DNA from: an uncultured Actinomycetes bacterium
GTDB lineage: Bacteria > Actinomycetota > Thermoleophilia > Gaiellales > Gaiellaceae
Assembly (NCBI GenBank): GCA_963737565.1
Contig: CAVTTF010000013.1
Location: 112,281 to 176,280 of the forward strand
Direction of reading: 5' to 3'
DNA length: 64,000 nt
In this document: in pieces, positions 1-64,000 of the stretch
Numbering within the stretch: position 1 is the first letter of the stretch
Layout of the letters: every line of letters starts with the position of its first letter
Made by a program: the position numbers and the translations under genes
Notes under the pieces: model-generated
What the model was told of the DNA's origin: nothing
The model's database searches: none
Seen by the model: the letters and a program-made list of their open reading frames with translations, nothing else

Positions 1-2
1 GT

Positions 3-74
3 AACCCGAACTACGCGAAGGACGCCTGGCTCGGCTACCAGCCGCTGGGCATGATCGTCGTTAATCCCACTTAG
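3..74 (+). CDS. C-terminal end of a protein starting left of the window (...NPNYAKDAWLGYQPLGMIVVNPT*)
   Basis: Open frame with GC3-rich codons ending at TAG 72-74, followed by a terminator hairpin. Confidence 0.55.
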   Translation, partial: NPNYAKDAWLGYQPLGMIVVNPT

Positions 75-105
75 GGCGACGGCTTAGACGTTCAAGCTAC
101 GACGA

Positions 106-147
106 TCGAAAGAGAAGCGGCCCCTCACGGGGCCGCTTCTCTTTCGA
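106..147. terminator. Intrinsic terminator, probably bidirectional
   Basis: Perfect 19-bp inverted repeat TCGAAAGAGAAGCGGCCCC-tcac-GGGGCCGCTTCTCTTTCGA. Confidence 0.8.
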
Positions 148-611
148 GAGCAAGCCGCCGCGGCGAGATTGGCTGTACTGTCGCGAGTTCGGGTGCGGCC
201 GTGGGTTAGCAGGCCGTGTCGGCGCTGCTCTTTCTCCCAAGTTGCGAGTGAACCCGAGCGAGCCGCATCTGACTCTTTCTGGGACACACGCCGCGCGCCG
301 CCAACCTTCTGAATCTGAAGTACGAGAAGGCCGCGATGCGGTGGCTCGAGCGTTACCTGACCGAAGGCTCGCCGAGGCTCCAGCACGTCGCCGAGATCAC
401 GGCAAGTCTGGCGCAGCGGCAGGCCGAACGCTCACGACCCCAGGAGGCGCGTCTTGCCGAGTGGATTGACCCAATTGTGTCCTGGCGGGCGAGGTGAAGG
501 AAGGACATGCTTCCTGCGATGGCGCGCCTGCTCGAAGAACTCGGGCGCAAGAACGCCAGGCACTGAGCCTCGTTCGGCGGATCCATCAACTCAACTCAAC
601 AAGGAAGGAAG

Positions 612-2080
612 ATGAGCATGATCTCGAGATCACGCTTGGCCTGGCTCGGAACGAATCCGAGCACGGGCGGAATCACACGAAGGACGCGACTCACGATTTT
701 GTTGGCGCTGTCGGCTTTGGCGCTGCGGCAGCTTTCGCTGTCGCAGGCGCGAACGCTGCCACGCCGAGGTCGTACTCCAACGGCTTCGAGACCGACACGC
801 CGGACTGGAGTGCGGCGCCGCGACGCGTGCGTGTTCCTCCGGAACCAACGGCATCACCTCGGCGTCCGGCAGCTTCCACGCCGAGAGCAGCGCGGCTGGT
901 TCGTTCTCCCGCTGGGGCGGCTACAACTTCGGCGCTGGCAACGCGGTGCCGACCGCGTTCCAGGAGTACTCGACCTCGGTTGACATCTACCTGAACGTCG
1001 ACGGCGGATGGGCCAACAACACACGCTTCGACTTCGACTCCGCCATCAACAACGCGGCCGGTACCCACAAGCGCGACTTCATCTTCAACGCGGGCTTCTA
1101 CAACGACACCGACGGCAGTCCCGGCTCGGGCACTAACCGGTTCGTGATCAGCGCGAGCAACAACAGCCAGCCCGGCAGCGCCTTCGCCAAGAACCCCGGC
1201 CGAGGGGCCGATCGCCATCTCGACGAGCGGCTGGTACACCTTCGAGCACCACTTCTACAACGACGCGGGTGTGCTGGCGGTCGATCTGAACATCTACGAC
1301 GCATCGCACGCGCTCGTCAACTCGTGGACGCTCAGCGATCCCAGCGACCTCATCACCGGCATCGGCGGCAACCGCTACGGCTGGTTCGACTACAACGAGT
1401 TCTCGACGCTCGCCTTCGACAACAGCAAGCTCACCGTCGTTCCGGTCATCGTCCCTCCGACCTGCACGACGGTCACTACGAGCCTGGGATCGTTCACGGC
1501 TGCGGTCGTCAATCCCGGCACCGACTACGCAGGACCGCTCCCGCTGAGTGGCTGCCAGATCGGTGTCTACTTCGATCAGGCCGGTTCGGTGACGAATGCC
1601 GACATCGCCGGTGCGACCCACTACGGCGTCTTCGCCGACAAGGGTGCGAAGGTCGATGTGACCGGCAGCCAGATCCACCAGATCGGCGACAGCCCGTTCA
1701 GCGGCAACCAGAACGGCCGGGCCGTGTTCTACGCCAACGGCGCGACCGGAACGGTGAGCGGGAACAACATCTACGACTACCAGAAGAACGGCGTGGTCCT
1801 GACCGGCGACAAGACCGCCGTGCAGGTGCTGAACAACACGGTCACCGGCCGCGGGCACCTCAGCACGATCGCGCAGAACGGCGTCGTCATCCTCGCCAAG
1901 GCAACTGCGCTGATCAAGGGCAACAGCATCTCCGGCAACTGGTACACGGGGACGACCTGGACCGCCTACGGCCTGCTCATCATCGACGCAAAGGGCGTCA
2001 AGCAGCAGGCGAACTCATTCCTCGACAACCAGGTGAACCTCGGCAACTTCGGCCGCGGAGGCGGCAACACCAACGCCTGA
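612..2080 (+). CDS. Secreted protein: N-terminal beta-sandwich-like region plus C-terminal right-handed parallel beta-helix (frameshifted)
   Basis: RBS AAGGAAGGA before ATG 612 and a signal-like AAAFAVAGANA segment. Asn/Gly/Thr-rich sequence continues across ORFs 494/946/1271, with beta-helix-type repeats (GTVSGNNIYDYQKNGVV, VLNNTVTG, IKGNSISGN). Confidence 0.7.
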
Positions 2081-2101
2081 CAGTCCGGCGCGACAACTGA
2101 T

Positions 2102-2137
2102 GCACAGAGAGGCCCGCTCCGGCGGGCCTCTCTGTGC
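2102..2137. terminator. Terminator hairpin
   Basis: 16-bp perfect stem GCACAGAGAGGCCCGC-tccg-GCGGGCCTCTCTGTGC right after the stop at 2080. Confidence 0.75.
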
Positions 2138-2185
2138 GAGAGCTCAACGATGACGCCCGGCGCGCGGATCAGCCACACTTCCGTG

Positions 2186-2938
2186 ATGGCCACTGGCCTG
2201 AAAGTCGGCGGCGACGTCGAGCAGGCTCTGGAGAGCGTCGGCGTCCCGAGCTACGTCCTCGACACAACGGGAGTCGTCCGGTGGATCAATCCGGCAGCCG
2301 AGCAGCTTCTCGGCGACGTTCGCGGTCGCCACTTCACCTCCGTCGTCGCGCCCGAGGACAGCCGCCGCGCCCGCGAGCTGTTCTCCCGGAAGGTGCTCGG
2401 CACCTCCCCGGCCACAGAGGCGACCGGCGTCTTGGTTTCGACCGCCGGCACGCGGGTGGCCGTGGAGATCAGCTCGGTGCCGCTCATGAACGGTGAACGG
2501 GTGGTCGGCGTCTTCGGGCTGATCGAGGAACGCCCCGACGACAGCCCCACAGCGCCACCCCCGCATCTCACCCCCCGCCAGGTCGAGGTGCTTCGTCTTC
2601 TGGAGCAGGGCCGCTCGACGAAGCAGATCGCCGCCGAGCTCCACCTGAGCACCGAGACGGTCAGGAACCACATCCGCCGTCTCTTTCGGGCCCTCGGCGT
2701 CAACTCCCGACTCGAAGCCGTCGCCGCCGCCCGGGCCGCAGCTCACCTGGGACAGCCACGCCAGCCGGGTAAGCGCCGTTGTGCATGCTGCGGGGCCCAG
2801 CCGAGCCCGAGCGACCTGCGCGGGTCGGATTGCAGGCGAATAGACCCAATCGTGTCCTGTGCGACGTGGCTGCCCGCACCTACCGTATGCGATGTGAGTC
2901 CGGCGCTGGGAGCCTCCGCTATCGGCGCACCCCTGTAG
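2186..2938 (+). CDS. PAS-domain + LuxR-type HTH transcriptional regulator
   Basis: PAS segment (SYVLDTTGVVRWINPAAEQLLG) and LuxR HTH (LTPRQVEVLRLLEQGRSTKQIAAELHLSTETVRNHIRRLFRALGVNSRLEAV). The tail after ~2750 may be a frameshift artefact. Confidence 0.85.
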   Translation: MATGLKVGGDVEQALESVGVPSYVLDTTGVVRWINPAAEQLLGDVRGRHFTSVVAPEDSRRARELFSRKVLGTSPATEATGVLVSTAGTRVAVEISSVPLMNGERVVGVFGLIEERPDDSPTAPPPHLTPRQVEVLRLLEQGRSTKQIAAELHLSTETVRNHIRRLFRALGVNSRLEAVAAARAAAHLGQPRQPGKRRCACCGAQPSPSDLRGSDCRRIDPIVSCATWLPAPTVCDVSPALGASAIGAPL

Positions 2939-3157
2939 CAGGTGGGGCCTGCGCGGGCTCGCCGTCGCTGCGCGAGAGACTCGAGCGTCCTGCCGGACGA
3001 GTCTCTCGCGCAGCCCTCACTCTCACCGGCTAGTCGCCGCTTTGGCCGCGTGCGGATCTCGACGTCTGCACCGGGGACTGCACCGCAGTGCTTTCGCGGC
3101 ACCCATGAGCCGCCTGACCCGGGGTTCAAGCCGTTCCCGCATGGTCAGGCAGCTCGC

Positions 3158-3184
3158 AATGGGCGGTGCAGGTATCGAACCTGC
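3158..3184 (-). mobile_element. Displaced 3' fragment of tRNA-Val (att site)
   Basis: AATGGGCGGTGCAGGTATCGAACCTGC matches 4448-4474 at 25/27. Confidence 0.8.
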
Positions 3185-3318
3185 CTGCAAATCGGCACCT
3201 TCTCAGCGGCCGGGTATGCCGTGGGGTATGCCGCCCACGCTCGCTCACGCGCGGCGCTCGTCCAGCCACGCCGCCTACCGGGGCCACGACCGGTCCATCG
3301 CAGGAACGTAGCCGTGCC

Positions 3319-3702
3319 TCAGGCAGGCTCAGGGCCATCCAGGTTGACGACGAGCGGCCCTTCTCCGACGAACGCGATGACGAACTCCTGCGGCTCGTCG
3401 AGCGGGTTCACGTCCCGGTGGACGAGCCCGACGGGCACGTGGAAGAAACCGCCCTCCTCCACCTCCGTGCTCTCCGCGCCGCCCGGCCCGAATTCGAAGC
3501 GGAGGCGACCCCGGACGACGTACCCGAGCACTTCGCGATCTCCGTGGTGATGCCAACCCGACACGACACCACCGTTGACACGACCGCGGACGTGGAGCGC
3601 GCGATCCGTCGCGAATGCGACCTCCCGGACGATGCCCGGCGTCGAGTCGCCCTGCGTCAAGCCGTTTGGTGCGACCGCAGAGACTCGATCAGCTGATGCC
3701 AC
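3319..3702 (-). CDS. Cupin domain protein
   Basis: Cupin motifs GWHHHGDRE...G and GGFFHVPVGLVH; RBS GGAGGA. Confidence 0.85.
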   Translation of the reverse strand: MASADRVSAVAPNGLTQGDSTPGIVREVAFATDRALHVRGRVNGGVVSGWHHHGDREVLGYVVRGRLRFEFGPGGAESTEVEEGGFFHVPVGLVHRDVNPLDEPQEFVIAFVGEGPLVVNLDGPEPA

Positions 3703-3954
3703 GGACGTTCCTCCGCTCCCGAGGCTAACGCATCCGCTCGCGCTCGGCTGCGTGCGCGCTCGACCAGAAATGTCTTACCTCGGCGATTGCCTGCTTCGTG
3801 GTCATGTGGAGCTCCTTCGTCAGGTCGGGACGCCCGATGCGGCCACGTCACGAGAGAATGTCACTCCCCGTCGTCACCGGGGACAACGAACCTTTCGTTC
3901 AGGTTCGTGAGTGGACCGACCCGCTACGAAGAAGCGCGACCCACATCTCAACCC

Positions 3955-4275
3955 TCATACGCAGTAAAGCTTCGGGTCATAAGCGAAGGGCACGTCTCGC
4001 GGCGGCTGAGCGGGCTCCGACGAGTACACCTCGACTCGCCCACGTACCTCGGCACCAATCTGCGGTGCGATCGCCTCGACGAGCTCGCCGGCGGCATCCG
4101 CAGATGACGCCCACACCTTCATGGCCAACCAAGCCGGGCCGACCTGTGAACCCAGGTCGGCGTCGCCTTCGATCACGCGAACGTCAGCGAGGACGGTGAA
4201 GTGCTCGTACGGTGTCTTCAGGCGACCGTACCGGAGCAACAGCTTCCAGTTCGGGAGTGCTTCCTCGGGCTCCAC
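3955..4275 (-). CDS. Hypothetical protein
   Basis: Protein-like ORF (WKLLLRYGRLKTPYEHFTVLAD...); GTG start at 4275 is inferred. Confidence 0.6.
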   Translation of the reverse strand: MEPEEALPNWKLLLRYGRLKTPYEHFTVLADVRVIEGDADLGSQVGPAWLAMKVWASSADAAGELVEAIAPQIGAEVRGRVEVYSSEPAQPPRDVPFAYDPKLYCV

Positions 4276-4449
4276 GGCGACAGCGTGACGAGCGCGGCGG
4301 CGGCTGTCGAGATCCGAGGGCGGGGGTGGCGGTCCACGACGCGAGGCCGAGGTATCTACATAGGTATGCCGCCGGTGTCGGTTCGCAGCCTTACCGAGGC
4401 ACCTGGCCCGCATGGTTGAGCCAAATCCGCTCGGCCATGCGGGCCGGAA

Positions 4450-4522
4450 TGGGCGGTGCAGGACTCGAACCTGCGGCCACCTGCGTGTAAAGCAGGCGCT
4501 CTACCAGCTGAGCTAACCGCCC
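4450..4522 (-). tRNA. tRNA-Val(TAC)
   Basis: Cloverleaf GGGCGGTTAGCTCAGCTGGTAGAGCG-CCTGC-TTTACAC-GCAGG...GGTTCGAGTCCTGCACCGCCCA. Confidence 0.97.
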
Positions 4523-4552
4523 CGGGCGCTCGCTGCCGGAAGCCTAGCCCGG

Positions 4553-5080
4553 CTACTTGTCGATCCCGCGCTTCTCGAACGCGAGCATGAGGCGACGAAG
4601 CAGGCTGTCGAGCTGCTCGCGCTCCCGCGCGGTCAACGCGGCCGCGAACAGCGCTTCCTTCTCTGCCTGCACGCCCAGCGCCTCTTCCCAGACCGCGCGA
4701 CCCTTGTCTGTCAACTCGACGAGGACGCCGCGCCGGTCATCGGGGTCCCGCAGCCGCCGTACGAGCCCAGCCTCCTCGATCTGGTCGAGCCGGTTCGTCA
4801 TCGCACCTGTCGAGAGGTCGGCGATGCGCGCGAGATCACCGGCGGACCGACGGTACGGCGGCCCCGCCCACCGCAGCGAGCTCAGCACCTTCCACTCGGC
4901 GTGCGAGAGGCCGTACTCCGAGACCGTCTCGTCGAGCACCTTCTGCAGGCGCCGGGCGATGCCCTGAATGCGGTCGACGATGCCCTCGACGGTCATGTCG
5001 ATGCTCTTGGGGAGCTCCGCGCGGATCTCGTCCAGGAACCGGTCGACGTGGTCGCGCTCGTCTGTCTTCGCGGGAGTCAC
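4553..5080 (-). CDS. MarR family regulator (PecS/TamR-like)
   Basis: DHVDRFL..., LRWAGPPY, STGAMTNRLDQIEEAGLVRR..DPDDRRGVLVELT; GTG 5080 chosen as start. Confidence 0.9.
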   Translation of the reverse strand: MTPAKTDERDHVDRFLDEIRAELPKSIDMTVEGIVDRIQGIARRLQKVLDETVSEYGLSHAEWKVLSSLRWAGPPYRRSAGDLARIADLSTGAMTNRLDQIEEAGLVRRLRDPDDRRGVLVELTDKGRAVWEEALGVQAEKEALFAAALTAREREQLDSLLRRLMLAFEKRGIDK

Positions 5081-5102
5081 ATGGGGAAAGTTGGACGACA
5101 AG

Positions 5103-5165
5103 TGTCTTGACGTCAAGTGGGTCTCCTTGCTAGCGTTCCAGTCGAAGTAGCTTAAGTTAAAGATA
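5103..5165. promoter_or_regulatory. Putative MarR operator(s) in the divergent promoter
   Basis: Perfect palindrome CTTGACGTCAAG (5106-5117) and a related TAGCTTAAGTTAAAGATA (5148-5165) in an AT-rich intergenic region. Confidence 0.6.
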
Positions 5166-5338
5166 CTTTACCGAAAGGAGCCCGCTACGTTCCCGTTACC
5201 CGATGTCCGGCTTCACCGCATTCTCGTCAGCGAAAGGGTCGACCAACTTCGCGAAGCTGCACGCACTCAGCTCGATCCGACCCTCGCGGCGAACAGCAAT
5301 CCCGACCTCACGGTCAGTCAACCCCAGGGAGGGCATTC

Positions 5339-6025
5339 ATGGAGACAACGATGGACACGTTCAGGGTCATCTCCCTCAACCATTCCTTCGAGCAAGGAGA
5401 CGGAGCCGCAGAGGGAGAGCGAGCGTATGTCCGGTTGCGGCGCGAGCTCGATATCGGCTCGTTCGGCGCCTACGCGATCCGCGCCGCCGGTGGCAAGGAG
5501 CTCGTGCGCGGGCGGACCGCAACCGGCCCTGCTGCCGACCGGCACGAAGAGCTCTTCGTCGTCGTCGACGGCCACGCAAGATTCACGGTCGACGGACAGG
5601 AGATCGACGCCCCCGCCGGCACGGCGATCTTCGTCCGAGACGTCGACGCGACGCGCTCGGCGGTCGCGACCGACGACCTGACGACCGTTCTCCTCGTCAG
5701 CGGGCGACGCGGTGAGGCGTGGCGGCTGACCCCGGGCGAGGCGACGGAGGAGTTCTGGCCGCTCTACGAGGCGAAGGACTACGAGGGTGCGCTGACGGTC
5801 GTCCGGCAGGCACTCGAGGAGTACCCGGGCAACGCGCTCGCCCACTACAACGTCGCGTGCATGTCGAGCCTGCTCGGCCGGAGCGACGACGCGCTCGAAC
5901 ACCTGAGGGCCGCCCTGGACGGGTACCCGGCGTACGCCGAGAACGCTCGCGCCGACGACGATTTCGCTGCAATCCGCGATGATGCGCGCTTCCTGGAGCT
6001 CGTCGGGGAGAGCGAGAGCGGCTAG
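5339..6025 (+). CDS. Cupin-like + TPR-like domain protein
   Basis: HEELFVVVDGHARFTVDG..APAGT cupin segment; C-terminal YPGNALAHYNVACMSSLLG..A TPR-like helices; RBS GGAGG. Confidence 0.8.
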   Translation: METTMDTFRVISLNHSFEQGDGAAEGERAYVRLRRELDIGSFGAYAIRAAGGKELVRGRTATGPAADRHEELFVVVDGHARFTVDGQEIDAPAGTAIFVRDVDATRSAVATDDLTTVLLVSGRRGEAWRLTPGEATEEFWPLYEAKDYEGALTVVRQALEEYPGNALAHYNVACMSSLLGRSDDALEHLRAALDGYPAYAENARADDDFAAIRDDARFLELVGESESG

Positions 6026-6077
6026 TCGCTTCGGTTGTCGGCCGAGTGGAGGGGACATACGGTCGGCCGTCAGGTCA

Positions 6078-6150
6078 TGCCCCCAGCGGGATTCGAACCC
6101 GCGCTACCACCTTGAAAGGGTGGCGACCTGGGCCGCTAGTCGATGGGGGC
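6078..6150 (-). tRNA. tRNA-Glu(TTC)
   Basis: GCCCCCATCGACTAGCGGCCCAGGTCG-CCACC-CTTTCAA-GGTGG...GGTTCGAATCCCGCTGGGGGCA. Confidence 0.97.
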
Positions 6151-6339
6151 GGCCGCCCGAGGATAGCCGCCGGCCCCGCGCGGAGCAGTTCGGGCTAAAG
6201 GACCGTGTCCCTTAGAGGGGTGAATGACTCGAACGAGGGGTGTGCCGATACCACCCCCGAGCATGCTCGCCGCATCCGCATCGCCGCGCGGGGCGCCACC
6301 CCGGGCGCTGGTCTCGCCGTCCCCGGGCGGAGGCTCCGC

Positions 6340-8239
6340 GTGAAGCGCGCGGCTGCACCCGCGCCGGTCTCGCCGCAGCGCACGATCGGCGAGATTCTGC
6401 TCGAGCACGGCTACGTCACCCAGGAGGATCTCGACGGCGCGACCCAGCGTCAGCAGGAGACCGGCTTCCCGCTGGGCCAGATCCTGGTCGAGGCGGGCGC
6501 GATCACCCGGCTCGAGCTTGCGAGCGCGCTTGCCGTCCAATGGGCGGACGTCGCGCCGGCGCGGCCGCCCGCCGACGAGCGAAAGGGTAAGCAGCGCTCC
6601 GAGTCGAAACGCGACACGCAGAACGCGTTCGAGGAGCGGCTCTTCGCGTACGCCGCGCCGCCGCCGGACGATGCGTGGCGCGACGAAGTGCGGAACGCGG
6701 CACGAGCCTTCGCGCAACGGCTCGACGCCGTCGAGATCGCTCTCGACGAGCTCCGTGAGGAAGCCGAGACCGAAACCACACCGGAGGACGCTGTCGACAT
6801 CGAGGGAGCGATCGCGCCGCTGACCGGTCGCCTCGACGAGGCGATCGACCGCGTCGCCGCTCTCGACGTTGCACTCGGCGAATATCGCGGCCTGCAGGAG
6901 GCAACCGCCGAGGGGCTGGAAGCTCTGCGCGAGGAGCTCTCCCGCCGAGCGGGTGCGGTCACGGCTGCGCTCGAGGCGCTGTCAGCGCAGGTCGAGCACA
7001 GTGCGCCGAAGGCGGCTCTCGACGAGCTGCGCTCCGCGCTTGACGCGCTCGCAGCCCGGCCTGCGGCAGACGAGTCGCTGACCGGAGCCGTCGCTCAGCT
7101 CGCGGCCCGCGTCGAGGGGGTGGCGGGCCAGGTGGACGCGCTTGCGGATCCGACCGCGCTCGACGAGCTTCGCCGCGCGCTCGACTCGCTCGCCGACCAG
7201 CCTTCGTCGGACCCGGTGCTCGCCGGGCGGCTCGACGAGCTGGCCGCACGACTCGACGAGCTTGCCGCTCGTCCCGCCTCCGATCCGGTGCTGGCAGAAC
7301 GTCTCGAGGAGCTCGCAGCCGCGCAGGAGGAGCTTGCTCAGCGCCCGGCGGGCGACCCAGCCGCGAGTGCACGCCTGGATGAGCTCGCTGCTCGAATCGA
7401 AGGACTCGCCGACCCGACGGCCTTGGAAGAACTGCGGCGCGCGCTCGACTCGGTCGCCGAGCGACCGACCTCGGACCCGATGCTCGCCGGAAGACTCGAG
7501 GAACTCGGCGAGAGGCTCGAGGAGCTTTCGCAGCGGCAGGCTGCCGACCCGGAGCTTGGTGCGCCGAGTCGACGAGCTGGCAGCACGGTACGCCGCTCTA
7601 GCCGAGCTGAATGGCGACGCGCCCGTGGCAGCCGGCTCCGACGACCTCGCCGCGCGAGTCGACGAGCTCGGCGGCGAGGCAGCGGCGCTCGCACGCCGTA
7701 TCGAGGAGGCGGTACAGAGCTGGGCGGAGGAGCGCACGCGCCTCGAGTCGCGGCTCGCCCAGATCGCCGATCAGGCTGGACGACCAGACGCCATGGCCGC
7801 GGCGCCCTCGGAGCCGGCGGCAGCCTCGACGCCGGCGGCCGAGACGACGCCGTCCGCCGAGCACGACCTCAACCGCCTCTGGTTCGCCGTCGAGCGGCTC
7901 TCGCTTCAACTCACGGAGCATCACCGCACGCTCGGCACGCTGATGGGCGGCGGCGCGTCCGAGGAAGGACGAATCGAGTCCCTTGCGGCCCGGATCGACA
8001 TGCTCGAGGCTGGCGGCGCCACACCGCTGCCGACGGACGGCTCCGCACCGGCGCCGAGCGCCGCCGGGCGCGGTATCGGCGCGGGGCACGCGGAGTTGAG
8101 CGCGCTCGCGCGCAAGGTCGAAGAGCTCGCCGTCGCGTCGGAGGCAGGCCGCGAGAAGCTGCTGATGCAGATCGAGCAGATGATGTCGTCGATCGACTGG
8201 CGCTTCCAGCGCCTCGAGTCCGGCGGCAAGGCCGCGTAG
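6340..8239 (+). CDS. MshEN-domain protein with long coiled-coil repeats (frameshift ~7560)
   Basis: TIGEILLEHGYVTQEDLDGATQRQ-5aa-PLGQILVEAGAITRLELASALAVQ resembles the tandem MshEN motif. It is followed by repeats such as DPVLAGRLDELAARL; the C-terminus lies in ORF 7142..8239. RBS GGAGG before GTG 6340. Confidence 0.8.
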
Positions 8240-8288
8240 CCGACGCGCACGAAACCAGCGGGTAGCGGCTAGCTTCCGACGCGGCGCC

Positions 8289-8816
8289 TTGGACACGGTC
8301 TTCCGCGACGAGCTCATCGCTCGACTCCAGTACTTCGATGGCCATTCGGACACGCTCGGGCTGTTCGCCGACGCAGCCTTCCTCGCGCGGGCGGCCGAGG
8401 CTGTTGCCGCTCCGTTCCGCGAAGCCGGCGTGCAGAAGGTGGCGGGCATCGAGGCGCGCGGCTTCGTCCTCGCGACGGCCGTGGCGCTCGAGCTCGGCGC
8501 CGGGTTCGTGGCGGTGCGAAAGCCGGGTGCGATCCACCCCGGTCCGAAGGCTGAGCTGCCGGCACCGCCGGATTGGCGTGGGAACGAGACCGTCCTGCGC
8601 CTGCAACGACACGTGATCGAGCCCGGAGATCGCGTGCTCATCGTCGACGACTGGGCCGAGACGGGCAGCAAGGCGATCACCACCCGCCGGTTGGTCGAGG
8701 CGTGCGGCGGGCAGTTCGTCGGCCTCTCGCTGCTCGTCGATCAATTGCCTGAGCAGCTTCGCGACGAGCTCGCGCCCGTCGCCGCGGCAGTGCTCGCGGA
8801 GGAGCTTCCCGAATAG
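8289..8816 (+). CDS. apt: Adenine phosphoribosyltransferase-like protein
   Basis: VAGIEARGF, VAVRKPG and PRPP-binding RVLIVDDWAETG. Confidence 0.8.
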   Translation: MDTVFRDELIARLQYFDGHSDTLGLFADAAFLARAAEAVAAPFREAGVQKVAGIEARGFVLATAVALELGAGFVAVRKPGAIHPGPKAELPAPPDWRGNETVLRLQRHVIEPGDRVLIVDDWAETGSKAITTRRLVEACGGQFVGLSLLVDQLPEQLRDELAPVAAAVLAEELPE

Positions 8817-8854
8817 GAAACCGGGAAGCGCGATTCCGGTCTTGTCGCCATGGA

Positions 8855-9988
8855 TCAGTGCGTGCTGGAGCCTTTCGGATTGCCGACCTTGAGCAGTCCG
8901 ACCTGACCGAGGTCGACGTCCGCAAAGGCGTGCGAGACGAAGGGATAAAGCCCCTCGTCGTTGATCCTGACGTCGAAGACCGCGCCCCCGCCGGCCGGGA
9001 CGACGACTGTCTGGACGCCCTGCTGCGGCGGGCTCGTGAGGTCGGAGTTGGGCCAGGCGCGGTCGAAAATCGTGCCGACGATGTGAAAGTTGACGTTGTT
9101 GGTCGGCCCTGCCGCGACGACCCAGAAGCGCGTGGTCTCCCCCAGCTTCGCGGTCAGCGGATGCGTGACGTACTGGTTGGCGTATCCGTTGAAGGTGACC
9201 CAGTCGGACATCCTCGCGCGCGCCTTCGCCATGTCGAGCGACGCCGGCTCCTTGATGCCGTCGCCATTCATGTACCACTCGCTTCCGACCAGGACGTACT
9301 CGTTGTCGACCTTCGGCATGCCCTCCTTCGGCTGGACGACGATCGCCCCGTACATGCCGTTGGCGATGTGCGCGAGCACCGGCTTCGTGCCGCAGTGGTA
9401 CATGTAGACGCCAGGATCATTTGCCTTGAAGCGGAAGGTGAACGACTCGCCTGGCATCGCATCGCGGAAGGCGCGGTCGGGGGCGATGCGCGCGGCATGG
9501 AAGTCGATCGAGTGCGGAATCGAGCCGCCGTTCGTGAGTGTCATCTCGACCGTTTGACCTTGACGGACATGGATGATCGGCCCGGGAGCGCCGTGGCCGT
9601 CGAAGGCCCAGGTGTTGTACTGGACGCCCGGCGCGATCTCGACGGTCATGTCCTTGAGCGTCATCTGCACCTTGACCAGGTCGCCGGGGGAAGCTGCGGG
9701 CAGACTCGCGTCGTAGGCAGCGTGGGCCTCAGCGAGCGCTTTCGCGTTCTCGGGAACGACGCCGGCAAAGCTGTTCAACGGCAGGGCGGTGTTGGGGTCG
9801 GTCGAATGGCTTTGCGTCGCCGCAGCGGACGTTGAATCGCGCGCGTCACGGGCGTCGGCCCACATCATCAGGGCGAAGAAGCCGACGACTGCGACGAGCA
9901 GTCCGAGCAGCAGCGCGGCGACCTTGTAGAACGCGGCGGACTCTGTCTCGACGGGTCTGGGATACGCGGCGGCGCGACGTGAGGCCAT
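8855..9988 (-). CDS. nirK: Copper-containing nitrite reductase-like two-domain multicopper protein with N-terminal TM anchor
   Basis: HSIDFH, YMYHCG..AHIANGM, NFHIVG and YPFVSH motifs; RBS GAAGGAG. Confidence 0.75.
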   Translation of the reverse strand: MASRRAAAYPRPVETESAAFYKVAALLLGLLVAVVGFFALMMWADARDARDSTSAAATQSHSTDPNTALPLNSFAGVVPENAKALAEAHAAYDASLPAASPGDLVKVQMTLKDMTVEIAPGVQYNTWAFDGHGAPGPIIHVRQGQTVEMTLTNGGSIPHSIDFHAARIAPDRAFRDAMPGESFTFRFKANDPGVYMYHCGTKPVLAHIANGMYGAIVVQPKEGMPKVDNEYVLVGSEWYMNGDGIKEPASLDMAKARARMSDWVTFNGYANQYVTHPLTAKLGETTRFWVVAAGPTNNVNFHIVGTIFDRAWPNSDLTSPPQQGVQTVVVPAGGGAVFDVRINDEGLYPFVSHAFADVDLGQVGLLKVGNPKGSSTH

Positions 9989-10162
9989 GTAGTTCTCTCC
10001 TTCGATGGGTGTAGTTCGAAGGTAACACGTTCGCTCGGCCGGGACGCCCTGACGTGTCCGCAGGTCTGGGGGGATATCACCGCACACTTCCTCCGGCTTT
10101 CCCGCAACTGAGGGGCCGGTGGCGACTTGACTTTCGGCTTGTCGACCGTAGCCTTGTTCTCG

Positions 10163-11109
10163 ATGCACGGCGCCGACGAGCCCCGCCCGCCCGTTGATCA
10201 GTTTGTCGTGCGCCCGTTTCCGGGCTAGCCGGCGCCCGGGACCCGCTCGCGCCGGCTAGCGAACTCACAGCGAGGGACCAGGGGCCGGTCTCGGTCGTCT
10301 ATCCCGGCCGCGAGGGGGCGCACTCCGCTGCGGCCTGCGAAGCGCTCTTCCCGCAGAACGCCACGATCACGCCCACCCCGGGGTTTCGCGCCGTCGCCCG
10401 GGCCGTCAGCGAGGGGGAGGCCGACTTCGGGGTCCTGCCGATCGAGAACTCACTCGTCGGTCCCGTCGCCGAGACCCACGACCTGCTCTTCGAGCTCCTG
10501 CTTTCCGTCGTCGCCGAGACGATCCTTCCCGTCGACCATCACCTCGTGGGACTGCGACCGATCGAGCACGAGGAGATCCGCGTCGTCCACTCGCACCCGG
10601 TCGCGCTCGACCAGTGCCGGCGGCTGCTCGACACGCTCCCGCACGCGACTGCCGTCGCGGCCCCGACCACGGCGGACGCGGCACGCCACGTGGCAGAGAG
10701 CGGCGATCCGACGCACGTCGCGATCGCAAGCGAACGCGCCGCCCGGCTACACGGGCTGGCGGTGCTCGCCGAAAACGTCGGCGACCACCCCGAGGCGTAC
10801 ACGCGGTTCGTCTCGATCGCGACCTACACCAGGCTCGACGGCGACGGCGTGCCGTTTCGCACGGCGCTCTCGTTCGTGACCGACCACCGGCCCGGTGCGC
10901 TCAACCGGGCGATCGAGCCGTTCGCGCGGTTCGACATCGACCTGATCCAGCTCGTCTCGAGACCGATCCCGCAGACGCCGTGGCGCTACCGCTTCGACGC
11001 GGTCCTCTCCGGTCACCCGCTCGACCCCACGGTGCGCCGCGCGCTGCAGGAGGTGGGAAGTCGCACCCGGCTCCTACGCGTGCTCGGCTCGTATCCGGCC
11101 GCGTCCTAG
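10163..11109 (+). CDS. pheA: Prephenate dehydratase (5' end apparently frameshifted)
   Basis: YPGREGAHS, GVLPIENS, SHPVALDQC, YTRF and ACT domain (HRPGAL, SRP). The conserved frame is open from ~10200; TAGCCT precedes ATG 10163. Confidence 0.85.
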
Positions 11110-11180
11110 CCGGCGCGAAGCTCGAGTTCCACGCCGCGCGGACGGCTCGTCATTGGTCGCCTGTTCGACCTGCGACGCCC

Positions 11181-12008
11181 TCACCGGTGCGGCGCGAACG
11201 GTCGGAGCTCGTCGGCGCCCGGCTGGATGATCCCGACGTGGGACTCGGGCACTTCGTTCCAGGCGCCCTCGAGGTCGCCGAGAGGCTCGGACACGACGAC
11301 TCGCGTCTCGTCTGACAGCCCGGCGAGCTCCTCGATCTCGGGATAGAGGGACTTGAGGGCATCCATCCGGGTGCTGAAGTAGAGCGACCGCGATTCGCCC
11401 TCGCTCGAGTAGCGGAACGCGTAGACGCTGCGCCCGTCTGACGTCCCGATCGTCATCTGGAGGGGATGCTCGACGCCGTGCCGGCGCCCGGTCTCTTCGA
11501 CGAAGCCCACCATCTTCTCGACTGCACCGACGGGGTCGCTTTCGAGCCCGAAGGTGAGGGCGAGGTAGAACATCGTCTCCGAGTCGGTGGTGCCCTCGAT
11601 CGAGGCGAAGAGCGATTCGTCGACCGCGAGCACGAGCTCACGCCGGAGCCGCGGGAACTCTCGGATCAGACCGTTGTGCATCCACAGCCAGCGCCCGTAC
11701 CGGAAGGGGTGCGCGTTGGTCTCCTGGATCGCCGTCCCCGTCGACGCACGGATGTGGGCGAGGAAGAGGTGCGATGAGATCCCGGCGGCGAGCTCGCGCA
11801 GGTTCCGGTCGTTCCACGCCGGATGGACGCTCCGGTAGAGCCGCGGCGTGTCGCCATCGTCGTACCAGCCGACGCCGAAGCCGTCACCGTTCGTCGTCGT
11901 CGCGCCCAACCTCGAATGCAGGCTCTGGTCGATCAGCGAGCGGTCGCGCTTGAGCAGCAGCTCCTCGAGCCGGATCGGCGACCCCGAATACGCGAGCCAA
12001 CGGCACAT
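11181..12008 (-). CDS. Class II glutamine amidotransferase / Ntn hydrolase (EgtC-like family)
   Basis: N-terminal MCRW, NGDGFGVGW, AHIRAST, NAHPF, HNG, GTTDSE. Confidence 0.9.
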   Translation of the reverse strand: MCRWLAYSGSPIRLEELLLKRDRSLIDQSLHSRLGATTTNGDGFGVGWYDDGDTPRLYRSVHPAWNDRNLRELAAGISSHLFLAHIRASTGTAIQETNAHPFRYGRWLWMHNGLIREFPRLRRELVLAVDESLFASIEGTTDSETMFYLALTFGLESDPVGAVEKMVGFVEETGRRHGVEHPLQMTIGTSDGRSVYAFRYSSEGESRSLYFSTRMDALKSLYPEIEELAGLSDETRVVVSEPLGDLEGAWNEVPESHVGIIQPGADELRPFAPHR

Positions 12009-12076
12009 CTTCTACCTCCTCTCCGCCGCAGCCGGAGGCCTCGACGGGATCGTCTGTGTGGTGGTCTCGACCGTGT

Positions 12077-13387
12077 TCACGAGGATGAGGCTCCGGCGAC
12101 TCCAGCGGTGCGCGGCGCAACCTGCGTGAAACGGCGTGGCAGGACCACCGTGGAGACCATCAGGCCGTAGGCGATCGACATCGCCGTCAAAAAGGTGTCG
12201 AACCCCGCGTTGATACCACTGACCGCCTGGTCGTTGAAAAGCTGAACGATGCTGTTGAAGCCCGCGCTGCCGGGCACGAGCATGAGCACGCCGGGAACGA
12301 TGAAGACGAGGGGCGAGCGCCGAAGCAACCAGCCGGCGAGGCCGCCGGCGACGCCGACCGTGAGTGTGGCGACGAACACGGCAGCCTCACTGCCGAAGAC
12401 TGCGGTCGCGAGCTCGTTCGCGCCGAGCGCGAGGACAGTCGCGCAGCACATGAAGAGCGCATCTCGAGAACGAGCCCGTAGCGTGAGCGAGAATGCGAAC
12501 CCGGCCGCGACGGCGGCCAGGAGCTGGACGCCGACGAAGACCTGCTGCGGGGTCGCGGCGTCGACCTCTCCGAACCAGCTCGCCGCGACCGATCGGCCGA
12601 TCCCGACGCCGAAGGCGAGCCCGAGGAGCTGGACGAGCGCGCTGGCGGTGTTCGCGACGCCGGACTGGAGGTGCTGCGTCGCGAGCTCGCGCATGCCGGT
12701 CGTCAGCGTCATCCCGGGCAGGAAGGTGACGATGGCCGCGAGCGTGACGATGTTCGGCGCCGCGTCGAGGCCGAGCCGGCTCAGCGCTGCGGCGCAGAAG
12801 CTGGCCGCGATCGCCGCGACCGGAGCGATCATCGGCTCGAGGCGAGCCGCTCGTGCGGCCGGCAGCGCGATCGCCCCGACGACGAGACCTACCCCAGCTG
12901 CGGCTACGGCCTCGTGCCATCCGCCGCCGAGCACCGGCGTCAGCGCCGCTCCCGCGATTGAGTAGGCGGCGAGCATCGTCGGCCATTTCCGGTCGAGCGG
13001 CGTGGCCTGGATGTCCGCGAGCGCCGCGAGCGCCTGCTCGGGACCGAGTGGATCGTCGAGCACGGCCTGGACGAGGTCGTCCAGGCGGGCGATCGCGTCC
13101 AGGTCGACGGTCGTCGGCTGGACACGCAGCGTGTGGGTTCGCTGGTTCGGAAGCGACCCGAGAGAGACCTCGACGACGGTCGGGGTCGCGAAGACCTGCG
13201 CCTCTCCGAGCCCGAGCGAGGACGCGAGCGCGAGAATGCGCTCCTCCAGCTCAGCGGTCGGGTAGCCGGCCCGGTGTGCGACACGCGTGAAGCGCAGCAG
13301 GAACTCGGCGGCGGTCGCGTTGGCCGTCGGCGGCTCGCTGTGCGCGTCGCCGCGGTGCGGGGGGTCGACGATCCGCCGCCCGGGCAA
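12077..13387 (-). CDS. ThrE-family threonine/serine exporter-like membrane protein
   Basis: Soluble N-terminal part (VFATPT...VDLDAIARL) then ~10 TM segments with LPGMTLT and LVPGS motifs; start uncertain. Confidence 0.8.
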   Translation of the reverse strand: MPGRRIVDPPHRGDAHSEPPTANATAAEFLLRFTRVAHRAGYPTAELEERILALASSLGLGEAQVFATPTVVEVSLGSLPNQRTHTLRVQPTTVDLDAIARLDDLVQAVLDDPLGPEQALAALADIQATPLDRKWPTMLAAYSIAGAALTPVLGGGWHEAVAAAGVGLVVGAIALPAARAARLEPMIAPVAAIAASFCAAALSRLGLDAAPNIVTLAAIVTFLPGMTLTTGMRELATQHLQSGVANTASALVQLLGLAFGVGIGRSVAASWFGEVDAATPQQVFVGVQLLAAVAAGFAFSLTLRARSRDALFMCCATVLALGANELATAVFGSEAAVFVATLTVGVAGGLAGWLLRRSPLVFIVPGVLMLVPGSAGFNSIVQLFNDQAVSGINAGFDTFLTAMSIAYGLMVSTVVLPRRFTQVAPRTAGVAGASSS

Positions 13388-13488
13388 GGCGCCTATCCCC
13401 CTATGCCTGGTCGGGCGGAGTGGACGGCGCTGGAAGCACTGGGACGCCACTCGCTTCTTGCCGACCGTCCGACCAGCAGCACACCGCC

Positions 13489-14772
13489 CTAGACCGTTCC
13501 GATGGCGTCGTCGGGCAGCGGCCCCCGCGCGCGCTTCCAGACGAAATCGAGCACCACCGCGAGTACGGCGATGGCAACGATCGCCGCGAAGGTCTCGGGT
13601 GCGTTGCGAATCGTGTCGATCGCGAAGAAGACGAGGACGATCGCCGTGGCCGCGATCCCGAGCAGGATGATCGGCGCGCGTGAGCCGGTCTCGTGCCGTA
13701 GCTTGAAGGCGGACACGCCGACGAGCAGGAAGATCAGGAGTGAGCACGCGCTGCCGACCGATGCGATCGCCGAGAGGTCGACCAGGTTCGAGACGACGAG
13801 GACGATCGCGGCGGTGACCAGCAGGCCGGCGGGCCCGAGTCGGGTCTCACGCCCGAACAACGAGGGGAACTGCCCGACCTGGGCGAGCATCGAGGTCAAT
13901 CCGCCCGAGGCGTACAGGGTCGCGTTCACCGAGGACGAGGTCGCGAGTAGCGCGGCGATCGCCATCATCGTGAAGCCGGCATCTCCGAGTGCGGGGCGGG
14001 CCGCCTCGGCGATCGCGGTCTCGCCGTATCCGACGACCTCATCGACGGTCAGGGTTCCGAAGACGCCGAGCGCGATCAGGACGTAGAGCACCGACGTCAC
14101 GCCGAGCGCGAGATACATCGCCCTCGGCAGGTCGCGGGTGGGGTCACGCAGATCGCCGACGGCGAACGTGATCACGCTGAACCCGAGGTAGGCGAAGAAC
14201 GTCAACGCGACGCTCGCGACGATGTCGGAGAACGACGGGTAGCCGCTGAACGCGAGCAGGTCGAAGTCGATGTCGACGATGGTGACCGCGATGAACACCG
14301 CGAAGACCGCGAGCAGCACGACCACGATCAGCGACTGCGCGCGGTCGACGAAGCGGGCGCCGATGACGTTGATCGCCACCATGCCCAGCACGACGGCCGT
14401 CGTGAAGAGGTTGTCCCACCAACCGGCCGCGTCGTCGCCGACGAAGAGCGAGGTCGCGTAGCTGCCGAACGAGACCGCGACCATCGAGCAGACGATCACG
14501 ATGGCGGCGAAGTAGCCGAGCCAGGAGGCGACGCCGACGAGCCGTCCGTTCCCGAACCCCTGGAGCAGGTAGGCGATCAGCCCGCCCGACGACGGGTAGC
14601 GCACGCCGAGCTTGACCACCGTGTAGCCGAGCAGGGCGGAGACGACGCCCGCGAGCAGGAACGACAGCCACACGGCCGCGCCCGCAACGGCGCCGGCCTC
14701 GCCGAGCAGCGCGAAGATCCCGGCGCCGACCATCGCCCCGATGCCGAGGAAGGCGGCGCCGCGGACGCTCAT
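13489..14772 (-). CDS. APC family amino acid permease
   Basis: GIGAMVGAGIF, YPSSGG, FFAYLGF; about 12 TM segments. Confidence 0.9.
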   Translation of the reverse strand: MSVRGAAFLGIGAMVGAGIFALLGEAGAVAGAAVWLSFLLAGVVSALLGYTVVKLGVRYPSSGGLIAYLLQGFGNGRLVGVASWLGYFAAIVIVCSMVAVSFGSYATSLFVGDDAAGWWDNLFTTAVVLGMVAINVIGARFVDRAQSLIVVVLLAVFAVFIAVTIVDIDFDLLAFSGYPSFSDIVASVALTFFAYLGFSVITFAVGDLRDPTRDLPRAMYLALGVTSVLYVLIALGVFGTLTVDEVVGYGETAIAEAARPALGDAGFTMMAIAALLATSSSVNATLYASGGLTSMLAQVGQFPSLFGRETRLGPAGLLVTAAIVLVVSNLVDLSAIASVGSACSLLIFLLVGVSAFKLRHETGSRAPIILLGIAATAIVLVFFAIDTIRNAPETFAAIVAIAVLAVVLDFVWKRARGPLPDDAIGTV

Positions 14773-14773
14773 G

Positions 14774-16153
14774 TCACGGTGTCGCCGGCGGCGCCGGCGG
14801 CGCCGGCGTGTGGCCACCGAAGAACAGCCACACGATCGCGACGCCGACGAGCGCGGTCACGATCCAGACGACCTGCAATGGCAGCTGGAAGGAGTGATCG
14901 ACGACGCGCTTGCCAAGGGTCGTGGTGCCGGTGGTGTCGGCTTCGGCCGCCGCGATCTGCGTCCCGTTGGCCGGCAGGAAGATCACGCCGACAACGGCCG
15001 TCCACATGGCGATCATGTAGCCGGCCCCGATCCCGAGTGCCAGGCCGAGCGGAATCATGGTCCGGGTCGCGGCTGACTGGCTCGTCGTCAGCGCCGCGAC
15101 GGCGAAGATCGCGATCGCGATCGTGAACGGCCAGTTCTCGGCCAGGCCCCCGAGGAGCTCGACGATCGCGTCCTCGTTGTTCGCGATGAAGGTGTCGGCC
15201 ATCCAGGCGATGCCGAAGAGCGCGATCATCGCGACCATCCCCGACCTGAAGATGTCCGTGACAGGAATCGCCGCCGCCTTGACGTGGCAGAAGATCATGA
15301 TCAACGCGGCCGCGGCGAGCATGAACATCTGGATGAGCGGCGTGATGGACATCGGCTCGACGCCGCCGCCCTCGGCGGCGACCGTGGGCCGTAGCTCCTC
15401 CCAGAGCCCGAAGACGCAGATCGCGAGGACGCCGGCGAGGAAGATGGCGACGCTGCGCTTGGCGTAGGGCTGGAGCACGATGTCGGCTGGAGGGGCGGGC
15501 GGCTGCACCTCGCCGCTCGCCAGCCGGCGCTGGTACTCCTCGTCGTCGTCGAGGTCCTTGCCGTGCCGGCTCATCACGAGCGCCATCGCGAAGATCCCGA
15601 CGATGCTCGCCGGGATCGTGATCATGAGCACGTCGACGAGGTCGTAGCCGAACGGCTCCACCAGCGGAAGAAGGGTCGCGGTGGCGGCCGCGACGGGGCT
15701 CGAGGTGATCCCGACCGTGGAGGCGGCGGTAGATCCCGCGAGCGCCCGCTCGGGCCGGATCTTGTTCGCATACGCGATCTCGTTGATCACCGGGATGATC
15801 GAGAAGAAGGTGTTGCCCGTTCCGGTGAGGATCGTGAGCAGGTAGGAGACGTAGGGAGCGATGAAGTTGAGCGCCTTCGGCCTCGCGCGGAGCGCCGCGC
15901 TGGCGACCTTGACCATGTAGTCGATGCCGCCCGCCGCCTGCATCGCCGCCGCCGCGGAGATGACCGCGATGATGATCAGCATCGCGCTCGTGGGTGGCTC
16001 GCCGGGATCGAGCCCGAACACGAAGACGAGGACGAGCGTGCCGACGCCGCCCCAGAGCCCGAGCCCGATACCACCTGAACGGACTCCGAGAGCGATGAAG
16101 CCCATGACGACGAGGCCCTGTACGGCGACGAGGATCCAGTCCATGGTCGTCAT
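14774..16153 (-). CDS. Anaerobic C4-dicarboxylate transporter, DcuA/DcuB family
   Basis: RSGGIGLG, AAMQAAGGIDYMV, GTG, IRPERALA, SQSAAT, DTTGTT..HSF motifs. Confidence 0.85.
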   Translation of the reverse strand: MTTMDWILVAVQGLVVMGFIALGVRSGGIGLGLWGGVGTLVLVFVFGLDPGEPPTSAMLIIIAVISAAAAMQAAGGIDYMVKVASAALRARPKALNFIAPYVSYLLTILTGTGNTFFSIIPVINEIAYANKIRPERALAGSTAASTVGITSSPVAAATATLLPLVEPFGYDLVDVLMITIPASIVGIFAMALVMSRHGKDLDDDEEYQRRLASGEVQPPAPPADIVLQPYAKRSVAIFLAGVLAICVFGLWEELRPTVAAEGGGVEPMSITPLIQMFMLAAAALIMIFCHVKAAAIPVTDIFRSGMVAMIALFGIAWMADTFIANNEDAIVELLGGLAENWPFTIAIAIFAVAALTTSQSAATRTMIPLGLALGIGAGYMIAMWTAVVGVIFLPANGTQIAAAEADTTGTTTLGKRVVDHSFQLPLQVVWIVTALVGVAIVWLFFGGHTPAPPAPPATP

Positions 16154-16156
16154 CGC

Positions 16157-16768
16157 TTAGCTCGTCTCCTCTCGCAGTTGCTGACAGGTGCTCGACTCCT
16201 GCAGCGCACTCGCGAGCTCGGGGTCGAGCTGTGCGAGATCGGCGATGGTCTGCACTCCACTCCCCAGCGTGGACGCGATCGCTCCCGCCGCCTCGGTGAG
16301 CTGCTCGATCGACTCCTCGAGAGAGTCCGCTTCCTCGTCCAGCGAGTCCTGCGCGTCCTCGAGGTCCCCCAGCGCGGAATCGGCCCAATCGGAGACCAGT
16401 CCAGCAGCCTCGTCGCCTTGGGCGGTGTCCGGGATCCCGGCATTGTCGACGCCGTCGACCAGGGTCTCGGTCGCTTGAATGGCGCGCTCGAGCCCCTTGC
16501 GCACGAATCCCGTCCGGCTCTGTGGGGTCTCGGACTGCGGCTCCGCGCCCCCCGCGGTGCTGGATGCGTTCGGCGTCCGGATGTCCTCGACGATCGCCTC
16601 CATCTGACCGCGCCAGACGCCGACCGCGCCGCAGGTGCTCTGTGCCCACTCGCCGGCGGTGACGGTCTCGCCGCTCTCGTCACGGTTTCCGATCAGAGCG
16701 GTGACGCCGAGCACCAGCACGACACCGGCTGCAATGCCAATGATCCAGGTGAGCGGTCCGCGCCCCAC
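16157..16768 (-). CDS. Membrane-anchored hypothetical protein
   Basis: N-terminal TM, WAQSTC motif, helical acidic body, C-terminal Cys. Confidence 0.7.
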   Translation of the reverse strand: MGRGPLTWIIGIAAGVVLVLGVTALIGNRDESGETVTAGEWAQSTCGAVGVWRGQMEAIVEDIRTPNASSTAGGAEPQSETPQSRTGFVRKGLERAIQATETLVDGVDNAGIPDTAQGDEAAGLVSDWADSALGDLEDAQDSLDEEADSLEESIEQLTEAAGAIASTLGSGVQTIADLAQLDPELASALQESSTCQQLREETS

Positions 16769-16771
16769 GTC

Positions 16772-18250
16772 CTACGTCTTCCCCGGAGCGGACAGCTCGT
16801 CGACGACCGCGACCAGCAGCTGCCAGAAGCGCTCCACCGTAGGGATGCTCACCCGCTCGTCGGGCGAATGCGGAAACTCGATCTGAGGGCCGAACGAGAG
16901 CATGTCCAGGCCGGGCACCTTGGTGCCGATGACCGCGGTCTCCAGCCCGGCGTGCACCGCCGTCACGATCGGGGCCGCTCCGAAGCGGCGCTCGTACACG
17001 GTCTTTGCCGAGGCGAGAGCGCGCGAGTTCAGGTCTGGACGCCAGCCACCGTAGTTGGATTTGACCTCCAGCGTGCCACCGGCCATGCGTGCCGCAGCGT
17101 CGAGGGTGGCGATCACGTCTGGAAGCGCGGAGTCGTTCGACGAGCGTGAGAGGCTGTGCAGCGTCAGCTGGTCACCCTCCGTGATCGCCTCCCCGAGCGA
17201 CGTGCTCGTCTCGACGAGATCGTCGAAGTCCGGGCTCAGCGCGAGCGGCCCGGTCGGCACGAGAGCGACGGCATCGAGCAGCGAGGCGGTGCCGGCATCG
17301 GTCCATGGGTCCGCCGAGCCCTCGACGGCGGCGACGTCGATCGACACGGCGGCGTCCGTCTTCGCGAACGCATCGCGGATCGTTCCCGCGGCGGTCGCGA
17401 CCGCGTCCCGGAAAGCCTGCTCGCGGTCTCCTGCGACCGAGCAGACTGCGATCGCGTCGCGCGGGATCGCGTTGCGGCTCTTGCCGCCGTTGAGGGAGAC
17501 GAGCCGGAAGGGCACCGTCTCCAACGTCTCGCGCAGAGCGCGCCCGAGCACCTTGACCGCGTTCGACCGCCCCAGTGCGATCCCCGTCCCGGAGTGGCCG
17601 CCCTGCCCGCCGCTCACCGTGACGCCAAGGGTCACCGCTTCGCCGGCTGCCTGCTCCCGCGGCGCCTCGATCCGGATCCACGTGTCGGTGCTGCCGGCGC
17701 AGCCCACCGTCAGCTTCCCGTCCTCCTCGCTGTCGAGGTTGATCAGGATCGAGCCCGTCACGAGCGCGGGGTCGAGCGCGTTCGCGCCTTCGAGCCCCAC
17801 CTCCTCGGCCACTGTCATCAGCAGCTCGAGCGGCCCGTGCGGCAGCGACTCGTCTTCGACCAGCGCCATCATCGCCGCGATCGCGACGCCGTCGTCGGCG
17901 CCGAGCGTCGTCCCGTCGGCGGTCAGCCACTCGCCGTCGCGGACGAGCTCGATGCGGCCCTCCGCCGGGTCGTTGGGGCTCGAAGGATCGCGCTCGCAGA
18001 CGATGTCCAGGTGCCCCTGGAGCACCAGGGTCGGCGCGTTCTCGCGTCCAGAGGTCGCCGGGACGCGGATCACGAGGTTCCGGCCGGCGTCCTGCACGAG
18101 CTCGAAACCGTGCCGGTCGGCCCACTCGCGAACGTGCTCGATCGCGGGCTCCTCCAGGCGTGACGGTCGCGCGATTCTCGTCAGCGTCTCGAAGTGCGCC
18201 CAGAAGGAGCGAGGCTCGAGTCCCGTCAGAACCGATTCCTTCGTCGCCAT
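16772..18250 (-). CDS. pepD: Aminoacyl-histidine dipeptidase (M20C)
   Basis: LQGHLDIVC, TTLGADDG, EEVG, NLDSEE, GGHSG, HAGLE, HSPDE. Confidence 0.9.
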   Translation of the reverse strand: MATKESVLTGLEPRSFWAHFETLTRIARPSRLEEPAIEHVREWADRHGFELVQDAGRNLVIRVPATSGRENAPTLVLQGHLDIVCERDPSSPNDPAEGRIELVRDGEWLTADGTTLGADDGVAIAAMMALVEDESLPHGPLELLMTVAEEVGLEGANALDPALVTGSILINLDSEEDGKLTVGCAGSTDTWIRIEAPREQAAGEAVTLGVTVSGGQGGHSGTGIALGRSNAVKVLGRALRETLETVPFRLVSLNGGKSRNAIPRDAIAVCSVAGDREQAFRDAVATAAGTIRDAFAKTDAAVSIDVAAVEGSADPWTDAGTASLLDAVALVPTGPLALSPDFDDLVETSTSLGEAITEGDQLTLHSLSRSSNDSALPDVIATLDAAARMAGGTLEVKSNYGGWRPDLNSRALASAKTVYERRFGAAPIVTAVHAGLETAVIGTKVPGLDMLSFGPQIEFPHSPDERVSIPTVERFWQLLVAVVDELSAPGKT

Positions 18251-18438
18251 TCCGCCGCTCCTCGCCGACTGTCGAGCTAACGAGACCCCTTTGGTTTCCG
18301 CCCGGCGGCGCGATTCTAGGCAGACAAGTCGAAGCCACGGCAAGGACAACGGCGTTGCCTACCTCCGGACGGATCTCGTTGGCATGCGCCGGGGGTGCGC
18401 ACGAGCGCGTGTGGCGCAGGACGTCGAGGTAGCTGGGT

Positions 18439-19683
18439 CTAGAGCAGCGGCGAGATCGCTGCGAAGGCCGCTGACTTGGCTCGTTCCTTGAAGCCGTTGG
18501 GCACGCGACCGGGGCCTGACACGGCTTCCGCAGGGTTGAAGAAGCGCTCGGCGAACTGCTGCGCGAGCGGGGGTGACTGCAGGCGAAGGTCTATCTCGTA
18601 GAACCGCTTGAGGCTCCATGCCTCGAGGTTGCAGGTGCCGGCGAGGACGTCTTCGCCGTCTCGCACGAACGCCTTGGCATGCACCATCGTCGGGTACTCG
18701 AGGATCGTCACGCCGGCGTCGAGCAGCCGCTGGTGGTGGAAGCGCTCTGCTGCGGCGCAGGCCCAGTTGTTCGCTTCGGCGGGGACGACGAGACGCACCT
18801 GTACACCGCGGCGTGCCGCGCGCTCGATGCGGCGGATCATGCCCCGGTCTGTGACGTACGGATTGACGACGTCGAGAGTCTGCTGGGCGCCGTCCAGGAT
18901 CTCCGCGATCGCGTCCGAGATCGGCCGGTATCTGCCTGGGGCGTTGTGGAGAACGACGGCTGGGGCTGCGTCCGGTCGGGCCTCGAATGCCGGAAAGAGT
19001 GTGTCCAACTCGCTCTCAGGAATCGAGCCGCCGAGGAAGCGAAAGCTCGCGACGAATACGACGCCGAGTTGCGCGACAACGGGGCCCTCGACGCGAACGA
19101 ACAGGTCGTGGAACCGCCCGTCCTCGAAGTGATCCTCGATTCCTGCACCGCCTACCCATCCGATCCGGCCGTCGACGACTACTGCCTTGCGGTGATCGAT
19201 GTGGCCGAGGGCACGGATGTTCCAGCGCACCGGAGAAGAGGAGCCGAGCGGGCCTGCGGGCGTCCGCGGCTTCGTAGCTCGTGTGACGACGATCTCGACG
19301 CCCTCCTCGACGAGCGCGGCGTAGAAGTCGCGCGTCGTGTCGAAGGGATGCGAGCCCTGCTCGTCGACGACGAGCCTGACAGGAACCCCGGACCGGGCCT
19401 TCTCGGCGAGCGCCCGCGCGAAGACGTCGCCGACCTTGCCTGGACGAAACCCGAACTGGTTGATGTGCACGGAGGAGGTGGCAGCCTCGATGTCGGCCAG
19501 CATCGGCGGATAGAAGCTCCGGCCCTCGACGAGCACCTCCGCGCTCGTGGCTCGAGACTCCTCGAACGCGAGCGCAAGGTCATGTCGATCGACCCGCGTG
19601 GCTGCCAGGAGCCCGCGCGCGTGCTCGCGGAGCCGGTCGTTCGGGACGTGGACGCTACGCGCTGCCACGCGTGGACCGTACAA
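18439..19683 (-). CDS. Phospholipase D / cardiolipin synthase family protein
   Basis: Two HxKxxxxD motifs: HRKAVVVD and HAKAFVRD. Confidence 0.88.
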   Translation of the reverse strand: MYGPRVAARSVHVPNDRLREHARGLLAATRVDRHDLALAFEESRATSAEVLVEGRSFYPPMLADIEAATSSVHINQFGFRPGKVGDVFARALAEKARSGVPVRLVVDEQGSHPFDTTRDFYAALVEEGVEIVVTRATKPRTPAGPLGSSSPVRWNIRALGHIDHRKAVVVDGRIGWVGGAGIEDHFEDGRFHDLFVRVEGPVVAQLGVVFVASFRFLGGSIPESELDTLFPAFEARPDAAPAVVLHNAPGRYRPISDAIAEILDGAQQTLDVVNPYVTDRGMIRRIERAARRGVQVRLVVPAEANNWACAAAERFHHQRLLDAGVTILEYPTMVHAKAFVRDGEDVLAGTCNLEAWSLKRFYEIDLRLQSPPLAQQFAERFFNPAEAVSGPGRVPNGFKERAKSAAFAAISPLL

Positions 19684-19763
19684 CGCGGGCCAAGTCGTGC
19701 CCTCCGCGTTTCGGCCGCCGACCGGACGGTAAAGACGCTCGCACCTAACGAATCGGAGGCGGC

Positions 19764-20042
19764 ATGGGAATCATCGCGTTCATAATCCTCGGTCTGATCG
19801 CAGGTGGAATCGCCAAGGCACTGTTGCCCGGCGACGATCCGGGCGGCTTCATCGTGACGGCGCTGATCGGCATCGCCGGAGCCCTGCTCGGCGGCTTCCT
19901 CGCCGCGGCGCTCTTCGACGCTGACCCGATGGACGAATTCTTCGACATCTCCAGTTGGCTGACCGCCATCGTCGGGTCGATCATCCTCCTGCTCATCTAC
20001 CGCGCTGTGACCGGCCGCAGACGCCATGCGATTGGAACCTGA
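19764..20042 (+). CDS. GlsB/YeaQ/YmgE family membrane protein
   Basis: IILGLIAGGIAKALLPG..GIAGALLGG pattern; RBS GGAGG. Confidence 0.88.
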   Translation: MGIIAFIILGLIAGGIAKALLPGDDPGGFIVTALIGIAGALLGGFLAAALFDADPMDEFFDISSWLTAIVGSIILLLIYRAVTGRRRHAIGT

Positions 20043-20721
20043 CCGATCGTCGCGCGCAGCCGGTGTGAAGAAGACCTCGAACGGGCACTCTGCTTTGGTG
20101 GTCACCGACAACGAGGTCACGGACAAGGCGAGCACATTGCTTGCGATTCCGCAGTCCGTGCAGCGAGCGGCGGGCGACGTGGTGCACCAGGCATTCGAGC
20201 GCCTTCTCTCCTCCGACGTGCACGTGACGACCGCCGCCGAGGGAAAGCGCCTGTTGGCGGAGGACGATGACACGGAGCAGATGACGGACGCGATCCAGCG
20301 ATTCGTCGCGATCGCGACCCCAGTTGTGAGGATTGCGCTGCGCGGTGCACGGTTCACGCGCATCCCGTGGGTGCTCGTGGCGTCGTCGAGCGTGTCGATC
20401 GGCGTCACCGTGCGGACCGGTGTCCGGGAGCTCCAGGTGCTCGCCGCGTTGCTGGCTTACCGCTTCGAAGAGGAGATCGGCGCCCAGCCAGATGCGGCGC
20501 TCCTGCAAAAGCTGACGCTCGAGCTCTATCTCAGTCCGCGCCGGACGCCGAACGTCTCGGATGTCAGCTTGCCGCTCGCACGGCTCGCCCGGCGCTGGAT
20601 CGTTAGCGGCGTGCTGGGTCGGAACACGCTTGGCAAGGCGAATAAGGCGCTCGACGCCGCAGAGCGACTTGACATCAAGACGTTCGCGTCGCGATCACCC
20701 CTGGCACTTGGCCGCAGCTGA
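20026..20721 (+). CDS. Hypothetical protein
   Basis: 231-aa ORF with protein-like composition; start uncertain. Confidence 0.6.
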   Translation: MRLEPDRSSRAAGVKKTSNGHSALVVTDNEVTDKASTLLAIPQSVQRAAGDVVHQAFERLLSSDVHVTTAAEGKRLLAEDDDTEQMTDAIQRFVAIATPVVRIALRGARFTRIPWVLVASSSVSIGVTVRTGVRELQVLAALLAYRFEEEIGAQPDAALLQKLTLELYLSPRRTPNVSDVSLPLARLARRWIVSGVLGRNTLGKANKALDAAERLDIKTFASRSPLALGRS

Positions 20722-20756
20722 GCACGTTCCTGGTGGCCGTCTAATAGCTCCGAGAG

Positions 20757-20829
20757 TGGGCCGTGCTGGGATCGAACCAGCGACCTTGGGATTAAAAGTC
20801 CCCTGCTCTACCAACTGAGCTAACGGCCC
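20757..20829 (-). tRNA. tRNA-Lys(TTT)
   Basis: GGGCCGTTAGCTCAGTTGGTAGAGCA-GGGGA-CTTTTAA-TCCC...GGTTCGATCCCAGCACGGCCCA. Confidence 0.96.
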
Positions 20830-20943
20830 GGGCGGAAGATCATGGTACGCGCTCACCCTGGAAAGTCCCGGTCACCGATACCCCGCGCACCGCGCATGAC
20901 GGCCGGCGGCGGGGCTTCGCCGGGTTTCAGAGCCCACTCCCAA

Positions 20944-21186
20944 ATGGAAAGACAGGTCTGTATCATCCGTGTGGTGGAGGCCCGCATGATCGAGGATCGT
21001 GACGCCGTCGGAGTACTGCTCGTGACGGACGCCGAACGGCGCACCGTCTCTCTCGACGCAGCCGGCATCGATGGGTCGGCGCCCGAGCTCCTCGATCACG
21101 AAGGGCGCAACTGGGCCTTTTCCCACGCGGAGTGGGCGTGGGGCAGCGAGGGTCGCAGAAGGCTCCTCGTTTACGTGGCCCAGTAG
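20944..21186 (+). CDS. Small hypothetical protein
   Basis: MERQVCIIRVVEARMIEDRD...; protein-like; start uncertain. Confidence 0.45.
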   Translation: MERQVCIIRVVEARMIEDRDAVGVLLVTDAERRTVSLDAAGIDGSAPELLDHEGRNWAFSHAEWAWGSEGRRRLLVYVAQ

Positions 21187-21292
21187 GCGCCGCCAGTGCG
21201 AGGAAGCGCTGCGGCCCGGGGGAGCGCGTTCTAGCTTGCCCGCCGGGGCCGAGCCGAGTACGGTCGGCCCTGACCACGATTCGGGGGATGCG

Positions 21293-21700
21293 ATGGGCGA
21301 CTACACGATCAAGCCGCTCGGCGAGATGCCGGACGTGCTTGGGGATTACCCGGGCGAGATGCGAATGATCACGTACGACGTCGACGCGGAGCAGGTCGCG
21401 CTGACGTTCCGCCGGATGCCGCCGAGCACCGGGGGCAAGGGTTCGTACGGGCATTTCCACAAGACGCAGGAGGAGCTGTATCTCGTCCTCTCGGGCACGC
21501 TCCAGTTCAAGCTCGGCGAAACGGTCGTCGACGTCCCGAGCGGTACCGCTGTCCGCGTCGCGCCCGACACGGCACGCTCGGTCTGGAACGAGGGCCCCGA
21601 GGACGCCGAGTTGGTCATCGCCTCCGTGAAGATCGAGGACCCGAGCGGTGATTCGGTCGCCGTCGAGAACTTCTGGCCCGCCGAACTAGAGGCCAGGTAA
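21293..21700 (+). CDS. Cupin domain protein
   Basis: GHFHKTQEELYLVLSG...VRVAP cupin motifs. Confidence 0.85.
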   Translation: MGDYTIKPLGEMPDVLGDYPGEMRMITYDVDAEQVALTFRRMPPSTGGKGSYGHFHKTQEELYLVLSGTLQFKLGETVVDVPSGTAVRVAPDTARSVWNEGPEDAELVIASVKIEDPSGDSVAVENFWPAELEAR

Positions 21701-21780
21701 GTCACGGAAGCGCCCGGCCGCCGACTGATCTGAGCGCAGTGCCGCGGCCGCGAAGCGGACGCCTTCAGGGGTTTTCGCGC

Positions 21781-21810
21781 GACCGGGATCCGCGCGAGCG
21801 GATCCCGGTC
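21781..21810. terminator. Hairpin between convergent genes
   Basis: 13-bp stem GACCGGGATCCGC-gcga-GCGGATCCCGGTC. Confidence 0.65.
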
Positions 21811-21820
21811 TTGCGCAAGG

Positions 21821-24800
21821 TCAGTCGGTCACGCGCTCGAGAAACGCGCACGGTCGTGCATCGCCCGGCAGGGGCGACCGACCGAGGCGGGCAACGACCA
21901 GAGGCCCTCGAACGAGCGGAAGCTCGACGGACTGGCCGGCAGACGGAGGTGCGCCTTCGCGCGCAACGAGCTCGTACCCCTCGCCTGTCGGCGCGAAGAG
22001 GACATGCTCGGCCGCCCGTGCCGGCTCACTCGCGGTCTCCTCGCTAGCGGTCTCGATGTGCGGCTCTACTTCGGCACGTGGAGCGGCGGGCTCCGGCGCG
22101 CGCTCCCGTCCGCCACGCACGGCTGCCTCGAGCTCCTCCAGACGCTCACCAACCTGGCCGAGGAGGCTGAGGGTCTGCTCGGTCCGCCCGCGCAGCCGGT
22201 CGACCGCCCGCCAAAGAATCGCGGCGGCCGCGTCCTCGGCGCGCGCGTCTACCACCTCGGCGAGGCGCTGCTCGATCTCGTCGAGCCGAGGGACAGCGGC
22301 ATCCAGAGCCTCGAGACGCCGCATCGCCTCGTCCAGCCCAGAGCGCGCCTCGTCCTCCGCGGCGCGCAGCTCGTCCGCCCGAGCCGCGAGAACGCCAAAC
22401 GCCTCGTCAAGTCTGTGCTCGGCAGCCGACGCGTCCTCCGCGTGGCGCCGCTCGAGCTCCGCAAGCCTGTTCGGGAGCGCCGGATCGGCAATCGGTCGTG
22501 CCGTGAGCTCGTCGAGCCGCACCGTCGCTGCCTCGATGCGCGACTGCAGTTCCTCATCGGTTCTGCCCTCGACGGCCTCCAGCCGCGCGCCCAGCACGGA
22601 GAGGCCCGCGCGCAGCTCCTCGTCGCTGCGACCTTCCAGGGCCTCGACCCGCGACGCCAGCTCCGGATCCACGACCGGCCGAGCAGCGAGCTCCCGCAGG
22701 CGCCGGCCAAGCCCCTCGATCCGCGATCGCAACTCCTCGTCACTTCGACCTTCAACGACCTCCAACCGCGCCGCCAGCTCGTCAGCGCGCGCCGGATCCG
22801 CCTCCGGGCGCGCGGCCAGCTCCTCCAAGCGGCCCGTAAGCTCCGCCAGCCGCGACCGCAATTCGTCATCGGTTCGGCCCTCGACGGCCTCTAGCCGCGC
22901 ACCCAGGACGGAGAGGCCCTCGCGGAGCTCCTCGTCGCTGCGACCTTCCAGGGCCTCGACCCGCGACGCCAGCTCCGGATCCGCGACCGGCCGAGCAGCG
23001 AGCTCCTGCAGGCGCCGGCCAAGCTCCTCGATCCGCGATCGCAACTCCTCGTCGCTTCGACCTTCAACGACCTCCAGCCGCGCCGCCAGCTCCTCTGCGA
23101 GCGCCGGATCCGGAGCCGAGCGCGCGGCGAGCTCCTCTACCCGGCGGGCAAGCTCCTCCAGCGACGACCGCATGCCCTCGTCGCCGGAGCCCTCGACAGC
23201 ATGGAGCCGGACGCCGAACTCGTGCAGCCGAGCGTGCAGCTCCTCGTCGGTGCGGCCCTCGACCACTTCCAACCGCGCCGCCAGCTCGTCAGCGCGCGCC
23301 GGATCGGCCGGCGAGCGCGCCGCCAACTCCTCCACCCGGCCGGCAAGCTCCTCCAGCCACGACCGCATGCCCTCGTCGCTCCGACCTTCGATCGCCTCGA
23401 TCCGCCCGCTGAGCGTCGGACAGGACCCCGCGCAGCTCCTCGTCGCTGCGACCTTCGACGGCCTCCAACCGGGCGCGCAACTCGGCCACAAGCTCCGGAT
23501 CGGCGGCAGGGCGAACCGCCAACTCCTCCAGCCGCCGACGCAACTCCTCGTCGCTCCGACTCTCCACGACCTCCAACCGCGCCGCCAGCTCGTCTGCGAA
23601 TGCCGGATCCGCGGCCTGACGCGCGGCCAAGCTCACCCACGCGGCCGGCGAGCTCCTCCAGCCGCGACTGCAGTTCCTCGGTAGTTCGGCCCTCGACGGC
23701 CTCCATCCGCGCAGCCAGGCCGGACAGCGCCTCGCGCAGCTCCTCGTCGCTCCGACCTTCCACCGTCTCCAACCGCGCGCCGAGCTCGGCCACCAGCCCC
23801 GGATCGGCGACCGGGCGACCCGCCAATTCCTCCAGCCGGCGCGCAAGTTCGTCGAGCGCGGGCCGCACGCCTTCGTCGCCGCGATCCTCGAGCGTCTGCA
23901 GCCGGACGACGAGCTCGTGCAACTGGGCACGCAGCTCCTCGTCGCTCCGACCTTCCACCGTCTCCAACCGCGCGCCGAGCTCGGCCACCAGCCCCGGATC
24001 GGCGACCGGGCGAGCCGCCAACTCCTCCAGCCGGCGCGCAAGCTTCGTCGAGCGCGGGCCGCACGCCTTCGTCGTCGCGATCCTCGAGCGTCTGCAGCCG
24101 GACGACGAGCTCGTGCAACTGGGCACGCAGCTCCTCGTCGCTCCGACCTTCCACCGTCTCCAACCGCGCGCCGAGCTCGGCCACCAGCCCCGGATCCGCG
24201 ACCGGGCGATCCGCGATCTCCGCCAGACGCTCGCCGAGCTCCTTCAGCCCCGACCGCACGTCCTCGTCGGAGCGACCTTCGAGCTGCTCCGTGCGCCGTC
24301 GCAGGCCCTCAACCTCGGCGGCCAGCGGTGGCATCTCGCCGGCAAGCTCGCCGAGGCGACGCGCGCCTTCGGCGCGGGCCTCGTCGACGCCTGCCAGCGT
24401 CGCCTGCAATTCGGCCTCTGCCGTGGCGAGCGCCTCAGCCAGCGTGTCCAGCCGAGCGGACAGCTCGTCACGGAGCGCCGCGGCGTCTCGTCCTTCAAGG
24501 TCCGCGAGGCGCGCCTCGAGCGCGTCCACCCGCTCGGTCTCGGCCGCGTCGAGCAGCCCGGCAGGCCCAGGCTCGTCGCTTGCCCCGCGCAGGCGCCCGT
24601 TCCCGGGCACCGGCTCGGGTGGGCGCAGCTTCTGCAGGCTCGCCCACTGGTCCGCGAGCGCGCTGGCCAACTCGAGGCGCGAGATCGCCCCGCGCGCGAC
24701 AAGGATCTCGCCGAGCCGACTGCCGGTCCTACGCTGCTCCTCGAGCGCGTAGGCAAGCTCCTCCTCGGTGATCATCCCCTGCTCGACGAAGATCTCGCCG

Positions 24801-25096
24801 ATCGGCCGGCGGTCTTCTTGGTCGACGGGAGGGACGTTCCGCTGAGCCGCCGGCGCAGCAAGGGCGTCGACCGGCTCGTCTCCCGAATCCGGGCGCTCGA
24901 GGTCCGACCACTGCTCGGCGATCGCGCTGGCCAGCTCCAGACGCGACACGCCGTACTCGGAAACGAGAATCTCGCCGAGAAGAACTCCCGTCTCCTCCTG
25001 CTTCGCCAGCGCTTCGTCCAGGGTCTCCTGGGAGACGAGCCCACGCTCGACGAAGATGGCTCCGATCAGCTTGGCGGAAAGAGCAGGAGATTCCAC
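21821..25096 (-). CDS. Double-MshEN protein with ~800 aa of coiled-coil repeats and a small C-terminal globular domain (several frameshifts)
   Basis: Two MshEN-like units, one containing RLGEILVARGAISRLELASALADQ. Repeats of EGRSDEELR / ARPxADP continue across ORFs 23633, 23137 and 21821. C-terminal HVLFAPTGEGYELV...LGRSPLPGDARPCAFLE. Confidence 0.8.
22560..24290 (-). repeat. Intragenic tandem repeats (~195-bp and ~312-bp periods)
   Basis: Near-identical blocks start at 23735, 23930 and 24126, and at 22616 and 22928. Confidence 0.85.
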
Positions 25097-25103
25097 GCCG
25101 GGC

Positions 25104-25131
25104 TTATCGGCATTCCCTCGGATGAGGTATA
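25104..25131 (-). promoter_or_regulatory. Sigma28/WhiG-like promoter
   Basis: TATA-N16-GCCGATAA ending 7 nt before the GTG start at 25096. Confidence 0.6.
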
Positions 25132-25153
25132 GCGTCTGCTCTCGTAGCGATCG

Positions 25154-25441
25154 CTACGAGCGGGCCCAGGTGACGAGGGCGTCGACGACGAGCCGTAGGC
25201 GCCGGCCAGTGTCCGTCAGGCGGTACTCGACCCGCGGAGGCCGGGCGTCGACGACCACGCGGTCGAGGACCCCTGCTTCCTCCAGCTCGACGAGCCGCTG
25301 CGCCAGGGTTCGCGGCGGAATCGTCCCGACGGCCTGGCGGAACTCGTTGAAACGGGACGCGCCCTCGTAGGAGGCGTAGAGGATCGAGACCGTCCAGCGT
25401 CGCTCGAGGAGGTTCGCCGCGCGGCGAACCTCCTCGGGCAC
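25154..25441 (-). CDS. HxlR-family winged-HTH regulator
   Basis: RWTVSIL, RFNEF, PRTLAQRLVELEEAG, PPRVEYRLT. Confidence 0.88.
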   Translation of the reverse strand: MPEEVRRAANLLERRWTVSILYASYEGASRFNEFRQAVGTIPPRTLAQRLVELEEAGVLDRVVVDARPPRVEYRLTDTGRRLRLVVDALVTWARS

Positions 25442-25454
25442 CGGTGCGCAGCTT

Positions 25455-27743
<2,289 letters not shown>

Positions 27744-28086
27744 CGTGTCACTCGCTTTCGATGTGTTATTCGGTTACCAGGTACAAAAAGTATAGCGTCG
27801 AGTCGGATGGTCGCGCAGACGGGAAACGAGGCTCGCGGCAGGCTTTGCAGAACCCTTACAGCGAGCCGCAAACCGGCGCTGCCTGACGGCGTCTGAGTCT
27901 CATGAAGCCGACAACTCCGCGACGTGGGGTCTTCGGAGCTCGGCCGAGCAACAGGCGATCGACCGCGCGCTCCGAGGCTCGGACGGCGTAAGCAACAAGG
28001 TGACTCCGGCACCCCCGGACGGGTCCCGGTCGCGCGGCCGATCGGGGTCAGACCCACTGAGGCCTGACCCCGAAGGCGCTTCCGTC

Positions 28087-29211
28087 CTACCCGCGAAAGC
28101 GGTCGAGGGCGGCCTTCGCCACCCGACCGGCGAGCGCGTCCTCGCGGACGCCAGTGCCGCCGGGGCGCCACGTCATCACCGCGGCGACGTAGATCCCGCC
28201 CGGCCAGACGACGAGGCCGTTGTCGTGCCTCGCCGCCCGGATCCAGCCTGCCTTGTGCAGGACCCGGACGCCGGGGTCGCGCGCGATCTCGCGGTCGAGC
28301 TTGCCCGGGTCGCGCACGTGCGCGAGCAGGTAGAGCAGGTGACGCCCATCCGCAGCCGTGAAACCGGCCGCGCGCCGCGCGAGCGGGCCGAGCCCGGCCG
28401 ACGCCAGCCAGACCGCGCGTGCCATCGACGCGAGATCGTAGGCCGTCGTGTACTTCCCGATCCCCGACCGGGGCTGCTCGTCCACGCGCCGTGGGATCGC
28501 AACGGCAAGAGAGCGCTCTACCGCGTAACCGCCGTACATGAGCGAGTCGTCGATCCCGATCGAGCGCAGCAGCGCGTCGACCCGCCGGCCCCCGGCGCTC
28601 GTCGAGCCGCCGAGCCAGACCTCGAGTTGGTTGGCCGCGGCGTCGTCGGAGACCTCGAGCATCTTCCGCAGCACGCTGTTCACGTACGAACCAGGCACCG
28701 GGACGCCCTCGTGCCGCTCGAGCACGGCCATCGCGATCGCGAGCTTGAGCGTCGAGGCGGCGGGGAAGCGCGCGCGGGCGTTCCAGGCCGCACCCGCACC
28801 CGTGGCCAGGTTCTGGACGTACACAGCGCACGTACCGGGATACGCACGGCTGAGCGAGCGCATTCGGCCGGCGAGGAACGGGTCGAGCAGCGATGCGCGC
28901 ACTTGCGGACGAGACGCCCACGGCAGGCCGTAGACGTGCGCCACCGTTGCGCCCGCCCGGCGGCCGCGGCCGTCCACCGTGACGACGCGCACCGAGGTCT
29001 CGCCCGCCGGCAAGGGCACGCGGACATGGAAGCGGCGCCCACGCAGCGTTCGGTCGGCGAGCACGAGAGCGCCGGCCCGCACGACCACACGGCGCGTTCC
29101 CGCATCCGCAGTGCCGGCGACGATCCCGTACGAGATCTGGTACGGCGCCGGCTGCTCGATCGCTGGCGGGGACGGCGGTGGCGGCGTCGCGAGCGCGGGC
29201 ACGACGGTCAT
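28087..29211 (-). CDS. Class A beta-lactamase-like serine hydrolase with N-terminal extension
   Basis: FPAASTLK (SxxK), SDD and HKAG motifs. Confidence 0.8.
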   Translation of the reverse strand: MTVVPALATPPPPSPPAIEQPAPYQISYGIVAGTADAGTRRVVVRAGALVLADRTLRGRRFHVRVPLPAGETSVRVVTVDGRGRRAGATVAHVYGLPWASRPQVRASLLDPFLAGRMRSLSRAYPGTCAVYVQNLATGAGAAWNARARFPAASTLKLAIAMAVLERHEGVPVPGSYVNSVLRKMLEVSDDAAANQLEVWLGGSTSAGGRRVDALLRSIGIDDSLMYGGYAVERSLAVAIPRRVDEQPRSGIGKYTTAYDLASMARAVWLASAGLGPLARRAAGFTAADGRHLLYLLAHVRDPGKLDREIARDPGVRVLHKAGWIRAARHDNGLVVWPGGIYVAAVMTWRPGGTGVREDALAGRVAKAALDRFRG

Positions 29212-29220
29212 CGTAATCAC

Positions 29221-29234
29221 CGAACGTCCGTTCG
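29221..29234. promoter_or_regulatory. LexA (SOS) box
   Basis: CGAAC-GTCC-GTTCG, the Gram-positive/actinobacterial consensus, 27 nt upstream of dinB. Confidence 0.85.
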
Positions 29235-29260
29235 GTCGGTGAAGTAGCCTCCCCGTCTGC

Positions 29261-30316
29261 GTGCGCATCCTGGCCCATCTCGACCTCGACGCGTTCTACG
29301 CGGCCGTCGAGGAGCTGGAGGACCCGTCGCTGCGCGACGTGCCGCTCGTCGTCGGCGGAGATCCCGAGAGCCGCGGCGTCGTCTCGACCGCGAACTACGT
29401 CGCCCGCCGGTTCGGCATCCACTCCGCGATGAGCGCGGCCGAGGCGCGGCGGCGCTGCCCGCAGGCCGTCTTCCTGCGGCCGCGGCACACGCTCTACCGC
29501 CAGTACTCGAACGCCGTCTGGACCGCCGTGCGAGAAGTCGTGCCGCGCGCCGAGCGAACAGGGCTGGACGAGGGATACCTCGACCTGAGCTCGGTCACGG
29601 TCGACTTCGGCCGCGCCCGCGCCGTCGCGGAAGCCGTGCAGACGTCGGTTCGGGCTGCGACCTCGCTCTCGTGCTCGCTCGGCGTCTCCACCTCGAAGGT
29701 CGTCTGCAAGGTCGCGTCGGAGCGACGGAAGCCAGGCGGGATCACCGTCGTTCCCCCGGGCACCGAGGCCCGCTTTCTCGCGCCCTACCCCGTGCGCGCA
29801 CTGCCCGGGGTGGGGCCGCGCGCAGAGGAGCGGCTCGCAGCGGCCGGAATCGCCACGATCGGCGCACTCGCGGCGCTCGACGACGCGACGCTGCGCGCGC
29901 TGCTGCCCGGAACCGTCGGAACCGTTCTTCGGGATCGCGCTCGCGGCATCGACCCGCGCGATCTCGAGCTCGAGGTGGAGGCGGTGTCGATCTCGGTGGA
30001 GGAGACCTTTGCGCGTGATGTCGCCGACCGGGCCGTCCTTCACGCCGAGCTGCGGCGAATGGCCGACGACGTCGGCGAAAAGCTGCGGCGCTCCGGCTTG
30101 TCCGCACGGACCGTGACCGCGAAGCTTCGCTACGCCGACTTCTCGATCCGCAGCCGCTCGTCGACGCTGCCGGCGGCGACCGACGAAAGCAGTCACATCG
30201 GCGAGTTGGCGTGCGCGCTGCTCGACCGAGGGCTCCGCGACCGTCCCGGGGCGTTGAGGCTCGTCGGCGTCGGCGTCTCCGGGCTCTCACCCTTCCGGCA
30301 GCTGACGCTCGACTGA
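29261..30316 (+). CDS. dinB: DNA polymerase IV
   Basis: HLDLDAFYAAVE, STANYVARRFG, GLDEGYLD, KPGG, LPGVG. Confidence 0.95.
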   Translation: MRILAHLDLDAFYAAVEELEDPSLRDVPLVVGGDPESRGVVSTANYVARRFGIHSAMSAAEARRRCPQAVFLRPRHTLYRQYSNAVWTAVREVVPRAERTGLDEGYLDLSSVTVDFGRARAVAEAVQTSVRAATSLSCSLGVSTSKVVCKVASERRKPGGITVVPPGTEARFLAPYPVRALPGVGPRAEERLAAAGIATIGALAALDDATLRALLPGTVGTVLRDRARGIDPRDLELEVEAVSISVEETFARDVADRAVLHAELRRMADDVGEKLRRSGLSARTVTAKLRYADFSIRSRSSTLPAATDESSHIGELACALLDRGLRDRPGALRLVGVGVSGLSPFRQLTLD

Positions 30317-30317
30317 G

Positions 30318-30875
30318 CTAGACGTGCGCCCGCCGTGTGCGCGCAGCAGCTCTTCCATCGCCTCGTCCCGGTTCTGCACGGCCGCGTCGAGGGGCAGGAA
30401 GCCGTGCCTGCTGCTCGGCGTTCGGATCCGCTCCTGCGGCGAGGAGCAGCCGCGCTCCCTCGACGTTCCGCCGGGCCGCGGCGCTGTGCAGCGGCTGGAC
30501 CCGCATCGGATTGTCGGCGACCGCGGCGGGATCCGCGCCGGCCTCGAGCAGCATCCCCACGGTTGGCCCGTCGGCGAAGAAGGCCGCGTAGTGGAGCGCC
30601 GTGAAGCCATCCGGCGAGCGAAGCGCGACGGCCCCGGGTTGGACCTTCAGGATCACCCGTAGCTCGTCGCTCCGGCCCGTGGCGGCCGCGTCGAAGACGT
30701 CGACGGTGCCGGCAGCCGCGAGGAGCTCCGCAATCGCGTCCTGCCCGACGTACTTCGCCGCCAGCACAGGTGAGAGACCGCGCTCGTCGCGGGCGTCCAG
30801 GACGTCGGGGTCGGTCGCGATCAGCTCGCGCACCCGCTCCTCGTCGCCCGCCTCGATCGCCGCGACCAGCTCCAC
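30318..30875 (-). CDS. Ankyrin repeat protein (frameshift near C-terminus)
   Basis: GFTALHYAA, LLEAGADP, PLHSAA, GFLPLDAA. Confidence 0.85.
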   Translation of the reverse strand: MELVAAIEAGDEERVRELIATDPDVLDARDERGLSPVLAAKYVGQDAIAELLAAAGTVDVFDAAATGRSDELRVILKVQPGAVALRSPDGFTALHYAAFFADGPTVGMLLEAGADPAAVADNPMRVQPLHSAAARRNVEGARLLLAAGADPNAEQQARLPAPRRGRAEPGRGDGRAAARTRRAHV

Positions 30876-30962
30876 CCCCCGGATAATGGCGCCCTGGGCG
30901 AGGGCGTGGGCGGTTGGGCGTGGGCGGACTCCCTGGATGCCGTTTCAGCAGAAGGGCTCGAG

Positions 30963-31844
30963 CTAGCCGACCGCATTCGCCGGTGCGCGATCCTCGAGCA
31001 GGACCGCGCGCAGCGCCTCGACGCAGAGCATCCCCATCGCCACCCTGGTCTCGCGGGTCGCGCTGGCGATGTGCGGTGTGAGCACGACGGTGTCGAGCTC
31101 GAGCAGCCCGTCATGGACGCGAGGCTCGTCCTCGAAGACGTCGAGTGCAGCGCCGGCGATGCGTCGCTCGCGGAGCGCCTCGACGAGCGCAGCCTCGTCG
31201 ACGACCGCGCCGCGCGAAGTGTTCACGAGCACCGCGGTCGGCTTCATCAGCGCGAGCGCGGCGGCATCGATCAGGTGACGTGTCTCGGGCGTCAGGGGGA
31301 CGTGCAGGCTGACGACGTCCACGTCCTCGAGGATCGGCTGGAGCGGCTCGCCGCGCCGGGCGAAGCGCGGCTCCAGGCCGAGCGCGTCGCCCAGCCGGGC
31401 CACCTCCCGCCCGATGCGGCCCGGCCCGACGATGCCGAGCACCTTGTGCTCGAGCCCCTCGCCGAGCATGAACTCCAGCGAGAACTGCCATGGCTTGCCG
31501 CCACGCACGAAGCGATCGCCTTCGGCCACGCGACGAAGCAGCGCGAGGATGAGCGCGATCGTCAGTTCCGCGACCGAGCGAGTGAGGACATCCGGCGTGT
31601 TCGTGACGACGACGCCTCTCCGGCTCGCGGCCTCCAGGTCGACGTTGTCGACGCCGACGCCGTAGTTGGCCACGACGCGCAGCCGGTCGCCGGCTGCCGC
31701 GAGGAACTCGTCGTCGACCCTGCGGGTCAGCATGGCGACGACCCCATCGGCGCCCACGGGCGAGTCGACGAGCTCGAAGTCCCGCGCAAGCGCCTCTGCG
31801 ACCGGCGCCGGCACCCGCTCCATCACGTGGACGCGCGGGGGCAC
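30963..31844 (-). CDS. D-2-hydroxyacid dehydrogenase (glyoxylate/hydroxypyruvate reductase-like)
   Basis: GVGVDNVD, GPGRIG, NTSRG, LDVFEDEP, PHIAS. Confidence 0.92.
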   Translation of the reverse strand: MPPRVHVMERVPAPVAEALARDFELVDSPVGADGVVAMLTRRVDDEFLAAAGDRLRVVANYGVGVDNVDLEAASRRGVVVTNTPDVLTRSVAELTIALILALLRRVAEGDRFVRGGKPWQFSLEFMLGEGLEHKVLGIVGPGRIGREVARLGDALGLEPRFARRGEPLQPILEDVDVVSLHVPLTPETRHLIDAAALALMKPTAVLVNTSRGAVVDEAALVEALRERRIAGAALDVFEDEPRVHDGLLELDTVVLTPHIASATRETRVAMGMLCVEALRAVLLEDRAPANAVG

Positions 31845-31847
31845 CTG

Positions 31848-32231
31848 TCAGCCGGAAAGGACGCGCGGCCGGTGCGAGGACGAGTAGACGTCCTTCCGCA
31901 GGATCAGCCCGTCCCGGACGGGGAAGATGTCGACCCCGTCCCACTCGAGCCGGCGTCCCTGCGGATCCGTGGCAGTCGCCGTCCATTCGCTGACGACGAG
32001 CTCGTTCCGGGCGTAGAGCCGCCGTCCGCGAAAGGCGAGATCGGGCCAGTTCTCGAAGATCCGCGCGAGGTGGGGCCCGACCTCGGCCCCCGTCATCCGC
32101 TCCCCGGCGGTGTGGTTCTCGAAGACCATGTCCGGCGCGTGGAACGCCACGATCGCCTCCACATCGTGCGCGTTCCAGGCCTCGTTGTACCGCTCGATCA
32201 TCTGCTCGAGCGCCGCTGCGGAATCGGTCAC
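31848..32231 (-). CDS. SnoaL/NTF2-like protein
   Basis: YNEAWNAHDVEAI...GVDIFPVRDGLI. Confidence 0.85.
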   Translation of the reverse strand: MTDSAAALEQMIERYNEAWNAHDVEAIVAFHAPDMVFENHTAGERMTGAEVGPHLARIFENWPDLAFRGRRLYARNELVVSEWTATATDPQGRRLEWDGVDIFPVRDGLILRKDVYSSSHRPRVLSG

Positions 32232-32252
32232 GGCCGCGAGTATCGCACGCGA

Positions 32253-32313
32253 AGACATTGACAAGCATCAATGTCTGCTGCTACCGTCATTCATCGACGC
32301 ATGTCGATGAATG
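32253..32313. promoter_or_regulatory. Two ArsR operator-like inverted repeats
   Basis: AGACATTGA-N6-TCAATGTCT (32253-32276) and CATTCATCGAC-N4-GTCGATGAATG (32288-32313) at the arsR start. Confidence 0.75.
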
Positions 32314-32645
32314 TGATAGACGCCCAATGTTGCCGGCCGCTTTCGGCTCCGCGCCTCAGCGCGACCGAGGCCGAGGCGACGGCGGCGCTGTTCAAGGCCC
32401 TCGGCGACCCGGCGCGCGTTCGGCTCGTCAACCTGCTCGCCCTGAGCGACGAGCCGGTCTGCGTGTGTGAGCTGATCGATCCACTCGGGCTGTCACAGCC
32501 GACGGTGAGCCACCACCTGAAGAAGCTCACGGCCGCGGGCCTGCTCCGGCGCGAGCAGCGCGGGGTGTGGGCCTACTACTCGATCGATACGGAGGCGCTC
32601 GCCCGCGTGGCGGCGCTCCTCGACGTGGAAGGAGCAGAGCGATGA
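32301..32645 (+). CDS. arsR: ArsR/SmtB family regulator
   Basis: N-terminal CC, FKALGDPAR, CVCEL, SQPTVSHHLK. Confidence 0.88.
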   Translation: MSMNVIDAQCCRPLSAPRLSATEAEATAALFKALGDPARVRLVNLLALSDEPVCVCELIDPLGLSQPTVSHHLKKLTAAGLLRREQRGVWAYYSIDTEALARVAALLDVEGAER

Positions 32646-33412
32646 CGACCACGGCAGACGACCTGCGCGAGCAGGTCCGGGCCCGCTACGCCCAAACGGC
32701 TTTGGCGGTAGTGAAGGGCGAGGGCGGGTGCTGCGGAGACGACGCGTGCGGCGACGGAGCTTTCGGCGCTGCTCTCTACGACGACGACGCGCGGGGCGAG
32801 CTGCCCGACGCAGCCCGCCTGGCCAGCCTCGGCTGCGGCAACCCGACGGCGGTCGCCGAGCTCCGCGAGGGCGAGACGGTGCTCGACCTCGGCTCCGGCG
32901 GAGGCATCGACGTTCTGCTCTCCGCCCGCCGCGTCGGCCCCACCGGCACCGCCTACGGGCTGGACATGACCGACGAGATGCTGGCGCTCGCGCAGCGCAA
33001 CGCCGCCGAGTCGGGCGTGACGAACGCGCACTTCCTCAAAGGCCACATCGAGGCGATCCCGCTCCCGGCACAGAGCGTGGACGTCGTCATCTCCAACTGC
33101 GTGATCAATCTCTCTCCCGACAAGGCGGCCGTGCTCACCGAGATCGCGCGGGTGCTCAAGCCGGGCGGCCGTGTCGGAATCAGCGACGTCGTCGCCGACG
33201 ACGAGCTCTCGCCCGCGGAGCGCGCGGAGCGCGGTAGCTGGTGCGGCTGCGTCGCTGGCGCGCTCTCGCGCTCGGAGTACGTCGCCGGCTTCGAGGCGGC
33301 CGGGCTCACGAACGTCGAGGTGCGGTTCACGCACGGCGTCGCCGACGGCATGCACGCCGCGATCGTCAAAGCGACGAAGCAGGTGGCTTCGCTTCCTCCA
33401 GCCGCTGACTGA
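32642..33412 (+). CDS. arsM: Arsenite S-adenosylmethionine methyltransferase
   Basis: [35 protein letters not shown]; ATGA overlap with arsR. Confidence 0.9.
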
Positions 33413-36400
33413 GCTTCTGCAGGAAGAACCCGCCGGCGAGGAGAAGCGCGCCCACGGCGAGGAACGAGAAGGCACGGGTGACGGAGCTGAGCGCGCTCAG
33501 GTCGTAGAGGAAGAGCTTCGCGAGGCTGATCCCGAACAGGGCGAGCCCGCCGAGCCGGAGCGGGCGGGAGTCGCGCAGCAACCCGGCGACGAGGAGCCCC
33601 AGACCGACCGCGCCCCACAGCGCACTGACGGCGGTGTGGCCGCGCTCGAAGTCGGTCTGCACGGATGCGGTCGAGGCGCGCTCGGCGAGCTCGAGGATGA
33701 CGAGCGACGCGGTGTAGAGCGCCGAGGGCGGCCGAGATCCAGCCCAGCTGCGAGCGGAGCGGCGGCTGGAGCAGCGCGATCGCAGCTCCGGCGACGACGC
33801 ACGCTGCGAGCGCCCAGACGGAGCGGCCCGGGCTCTCGCTCGCCTGCAGCAGGTGCGTCGGAGGCGTCAGCGCAGCGAGCGTGACGAACGTCGTGGAGCC
33901 GAGGAGGACGAGTGCCGCCGTCCCCAGCCGCCGCTCCGCGATGCTGCTTCCAATCCACGCGACCCCGACCGACGTGGCCGCGTACGCGACGACGATGCCC
34001 CGGCTCTGGATGATCGCCGCCTCGCCCATGAGCAGCGCGATCAGGCCCGGCACCCACATCGCCGTCGCAAGGTTGCGCAGGCGCGGCTCACGTTGAGCGA
34101 GCGCCGCCAGGACGGCGAAGACGCCGGCGACGACGAGCAGGGCTGCGCCTGCCGCCCGGTCGCGCTCGATCAGCTGGTCGATCGCGACCGTGGCCGAGAC
34201 GAGCGCAACGGCCGCAGCCAGCGCGGACACTGCCGCCAGCGGCTCCTCGCGCGTGGACAAGGCGCGCACGAGCCAGCCGGCGAGTAGGACGGCGGCGCCG
34301 GCGACCAGCAGCTCGGCCGCTCCCTGGTTCGCCCCGAGCTCCGGCCAGTCGTAGCCGGCAGCCTTCCCCAGCGTCGCGACGAGCAGACCGCCTCCGGCCA
34401 ACTGCGGCACGACCCAGTCGCGGCGCGCGGCGTACGCGACTGCCACGAGACCCGAGACCGACCAGAGGATCACGGTCAGCATCTGCCCGGCATCGCCGAG
34501 CGCATCCGCCAGCGTGAGGCCGGCGGCGCCGAGGCCGAGCGCGCCGGCAGTGCCGGCGAGGGCGCCGCGTACCGCTCCACGCCCGCTCAGCAGCGTTTCC
34601 AACTCCTGCTCCCGCCCTGTAAGCGAGCCGAGGCGGGCGATGCCGCGCTGCTCCGCCGGCAGCAGCAGCGCCGAGATGGCTGCCGCGAGCCCCGCCGCGG
34701 CCACCGCGGCGGCGCCGGCCAGCCCCGCGGAGAGCTGCGGATACAGATCGGGCACGAGCGGGGCGGCGACGGTCAGCGCCTGCACGGCCGCCAGCCCGGC
34801 CGACGCCAGCGCGAACGGTACGAGCCTGAGCTCGGCCAGGCGCCAGGCGCCGACTGCGAACGGCAACGCCGCCGCCGCCCAGGTCACGGCCAGCCACGCT
34901 CCGGACAGAAGGTCGGAGACAGCGACGGCAGCGAGCGCGAACGCGCCCGCTGCGAGCAGCGCGCGGAGGTCGACGCGCGCGCGGCCGAGCCACGCGTGCA
35001 GGGGCTCGAGGACGGCGAGGACGCCTCTCGAGACTCTGGCCGCTTCCGCTGGAGCGAGCAGGCCGGCCGCCAGCGCGGCAACCGCGGACGCGGCAAGACC
35101 AAAGGCCGCCTCTCCGCCGGAGGCAACCCCGTCCGCCCACTCTGACTGGACGGCGAACGCCTCGACGAGCGCGACACCGAGATACGCATACGCGCCGAGC
35201 AGGAATCGGCGCTCGCGGAGCCTGTGCGCGATCGCGCTAGCGAGCATCGACTGGGCCGCGAAGACGATGGCGAGCGACGTCCCCGACAAGAGGTCGGCCG
35301 TCGCGACGCCGGCGAGCAGGAGCGCGCCGGCGCCGAGCACGTAGGCCAGGTCGAGCGCCCGGCGTACAAGCAGCGTCCCGGCGATCCCGAGGCCTGCGGC
35401 CACGGCGAACAGTGCGATCGCCTGGTCGCTCTCATCCGGATAGAGCTGAACCGCAGAGCCGAGTGAGACGGCAACGGCGGTGGCGGCGAGGCTGCCGGCG
35501 AGACCGTCGAGCCCTTCATGGCGGAGCGCGAGCTGCCACGCGGCGGCCGCACCGACGAGCAGCGCAGCTACCACCGCGGCCACGACAGCAGCCGCGGTGT
35601 CGCCGGCGTCGGCGGCGCCGACCATCCAGACGACCTGCATTACGGTGACGGCAGCGCCGGCGACGAGCAGCCGCTCCCACTGCCGCCGTGTCGCGACGAC
35701 GGCGAGGGCCGCGAAGACGACGGCCGCGAACACGGTTCCCGCCGCGCTGACGCCCTCGTCGAGCGCCAGCGCCGCGGGCGAGAGAGCAGCTCCAAGGAAG
35801 CCGAGCGCGGCCAGCGCCTGGGACGACCAGGCGAGCGCGACGACCACGCCCGCGGCCGCGATCCCGGCCGCCGCGACGAGCGCGCCGGCCGCGGGCAGGA
35901 GTCCGTACAGGATCGTCGCGGCAGCGAGGGTCGCGTAGCCGCCCGCGATGCCGGCACCGCAGGCGGCGAGGGCGGCGTGCAGCTGGCCGTAGCGGCGGTG
36001 CACGACGATCCCCGCGACGAACAGGAGTACCGACGCGGCCGCACCGAGCGAAACACGGGCGAGGGGGCCGATCCACCCGCGGTTCGTGGCGAGCACGAAG
36101 AAGAAGACGATGCCGAGCAACATCACGACGCCACCCGCGAGCGCTACGCCGCGGGCGCCGAGCAGGTCCCAGTCGGCTGCCAGCTCGGCGAGCGTTTTCT
36201 CTCGCGGCTTCGGCTTCGGCGCAGGAGCGGTTCGGCGCGGAACCGGCTTCGCGGTCGGCTCCGCGACCGCCGTCGTGGGTGCCGGGAACGGAGCCGAGGC
36301 CGCGGGCGCCGTGGCTGGTCCCGCGACGGCACGCGCGTACTCGGCCAGCCGGTGCGCATACGCCTCCCAGGCCGGGTCGGCGGCGGGAGCGATCCGCTCC

Positions 36401-36636
36401 GCCTCGGCGGCCAGCGCCCAGAGCGTGGCTGCGTCCTTCTCGGCCTGCGCCCGACGGACGGCGTCGGCGAGTGCCTTCAGACGCGCCTGCGAGCTGGAGG
36501 GTGCGGCCTCCGTCCGCGCAACGACCGGCGCCTGTTGTTCCGCGCGCGCAAGCGCCCGCAGCTCGGTGAGCTCCTGGTCCAGGGAGCGGAGCTTGCGCTC
36601 GAGCTCGTCGATCCGGGCGGTCAGGTCGGCGCTCAT
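33366..36636 (-). CDS. Large DUF2339-like multi-pass membrane protein (frameshift ~33720)
   Basis: N-terminal coiled coil, GIVFFFVLATNRGWIGP..RV, many TM segments, C-terminal KLFLYDLSALSSVTRAFSFL. Confidence 0.8.
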
Positions 36637-36785
36637 TCCTCTCGGCCTCGATCGTCGAACACGCGGCTAACCGGGGACCAACACCACGCTATGCAGCTGT
36701 TGCCCATGTTGCGAAGGCTGCCATGCGGGCCAGTCGGCGCCTACCGGGCAGACGCTGATCTCGCCTCGGGGCATACCCGGAGGCG

Positions 36786-37553
36786 TCAGAGGCGCGCGAG
36801 ACGGCCGGTGACGGCCAGCCACGGCGGCAGCGAGGGGTCGATCACCGCGAAATGGTCGGCGCCGTCGACCTCGACGAGCTCGACTGCGTCGCCCGCGGCG
36901 CGAGCGGCAACGGCGTAGGCCGCGCTCTGGGACGGTGGGACTACGTCGTCCAGCCGGCCATGAACGAGCTGCTGCGGGACTCCGAGTGGGACGAGCGCAG
37001 CGGGCGACGCGAAGGCGTAGCGCTCGGGAACCTCCGCCGGCGAGCCGCCCAGGAACGTCTCGCAGGCCCCGTCGCCAAGTCCTTCCTCCGCGCCGCGGAT
37101 GAGATCGGCGACGCCTGCGAGCGAGACGGCGAGCCGCAGCCGGACGCGAGGGCGGGCGCCGGGAGCTTCGGCCGGCAGCCGGTTTCGGGCAGCGAGCCAG
37201 AGCGCAAGCTGCCCGCCCGCCGAGTGGCCGACCGCGGCGACGCGACTCACGTCGGCGTCGGGCACGTCGACTAGGGCGTCGACGGCGGCGGCCACGTCGG
37301 CGAGCGTCCCCGGCCAGCCGCCACCGTCCTGGCCGACGCGGCGGTACTCGACGTTCCAGGCGAGGAAGCCCCGAGCGGCGAGGTCGTGCGCCAGCGGCGT
37401 CATCAGCGTCCGATCCCAGCCGTCGCGCCAGAAGCCGCCGTGCAGGAGGACGACCACGGGCCAGGGGCCGCCGCCGGCCGCGGGAGCGTGGAGGTTCGCG
37501 ACCTGGTCGGGATGGTCGCCGTAGCGGACGACCGGCGCCGGCGGGAGCGTCAC
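36786..37553 (-). CDS. Alpha/beta hydrolase (HGGxW, GHSAG; arylformamidase/esterase-like)
   Basis: HGGFW, EYRR, GHSAGG, HGRLDDVVP, DHF. Confidence 0.88.
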   Translation of the reverse strand: MTLPPAPVVRYGDHPDQVANLHAPAAGGGPWPVVVLLHGGFWRDGWDRTLMTPLAHDLAARGFLAWNVEYRRVGQDGGGWPGTLADVAAAVDALVDVPDADVSRVAAVGHSAGGQLALWLAARNRLPAEAPGARPRVRLRLAVSLAGVADLIRGAEEGLGDGACETFLGGSPAEVPERYAFASPAALVPLGVPQQLVHGRLDDVVPPSQSAAYAVAARAAGDAVELVEVDGADHFAVIDPSLPPWLAVTGRLARL

Positions 37554-37566
37554 GCGCGCCACTCGC

Positions 37567-37614
37567 CTTGCAACACAGTGTTGCTTGCCGGCGCTTGCAA
37601 CACGGTGTTGCTTG
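37567..37614. repeat. Tandem 21-bp repeats, each with a palindromic core
   Basis: CTTGCAACACAGTGTTGCTTG and CTTGCAACACGGTGTTGCTTG, 27-bp period. Confidence 0.85.
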
Positions 37615-37623
37615 GCTGCGGTG

Positions 37624-38773
37624 TCACGCCAGCAGGCGGCGGTGCTTCGCGAGCGCCTCGAGCACGCGGTCGACGTCCTCCTCGACGTTGTAGAGGTGGA
37701 GCGAGATGCGCAGGTTGCCGTCGCGGGAGGAGGTGACGATCCGCTCCGTCGCGAGCGCCGCAACGAGCTCGTCGGCGTCGGTCGACGTGACGCAGATCAG
37801 CGCGCCATGGTGCTCGCTCGCGCCGGGGCGTCGCGACTGTCGGCGCCGAGCTCGTCGAGCCCTGTGAGCAGCCTCCGGTTGAGAGTGCGGACGTGCGCCT
37901 CGATCGCCTCCACCCCGGCCTGCTCCACGATCGCCATCCCGGCGAGACCCCCGTAGATGCTCGGCACCGGCGGCGTGCCCGCGTCGAAGCGGCGGGCGCT
38001 CGCGTGGGGCGAGTAGTCCGAGATGTCCATCCGGAAGATGTCCTCGTCGGCGAACCAGCCCGTTTGCGTCGGGCAGGAGGCTCTCCGCCAGCTGACCGCG
38101 GCAGTAGAGAAAGCCGAGCCCGGCCGAGGCGAGCAGGTACTTCACGGTCCCGGCGGCGAGGAAGTCGACGCCGAGAGCCCGCGCGTCGAGCGGGATCGAC
38201 CCGGCCGCCTGGTAGGCGTCCGCGAACACGAACGCTCCCCGGTCGTGGGCGATCCGCGCGATCTCGGCGACGTCCAGGCGGACCCCGGTCCGGTAGGAGA
38301 CGCCGTGCAGCAGACGAGCGCCGTGCGCTCGTCGATCGCCTCCTCGAAGCGCTCGAGCGGGATCGTCCCGTCGTCGCCGGGCCGGACGTGCACGACCTCG
38401 GCCCCGCGGAGCTCCTGCGCGTGCGCGATCTGTCCGACGGTCGGGAACTCGAGCTCGGTGATCACGATCCGGCGCCGCTCGCCCGCTCGAGCGGGAGCGC
38501 GGAGACGACACCGCTCACGCCCTGGGAGACGGACGTCGTGACGGCGACCTCGTCCGGCGCGGCGCCGACGAGCTGCGCGAACGCCGCGCGGGCAGCCTCC
38601 GCGCGCTCGACCCAGTGCTCCCATTCCGCGCCGTGCGCGTCCCAGCCGTCGAGGTAGGCGCCGTAGGCCTCTCGGACGTCGATGGAGAGCGCGCCCTGCG
38701 AGCACGAGTTGACGTAGGTCGTGTGCTCGAAGATGGGGAAGCGTTCGCGAACGTCTGCGCCGACGCCGGTCAT
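37624..38773 (-). CDS. Class V PLP-dependent enzyme (kynureninase/cysteine desulfurase-like; several frameshifts)
   Basis: YVNSCSQG, ELEFPT, DAYQAAG, GTVKYL, RFDAGTP and RISLHLYN spread over frames. Confidence 0.8.
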
Positions 38774-39510
38774 CGACCGAGGTATGCCTTCCGCAGCTCG
38801 TCGTGCTCGAGGAGCTCCGACGCCTTCCCTTCGAGCACGACCCGCCCGGTCGAGAGGACGTAGCCGCGGTCGGCGATCGAGAGCGAGACGTTCGCGTTCT
38901 GCTCGACGACCAGCATGGCGACGCCCGATTCGTGCACCTGCTGGATGATCTCGAAGGTCCGCTCGACGAGGATCGGCGCGAGGCCCATCGAGGGCTCGTC
39001 CATCAGCAGGAGCTTCGGGCGCGACATCAGCGCGCGGCCCATCGCGACCATTTGCTGCTCGCCGCCCGAGAGCGTTCCGGCCAGCTGCTTACGGCGCTCA
39101 TAGACGCGCGGGAAGAGCGAGTAGACCCGCTCGAAATCCTCCGTCAGATCGGCACGGCCGCGGAGGTAGGCCCCCAGCTCGAGGTTGCCTCGGACGCTCA
39201 GCGGCGCGAACAGGCGTCGGTTCTCGGGGACGATCGCGAGGCCGCGCTTGATGCGGTGAGCGGTGGCGACACGCGTGACGTCTCGACCGTCGAGCGAGAC
39301 CGTGCCTGCGCGCGGCCGGACGATCCCGAGGATCGTCTTCAGCGTTGTCGACTTGCCGGACGCGTTCCCGCCCAGCAGGCAGACGAGCTCGCCGTGGCCG
39401 ATCTCGAGCGTGACGTCGCGGAGGATGTGGATCGGCCCGTAGAACGTGTCCACGCCGGCGAGGCGAAGGAGGGGCGCAGGAGCCGGCACGGGTGCGGCCG
39501 CCGCGTTCAC
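38770..39510 (-). CDS. Branched-chain amino acid-type ABC ATPase (LivF-like)
   Basis: GGNASGKS, LSGGEQQM, MDEPSMGL. Confidence 0.9.
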   Translation of the reverse strand: MNAAAAPVPAPAPLLRLAGVDTFYGPIHILRDVTLEIGHGELVCLLGGNASGKSTTLKTILGIVRPRAGTVSLDGRDVTRVATAHRIKRGLAIVPENRRLFAPLSVRGNLELGAYLRGRADLTEDFERVYSLFPRVYERRKQLAGTLSGGEQQMVAMGRALMSRPKLLLMDEPSMGLAPILVERTFEIIQQVHESGVAMLVVEQNANVSLSIADRGYVLSTGRVVLEGKASELLEHDELRKAYLGR

Positions 39511-40314
39511 GTGCGCGCCGCCCCGCCGGTACCCAGGTACGCCTCCACCACCCGGGGGTTGGTCGCGACGGCCTCGAACGTCCCTTCCGCGATCTTGACG
39601 CCGTGGTCGAGGGCGACAACGCGATCGGAGATCCCCTCGACGACGTGCATGTCGTGCTCGATCACGAGGATGGTGTAGCCGCCCTCCTCGCGGAGCTTCG
39701 CGATCAGCTCGGTGATCTCGTGCGTCTCGACGGGGTTCATGCCCGCAGCCGGCTCGTCGAGGAGGAGGAGGCGAGGATGTCGTTGCCGTCGCGCGCGCGA
39801 TCTCGAGCCGGCGCCGGTTCGCGTACGAGAGGCTGTACGCGGGCTGGTCCCAGCGGTAGCCCGCGAGCCGCTCGCCGAAGAAGGCGAGCTGCTCTTCCGC
39901 GTCGCGCTGGATCTGCCGCTCCTCACGGCGCATGCCGGGCGTCCGCAGGGTGGAGCGGAGGATGCCGGCCTTCGTCCGGCCGTACGCAGCCGCCATCACG
40001 TTCTCCTTGACGGACATGTTGAGGAACAGGCGCAACGTTTGGAAGGTGCGCGCGATCCCGCGGCGCGTGATCGCATGCGGCGGCAAGCCGACGATCGGCT
40101 CGCCGTCGAAGACGATCTCTCCGGAGTCGGGCGGGTAGACGCCGGTGACGATGTTGAAGAGCGTCGTCTTCCCCGCCCCGTTCGGCCCGATCACGCTGAC
40201 GATCTCGCCGGCGTTCACATCTAGGTCGAGCTCGGAGATGCAGAGGAGGCCCCCGAACGACTTGCTGACGTCGCGGAGGGCGAGAAGCGGCGTCTGTGAG
40301 GTTGGAACGGCCAT
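39507..40314 (-). CDS. Branched-chain amino acid-type ABC ATPase (LivG-like; frameshift ~39780)
   Basis: GPNGAGKT, ARTFQ, LLDEPAAG, IEHDM. Confidence 0.88.
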
Positions 40315-41736
40315 CAGACGATCTCCACGCGCTGGGTTCCCAGCAGCCCTTGCGGCCGGGCCGCCATCAGCCCGATCAGCAGCGCCCCGATCAGGATGTA
40401 CCGCGCGATCGCGGGTTGCGGCAGCATCGCGCTCTCCCACATGCAGACCGCAAGGTAGAGGACGGGTGGGAAGGCGACGAGGCGCCGCCAGCCGCGCAGC
40501 ATGGTCAGCGAAAGGACTCCGGCGATCAGGACGAGGAACATGATCCGATTCCAGGTGACGGGGTCGGCCGGGAGGATCACCCAGCCCTCCGCGAGCTCGT
40601 CGAGACGAGTCCCGCCCACAGTGGTGCCCTCGACTCCCTCTGGCCAGAGTTGCTCGACCACGGCATGAGCAACGACGCCGAAGACGAGAGTCGCCGCAGC
40701 GACGGCAGCCCAGCGCCACAGCGGCCGGATCACTGCGAGCGTGACGACGAGCGCCGTGAGGAAAAAGACGATGCTCGCGTCGTCGGGCTCGCGCAGAACC
40801 TCGAGCGCGACATTGAGGACGATCGCGCCCAGCATCACGCCCGCCAGGCTGCCGAGGCCGCCGAGGATCACCATCGCGTACACGGTGATCAGCACGGTCA
40901 GGTCGAAGTCGACGGGAAACACCGCGCCGTGCGACGCCGCGAGGATCGAGCCGGCCAGGCCCGCCACGGCGGCCCCGTACGCGAATGCGGACAGCTTCAG
41001 CCAGCGCACGCGCATCCCCATCAACTCGGCGGCCAGCACGTCCTCGCGCTGCGACCGCCAGCCGCGGCCGACGCGTGAGTTGTTCACGAGGTACATGGCC
41101 GCCAGCAGCAGGACGATGGCGCCGACAGCGACGAAGTAGTACGCGTCGAGCGAGTCCAGCTCGACACCGAAGAACTCGAACGGGTCCACGGTCGAGATGC
41201 CGTTCGGGCCATTGGTGATGTGCCACTCGGGCGCGATCTCCCAGAAGGCGAAGTCCGGGCTGTCGATGTTGATCGACAGCGTCAGGAACATCTGCAGGAA
41301 GAACAGCGTAACGATCGCGAAGTAGTCGCCGGACACCCGCCACGAGGTCAGGCCGAGCAGGAGCCCGAGCGCCGCCGTCGCGAGCACCGCAACCGAAACG
41401 GCCCACTGCGCCGACCAGTGGACTCCGAACTGCTCGGAGGCGAGCCAGGCGTAGACGTACGCCCCGAAGCCGTAGAAGGCGACGTAGCCCAGGTCGAGCA
41501 TGCCGGCCCAGCCGAGCGTCACGTTCAGCCCGAGCGCGAGGATGATGAAGACGAGCGTGTCGAGCGCCGACCTGCAGCTTGTAGTCGTCGCTCGTCAGAA
41601 GCGGGAAGATCGCGATGGGGATCACGATCGCGGCGTAACGGACCGCCGGAGGAAGCCGGTTGAACGGCGGCCAGGCGCGCGACCTCGGCGAGGCTCGTGC
41701 GCGACGTTCTCGGCCCCTCGCGCTTGACGACTCCAT
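40314..41736 (-). CDS. ABC permease (LivM-like; frameshift ~41565)
   Basis: GMLDLGYVAFYG, GDYFAIVTL, MVILGGLGS, RPQGL. Confidence 0.88.
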
Positions 41737-41772
41737 TCGTCGCGACCGATGCCGGGGCCCTGCGATCGGCGC

Positions 41773-42696
41773 TCAGACCTTCTTCACCTCCGGCTTGCCG
41801 AGCAGCCCGTTGGGGCGGACGAGCAGGAACGCGATCAGGATCGAGAAGACGATGAAGTCCTTGAAGCTCGAGGTGAGGTAGCCGATGGTGTAGGCCTCGG
41901 CCAGGCCGACCATCAGGCCGCCGAGCATGGCGCCCGGGATCGAGCCGATCCCGCCGACGACCGCAGCGGTGAAGCCCTTGAGGCCGTAGTTGAAGCCCAT
42001 GAAGTGATTGATCTGTCCGAAAACCAGGCCGACGAGCACACCGGCGGCGCCCGCCAGCGCACCGCCGATGAAGAAGGTCGAGGCGATTACCCTGTCGACG
42101 TCGACGCCCATCATCGCGGCTGCCTCGCGGTCGAACGCCGTAGCGCGCATCGCCTTGCCGAGCCGCGAGCGGGCAACGAGCAGCGTCAGCACGGCCATCA
42201 TCGCGAACGCGGAGCCGATCACCACCAGGCGGATCACCCAGACATGCAGCGGGCCGGCATCCAGCGCGACCTCGGGTTCGACGAGGTCGAACGTGTCGTA
42301 CGAGCGGAACTCCGCTCCGTACAGCAGCAGCACCGTGTTCTGGATGAAGAACGAGGCGCCGAGCGCCGAGATCAGCGGAGCGATCCGCGGCGCCGCGCGT
42401 AGCGGCCGGTAGGCGAAGCGCTCGAGGACGAGACTGATCCCGCCGCAGGCGACCATCGCCCCGAGCGCCATCAACGGGAGCAGCAGCCAGACGGCGACGT
42501 TGGGGTCCTGGGCGCCGCCGAGCCAGCTGAGGATCCCCCAGCCGACGAACGCCCCCACCATCATCACGTCGCCGTGAGCGAAGTTCAGAAGCTTGAGGAT
42601 CCCGTAGACCATCGAGAAGCCGAGCGCGACGAGCGCGTACACGCTTCCCAGCGTCAGGCCGTTGACGGTCAGCTGGACGAACTTGTCCCAGTCCAC
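41773..42696 (-). CDS. ABC permease (LivH-like)
   Basis: NGLTLGSVYAL, LNFAHG, GGIGSIPGA, RPNGL. Confidence 0.92.
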   Translation of the reverse strand: MDWDKFVQLTVNGLTLGSVYALVALGFSMVYGILKLLNFAHGDVMMVGAFVGWGILSWLGGAQDPNVAVWLLLPLMALGAMVACGGISLVLERFAYRPLRAAPRIAPLISALGASFFIQNTVLLLYGAEFRSYDTFDLVEPEVALDAGPLHVWVIRLVVIGSAFAMMAVLTLLVARSRLGKAMRATAFDREAAAMMGVDVDRVIASTFFIGGALAGAAGVLVGLVFGQINHFMGFNYGLKGFTAAVVGGIGSIPGAMLGGLMVGLAEAYTIGYLTSSFKDFIVFSILIAFLLVRPNGLLGKPEVKKV

Positions 42697-42859
42697 GGCG
42701 GATCAGCGAGCGGTGAGGCGTGAACGGAGCGCGGCCGCCAAGCGGCCGCGCTTCAGGGATGTTGCGCGTCGCCGAGCCGCGCGAGCGTGTCGGCGACTTG
42801 CGCGGGAAATGCAGGGCGGCCCGCCGCGAGGACGGGCCGCCCGATCGGTCACGCTCCGC

Positions 42860-44000
42860 TTACGCGACGTACGTGTACTTCCCGCTCGTGATTCGGAAGA
42901 AGTACCAGTTGACGCCCGCGGCGTCGCCCTTCGGCGTGAAGCGAAGCGTTCCGCCGAGGATCGACGGCATGTTCGTCCGCCTCACCTGGGAGACGACTTC
43001 GCCACGGTTCACCCTCCCGTCCGCGCACGCCTTGCGGATCGCGTCCATCACGACCCACGCCGGCAAGGTACGTCGGCGGCCCGAAGGTCCCCCACGTCTT
43101 GCCGGGAGCGAACTTCGCGTAGCCGGCGACGAGCGCGCGGTCGGCCCGGATGTTGCGGATGTCGGGGGCGAAGGCCGAGACATAGCCGAGCTTGGGCTTG
43201 TACTGGCTCGGCGAGTACGCGCCGTCGCTGCCGAGGACGACTGCTTTCTTGCCTTGCTCGCGCAACTGGTTGGCGAGCGTGTTCGCTGCCGACGCGGTCT
43301 GCGTGGCGAAGATCACGACCTTGATGCTGCTCGAGACGTTCGTCACGATCGAAGAGAAATCGGTCTCCGTGTTGGAGACGGACTGACGGGAGACCTTGAC
43401 GCCCTTGGCCCGGAAGCCGCGGCTCATGCCAGACGCAAGCGCCGTCGAGTAATCGTCCTGCGAGTCGATCACCATCACGTTCTTCGCCTTCAGGTACGAC
43501 GTGACGAACTTGACGATGCTCGCTGACTGGATGGTGTCGTTGGGGATCACGCGGAAGAACGTCGGGTACTTCCCGCTCGTGAGGTCAGCGCGGGTCGCGG
43601 ACCCAGAAACCGACGCGAGCGAGTTGCGCCGGTAGAGGATGCCGCTCGAGATCACGGACTGACTCGTCGATCCCCCGATGACCCCGAGGAGGCTCGTGTC
43701 GGAGACGAACTTCTGCGCCACCGTGCGCGAGAGCGAGGCCGCGAGTTGCGTGTCGCCCTGCTTGAGCGTGAATGACAGCCCGTAGCGCTTCTTGAAGTTC
43801 GCGATCGCGTATTGCAGCCAGCTCAGCTGCTCCTGGCCGATGACGGCGACCGCGCCTGTCAACGGCGCAGCGATGCCGATCGTTGGGCCGGTGCAGCTGA
43901 ACGCTGCGGCGCCGGCCGGCGCCGCGGGCCTCGCGATCGCTGTCGCGGCGAATACGGCTGCAACGACGAGCGCGAACCCCAGCGCGATGACCTTCTTCAT
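42860..44000 (-). CDS. ABC substrate-binding protein (LivJ/K-like; frameshift ~43065)
   Basis: Signal peptide, APLTG, SATRADLT, FFRVIPND; RBS GGAGG. Confidence 0.85.
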
Positions 44001-44045
44001 GTGCGTGCCCTCCTTGTTGGTGTGTCCGCTGTGACGGCTGGGAAC

Positions 44046-44792
44046 CTACGTTGTTGCGGCCTCTGCTGCCGCCGCGTCGTACGAGCGCGCCGCCGGGCTC
44101 TCGGCCGGATGGAAGACGCCAAGGATCTGCATCACGTCGGGCCCGGAGTTCTCGATGCAATGAACATGGTCGCGTGGCAGGTGAAAGCACGAGCCGGGCC
44201 CGATCGGAATCGGATCGCCGCCCATGTGCGCGAAGCCGGTGCCGGCCAGCACATAGCCCACCTCGTCGTAGGGGTGGCTGTGGTCAGGGGCGCGGAACGG
44301 CTCGACAAAGCCGACGAACTGCGTCGCCTGCGTGCAGCCCGTCTCCGCGCCGAAGAGCACGCGATACGTCCGTTTCTCGTCGGCTCGCTGCTCCGCCCGG
44401 TCCTCCAGGCGGAGGACGTCCTGCCGGTTGAGAGGCACGATCACGTCGGTCTCCACCGGCGGGATCAGGACCGAGACGATCACGAGGTCGTCCGCGCCAG
44501 TGTTCTCGACGACGGCCGACTCGCCGGCGGCGAGGTGGACCGCCGTTCCGGGCTCCAGCGGGTGCGTTCCCGTCGGGAGCTCGACCGTCCCCGCGCCGGA
44601 GACGACGAACAGCAGATCGTCGTGGTCCAGGTCGCGCCGCGGATGCGAGCGGCCGGCGCTGAAGTGAATCACGCGCTGCGTGAGCAGCTCGCACCCGTCG
44701 AGCGGCCCGATCGTCTCCATGACGACCGCCGAGTCGCCCGACTCGCGCACGCCAAGAGCCTCGTCCTGCGAGACGACATACGCCGCACCCAC
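44046..44792 (-). CDS. Bicupin protein
   Basis: Two cupin units; the second has HSHPYDEVGYV...HCIEN. Confidence 0.8.
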   Translation of the reverse strand: MGAAYVVSQDEALGVRESGDSAVVMETIGPLDGCELLTQRVIHFSAGRSHPRRDLDHDDLLFVVSGAGTVELPTGTHPLEPGTAVHLAAGESAVVENTGADDLVIVSVLIPPVETDVIVPLNRQDVLRLEDRAEQRADEKRTYRVLFGAETGCTQATQFVGFVEPFRAPDHSHPYDEVGYVLAGTGFAHMGGDPIPIGPGSCFHLPRDHVHCIENSGPDVMQILGVFHPAESPAARSYDAAAAEAATT

Positions 44793-44824
44793 GAGGGCAA
44801 TCCTCGCCCCGGCGCTTCGACATG

Positions 44825-45217
44825 TCAATCCGTCGCCAGCGCCTCGACCCAGCCCCGGGTGTCGAGAAACTGGCGGAAGCACACCGCCTTGCCCTCGCGA
44901 AGCGTCCAGAGATGTGCATACGGCACGTCGAGCCGCCTCCCCGTCCCTTTCGCCCGGCCGACGTAGCGGCCGAGCACGAGCACGTGCGCGCCGGCATCGA
45001 TGAACTCCTCCGGCTCGGCCGAGAACTCCTCCCACCACTCCTCGTGCAGCGGGTCGAAGACGTTTCGACGGACCTCGTCGATCCCGCGGTAGTAGCCACC
45101 GTGCGGGAGGCCCTGAGCCTGATGCCACTCGATCTCCGGGTGCATGTCCGCCATGACGCCGTCCAGGTCACCACGGGCGAAGGCCTCGTAGGAACGCCTG
45201 ACGATGTCGACGGCCAT
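44825..45217 (-). CDS. SnoaL/NTF2 (ketosteroid isomerase-like) protein
   Basis: VRRSYEAFARGD...AHLWTLREGK..FRQFLDT. Confidence 0.88.
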   Translation of the reverse strand: MAVDIVRRSYEAFARGDLDGVMADMHPEIEWHQAQGLPHGGYYRGIDEVRRNVFDPLHEEWWEEFSAEPEEFIDAGAHVLVLGRYVGRAKGTGRRLDVPYAHLWTLREGKAVCFRQFLDTRGWVEALATD

Positions 45218-45228
45218 GCCGCTAGCGT

Positions 45229-46209
45229 ATGGCGGGCATGCCGCCCGTCGTCGAGGCTGTCGACCTCCACCGCTCGTACAAGACCACCACCGGCTCCGTC
45301 CGGCGGCGGTCGCTCGAGGTCGAAGCGGTGCGCGGCGTCAGCTTCGAGATCGGCGAAGGCGAGCTCTTCGGCCTGCTCGGCCCCAACGGCGCCGGGAAGA
45401 CGACGACGATCAAGATGCTGATCACGCTGCTGATCCCCACCGCGGGCTCGGCGCGCGTGCTCGGTCACGACGTCGTCGAGGATGCCCGCTGGGTCCGCGG
45501 GCACATCGGCTATGTCTTCGGCGGCGACCGCGGGCTCTACGAGCGGCTCTCCGCGCTCGACAACCTGCGCTACTTCTGCGAGCTGTACGGCGTGGAACCC
45601 GGCCGGCAGAAGCAGCGGATCGCCGAGCTGCTCGACCTCGTCGGCCTCGCCGGCCGGGAGAAGGAGCGCGTCGAGGGGTACTCGCGCGGCATGCGCCAGC
45701 GGCTCCACATCGCCCGCGGCCTCCTCCACGACCCGCCGGTCGTCTTCCTCGACGAGCCGACGATCGGCGTCGACCCCGTCGGCGCCCGCGAGCTCCGCGC
45801 GACGATCGCGTCGCTCGTCCAGTCGGGCAAGACCGTCCTGCTGACGACGCACTACATGTTCGAAGCCGACCAGCTCTGCGATCGCATCGCGGTGATCTCG
45901 AAAGGGAAGATCGTCGCCGAGGGGACGCCGCGTGACCTGAAGGGAATGGTGAGCGAAGGCAGCGTCGTCGAAGTCGAGGTCTACGGCGTCGAGGACGGGA
46001 CGGTCGAAGGCCTCCGTAGCCTGCCCGGGGTGAAGGCCGTCTCGGTCGAGGACCGGGAACAGGCGCAGGTGATCGTTGTCCAGGCCGCCGCCGGGGAGGA
46101 GTTGACGCACGCGATCCTCAGCCGCCTCGACGGCGCCACCGTCGGGCGCGTCTCCTCGCGCGAGCCGACGCTCGAGGACGCGTACGTCGCCCTCGTCACC
46201 GAGGACTGA
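45229..46209 (+). CDS. ABC-2 type exporter ATPase (DrrA-like)
   Basis: GPNGAGKT, YSRGMRQR, FLDEPT, TTH, C-terminal PTLEDAY. Confidence 0.92.
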   Translation: MAGMPPVVEAVDLHRSYKTTTGSVRRRSLEVEAVRGVSFEIGEGELFGLLGPNGAGKTTTIKMLITLLIPTAGSARVLGHDVVEDARWVRGHIGYVFGGDRGLYERLSALDNLRYFCELYGVEPGRQKQRIAELLDLVGLAGREKERVEGYSRGMRQRLHIARGLLHDPPVVFLDEPTIGVDPVGARELRATIASLVQSGKTVLLTTHYMFEADQLCDRIAVISKGKIVAEGTPRDLKGMVSEGSVVEVEVYGVEDGTVEGLRSLPGVKAVSVEDREQAQVIVVQAAAGEELTHAILSRLDGATVGRVSSREPTLEDAYVALVTED

Positions 46210-46210
46210 C

Positions 46211-46981
46211 ATGAGACTGGCGCGGGTGCTCGCGCTCGGCTGGCTCTTTCACCTGAAGATGCTCGTTCGCGACCCGTTCAACGGGCTGCTCGGCGTGCTG
46301 TATCCGCTCTTCTTCGCGACCGTCGCGTTCTTCATGTTCCAGGCCGGAGGCGATCCCGCGTTGCTCGTGTACGCATCCCTCGGCGCGGCGGTGATGGGCA
46401 TCTGGTCGGCGACGAGCACGTCCGCCGGTGCGGCGATGCAGCGCGAGCGCTGGCACGGGACACTCGAGCTGCTCGTCGCCTCCCCCACCCCGTTCGCCGT
46501 CGTCCTCCTCCCCGTGACGATCGCGATGGCGACAGTCGGGATCTACAGCATGGTCGCGACCCTGCTCTGGGGTCGGCTCCTCTTCGGAATCGAGCTGACG
46601 ATCGAGCATCCGCTCATCTTCGTGCTCTCGATCCCGGCCACCGTGATCTCGATCGGGACGCTCGGCTTCCTGCTCGCCGTCGCTTTCGTCCGCCACCGCG
46701 CCGCGTGGGCGCTCGGCAACATGTTCGAGTACCCCGTCTGGCTCATCTGCGGCTTCCTCGTTCCCCTCACATTGCTCCCGGACTGGGTGCGGCCGATCTC
46801 GTGGGCGCTCGCCCCCACCTGGGGCATGAACGCGGTCCGGGAGTCCGCGCTCGGCGGCGACCCGCTGCTCGACATCGCGATGTGCGCCGCCCTCGGCACC
46901 GTCTACACCCTCGCCGGCATCCTCGTCGCCGACCGCATGCTCACCGCCGCCCGCGCCCGGGCAACGCTCTCGCTGACGTGA
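46211..46981 (+). CDS. ABC-2 permease A1
   Basis: About 6 TM segments, ERWHGTLELL, LPDW..APTW. Confidence 0.88.
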   Translation: MRLARVLALGWLFHLKMLVRDPFNGLLGVLYPLFFATVAFFMFQAGGDPALLVYASLGAAVMGIWSATSTSAGAAMQRERWHGTLELLVASPTPFAVVLLPVTIAMATVGIYSMVATLLWGRLLFGIELTIEHPLIFVLSIPATVISIGTLGFLLAVAFVRHRAAWALGNMFEYPVWLICGFLVPLTLLPDWVRPISWALAPTWGMNAVRESALGGDPLLDIAMCAALGTVYTLAGILVADRMLTAARARATLSLT

Positions 46982-47763
46982 CCAGCGTCCGGGTTTTCTT
47001 CGTGGGTGGCCTGATCAGCTACCGGGCGCTTTTCGGCTTCCTCAATCCGTGGATCTTCGTACCGAGCTTGCTCGTGGCGCCGATCTTCCAGATCCTGCTT
47101 TTCGCCTACATCGGCCGCTCGGCAGAGCTCGAGTCGGACGAGTTCTACGTGATCGGAAACGCAGTCCAGTACACGGCGATCCCGTGTCTCTTCGCGATGA
47201 CGCAGACGATCGCGGGCGAGCGCTACCAGCAGACGCTGGGCTACATCCTCGTCACACCGGCCCGGCGACTGCCGCTTTTCCTCGGTCGCGCCGTGCCCGT
47301 GATCGTGAACGGATTCTTCGTCGGCGTGTTCGCCCTCGTGGTCGGCGGGGCGATCCTGCGCATCGACGTGCCCGCCTCCGCCTACGCGCCGCTCGCGCTC
47401 GTGACCGCCGTCGCCGCCTATTCGTGCACCGGGCTGGGGCTGATCAACGCGGCGCTGGGACTGATCATCCGCGAGACCGCGGTCCTCTCGAACATCATCT
47501 TCGGCCTACTCCTGATCTTCACGGGCGCCAATGTTCCGATCGACGACCTACCGGGTTGGATGCAAGCCGTGTCCGAGGTGCTCCCGTTCACCCACGCGAT
47601 CGAGGCGGCGCGCGAGCTGGCCGACGGCGCCTCGCTCGCGGACGTGAGCGGCCTCGTCGGAGCGGAAGCGCTGATCGGGACGGTGTATGTCGCCGTCGGC
47701 TACACGATGCTGCGCTGGGTCGAAATCGTCAGCCGCCGCCGGGCGACGCTGGAGAAGGCCTAG
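46978..47763 (+). CDS. ABC-2 permease B1
   Basis: GTGA overlap with A1; ERYQQTL, LPGW, PFTH. Confidence 0.88.
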   Translation: MTSVRVFFVGGLISYRALFGFLNPWIFVPSLLVAPIFQILLFAYIGRSAELESDEFYVIGNAVQYTAIPCLFAMTQTIAGERYQQTLGYILVTPARRLPLFLGRAVPVIVNGFFVGVFALVVGGAILRIDVPASAYAPLALVTAVAAYSCTGLGLINAALGLIIRETAVLSNIIFGLLLIFTGANVPIDDLPGWMQAVSEVLPFTHAIEAARELADGASLADVSGLVGAEALIGTVYVAVGYTMLRWVEIVSRRRATLEKA

Positions 47764-48038
47764 CCGAACCGCTCGACCAACCCGCGCGCGTAGGTGTCTT
47801 CCCAACGCTCCTCCGAGCCCGCCGCGGCGTGCTCGCGGTCGAGCTCGACCAGAGCGTGCACGAGGTGACTACGCACGGGGCGGGTGCCCAGGAGCTCGGG
47901 CAGCTCCGAGAGGTCGAGGAGCCAGTCGGCGTACCACGAGGCCCAGTCCGCATCGTCACCGTCGGTCACCCGGTAGACGACGTGGTGCGTCTCCGCCGCC
48001 TCGTGCAGCAGCTCTGCGATCTTCGCCGGGTCGGCCAT
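47760..48038 (-). CDS. Small hypothetical protein
   Basis: MADPAKIAELLHEAAETHH...DWASWYADWL; TACGGT upstream of the start. Confidence 0.7.
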   Translation of the reverse strand: MADPAKIAELLHEAAETHHVVYRVTDGDDADWASWYADWLLDLSELPELLGTRPVRSHLVHALVELDREHAAAGSEERWEDTYARGLVERFG

Positions 48039-48074
48039 CTGCGGTGACCGTAGCCGACGGGCTAGGTTGACGAG

Positions 48075-48843
48075 ATGCTGCGGCTGCTCGGCGTCGGGTG
48101 GCTCTTCCACCTCAAGAGCCTGACGAACTCGCTGTTCTTCGTCCTGATCTCTGTCATGCAGCCGGTGATCTTCGCCTCGATCGCGTTCCTGATGGTGGAG
48201 AACGGGAATCAGTCGGGGACGCTCCTCTACGTCGCGCTCGGCGCGGGCCTCATGGGGATCTGGTCGTCGACGCTGTTCGGCTCCGGCGGCGCGATCCAGT
48301 GGCAACGGTGGCAAGGGACGCTCGAGCTGCTCGTCGCCGCGCCGGCCCCGTTCGTCTTCTGCCTCCTCCCCCTGACGGTGGCAACGTCGACGATCGGGCT
48401 CTATTCGATCGTCGCCACGTTGTTCTGGGGACGGGTCTTCTTCGGCGTTCCACTGGACTTCGTACACCCGCTGCAACTCGCCGTCGCCCTTCCCGTAACC
48501 GTGCTCAGCCTCGGCATGCTCGGCCTGGTCCTCGCCTCGACGTTCGTCCTCGCGCGGCATGCGCACCGCCTTCTCGAACCTCCTCGAGTACCCCGTCTGG
48601 CTCGCCACAGGACTGCTCGTCCCACTGACCCTGCTGCCGGCCTGGGTCGGGCCGATCTCGTGGGTGCTCGCGCCGACCTGGGGCATCGAGGCGATCCGCG
48701 ACGCGGCGATCGGTGGCTCGAGCGCGTGGCCGGAGATCGGCATGTGCGCAGCGCTCGGCGTCGTCTACCTCGCCCTCGGCACCGTCCTCCTCCGCAACTT
48801 CGAGCGGCTCGCGCGGCAGCGCGCGACGCTCGCCCTGACGTGA
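48075..48843 (+). CDS. ABC-2 permease A2 (paralog of A1; frameshift ~48560)
   Basis: GWLFHLK, RWQGTLELL, APTWG, RATLALT; TAGGTT-6nt-ATG leaderless-type promoter. Confidence 0.85.
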
Positions 48844-49629
48844 GCCCGGCCCTCCGCGTCTTCTTCGTCGGCGGCGCGATCTCGTATCGCGCGCTCTTCA
48901 ACTGGATCAGCCCGCTGATGTACGTGACCACGATGCTCGGCAGCCCGCTCTTCCAGGTGCTCTTCTTCACCTACCTCGGCCGCTACGCGGGCAGCGAGGA
49001 CGACGCGTTCTTCATCGTCGGCAACGCCGTCCAGGTCGCCGCGATGTCCGGGATCTACGGGATGACGATGGGAATCGCCAACGAGCGCCAATTCGGCACG
49101 CTCTCGCCGCTGCTCGCCACGCCGGCCAACCGGCTCGCGGTCTTCTCCGGGCGAGCGCTGCCGTTCGTCGCCAACGGGCTCGTCGTGTCCGCCTTCGGCT
49201 TCGCGGTCGGGTGGCTGCTGCTCGACTTCGAGCCCGCGGCCGGCAGCCTTGCCGGCGCTCGCATTCGTCGTCGTGGTGACGACGTCGTCGTGCGTCGCGC
49301 TGGGGATGCTGATCGGCTCGATCGGCCTGCGGGCCCGCGACGTCTTCTTCGGGGCCAACCTCGTCTACTTCCTGATGCTTCTCGTCTGCGGCGTCAACGT
49401 CGCCGTCGACGACCTGCCCGGCTGGCTGCAGCCGATCTCGAACTCGCTGCCGATGACACACGGGATCGAGGCGGCCCGCGAAGTCGCAGCCGGGGCGCCG
49501 CTCAGCGACGTCTCGGGCCTCCTCGCGACGGAGGCGCTGATCGGGCTCGCGTACGCGGCGGTCGCGTACGGCCTCTTCCGCCTGTTCGAGCTCGAAGGCC
49601 GGCGGCACGGCACGCTCGAGACGTACTGA
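48840..49629 (+). CDS. ABC-2 permease B2 (paralog of B1; frameshift ~49250)
   Basis: RVFFVGGAISYRALF, ERQFGTL, LPGW, PMTH. Confidence 0.85.
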
Positions 49630-49653
49630 GCGCGCACGTGCAAGACTCGGGTC

Positions 49654-50395
49654 GTGTCACGCGTCGTCGACCCGGAGCAGACGCACCTCGCGCGTCCTGC
49701 GCGGGCTGGCGGACTTCCGCGGCGCCCGCGTACTCGAAGTCGGCGCCGGCGAAGGCCGGCTGACGACGGGCTTCGCGGCCGGAGGCGGCGTCTGTGCTGG
49801 CGATCGACCCGCGACACCGATTCGATCGCGGAGGCCGAGCAGGCGCTCGCGGCGGACCTGCGCGAGAAGGTCACTTTCCGCGTGGCGTCGGCCGGCGAGG
49901 TCGACGTGCCGCGGTCGAGCTTCGACCTCGTGCTCTTCTCCTGGTCGCTCTGATGACTGGAGACGGAGGGCGTCGTGGACGTCCTGCGCCACCTCTACGA
50001 GACACTCGCGCCCGGCGGCGTCATGCTCGACCTCCGCTCGGTGCCGCCGCCCTCGCTCGTCGAGGTCGACGGCAAAGCGATCGGCGAGCTCGACGAATCG
50101 GAGTTCTTCCCGCGGAGCGAGCACAACGGCGACGCGCTCGCGGCGCTCGCCGCCGAGGGGTTGCTGACCCTCGAAGGCGAGGAGCGGCACGAGATCCTGA
50201 TCGTCTATCCCACCGGCCGCGACCTCGTCGACGACGTCGCCGACTGGGGCAGCACGAAGGTGCCGGAGACGCTGGCGGCGCGGCTCATGGCGATCGACCG
50301 CGAGTGCCGGATCCGCGATTCTGCCTGCATCGCGCGTCACCCGTCGCCGCCCGCAGCGGTGCCCGGAAGCCTCGGACCGGACGAGCTCGCGCTAG
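49654..50395 (+). CDS. Class I SAM methyltransferase with two adjacent in-frame TGA codons (candidate UU selenoprotein)
   Basis: Motif I VLEVGAGEG (49730-49756, shifted frame), VLAIDP, then FDLVLFSWSL-TGA-TGA-LETEGVVDVLRHLYETLAPGGVMLDL in one frame. Three compensating indels in the 5' part; 3' end approximate. Confidence 0.75.
49967..49985 (+). promoter_or_regulatory. Candidate bacterial SECIS element
   Basis: Stem AGGGCGTC/GACGTCCT (one G-U pair) with GTG apical loop, beginning 10 nt after the second TGA. Confidence 0.6.
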
Positions 50396-51209
50396 AAGAA
50401 GAACTGCTTCCAGGCCTCCCACCAGGTGTCGGCGCGCGAGACGATCGTCCGGGCGTCGACCCGCTCGACGCCGTGGCGGTGGCGGAGCTGCGTCGGGCGC
50501 GAGCGTGTTCTTGAACTCGACCCGGATCTCGCACGGGCTGCCCGGGTCGTACGGCTCGACCGCCGCGAGATCGGCGAGCGCGCGCTTCGCGCCTTCCTCG
50601 ATCAGCTTGCGCGCCCGCAGCGGCGCGACATCCGCGCGCTCGAATCGCCGAGGCCCTGCTTGACCGCGACGGTCGTCAGCCCGTCGCCGAGCAGCTCCGT
50701 GCCCTCGCGGCACGCGGCCTCGTCGCCGGTGACGAGGAGCGACCGGGCAGCCCCAGGTCCCGCAGAGCGCGGCGTTGATCCCCGTCTCGCCGACGAGCGT
50801 GCCGTTGAACCAGAGGTTCTGCCAGTCGCTGGCCCGAAACCGTGTGGTTCATCACGCCGTCGGGCGTGCCGGCCATGCGCGTGCATGCCGACGAAGAGCG
50901 CGGCATCGCACGCCGTCCTCGAGGAAGCTCGGTGTACTCCGTCCACTCGTCCTGGACGACGTAGTCGCACGTCCTCGTCGAGCAGGTCGGGAACGAGCGA
51001 GTTGAACATCCACTCGTCGCCGGCGCCGTGGCAGTCCATGACGACGATCTCGGTCGCTCCGGCCGCCTTCGCGCCGCGGACGGCCGCGTTGATCTCCTCG
51101 GTGTAGAGCCTTGCGGCCTCGTCGTAGAGCGGCGCGGCCCCCGATGGATCTGCGCGCACTTGACGATTCCGGACACGCCCTCCATGTCGCTGATGACGAA
51201 CACGCGCAT
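50392..51209 (-). CDS. M55 D-aminopeptidase (DppA-like; several frameshifts)
   Basis: ISDMEG, EINAAV.GA..AGA, DCHG, FVGMHA, NHT, VTGD, VAVK. Confidence 0.85.
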
Positions 51210-51234
51210 CCGCGCGGATTAGCCTAACCCGACC

Positions 51235-52018
51235 ATGGAGACAGGTCTCGCGGGCAAGCGCGTGCTCGTCACGGGCGCGTCCGGCGGCATCGGCGCCGCG
51301 TGTGCGCGCGCGTTCGCCGCCGAGGGCGCGCGGGTCGCGCCGCACTACCACCGCGGCGCGCGAGCGCGCGCGAGGCGCTGGCCGAGGAGCTCGGCGACGC
51401 GCCGATCGTCCAGGCCGACCTCACCGCCGAGGACGAGGTCGACCGGCTCTTCGACGAGGCGCGTGAAGCGTCGGCACGATCGACATCTGCGCTGCGGTCG
51501 CCGGCGTCTGGCCGGCGAGGACGTGCCCGGTCTGGGAGCTGCCGCTCGAGCGCTGGGAGGCGACGCTGCGCGCGAACCTCACGTCGACGTTCCTCACCGC
51601 GCGCGGCTTCCTGCGCGAAGTGGCGCGCAACGGCCACGGCTCGCTCGTTCTCGTCGGCTCGACCGCGGGACTCTTCGGCGAGGCGGGGCACGCGGACTAC
51701 GCGGCCGCGAAGTCCGCCGTCCTCGGCGGGCTGCTGCTCTCGCTCAAGAACGAGATCGTCCGCGTGGCGCCGCCGGCGAGGGTGAACGCCGTCGCGCCGG
51801 GCTGGACGGAGTCGCCGATGACGCGCGGCCACGTCGATCCGGAGGCGGTCACCCGCATCTCGCGGACGATGGCGCTGCGCAAGGTCGCTCAGCCCGAGGA
51901 CATCGCCGCACAGGTCGTCGTCCTCGCTTCGGACGTGCTCTCCGGGCACGTCACCGGGCAGGTCGTCACCGTGGCCGGCGGAATGGAGGGCCGAGTCGTC
52001 CACGAGCGTGACCGGTGA
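51235..52018 (+). CDS. SDR oxidoreductase (frameshifted)
   Basis: TGASGGIG, YAAAK, VNAVAPGW. Confidence 0.88.
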
Positions 52019-52510
52019 AGGGGAGTGGCCGTCGCGTGGAGATGCGGACGTGGGCACTGAACGACCCGCAGATGCTCGCGCGGCCCGATCGATCGGTGTG
52101 GTCGCGACGCGGTCGGCTCGACGTGGGGCGCGATTCGGAGGTTCATCGAAGCGCCGTCGCCGAGCTCGGCGTCCGAGCCGCGTAGGGATCGACGCGACGG
52201 CGAGGCTAGCGGCCGCGCCCGGCAAGCCCGGGCGTGGAGCCTGTAGGCGGATATCACGCTCGTCGAGCGGCGTTCTCACGTGTCGCATCACCGCGCTCCA
52301 GACATGCACCACAAGCGCGCAGCTCACGAGCATGGTCGAGCCCGGAGCCGGACGCACAACGTCGTCGCGTACGAGACGGCCGTGCTCCGACGTCGCGGGC
52401 TAAGGCGCAGGACTACGAAAGCGCGCGCTTCCTCGACCGCTCGGACCACGTGACTGTCGGCCGTCAAGTCCCCGATCCCAGGATCGGTCATGTCCCGCTA
52501 TCGGCGAAGC

Positions 52511-52700
52511 AACGGCCTTCAGCGTCGTCCGTGGAACGGAGGTTCGGCGCAGGCGTCATGCCGGACCCGCCGAAGCCGTCGACCGAGAGCCGAAGGGCAC
52601 GCGGCAGGCCGCCACTCCGATCTCGTCGCGCCAGGGTGATTGCCGTCAGTCCCCGATCCGGAGTACGCCCGTATCGGCAGGCGCTGAAACTGGAGGCCGG
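52511..52700 (+). ncRNA. Candidate structured ncRNA (family unassigned; 6S/Ms1-like possible)
   Basis: Intergenic. GGCCTTCAG (52514) pairs with CTGGAGGCC (52690), enclosing several hairpins. Strand is inferred. Confidence 0.4.
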
Positions 52701-52734
52701 GCCTCGCGGAGAGCGATGCGGCTGTCCCGCACGT

Positions 52735-52770
52735 AAAAAGAAGCGGGGCCCGCCGCCAGGGCCCCGCTTC
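52735..52770 (-). terminator. Intrinsic terminator for a minus-strand transcript
   Basis: 12-bp stem GAAGCGGGGCCC/GGGCCCCGCTTC followed by a T-run on the minus strand. Confidence 0.75.
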
Positions 52771-52925
52771 AGCCCAGGTTCCCGTGGAGGAGGAACCGGA
52801 TCGTCCACCGCGCCGCGTCCGCCGCATCGTCGCGCGCGCTGGACTTGTGCGCTCAGTATCCACACGCAGGGCCGGTTGACCAATCACTCGGACGGAGTTG
52901 ACGAGCGTGCTTCACGTTTACGCCG

Positions 52926-52957
52926 GCACGGGGACAGTCCCGTCCGGGGACAGTCCC
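52926..52957. repeat. REP-like doublet GGGGACAGTCCC x2
   Basis: Copies at 52930 and 52946. Confidence 0.7.
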
Positions 52958-52978
52958 AGGTCCTCTAGGCTCAACGCG

Positions 52979-54784
52979 ATGAGCCGGTTCCTCGAGCGCC
53001 TGCAGTCGGGCCCGCCGATCGTCGGCGACGGCGGCATGGGCGCCCTGGTCTCGGCCGCCGTGCCCCGGCTGCGCTGCCCGGAGGAGGCGAACCTGCGCGC
53101 GCCCGAGGCCGTCGTCTCGCTCCACGTCGGCTTTATCAACGCCGGCGCGGAGCTGATCGAGACGAACACCTTCGGCGCCAACCGGCGCAAGCTGGCCGGT
53201 CACTTCCTCGAGGACGAGCTGGAGCGCGTCAACTCGACCGGGGTCAAGCTCGCCCGCGAGGCACGCGAGATCACAGGCCGTGACGTGTTCATCGCCGGGT
53301 CGATCGGCCCGATCGGCGAGGCCGCGACCTCGCGGGTCCGCCGGGAGCTCTTCGCGGAGCAGGCCGGTGTGCTCGAGGGGCGCGGAGCCGACCTCTTCAT
53401 GACGGAGACGTTCTACGACCTCGAGGAGCTCGTTGACGCGATCGAGGCGGTGCGGAGCGTGTCGAGCCTGCCGATCGTTGCGCTGCTGACCTTCGACGAG
53501 GACGCGGAAACGCTCGCCGGAGTCACGGCGGCGGAAGCGGCTGAGCGCCTGGCGCAGCTCGACGTGGCCGCGATGGGGGCGAACCACGGAGCCGGCCTCC
53601 TCGCGGCGCTCGCCGCGCTCGAGCAGATGGGGCGCGACAAGGGCGCCGCTTGCCGCGCTGCCGAACATCGGTCTCGCCAGCCTCGCCGGCGGCCGCGTCA
53701 TCTTTCCGCACGCGACGCCCGAGTACTTCGCCGAGTTCGCCGCGCACGCGCGTGACCTGGGCGCGCGGATCATCGGCGGCTGCTGCGGCACGACGCCGAC
53801 CGAGATCGCCGCGATCCGCGCCGCAGTCGAGGAGGAGCGGCAGCCGCACGCGCGGCTCGTCTTCGCCGAGCGGGAGCTCGTCGTCTCACTCGGCGAGGAG
53901 CGGAAGGAGACGGGCCTCGCGCGGGCGCTGCGCGAGGACGAGTGGGTCGTCTCGATCCAGCTCGACCCGCCGCTCGGCGGCTCGAACCGAGGTCTGATCG
54001 AGGTGGCGCAGGTTCTCGGAGCGACAGACGGGCGTCGGGCTTCGTCGACCTCAACGACAACCCCGCGGCGCGAGCGCGGATGAACGGACTGATGGCTGCG
54101 GTCGCGATCGAACGCGAAGCGGGGATCGAGACGATCCCCCATCTCACGCCTCGCGACATGACTCTCGCCGGTCTCGAGTCGGTGCTGCTCGGCGCGCACG
54201 CCGAGGGAGTGCGCAACGTGCTGGCCGTGACGGGCGACCCGCCGGAGGCCGGTGATTACCCGGGCGCGGGGGGCGTCTACCAGGTCGACTCGATCGGGCT
54301 GACGCAGCTCGTCTCGCAGCTGAACCGGGGCGAGGACGTGAACGGCCGCGCGATCGACGCGCCGACGTCGTTCTTCGTCGGGGTCGCGGTGAACCCCTCG
54401 GCTGACGACCTCGAGCTCGAGCTCGAGCGCTTCCACGCGAAGCTCGAGCAAGGTGCCCGTTTCGCGATGACGCAGGTGCTCTTCGACCTCGACTACCTCG
54501 ACCGCTTCCTGGAGCGGCTGGGCGGCACGTCGCCGATCCCGCTGCTTGTCGGCCTGTGGCCGCTGTGGAGCCACCAGCTTGCGCTTCGGGTGCACAACGA
54601 GGTGCCGGGGATCGTCGTTCCGGATCCGGTACAGCGGGCACTCGAGCAGGCCGGCGCGGGGGCGGCCGACGAGGGGATGCGGATCGCCCGCGAGCTCTAC
54701 GCACAGTGCCGCGATGTCGCTGCGGGCGTCTACGTCGTCGCGCCCTTCCGCAGGCCACTCGCGGCGCTCGGCATTCTCGAGTAG
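52979..54784 (+). CDS. Bifunctional homocysteine S-methyltransferase / methylenetetrahydrofolate reductase (YitJ-like; frameshifts ~53645 and ~54025)
   Basis: GDGGMG, ETNTFGA, GSIGP, IIGGCCGTTP; MTHFR half with HLTPRD, VTGDP, MTQ. Confidence 0.88.
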
Positions 54785-54800
54785 CCGGGCCGCGGCGCGC

Positions 54801-54833
54801 GCACGGGGACTGTCCCCGCAGGGGACTGTCCCC
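54801..54833. repeat. REP-like doublet GGGGACTGTCCCC x2
   Basis: Copies at 54805 and 54821, between convergent genes. Confidence 0.7.
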
Positions 54834-54838
54834 GCCGT

Positions 54839-55972
54839 TCAGCGGTCGACGCAGTCCGTCTCGAGCGCCGTGCTTCCCACCGAGGCCAGTGCGTCTCGGA
54901 CGAACGAGATCGGTACGCCGTACCCGCCCGACTTGTCGATCCGCTGGGCGTAGACGACGGTGCGCACGCGACCGGCCGTGTCCACGGCCGGCCCGCCGGA
55001 GTTGCCGGGATGGATCGAGCCGCGAACGGTGACGACGTCACGCCCGAACGCGACGCTGCCGTACGCGTCGCGGGCCAGCGTCATCACCGTTTGGCCGAGA
55101 CGCGCCGAGACGGCGGCGAACGGCCCGTTCTCGGGGTACCCGAGCAGCGCCACGGACACGCCACTCTTCGCCTCGGCCATTGGCAGCGGGCGGCCGCCGA
55201 GTCCCGGCACGCGCACGACGGCCAGGTCGTTGCTCCGGTCGAACGAGACGACATACCCGTCTCGGTACGCGCCGTCGTTGCGGTCGACGCGGAGGCCGTT
55301 CACTCCGGCCACGACGTGCGCGTTCGTGACGACGAGCCCTGGCCCGGCGATCCAGCCCGACCCTTCCACGCCCAGGCCGCACGCGTACCCGGTCACGCGA
55401 ACGACGCTCGCGCCGGCCGCAAGCACGTCCGGGTCCTGTGCGATCGCCGCGTCCGGCGGGCCGACGTTCGCCTGCGGACCTGCGATCGCCGTGAAGGGGT
55501 CAACTCGTGCGAGCGCGTCCATCAGCTTCTCGGGCGGCAGCTCGTCGTTGATCGCCGACAGGATTCGTGACTCCTGGGCATAGCGGCGCAGCTCGGTCTG
55601 GCCAGGTGCATAGAGGAGAACCGCCCCGAGGACCCAGCAAAGAACCAGGCCGGTGGCGATACCGAGCGCCAGGCCGCCGATCGAGTCGAGCGGGGCCAGG
55701 GGGCCGACGCGGATCGAGTCGCGCAGCGAGCGGGCGCCCCAGATGGCAATGGACTGGCCGAGCACTGCGCCGATGACCGCGCCGCCGAAGGTGACGAGCG
55801 GCGTGTAGCGGCTGTCGTAGCCGCCGAGCAGCTCGGGCGCGAGCTTGATCCCGACGTAGCCGCCGAGCAGAAGCCCGGCGAGCGAGGCGAGGCCGACGAC
55901 GAGCCCGCGCCGGAAGCCGCTCAGCGCGAGCACGCCGATGACGACGATCAGAACGACGTCGAGCAGGCTCAC
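54839..55972 (-). CDS. MarP-family membrane serine protease (CvpA-like TM region + trypsin domain)
   Basis: About 4 N-terminal TM segments; TNAHVV, DLAV and GNSGGP triad; Cys pair. Confidence 0.9.
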   Translation of the reverse strand: MSLLDVVLIVVIGVLALSGFRRGLVVGLASLAGLLLGGYVGIKLAPELLGGYDSRYTPLVTFGGAVIGAVLGQSIAIWGARSLRDSIRVGPLAPLDSIGGLALGIATGLVLCWVLGAVLLYAPGQTELRRYAQESRILSAINDELPPEKLMDALARVDPFTAIAGPQANVGPPDAAIAQDPDVLAAGASVVRVTGYACGLGVEGSGWIAGPGLVVTNAHVVAGVNGLRVDRNDGAYRDGYVVSFDRSNDLAVVRVPGLGGRPLPMAEAKSGVSVALLGYPENGPFAAVSARLGQTVMTLARDAYGSVAFGRDVVTVRGSIHPGNSGGPAVDTAGRVRTVVYAQRIDKSGGYGVPISFVRDALASVGSTALETDCVDR

Positions 55973-56053
55973 CGTCCCACTGTACGCCGCGCCGCTGGAA
56001 TCTCCCGCCTGGCGGTGGCCGCCGTCGGGGCGGCGCTACAATGCAGCGCCCGC

Positions 56054-56127
<74 letters not shown>

Positions 56128-56494
56128 GTTTCAAGAAGCAGCCGTTTAGCGGCTTTTTCGTGGATCTCAGCCCACGCGGAAAATCTCAAGCGCGGCGCTA
56201 TGGAACGTGAAATGGAACGCGTGCGCTGTAGCTCGTCCCAGAGAAACGCCAAGAACGCAAGACCCGCGAGCGAAGGGCAACGCGACGACAAGGATCCAGG
56301 CCACCAACTATTACTCGCTATGCGCAACCTATGTCGGCGGGCTCTCGGTGGAGCCTTCAGTTTCCTCCCCGCTCACTTGCCTCTGAAGCTCAGCAATCAG
56401 GCGATTGGCCGAGGCGTCAGGATGCTCGGAGAGAGGGTCACGCGCTTCCGTAACGCCATGACGTCGTGCTGCACCCCGTGGAGCCGGACACTGT

Positions 56495-57414
56495 TCAGGC
56501 GCAGACCTGCTCCTCGTAGGCGGTGAGCCGGGTGTCGTGATCCAGGACGTCGGGATGGGAGAAGGTGAACACCGCTCGATCCTCGGGCGTGCCGTCCAGC
56601 CAGATGCGGCGGATGTCGTAGTCGTACTCGGCCACGACGCTCGCTCCAGCTGCTGCGGAACCACTCGCTCACGGCCTCTTGGTCCGCGGCGATGTCGTCG
56701 GGTGCCGTCTCCTCCAGCGCATCGAGGCTCTCCGTAAAGCTGTCCGCGGTGAAGACCGACCGCATCACGCCCGGATCGAAACGCGAGGACGCGACCTTCT
56801 CGAAGCCGCGCTTGAAATCGCTCAGTGCCGCGCAATAGGACTGTGACGAGGTGTCCGCCTTGAAGGCGACGTTCGCCGCCGGCGGCGTTGCCACCCCGCA
56901 CACCCGGTCCTCGTAGGCATGGATCGCGTCCTGGGCCTTCTGAGCCTCAGGAGTTGGTTCCCCGAGAGCCTTCTCGGCGGCGGTTCCTTCCTTTGCGATC
57001 CGCTGGACGTCGAAGTCGTACTTCTCGAGCACCGGGGTCAGGACGGTTCGAATCGCGCGGTCGCTGACGATCCACTCGTCGCGGATCTCGGCCGGTGCCT
57101 GCTGGAGCGAGGCCTTGTTGAACTCGAGGTAGTCCTTCCAGTACGCCCGGAATGCGGCAGGGTTGGGCTGATCGTCGCCCGTACCGCCGTCGAGCTCGTG
57201 TACCTGCCAGGCCCTGTACGTGTCGCAGTAGGCGCTCTCTGTGCCGTCCACTGGCGCGAACGCGGCCTCGGCGCGGTCGGTGCCTCCGCAGCCGGCGGCT
57301 GCCACTCCTAGCCCCAAGCTGAGCAGGAGCGTTGCGGCGCCGAACAGAAGGCGTCGCGTCGAGGGTTGACGCCAATTCGGAACCTCTGTCGGCAGCAGGC
57401 TTTCTGGTGATCAC
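56495..57414 (-). CDS. Lipoprotein with an internally duplicated Cys-bounded helical domain (frameshifted)
   Basis: STRRLLFG...AAAGC lipobox; repeats YC...AP..I...YD(F/Y)D..RI...GT...AYE..VC. Confidence 0.75.
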
Positions 57415-57443
57415 GCCGGTGCCCCTTTCGCGACCCCTCTTCT

Positions 57444-57479
57444 GTGACATGTTACGTAACGTGTAACGTAACACGTCAC
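57444..57479. promoter_or_regulatory. TetR operator-like palindrome
   Basis: 36-bp imperfect palindrome GTGACATGTTACGTAACGTGTAACGTAACACGTCAC between the divergent genes. Confidence 0.75.
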
Positions 57480-57493
57480 GCTACGATTTCAAG

Positions 57494-58102
57494 GTGGGCC
57501 GGCCGCGAGTTCACGACGAGGAGACCCGGGCAACCCTTCGTGCGGTGGCAGAGCAGCTCGTCGCCGAAGGCGGAGCGCCCGCTTTCTCCGTGCGTGCCGT
57601 CGCGGAGAGGGCGGGCACCAGCACGAGAGCCGTTTACAGCCTGTTCGGGTCGAAGGAGGGGCTTCTCGTCGACGCGCTCGCGCAGGACGCGTACACCTTT
57701 CTCGCCGACGGAATGGACAACATGGCCGAGACCGACGATCCCGCCGCCGACCTGGTCGAGAACGGCGTGTCCGTCTACCGGCGTCTCGTACTCGAGCATC
57801 CAGCTCTGTATCGCATCGCCTTCCAGCGAATCGTGCCCGATTTTCGCGCCGGGCCTGAGCTCACCGAGGCGCGAGAACGCTCGCTCTCTCGGCTTCTGGC
57901 GAAGGTTCAGCGAGTTGCCGACGCCGGCCAGCTCGGCTCGATGTCTGTGCAAGACGGGGCGGTGGCGTTCAACGCCATGTGCGAGGGTCTCGCAAACTCC
58001 GAGCTGCGGGGCACGATCCTGCGCATCCTCCCTGCAGGCGAAGAGGAACGTGTCTGGCGCGACTCCCTCACGGCGCTGGTCCGAGGCTTCAACGTGAGCT
58101 AG
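57494..58102 (+). CDS. TetR family regulator
   Basis: MGRPR, FSVRAVAERAGTSTRAVYSLFGSKEGL; TACGAT-6nt-GTG. Confidence 0.92.
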   Translation: MGRPRVHDEETRATLRAVAEQLVAEGGAPAFSVRAVAERAGTSTRAVYSLFGSKEGLLVDALAQDAYTFLADGMDNMAETDDPAADLVENGVSVYRRLVLEHPALYRIAFQRIVPDFRAGPELTEARERSLSRLLAKVQRVADAGQLGSMSVQDGAVAFNAMCEGLANSELRGTILRILPAGEEERVWRDSLTALVRGFNVS

Positions 58103-58106
58103 GCCC

Positions 58107-58131
58107 CGCGGGCTCGAGTCCCGTCGCTCCC
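58107..58131 (+). mobile_element. Displaced 3' fragment of tRNA-Asp (att site)
   Basis: CGCGGGCTCGAGTCCCGTCGCTCCC matches 56102-56126 at 24/25. Confidence 0.85.
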
Positions 58132-58199
58132 CGTCAAATTCGCGTCCGCTTGATGTTGTCGTGGCCAGCCGGCCCGAACAATGGAAAGTCATCGGTGCG

Positions 58200-58230
58200 C
58201 GATGAGTTCGCGGCGAGCTCTGGGTCTACA
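58200..58230 (+). promoter_or_regulatory. SigG-type ECF promoter
   Basis: CGATGA-N18-GTCTACA ending 5 nt before ATG 58236. Confidence 0.75.
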
Positions 58231-58235
58231 CAGAC

Positions 58236-58785
58236 ATGTCCACCACCACGCAGACTGCGCTCGACGAGCTCGTGAAGGGCGTTCGGGCCGCGGTGAGCAG
58301 GCACGCCGACTGGCGCGAGACCGCCCGGCTCGTCGCTGACGAGCTCGAGCGGCACCTCCCGTCGCCGGACGTGCTCACGGCGGAGCAGCGGGTCGGAGAC
58401 CCCGACGGCTACCGGAGCCACGCTCCTGCACACGGAGCCCGACGGCTCGTTCTCGATCGTCGCGCTCGTCTGGCGCCCCGGTCAGATGACGCCCATCCAC
58501 GACCACGTCACCTGGTGCGTCTTCGGCGTGATCCAGGGGACGGAGTACGAGGAGCTGTTCACGCTCGACGAGGAGCGGGAGTGCCTCGTGGAGGCGGGGA
58601 GCTCCGCGAACAGGATCGGCGACGTGAGCGGGTTCGCGCCGCCGGGAGACATCCACCGCGTCCGCAACGCCGGCGACCGGACGGCGATCTCGATCCACGT
58701 GTACGGGACCGACGTCTCCAGGATCGGCACGAGCGCCCGCCGCTACTACGACCTCCCGGTCGTGCCCGCGCGCTCGGCGGCCTAG
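58236..58785 (+). CDS. Cysteine dioxygenase-family thiol dioxygenase (frameshift ~58420)
   Basis: LVWRPGQMTPIHDHVTW, GDIHRVRN, ISIHVYG. Confidence 0.85.
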
Positions 58786-59822
58786 AGCTCGGGAGGCAGC
58801 CCGAGGCGGGGGAAGATCTCGGGCGTGACGAACGCCGTGATCTCCTTGATGAGCGCGCCCTCGAGCGTGAAGACGTCGATCGCCAGCGGCAGGTGGCGGC
58901 CGGTGTCCGCGTCCTCGCCGTAGTACGCGACCGCCGGCTGGCCGTTCACGCGGGTCGGCAGCGTGCGGGCCTTGGCACAGATGTCTTTGGCCTCGGGGGC
59001 GAACCCGGCAATCGTGTCGCGCCCGCGCCACCACATCGACCACGGCGGCATCGAGAAGACCGCGTCCTCGGCGAGCAGCGCCTTGACGGCGTCGACGTCG
59101 CCTCGCGCCCAGGCGTCGACGTAGGCCTCGACGAGCTCGCGCACGCGCTCGTCGCCGAGCAGGCGCAGCGTCTCCTGCTGGCTCCGGTCGGGCAGCCGCT
59201 CCTCGACGGTCTTGCGGGCGCGCTGGAGCGCGCTGTTCACCGACGCGACGGTCGTGTCCAGCGACTCCGACACCTCGCGCGCGGAGAAGCCGAGCACCTC
59301 GCGGAGGATGAGCACGGCCCGCTGCGTCGCCGGCAAGAGCTGGAGCGCCGCGATGAACGCGAGCTCGACGGCCTCGCGCTGCTCGTAGCGCGCCTCGGGC
59401 GAGGCGTAGCCCTCCGCCGTCCCCAGCGCCTCGTCCGGGTACGGCTCGATCCAGACGGACTCGGCGAGCGGCGGCCCTGGCTCGTTCGCCGTGGGCGTCG
59501 CCATCGGGCCGTAGTCGACCGGGAGCACGCGCTTCGGCCGGCGCGCGATCGCGTCGAGGGACGCGTTGGTCGCGATCCGGTAGAGCCAGGTGCGCAGCGA
59601 GCTGCGGCCGCCGAAGTCGGGCAGCCCGCGCCACGCGCGAAGCAGTGTCTCCTGGAGCGCGTCCTCGGCGTCGTGCAGCGAGCCGAGCATCCGGTAGCAG
59701 TGCGCCTGGAGCTCGGCCCGGTGCTCCTCGACGATGCGCGCGAATGCGGTCTCGTCGCCGGCCCGAGCCGCGTCGAGCAGCTCCCGCTCCTGGGTCGAGG
59801 TCGAAACAGCAGCCATCCTCAT
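58782..59822 (-). CDS. ECF sigma factor with C-terminal SnoaL-like domain (SigG-like)
   Basis: HCYRMLGS..DAEDALQET, WLYRIATN, WIEPYPD, SVNSALQRAR, SMPP, NGQPA. Confidence 0.92.
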   Translation of the reverse strand: MRMAAVSTSTQERELLDAARAGDETAFARIVEEHRAELQAHCYRMLGSLHDAEDALQETLLRAWRGLPDFGGRSSLRTWLYRIATNASLDAIARRPKRVLPVDYGPMATPTANEPGPPLAESVWIEPYPDEALGTAEGYASPEARYEQREAVELAFIAALQLLPATQRAVLILREVLGFSAREVSESLDTTVASVNSALQRARKTVEERLPDRSQQETLRLLGDERVRELVEAYVDAWARGDVDAVKALLAEDAVFSMPPWSMWWRGRDTIAGFAPEAKDICAKARTLPTRVNGQPAVAYYGEDADTGRHLPLAIDVFTLEGALIKEITAFVTPEIFPRLGLPPEL

Positions 59823-59825
59823 CAG

Positions 59826-59893
59826 GGTAGACGCGCGCCGGCGCCGAAACTCATCGCTCGGCCGATGAGTTCGGCGAACTCCGCCGGTCGAAC
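59826..59893. promoter_or_regulatory. Back-to-back SigG-type promoters
   Basis: CGATGA-N18-GTCTACC on minus (59856-59826) and CGATGA-N18-GTCGAAC on plus (59863-59893). Confidence 0.75.
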
Positions 59894-59901
59894 GAAGCAG
59901 G

Positions 59902-60264
59902 ATGCGGCCGCATTCCCTCGATCCCGTCGTCCACCTGGAGCTCCACACCGGCAACCGCGCCCGCGCGTCGGACTTCTACACCCGGCTGTTCGGCTGGCAC
60001 GCGGAGACAGTCGAGGTGGGGCACTGCACCTACCTCTCGCTGAAGCTCGGCGACGGGATCGAGGGCGGCATCGTCGAGCACGACGGCGAGGGCTCCCTGT
60101 GGCTGCCCTACGTCGAGGTCGCCGACCTCGTGGAGGTGACCGAGCGGGCTCGTGGGCTCGGGGCGGCGGTGGTGCTCGAGCCGCGCGAGGGCCCGGTCGG
60201 CTGGCGGAGCATCCTCGCCGTCCCTTCCGGCGCCCGGATCGCGCTCTGGCAGCCGAAGGTCTAG
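59902..60264 (+). CDS. VOC/glyoxalase family protein
   Basis: VVHLELHT..FYTRLFGW, WLPYVEV, PSGARIALWQ. Confidence 0.88.
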   Translation: MRPHSLDPVVHLELHTGNRARASDFYTRLFGWHAETVEVGHCTYLSLKLGDGIEGGIVEHDGEGSLWLPYVEVADLVEVTERARGLGAAVVLEPREGPVGWRSILAVPSGARIALWQPKV

Positions 60265-60725
60265 CCCCTGAGCAGGCGCTTGGCGAAACGGGTGACCCTG
60301 AGGCCGGGCGCGACCTCGATGTCGTCGATCTCCTCGAAGCCCTCCCCGCGGTACAGCCGCCTGGCGGGCTCGTTCGCAGCGCCCGTCTGGACGATCGCCC
60401 GCTCTGCCTCGGGCTCGGCAGCGAGCGCGGCCCGGACGAGCGCCGTCCCGACCCCAGCTCTGTGGCGACTCGGGTCGACGACCAGCCGATGCAGGTCGAT
60501 CACTCCGTCCTCGACGCGCCAGGAGATCGCGCCGGCGAGGATCCCGTCGAGAAAAGCGCCGAGGAACGTCTCACCCGATGCCTGCAGCTCCTCGAGCGAT
60601 TCGTGGAGCGGCGGGATCTCGTCGGAGCCCAGGAGCGCCGCTTCGATCCGGTATGCGCGACGCTGCAGCTCGAGGACGGCCGAAGCGATCTCCCTACGGG
60701 CGATGTCGAGTTCCTCAAGGTGCAA
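60261..60725 (-). CDS. GNAT acetyltransferase
   Basis: RLVVDPSRHRAGVGTAL, NEPARRLYRGEGF. Confidence 0.85.
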   Translation of the reverse strand: MHLEELDIARREIASAVLELQRRAYRIEAALLGSDEIPPLHESLEELQASGETFLGAFLDGILAGAISWRVEDGVIDLHRLVVDPSRHRAGVGTALVRAALAAEPEAERAIVQTGAANEPARRLYRGEGFEEIDDIEVAPGLRVTRFAKRLLRG

Positions 60726-61078
60726 CGCCGCAAGGTACAACAGTCGCTGAACCGTGGATCGCGCCGGCGGTTCCGCCGGCCGCATCAGGACATTCCTGAG
60801 TGACTGGATCGCGAGCCTCTTCAGGGTCGATCGCAGGATGTGAACCCGACGGCTTTTTGGGCGGGGCGCGTCGCTGAGTCACGACTCCGTCCGAATCCGT
60901 GATCGTTTCTTGACGTCGGCGTGATCTGCGCCAGCGGGATCGGCTCGGGGCCGAGGGCCGCTCGGGACACGCCCCTTCGAGGTGTGTACGGGGGTGTGCA
61001 CTGCGGGAGCATCCGCGACACTCGCGGCACACCTGACCCGCATTGTCAAGCCAAACCGGCTTGGCTATGCGGCATCCG

Positions 61079-61099
61079 ATGGGCGCACCTGGATCGAAC
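61079..61099 (-). mobile_element. Degenerate tRNA 3' fragment (att core) next to the integrase relic
   Basis: Reverse complement GTTCGATCCAGGTGCGCCCA resembles a T-arm plus acceptor strand; no exact cognate tRNA in the window. Confidence 0.6.
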
Positions 61100-61173
61100 A
61101 TCGGCAATCGGCATTTTCTCGGCGGAGGTAGTGCCACCGGTAGCGCCACGACCTGAGCGCGTCCGCTCACGTT

Positions 61174-62040
61174 TCAGCGCGAAACGAGGCCCGTGTAGTC
61201 AAGTTCGCGCTCGTCCGTCGAGAACATGCGTAGTACGTGTTCGCGGTGACGGCAAGGTCGCGCTGGCCGACGTGCTCGCCGATTCGAAGCCCACGGCACG
61301 CCGCCTCAGGTTAAGAAGCAAAGATACGCCGGTGGCGCAGGTCGTGAGGAGAGAACACGGGCACGCCGGCTCGCGGCGCACGCGCGCCAGATCGCGGTCC
61401 GCAGCCGGTCGGCCGTCACGCCCTGGAATACCCGCCGCTCGCGGCACACGGTCGTCGCGAGGGCAAAGCACGAGTACGACCGCGAATAGCGCCGGCGGCA
61501 CGCCACAAAGCGCGCCGAGCGAGTCTTCGCGACTGCACGGGAGACGCGTAAGCGCGAGCGGGGCTCGTCGACGTCGGCCCACGTGAGCGCGACAGCTCGC
61601 CGACTCGCATCCCGCGTCGCGTCGAGCGAGGAGCAGCGCGAGCTTGTACGCGCGCGGGCGAGCAGGCGTGTACGGCCTCGACATGCTCGGCGGTGGGCGG
61701 CACAATCTCGGGCCGATTCTCTCGGGGTAGCTTTACGCGCGACGCGGTCACGCGCCGGGTTCGGCGTCACGTTCTCGAAGTCGAGAATCATCGCGAGCAC
61801 CGTCACCGTCTTACGGATCGTCTCGCGTGATTTGCCCGGCATCGGCGAGCGAGCCGATAAGCGCGGCAATGTCGGCGGGCGTGATCTCGTCGAGCCGCCG
61901 ACCGTGCAGCGACTTCGCATCGGTTGACGCGCCGAGCGCTGATAGGTGGCCGTCGCCTCGGAGACGTCGACGCGGCTCGCCTGCCAGCGCTTCGCAGCCT
62001 CGAGGAGCGTGGGGGAGCGAGGCGTCGTGACTTCGAGCGA
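61174..62040 (-). pseudogene. Tyrosine recombinase/integrase relic, 5'-truncated and multiply frameshifted
   Basis: RETIRKTVTVLAMILD..NPARD, GMRVGEL, LTWADVD, AKT, SPHDLRHRRISLL, HVGQRDLAVTANTY and ELDY recovered across frames. Confidence 0.8.
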
Positions 62041-62116
62041 GCTACCTGCGGATCGAGGAGCGCGAGCTCGGGGCGAGCGGGCTGAACAGCGGTTCGGTCA
62101 CCCTTGCAGGGGTCGG

Positions 62117-62416
62117 CTACTGAACGACGGGAGAGCTCCGCTCAATACGGAAATCAGGCCCGTGGACGGTCAGCTCACCCAGATCGGCAACGAGGGCTTG
62201 GACGAGCGGCGTCTTCATATCAGCGTCCATCGCCGCCTGGTTGGGAAACGTCTCAATGAAGTACAGGACCGTTTCGTCATCGGAATCGACAGTCACGGCG
62301 GCCGTCCCTCCCAGAGCTTCGACATCTGGGCGCAGCTCGACCATACGCCGGGCAAGCTCGGCCTGCTTACCAGGCTTGGCCTGGAACCGGACATTGATAT
62401 GAATCGCCTGGGTCAT
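62117..62416 (-). CDS. ABM-domain (putative quinol monooxygenase-like) protein
   Basis: VRFQAKPGK..EL, FIETFPNQAAMDAD; RBS GAGG. Confidence 0.75.
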   Translation of the reverse strand: MTQAIHINVRFQAKPGKQAELARRMVELRPDVEALGGTAAVTVDSDDETVLYFIETFPNQAAMDADMKTPLVQALVADLGELTVHGPDFRIERSSPVVQ

Positions 62417-62579
62417 CTCGTCCTCTCGAATGGTCAGCGGAGCTCAAAGGAGGTCGTAAGCGTAGGGCCTAGCGACCCTGCGGCTCGAGGACGCGCTACA
62501 GCTCGTGCATCGGGCGGCGACTGTCGGGTCGGGCAGGATTCAGGCACCGGCTCGGGCCTCGCGGCCGGACCGAGCACCA

Positions 62580-63268
62580 ATGCACACCATTCCGACCGCT
62601 CCCAGCGCCGACCGGCATCGCGTTCGACTTGGACGGCACGCTCGTCGACACCGTCGGCACGCGCATCGACGGCTGGCTCGCCGCGCTCGCGGCCGCCGGC
62701 ATGCGCACGACCCGCGTCGAGGTCGCAGCGATGATCGGCATGGACGGCAAACGGCTGGCGCGTGACGTCGCGGAGGCCAACCACAGGCGGGTTACGAATG
62801 ACGAGATCGAGGAGATCGACCGGGCGGCAGGGGAGGCGTTCGACCGGCTGAACACCAGCCCGCAACCTTTGCCCGGGGTCGGCGATTTGCTCGCGGCGAT
62901 CGAGGCGCGTGGCCTCCGCTGGGTCATAGCGACGTCGAGCCGGGCGGAGCAGGTCACGCGGTCAGTCGCGGCACTCGGGGTAGCGATAGCGCCGACGATC
63001 GTTGACGGCAGCCAGGTGAAGCGCGCGAAGCCGTGCTGGACCTACTGCTGCTCGCGGCCGAGCGTCTCGGCGCACCGGCAGACCGATGCTGGGCGGTCGG
63101 GGATGCCACCTGGGACATCCGGGCCTCGAGGGCGGCGGGCCTGACGGCGATCGGGTCCTTGCCGGCTCGGCGGTCGATCGGTCGGCGCTCGAGGAGGCCG
63201 GGGCTGCACTGGTGGTCGAGATGTTGAGCGAGTTGGTCGAGCTGCTCGACGGGGCCGGCGAGCACTAG
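62580..63268 (+). CDS. HAD-family phosphatase (frameshifted)
   Basis: AFDLDGTLVDT, IATSS, AKP, VGDATWDI. Confidence 0.85.
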
Positions 63269-63409
63269 CCCGCGTCTAGGGCATCCTGGTTACGACCAGC
63301 GGCTCCGGGCGAACGCTCGCATGTATGTCAGTGCATTCCCTCGACTGAGACTCGGTCACCCTCCCCCCTCGCGGGGTGCTCGGGCGTGGGGCCCGCTCTC
63401 GGGGGGTTC

Positions 63410-64000
63410 CTACTCTGAGATCGCGGAGATCGCCGTACTCAGCATCGCAGCCTCAGCTTCCGACTCCGAGATGCGGCCGCCTCGGATCTCCGTGCTGGCG
63501 GCGTGAACGATCGCTCGGAGCACTGCGAGATGCCAGGCGACCGGGAGATCACGTCGGAAGACGCCCATCTTCTGTCCGCGTTCGATCAGTGGCTCCAGCT
63601 GGTCGAGCATGGGGCGGTGACGCCGGTGAAGCTCCTCCGCCGAGAGCCGGGCGATGTTGAGCGCGAGCAGGCCGTGGAACTGCCCGAGTTGCCGCCAGGT
63701 CGCGCGGAGCACTCGCTCCAGCGCCTCCACTGGCTCGCCGCGCTGGGGCTCGGCACCTCTCATCGACTCGACGACGAGTCCGACCGCGTATTCCATCACG
63801 GCGTCGAGGAGATCCGTGCGGGTCGGAAAGTGGACGTAGATCGTCGCCCTGACAACGCCTGCCCGGCGAGCGATCTCCGACATGCTGCTGTCGGGATCGC
63901 TCGCCAGTGCTTCCAGAGCGGCGTCGAGGATGGCCGCGACGCTCCGTTCGGCGTCCGCTCGTCGGCGCTTGCGGCGCGGACGCCTCGGCAGATGTCGTCG
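63410..64000 (-). CDS. TetR family regulator (5' end outside the window)
   Basis: RRADAERSVAAILDAA, SMSEIARRAGVVRATIYVHFPTR. Confidence 0.88.
   Translation of the reverse strand, partial: RRHLPRRPRRKRRRADAERSVAAILDAALEALASDPDSSMSEIARRAGVVRATIYVHFPTRTDLLDAVMEYAVGLVVESMRGAEPQRGEPVEALERVLRATWRQLGQFHGLLALNIARLSAEELHRRHRPMLDQLEPLIERGQKMGVFRRDLPVAWHLAVLRAIVHAASTEIRGGRISESEAEAAMLSTAISAISE

Follow-up and report, generated by a model that had tools for sequence, protein, structure and literature searches.

A tandem UGA-UGA in a methyltransferase gene of a soil Gaiellaceae bacterium, probably read as two adjacent selenocysteines

Here, we describe a gene from a soil bacterium of the Gaiellaceae (Thermoleophilia, Actinomycetota) that encodes a class I SAM-dependent methyltransferase of about 230 aa and that carries two directly consecutive UGA codons in its reading frame. 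It lies in what we call the window, the whole stretch of 64,000 nucleotides of DNA that was analysed (G000:C13:112281-176280), which belongs to a MAG of 2.69 Mb in 19 contigs scored as 65% complete. Read directly from the window sequence, the tandem TGATGA occupies positions 49951-49956, in frame, just as the first-pass annotation had it: ORF 49654..49953 terminates at ...FDLVLFSWSL-TGA, the codon at 49954-49956 is TGA too, and the same frame then continues with LETEGVVDVLRHLYETLAPGGVMLDL. The accompanying hairpin is also as first described, with 8 bp and a GUG loop at 49967-49985 (5' arm 49967-49974, loop 49975-49977, 3' arm 49978-49985), and starts 13 nt past the first UGA and 10 nt past the second. 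With U standing for selenocysteine (Sec) and C for cysteine in the two-letter names of the pair, the features of the locus are as follows.

49654..49950, + strand: N-terminal half of the methyltransferase gene, with SAM motif I (EVGAGEG) and strands beta1-beta4, ending in FDLVLFSWSL
49951..49953, + strand: first in-frame UGA, probably read as Sec, at position 1 of the family's Cys-Cys pair; the column is TGA in 75/77 Sec-form loci and Cys in the CC and CU forms, and the codon lies 13 nt 5' of the hairpin, as in all UC forms
49954..49956, + strand: second in-frame UGA, probably read as Sec, at position 2 of the pair; TGA in 43/73 species loci and in the same-genus genomes G129 and G063, TGC or TGT in the UC and CC forms, and the sole TGA of the CU forms
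49957..49966, + strand: 10-nt spacer between the second UGA and the hairpin (codons L, E and T plus one base), apparently translated, with coding-type variation
49967..49985, + strand: SECIS-like hairpin within the coding sequence, 8 bp with a GUG loop in the window; the family core is 7 bp (49967-49973 with 49979-49985) with the loop CGUGN
49986..50395, + strand: C-terminal half, with helix alphaD, the LAPGG strand and a beta-rich cap subdomain; the alignment to the relatives L109 and L114 extends to about 50340-50352

The gene probably starts at the GTG at 49654. Its true stop is uncertain, as the frame of the window stays open until 50514, and in one related contig the segment 50319-50391 is swapped for 95 other bases (joint 50318/50392).

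The end of ORF 49654..49953 at FDLVLFSWSL-TGA thus stands, but 5' of about 49815 this ORF, which had been taken as the upstream half of the gene, follows the wrong frame. Three-frame translation indicates that the real N-terminus crosses three +1 frame changes (1 -> 2 -> 0 -> 1), with VVDPEQTHLA in frame 1, VLRGLADFRGARVLEVGAGEGRLTTGFAA in frame 2, ASVLAIDP in frame 0, and DTDSIAEAEQ... in frame 1 again, so that the methyltransferase gene is broken as assembled. As an independent check, the region 49400-50600 was compared with Logan contigs from four soil or rhizosphere metagenome runs belonging to three studies; the material consists of assembled contigs, from runs in which at most 29% of the sampled words were present. 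Relative to these contigs the window has single extra bases at about 49690, at 49781/2 and at 49811/2, which coincide with the three frame changes and fall within 130 nt. The TGATGA at 49951-49956 is unchanged in the contigs that span it (X1, 49913-50073; X3, 49933-50140; X5, 49840-49999; X2, 49885-50318; four runs, three studies), with 0 gaps and 2-12 mismatches. Once the three bases are deleted, the methyltransferase is uninterrupted and shares 50-52% identity, over about 225 residues, with its closest relatives, L109, L113, L114 and L116. Because the independent contigs lack the three bases and keep TGATGA, and because the repaired protein is conserved, we regard the frameshifts as single-base assembly insertions and the tandem TGATGA as real. 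The insertions probably stem from long reads. The genes adjoining the methyltransferase in the window are also frameshifted, and a 65%-complete MAG in 19 contigs is consistent with a noisy long-read assembly.

Even in its frameshifted state, the read-through product matches the Pfam families PF13649 (Methyltransf_25; 29.8 bits, cut-off 27) and PF08241 (Methyltransf_11; 26.9 bits, cut-off 21.2); the EVGAGEG motif lies in frame 2. An AlphaFold2 (AF2) model of the closest intact UU relative, built on a 61-sequence alignment (pLDDT 94.9, pTM 0.90), folds as a single class I methyltransferase domain that spans both halves and bears a beta-rich cap. In this model the pair is residues 95-96, in the loop between beta4 (85-91) and the helix 99-111. 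The top Foldseek matches are all class I methyltransferases (TTHA0223, TleD, RebM and phosphoethanolamine methyltransferases) at TM of about 0.6; this search of the PDB returned generic small-molecule methyltransferases only and no functional lead. The best solved relatives by sequence are phosphoethanolamine N-methyltransferases, whose post-beta4 segment NWLLMY (TILH in the second domain) aligns with SWSLUU, and the pair corresponds more generally to the segment that reads NWLLMY or ESLCHM in solved small-molecule methyltransferases. In PfPMT, a Tyr19-His132 dyad bridges the AdoMet and substrate sites (PMC6705855). Given this alignment and the PfPMT dyad, the pair most likely lines the methyl-acceptor pocket, by analogy with these enzymes; the comparison takes His132 to be, as we presume, the His of the post-beta4 ILH motif.

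What do relatives carry at the two positions? Among full-length database homologs (227-280 aa, 50-63% identity to an intact relative) Cys-Cys is nearly invariant at these columns, in the context FSWSL-CC-V/M/I. Many further database entries are fragments of about 133 aa, the downstream halves that arise when gene callers start at the GUG of the hairpin. Of the 73 species-representative loci that were classified, 43 encode the pair as UU, 28 as UC and 2 as CU, and most of the UU ORFs are full-length and otherwise intact. The source genomes are chiefly MAGs of the Gaiellaceae, Gaiellales or Thermoleophilia; a few bear the label Chloroflexota or Myxococcota. Similarity to homologs extends over both flanks of the UGA pair, so that TGA-TGA, TGA-Cys, Cys-TGA and Cys-Cys occupy exactly the same columns with matching sequence on either side. 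Within the genus of the window the family is present in 16 of 110 genomes, and its pair states there include UC (ten genomes), CU (G066), CC (G133), Sec followed by a Trp codon, TGG, at the second position (G020), and TGATGA (G129 and G063), the last inside otherwise intact ORFs. The exact pattern of SWSL-TGATGA plus hairpin recurs in at least 120 metagenome contigs. In a quick maximum-likelihood (ML) tree of 86 rows, rooted at the midpoint only, UU occurs in all deep clades, the window sits within an all-UU clade with L109, L113, L114 and L116, and, given the supported branches, the UU label must have changed at least four times. This tentatively suggests that UU is old and has been repeatedly replaced by Cys.

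The hairpin is kept in 77/77 Sec forms, with the stem AGGRCGU/ACGYCCU and the loop CGUGN, and when these 77 forms are aligned its covariation score exceeds those of all 500 shuffles and all slid controls. Compensatory changes are found at pair 26-38 (AU 46, GC 18, GU 6, unpaired 4), pair 25-39 (GC 69, AU 3) and pair 29-35 (UA 69, CG 3, UG 2). Several of them switch the amino acids encoded on both arms (D..V versus G..A; V..N/H/D versus A..R), and protein conservation alone is thus insufficient to account for the covariation. It is this comparison with relatives that gives the hairpin its significance, since the window copy folded by itself is unremarkable for its G+C content (z = -1.44). An Rfam scan of 49850-50100 found no SECIS family and no other credible match. 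In the four Cys-Cys forms for which DNA was available, the hairpin is kept in one, has a mutated loop in one and is lost in two, and the Cys-Cys proteins are far more variable across the hairpin segment. As for the spacing, the UC forms use the 13-nt position only, the CU forms the 10-nt position only, and in the clade of G129 and G063 the two spacers are 16 and 13 nt.

Among the three codons that separate the pair from the stem, variation over 74 distinct sequences falls mostly on the third position (entropies of 1.4-1.7 bits), and position 2 of the first codon is an invariant T. This coding pattern indicates that translation continues beyond the UGAs. In the UC forms, moreover, the second codon of the pair varies synonymously between TGC and TGT, which together with the coding-type variation of the next three codons argues that translation passes the UGA. 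Across the seven codons of the hairpin the third-position entropy falls to 0-0.56, and 3' of the hairpin it returns to 1.2-1.7. This indicates that, as read from the alignment, an RNA constraint overlies the coding sequence within these seven codons.

The genome of the window (G000) has the machinery for Sec insertion. It encodes selD (362 bits), selA (507 bits) and selB (336 bits), all above their cut-offs, along with a tRNA-SeC (anticodon TCA) at G000:C11:108583-108674, beside selB/selA; selA is present in all 40 of the 40 high-quality genomes of the genus. Further selenoprotein genes in G000 are an FdhA-like gene with the motif SCEAT-U-HAP and two ArsM-like genes with an in-frame UGA in UxxG context (WTG-U-IAGAL). 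No member of the UU family adjoins the ArsM-like genes on contig C10 of this genome.

Here, we propose that the gene in the window is a genuine selenoprotein gene with a Sec-Sec pair, a reading to which we assign a probability of about 0.87. As far as sequence goes, the recoding signature is complete: the UGAs stand where homologs have Cys, the SECIS is conserved and the genome has the Sec machinery. The first-pass annotation had suggested Sec at both UGAs, and thereby a vicinal UU site, in a SAM methyltransferase of class I that is served by a SECIS hairpin; the homologs, the conserved and covarying hairpin, the selA, selB, selD and tRNA-Sec genes, and the TGATGA retained in independent contigs all support this. 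In the mechanism that we envisage, the UGA-UGA would fall in the loop just after strand beta4, replacing Cys-Cys, and both codons would be decoded as selenocysteine by SelB and Sec-tRNA(Sec), recruited through the single in-frame SECIS hairpin. Two Sec residues would then be inserted at UGA-UGA, by what we infer to be two successive SelB deliveries. One and the same hairpin, at a distance of 13 nt from the leading UGA and of 10 nt from the trailing one, would have to serve both consecutive deliveries. The UC and CU relatives, with their 13-nt and 10-nt positions, indicate that each position of the pair can be decoded singly. To our knowledge, no bacterial SECIS has been described that serves two SelB deliveries in a row, and the efficiency of such a double delivery could be very low.

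Bacterial Sec insertion is generally inefficient and sensitive to spacing, the SECIS of E. coli fdhF lying at about 11 nt, and this would favour a reading in which one UGA only is read as Sec while at the other a near-cognate tRNA (for Trp or Cys) is used or most chains end, the site being in effect U-C-like. The UGG (Trp) at the second position in G020 and the frequency of UC (28/73) point the same way. On the other hand, relatives make use of each spacing by itself (13 nt in UC, 10 nt in CU), the G129/G063 clade has 16 and 13 nt, and the second-position TGA is retained in 43/73 species across deep clades; were a Cys needed there, TGC would be one substitution away. We consider this account improbable.

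Could the tandem TGATGA instead be a true stop, with the C-terminal half made by reinitiation at the GUG of the loop and the two halves then assembling? The 5' arm of the hairpin reads GGAGG and its loop holds GUG, so that the element also resembles a ribosome-binding site and start codon; indeed GGAGG, five bases and GUG form a canonical start context, with GGAGG as the Shine-Dalgarno sequence. Gene callers consistently call the ORF of about 133 aa from this GUG, giving the many database fragments, and a conserved hairpin could in principle regulate reinitiation. A split gene fits poorly, however, with stops that swap with Cys codons column for column at unchanged length and in all combinations (UU, UC, CU, CC). 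It fits no better with the coding-style variation of the codons between the TGAs and the GUG (invariant second-position T, free third positions) or with the synonymous variation of the Cys codon that follows a single TGA. The CC forms, moreover, are single polypeptides, some with the same GGAGGACGUCGUG (L143), and the AF2 model is one compact domain in which beta4 and alphaD flank the pair. We thus judge a split gene to be very improbable, more so than a single Sec. Least probable of all is that the window copy is a pseudogene or its second TGA an assembly or sequencing error, as might be suspected from three frameshifts within 130 nt, an uncertain 3' end, broken neighbouring genes and a 65%-complete MAG in 19 contigs of the noisy long-read kind. 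Against this, precisely these three bases are absent from the contigs of three studies, which do retain TGATGA; the tandem is seen again in at least 120 metagenome contigs as well as in 43 species genomes, and the protein is conserved over its whole length once the three bases are removed.

The probable Sec-Sec methyltransferase is part of a widespread, uncatalogued family of bacterial selenoproteins. The NCBIfam selenoprotein models, including the ArsM and UXPK-star models, gave no match for it. The first-pass annotation had named a curated double-Sec methyltransferase family, MduS, and this family does exist (NF045649), but membership does not hold: against a cut-off of 380 bits, the scores of intact relatives are 27.6 and 20.9, and the window read-through product has no match to the model at E <= 1. 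MduS shares with our family a class I methyltransferase domain (PF13649) and two Sec, but its model has 338 positions against about 230 aa and its motif is CxxU rather than SWSL-UU, with two non-adjacent Sec (PMC13188914). The best NCBIfam match, the corrinoid protein-associated methyltransferase CpaM (NF043040), was rejected at 24-61 bits against a cut-off of 180, and against a further HMM with a cut-off of 460 bits the family stays below it at 24.4 and 15.8 bits.

The selenoprotein forms of ArsM (NF008823, with UxxG; ArsM/DUF2284, NF041536; ArsM/AhpD, NF041537) are likewise SAM methyltransferases in which a substrate-binding Cys has become Sec. They were rejected as an identity for the UU family, which scores 10-30 bits against these models (cut-offs 263, 575 and 510, respectively) and has no UxxG motif. 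The UU-family pair lies three residues past the column of the post-beta4 Cys of ArsM (SNCV), not at the UxxG site, and the UU family has another C-terminal subdomain.

In other respects the arrangement resembles that of established SECIS/SelB-dependent genes, such as E. coli fdhF and the FdhA-like gene of G000: an in-frame UGA where homologs have Cys, a hairpin within the ORF that follows at 10-16 nt and has G/U in the apical loop, and selA, selB, selC and selD in the genome. It differs from them in having two directly adjacent UGAs that share one hairpin. A 2026 inventory of 119 prokaryotic selenoprotein families lists multiple Sec only in separated arrangements (UxxU, UxxxxU, separate domains) and never as UU (PMC13188914). 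Our literature searches on tandem, adjacent or consecutive bacterial selenocysteine and on Gaiellales selenoproteins found nothing relevant, and the only reported Sec-Sec protein that we found is the algal PDI_e (GUGUU), whose two consecutive Sec codons were reported in 2020 as the first Sec-Sec selenoprotein and for which the authors report no bacterial homologs (PMC7539508). Unlike our family, PDI_e is eukaryotic, has a thioredoxin fold and depends on a 3'-UTR SECIS without spacing constraint. Adjacent chalcogen pairs derived from Cys-Cys are also found in the metal-handling selenoproteins SaoC, SaoL, HgcA and MbdU, whose CU pairs are proposed to bind soft metals (PMC13188914). Each of those pairs has one Sec, however, the folds are unrelated, and none of these proteins is a methyltransferase with a post-beta4 pair.

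In light of a probable Sec-Sec pair at the acceptor pocket, what might the enzyme methylate? In the main clade of the family, a recurrent operon comprises either a divergent LysR regulator or an ArsR/SmtB-HTH-rhodanese fusion, an MBL-fold protein (GloB/Blh-like), an MFS transporter, a DsrE-like protein, an ArsM-like methyltransferase and the UU-family gene. Of the 73 loci, 19 have the ArsM-like gene immediately upstream of the UU-family gene and on its strand, and a further 11 have it at another place within 4 kb. For 17 of the 19, the called ArsM-like ORF "ends" at a TGA in WTG-U-IAGAL, which is the Sec motif (UxxG) of selenoprotein ArsM. Its read-through product reaches 228 bits with NF008823 (cut-off 263) and has SNGV in place of the As-binding SNCV of ArsM. 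Because of this association with ArsM-like genes in the main clade, our best guess, a tentative one, is that a vicinal diselenol lines the methyl-acceptor pocket and binds a soft substrate of the As/Se/Te type, a metalloid or chalcogen, for SAM-dependent methylation. The first-pass annotation had proposed thiol or metalloid methylation, a suggestion to which the operons of the main clade lend some support and the surroundings of the gene in the window none. The clade of the window is without an ArsM-type operon, its conserved neighbours being a convergent D-aminopeptidase (M55), a short-chain dehydrogenase (SDR), branched-chain amino-acid ABC genes and ABC-2 transporters, and the metalloid hint is for this reason indirect for the window copy; for the window clade in particular, the functional guess is a weak one. 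The full picture, in which one hairpin directs two successive SelB deliveries and the resulting vicinal diselenol binds the substrate or relays the methyl group in a metalloid or chalcogen methyltransferase, is rather unlikely to be right in every part.

If the Sec-Sec reading is true, the bacterial SECIS/SelB system reloads between neighbouring codons and tolerates spacers from 10 to 16 nt. A bacterial SECIS must sit just behind its UGA, and a natural UGA-UGA with one hairpin would therefore be a direct test of spacing and reloading between SelB, hairpin and ribosome. Current gene callers split the UU-family gene into two "hypothetical proteins" in hundreds of genomes and metagenomes, an annotation that a curated model would mend. 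The Sec-Sec site would also be the first in a bacterial enzyme and, in this family that is common among soil Gaiellales, apparently the ancestral state. A vicinal diselenol is an unusual site, with very low redox potential and very high affinity for soft metals. Given how common the family is among soil Actinomycetota, and its link to ArsM-like genes, these enzymes could matter for the cycling of arsenic, selenium or tellurium.

The UU gene is the window's class I SAM methyltransferase gene (49654..50395, + strand), with a TGATGA pair that is almost certainly read as Sec-Sec. The 5' arm of the SECIS-like hairpin reads GGAGG and its loop GUG, both at window 49963-49977 and in all family members. 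This arm and loop imitate a ribosome-binding site plus start codon, and because of this mimicry gene callers mark the downstream half as an independent ORF of 133 aa. The neighbouring genes are as follows.

Genes flanking the UU gene in the window
48075-49629, + strand: ABC-2 type permease gene(s), upstream, divided over several frames
50393-51209, - strand: D-aminopeptidase (Peptidase_M55) gene, convergent with the methyltransferase gene
52880-53752, + strand: homocysteine S-methyltransferase gene (PF02574), 2.5 kb downstream

Comparison with independent short-read contigs revealed single-base indels at window 49690, 49782 and 49812, and also at 50490-50491 and 50564-50572, which frameshift both the methyltransferase gene and the adjoining D-aminopeptidase gene, the latter being broken in the window where its frame changes. 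Together with a completeness of 65% in only 19 contigs, these indels point to an error-rich long-read assembly. The frame splits of the permease, whose first ORF stops near 48560 and whose protein goes on in ORF 48559-48843, with another piece at 49249-49629, are probably errors of the same kind.

The convergent D-aminopeptidase neighbour is also kept in the closest UU relatives (L109, L113 and L116). The homocysteine S-methyltransferase belongs to a family whose members include selenocysteine/selenohomocysteine methyltransferases.

Further loci hold variants of the pair, another Sec site in the source genome and ArsM-like genes.

Variant, Sec and ArsM-like loci
G020:C1, about 183.1 kb: L030, codons TGA-TGG, with Trp (TGG) as the pair's second residue
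G000:C11:212957-213691, - strand: FdhA-like molybdopterin oxidoreductase gene (L145), canonical Sec site SCEAT-U-HAP
G000 C10:13990-14766 (-) and C10:16273-16860 (+): ArsM-like pair L269/L274, in-frame TGA in UxxG context
Window 32783-33322 (G000:C13:145063-145602), + strand: further ArsM-like methyltransferase gene, 17 kb upstream of the UU gene
L094:3039-3827 and 18 other loci: ArsM-like gene directly upstream of a UU/UC gene

L030 is closely related to the UU gene of G129, and its TGG is a single transition away from TGA; it may represent a functional variant, a copy in decay or an error of sequencing. In one protein from the database, P0007, Arg-Cys stands in place of the pair. At L145 the Sec site is followed, about 16 nt downstream, by a hairpin of 6 bp whose loop reads UGGUCA.

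The ArsM-like gene directly upstream of UU/UC genes is predicted to encode a selenoprotein too, cut to 200 aa by gene callers. Its product has SNGV (Gly) in place of the As-binding Cys of ArsM (SNCV) and scores 228 bits against the ArsM model NF008823, slightly below the 263-bit cut-off. The window's own ArsM-like gene is free of in-frame stops and shares 43% identity with this protein. In L269 and L274 the UxxG contexts are WTG-U-IAGAL and WAG-U-VAGAL; there is no UU-family gene beside them, and both are additionally frameshifted through assembly errors.
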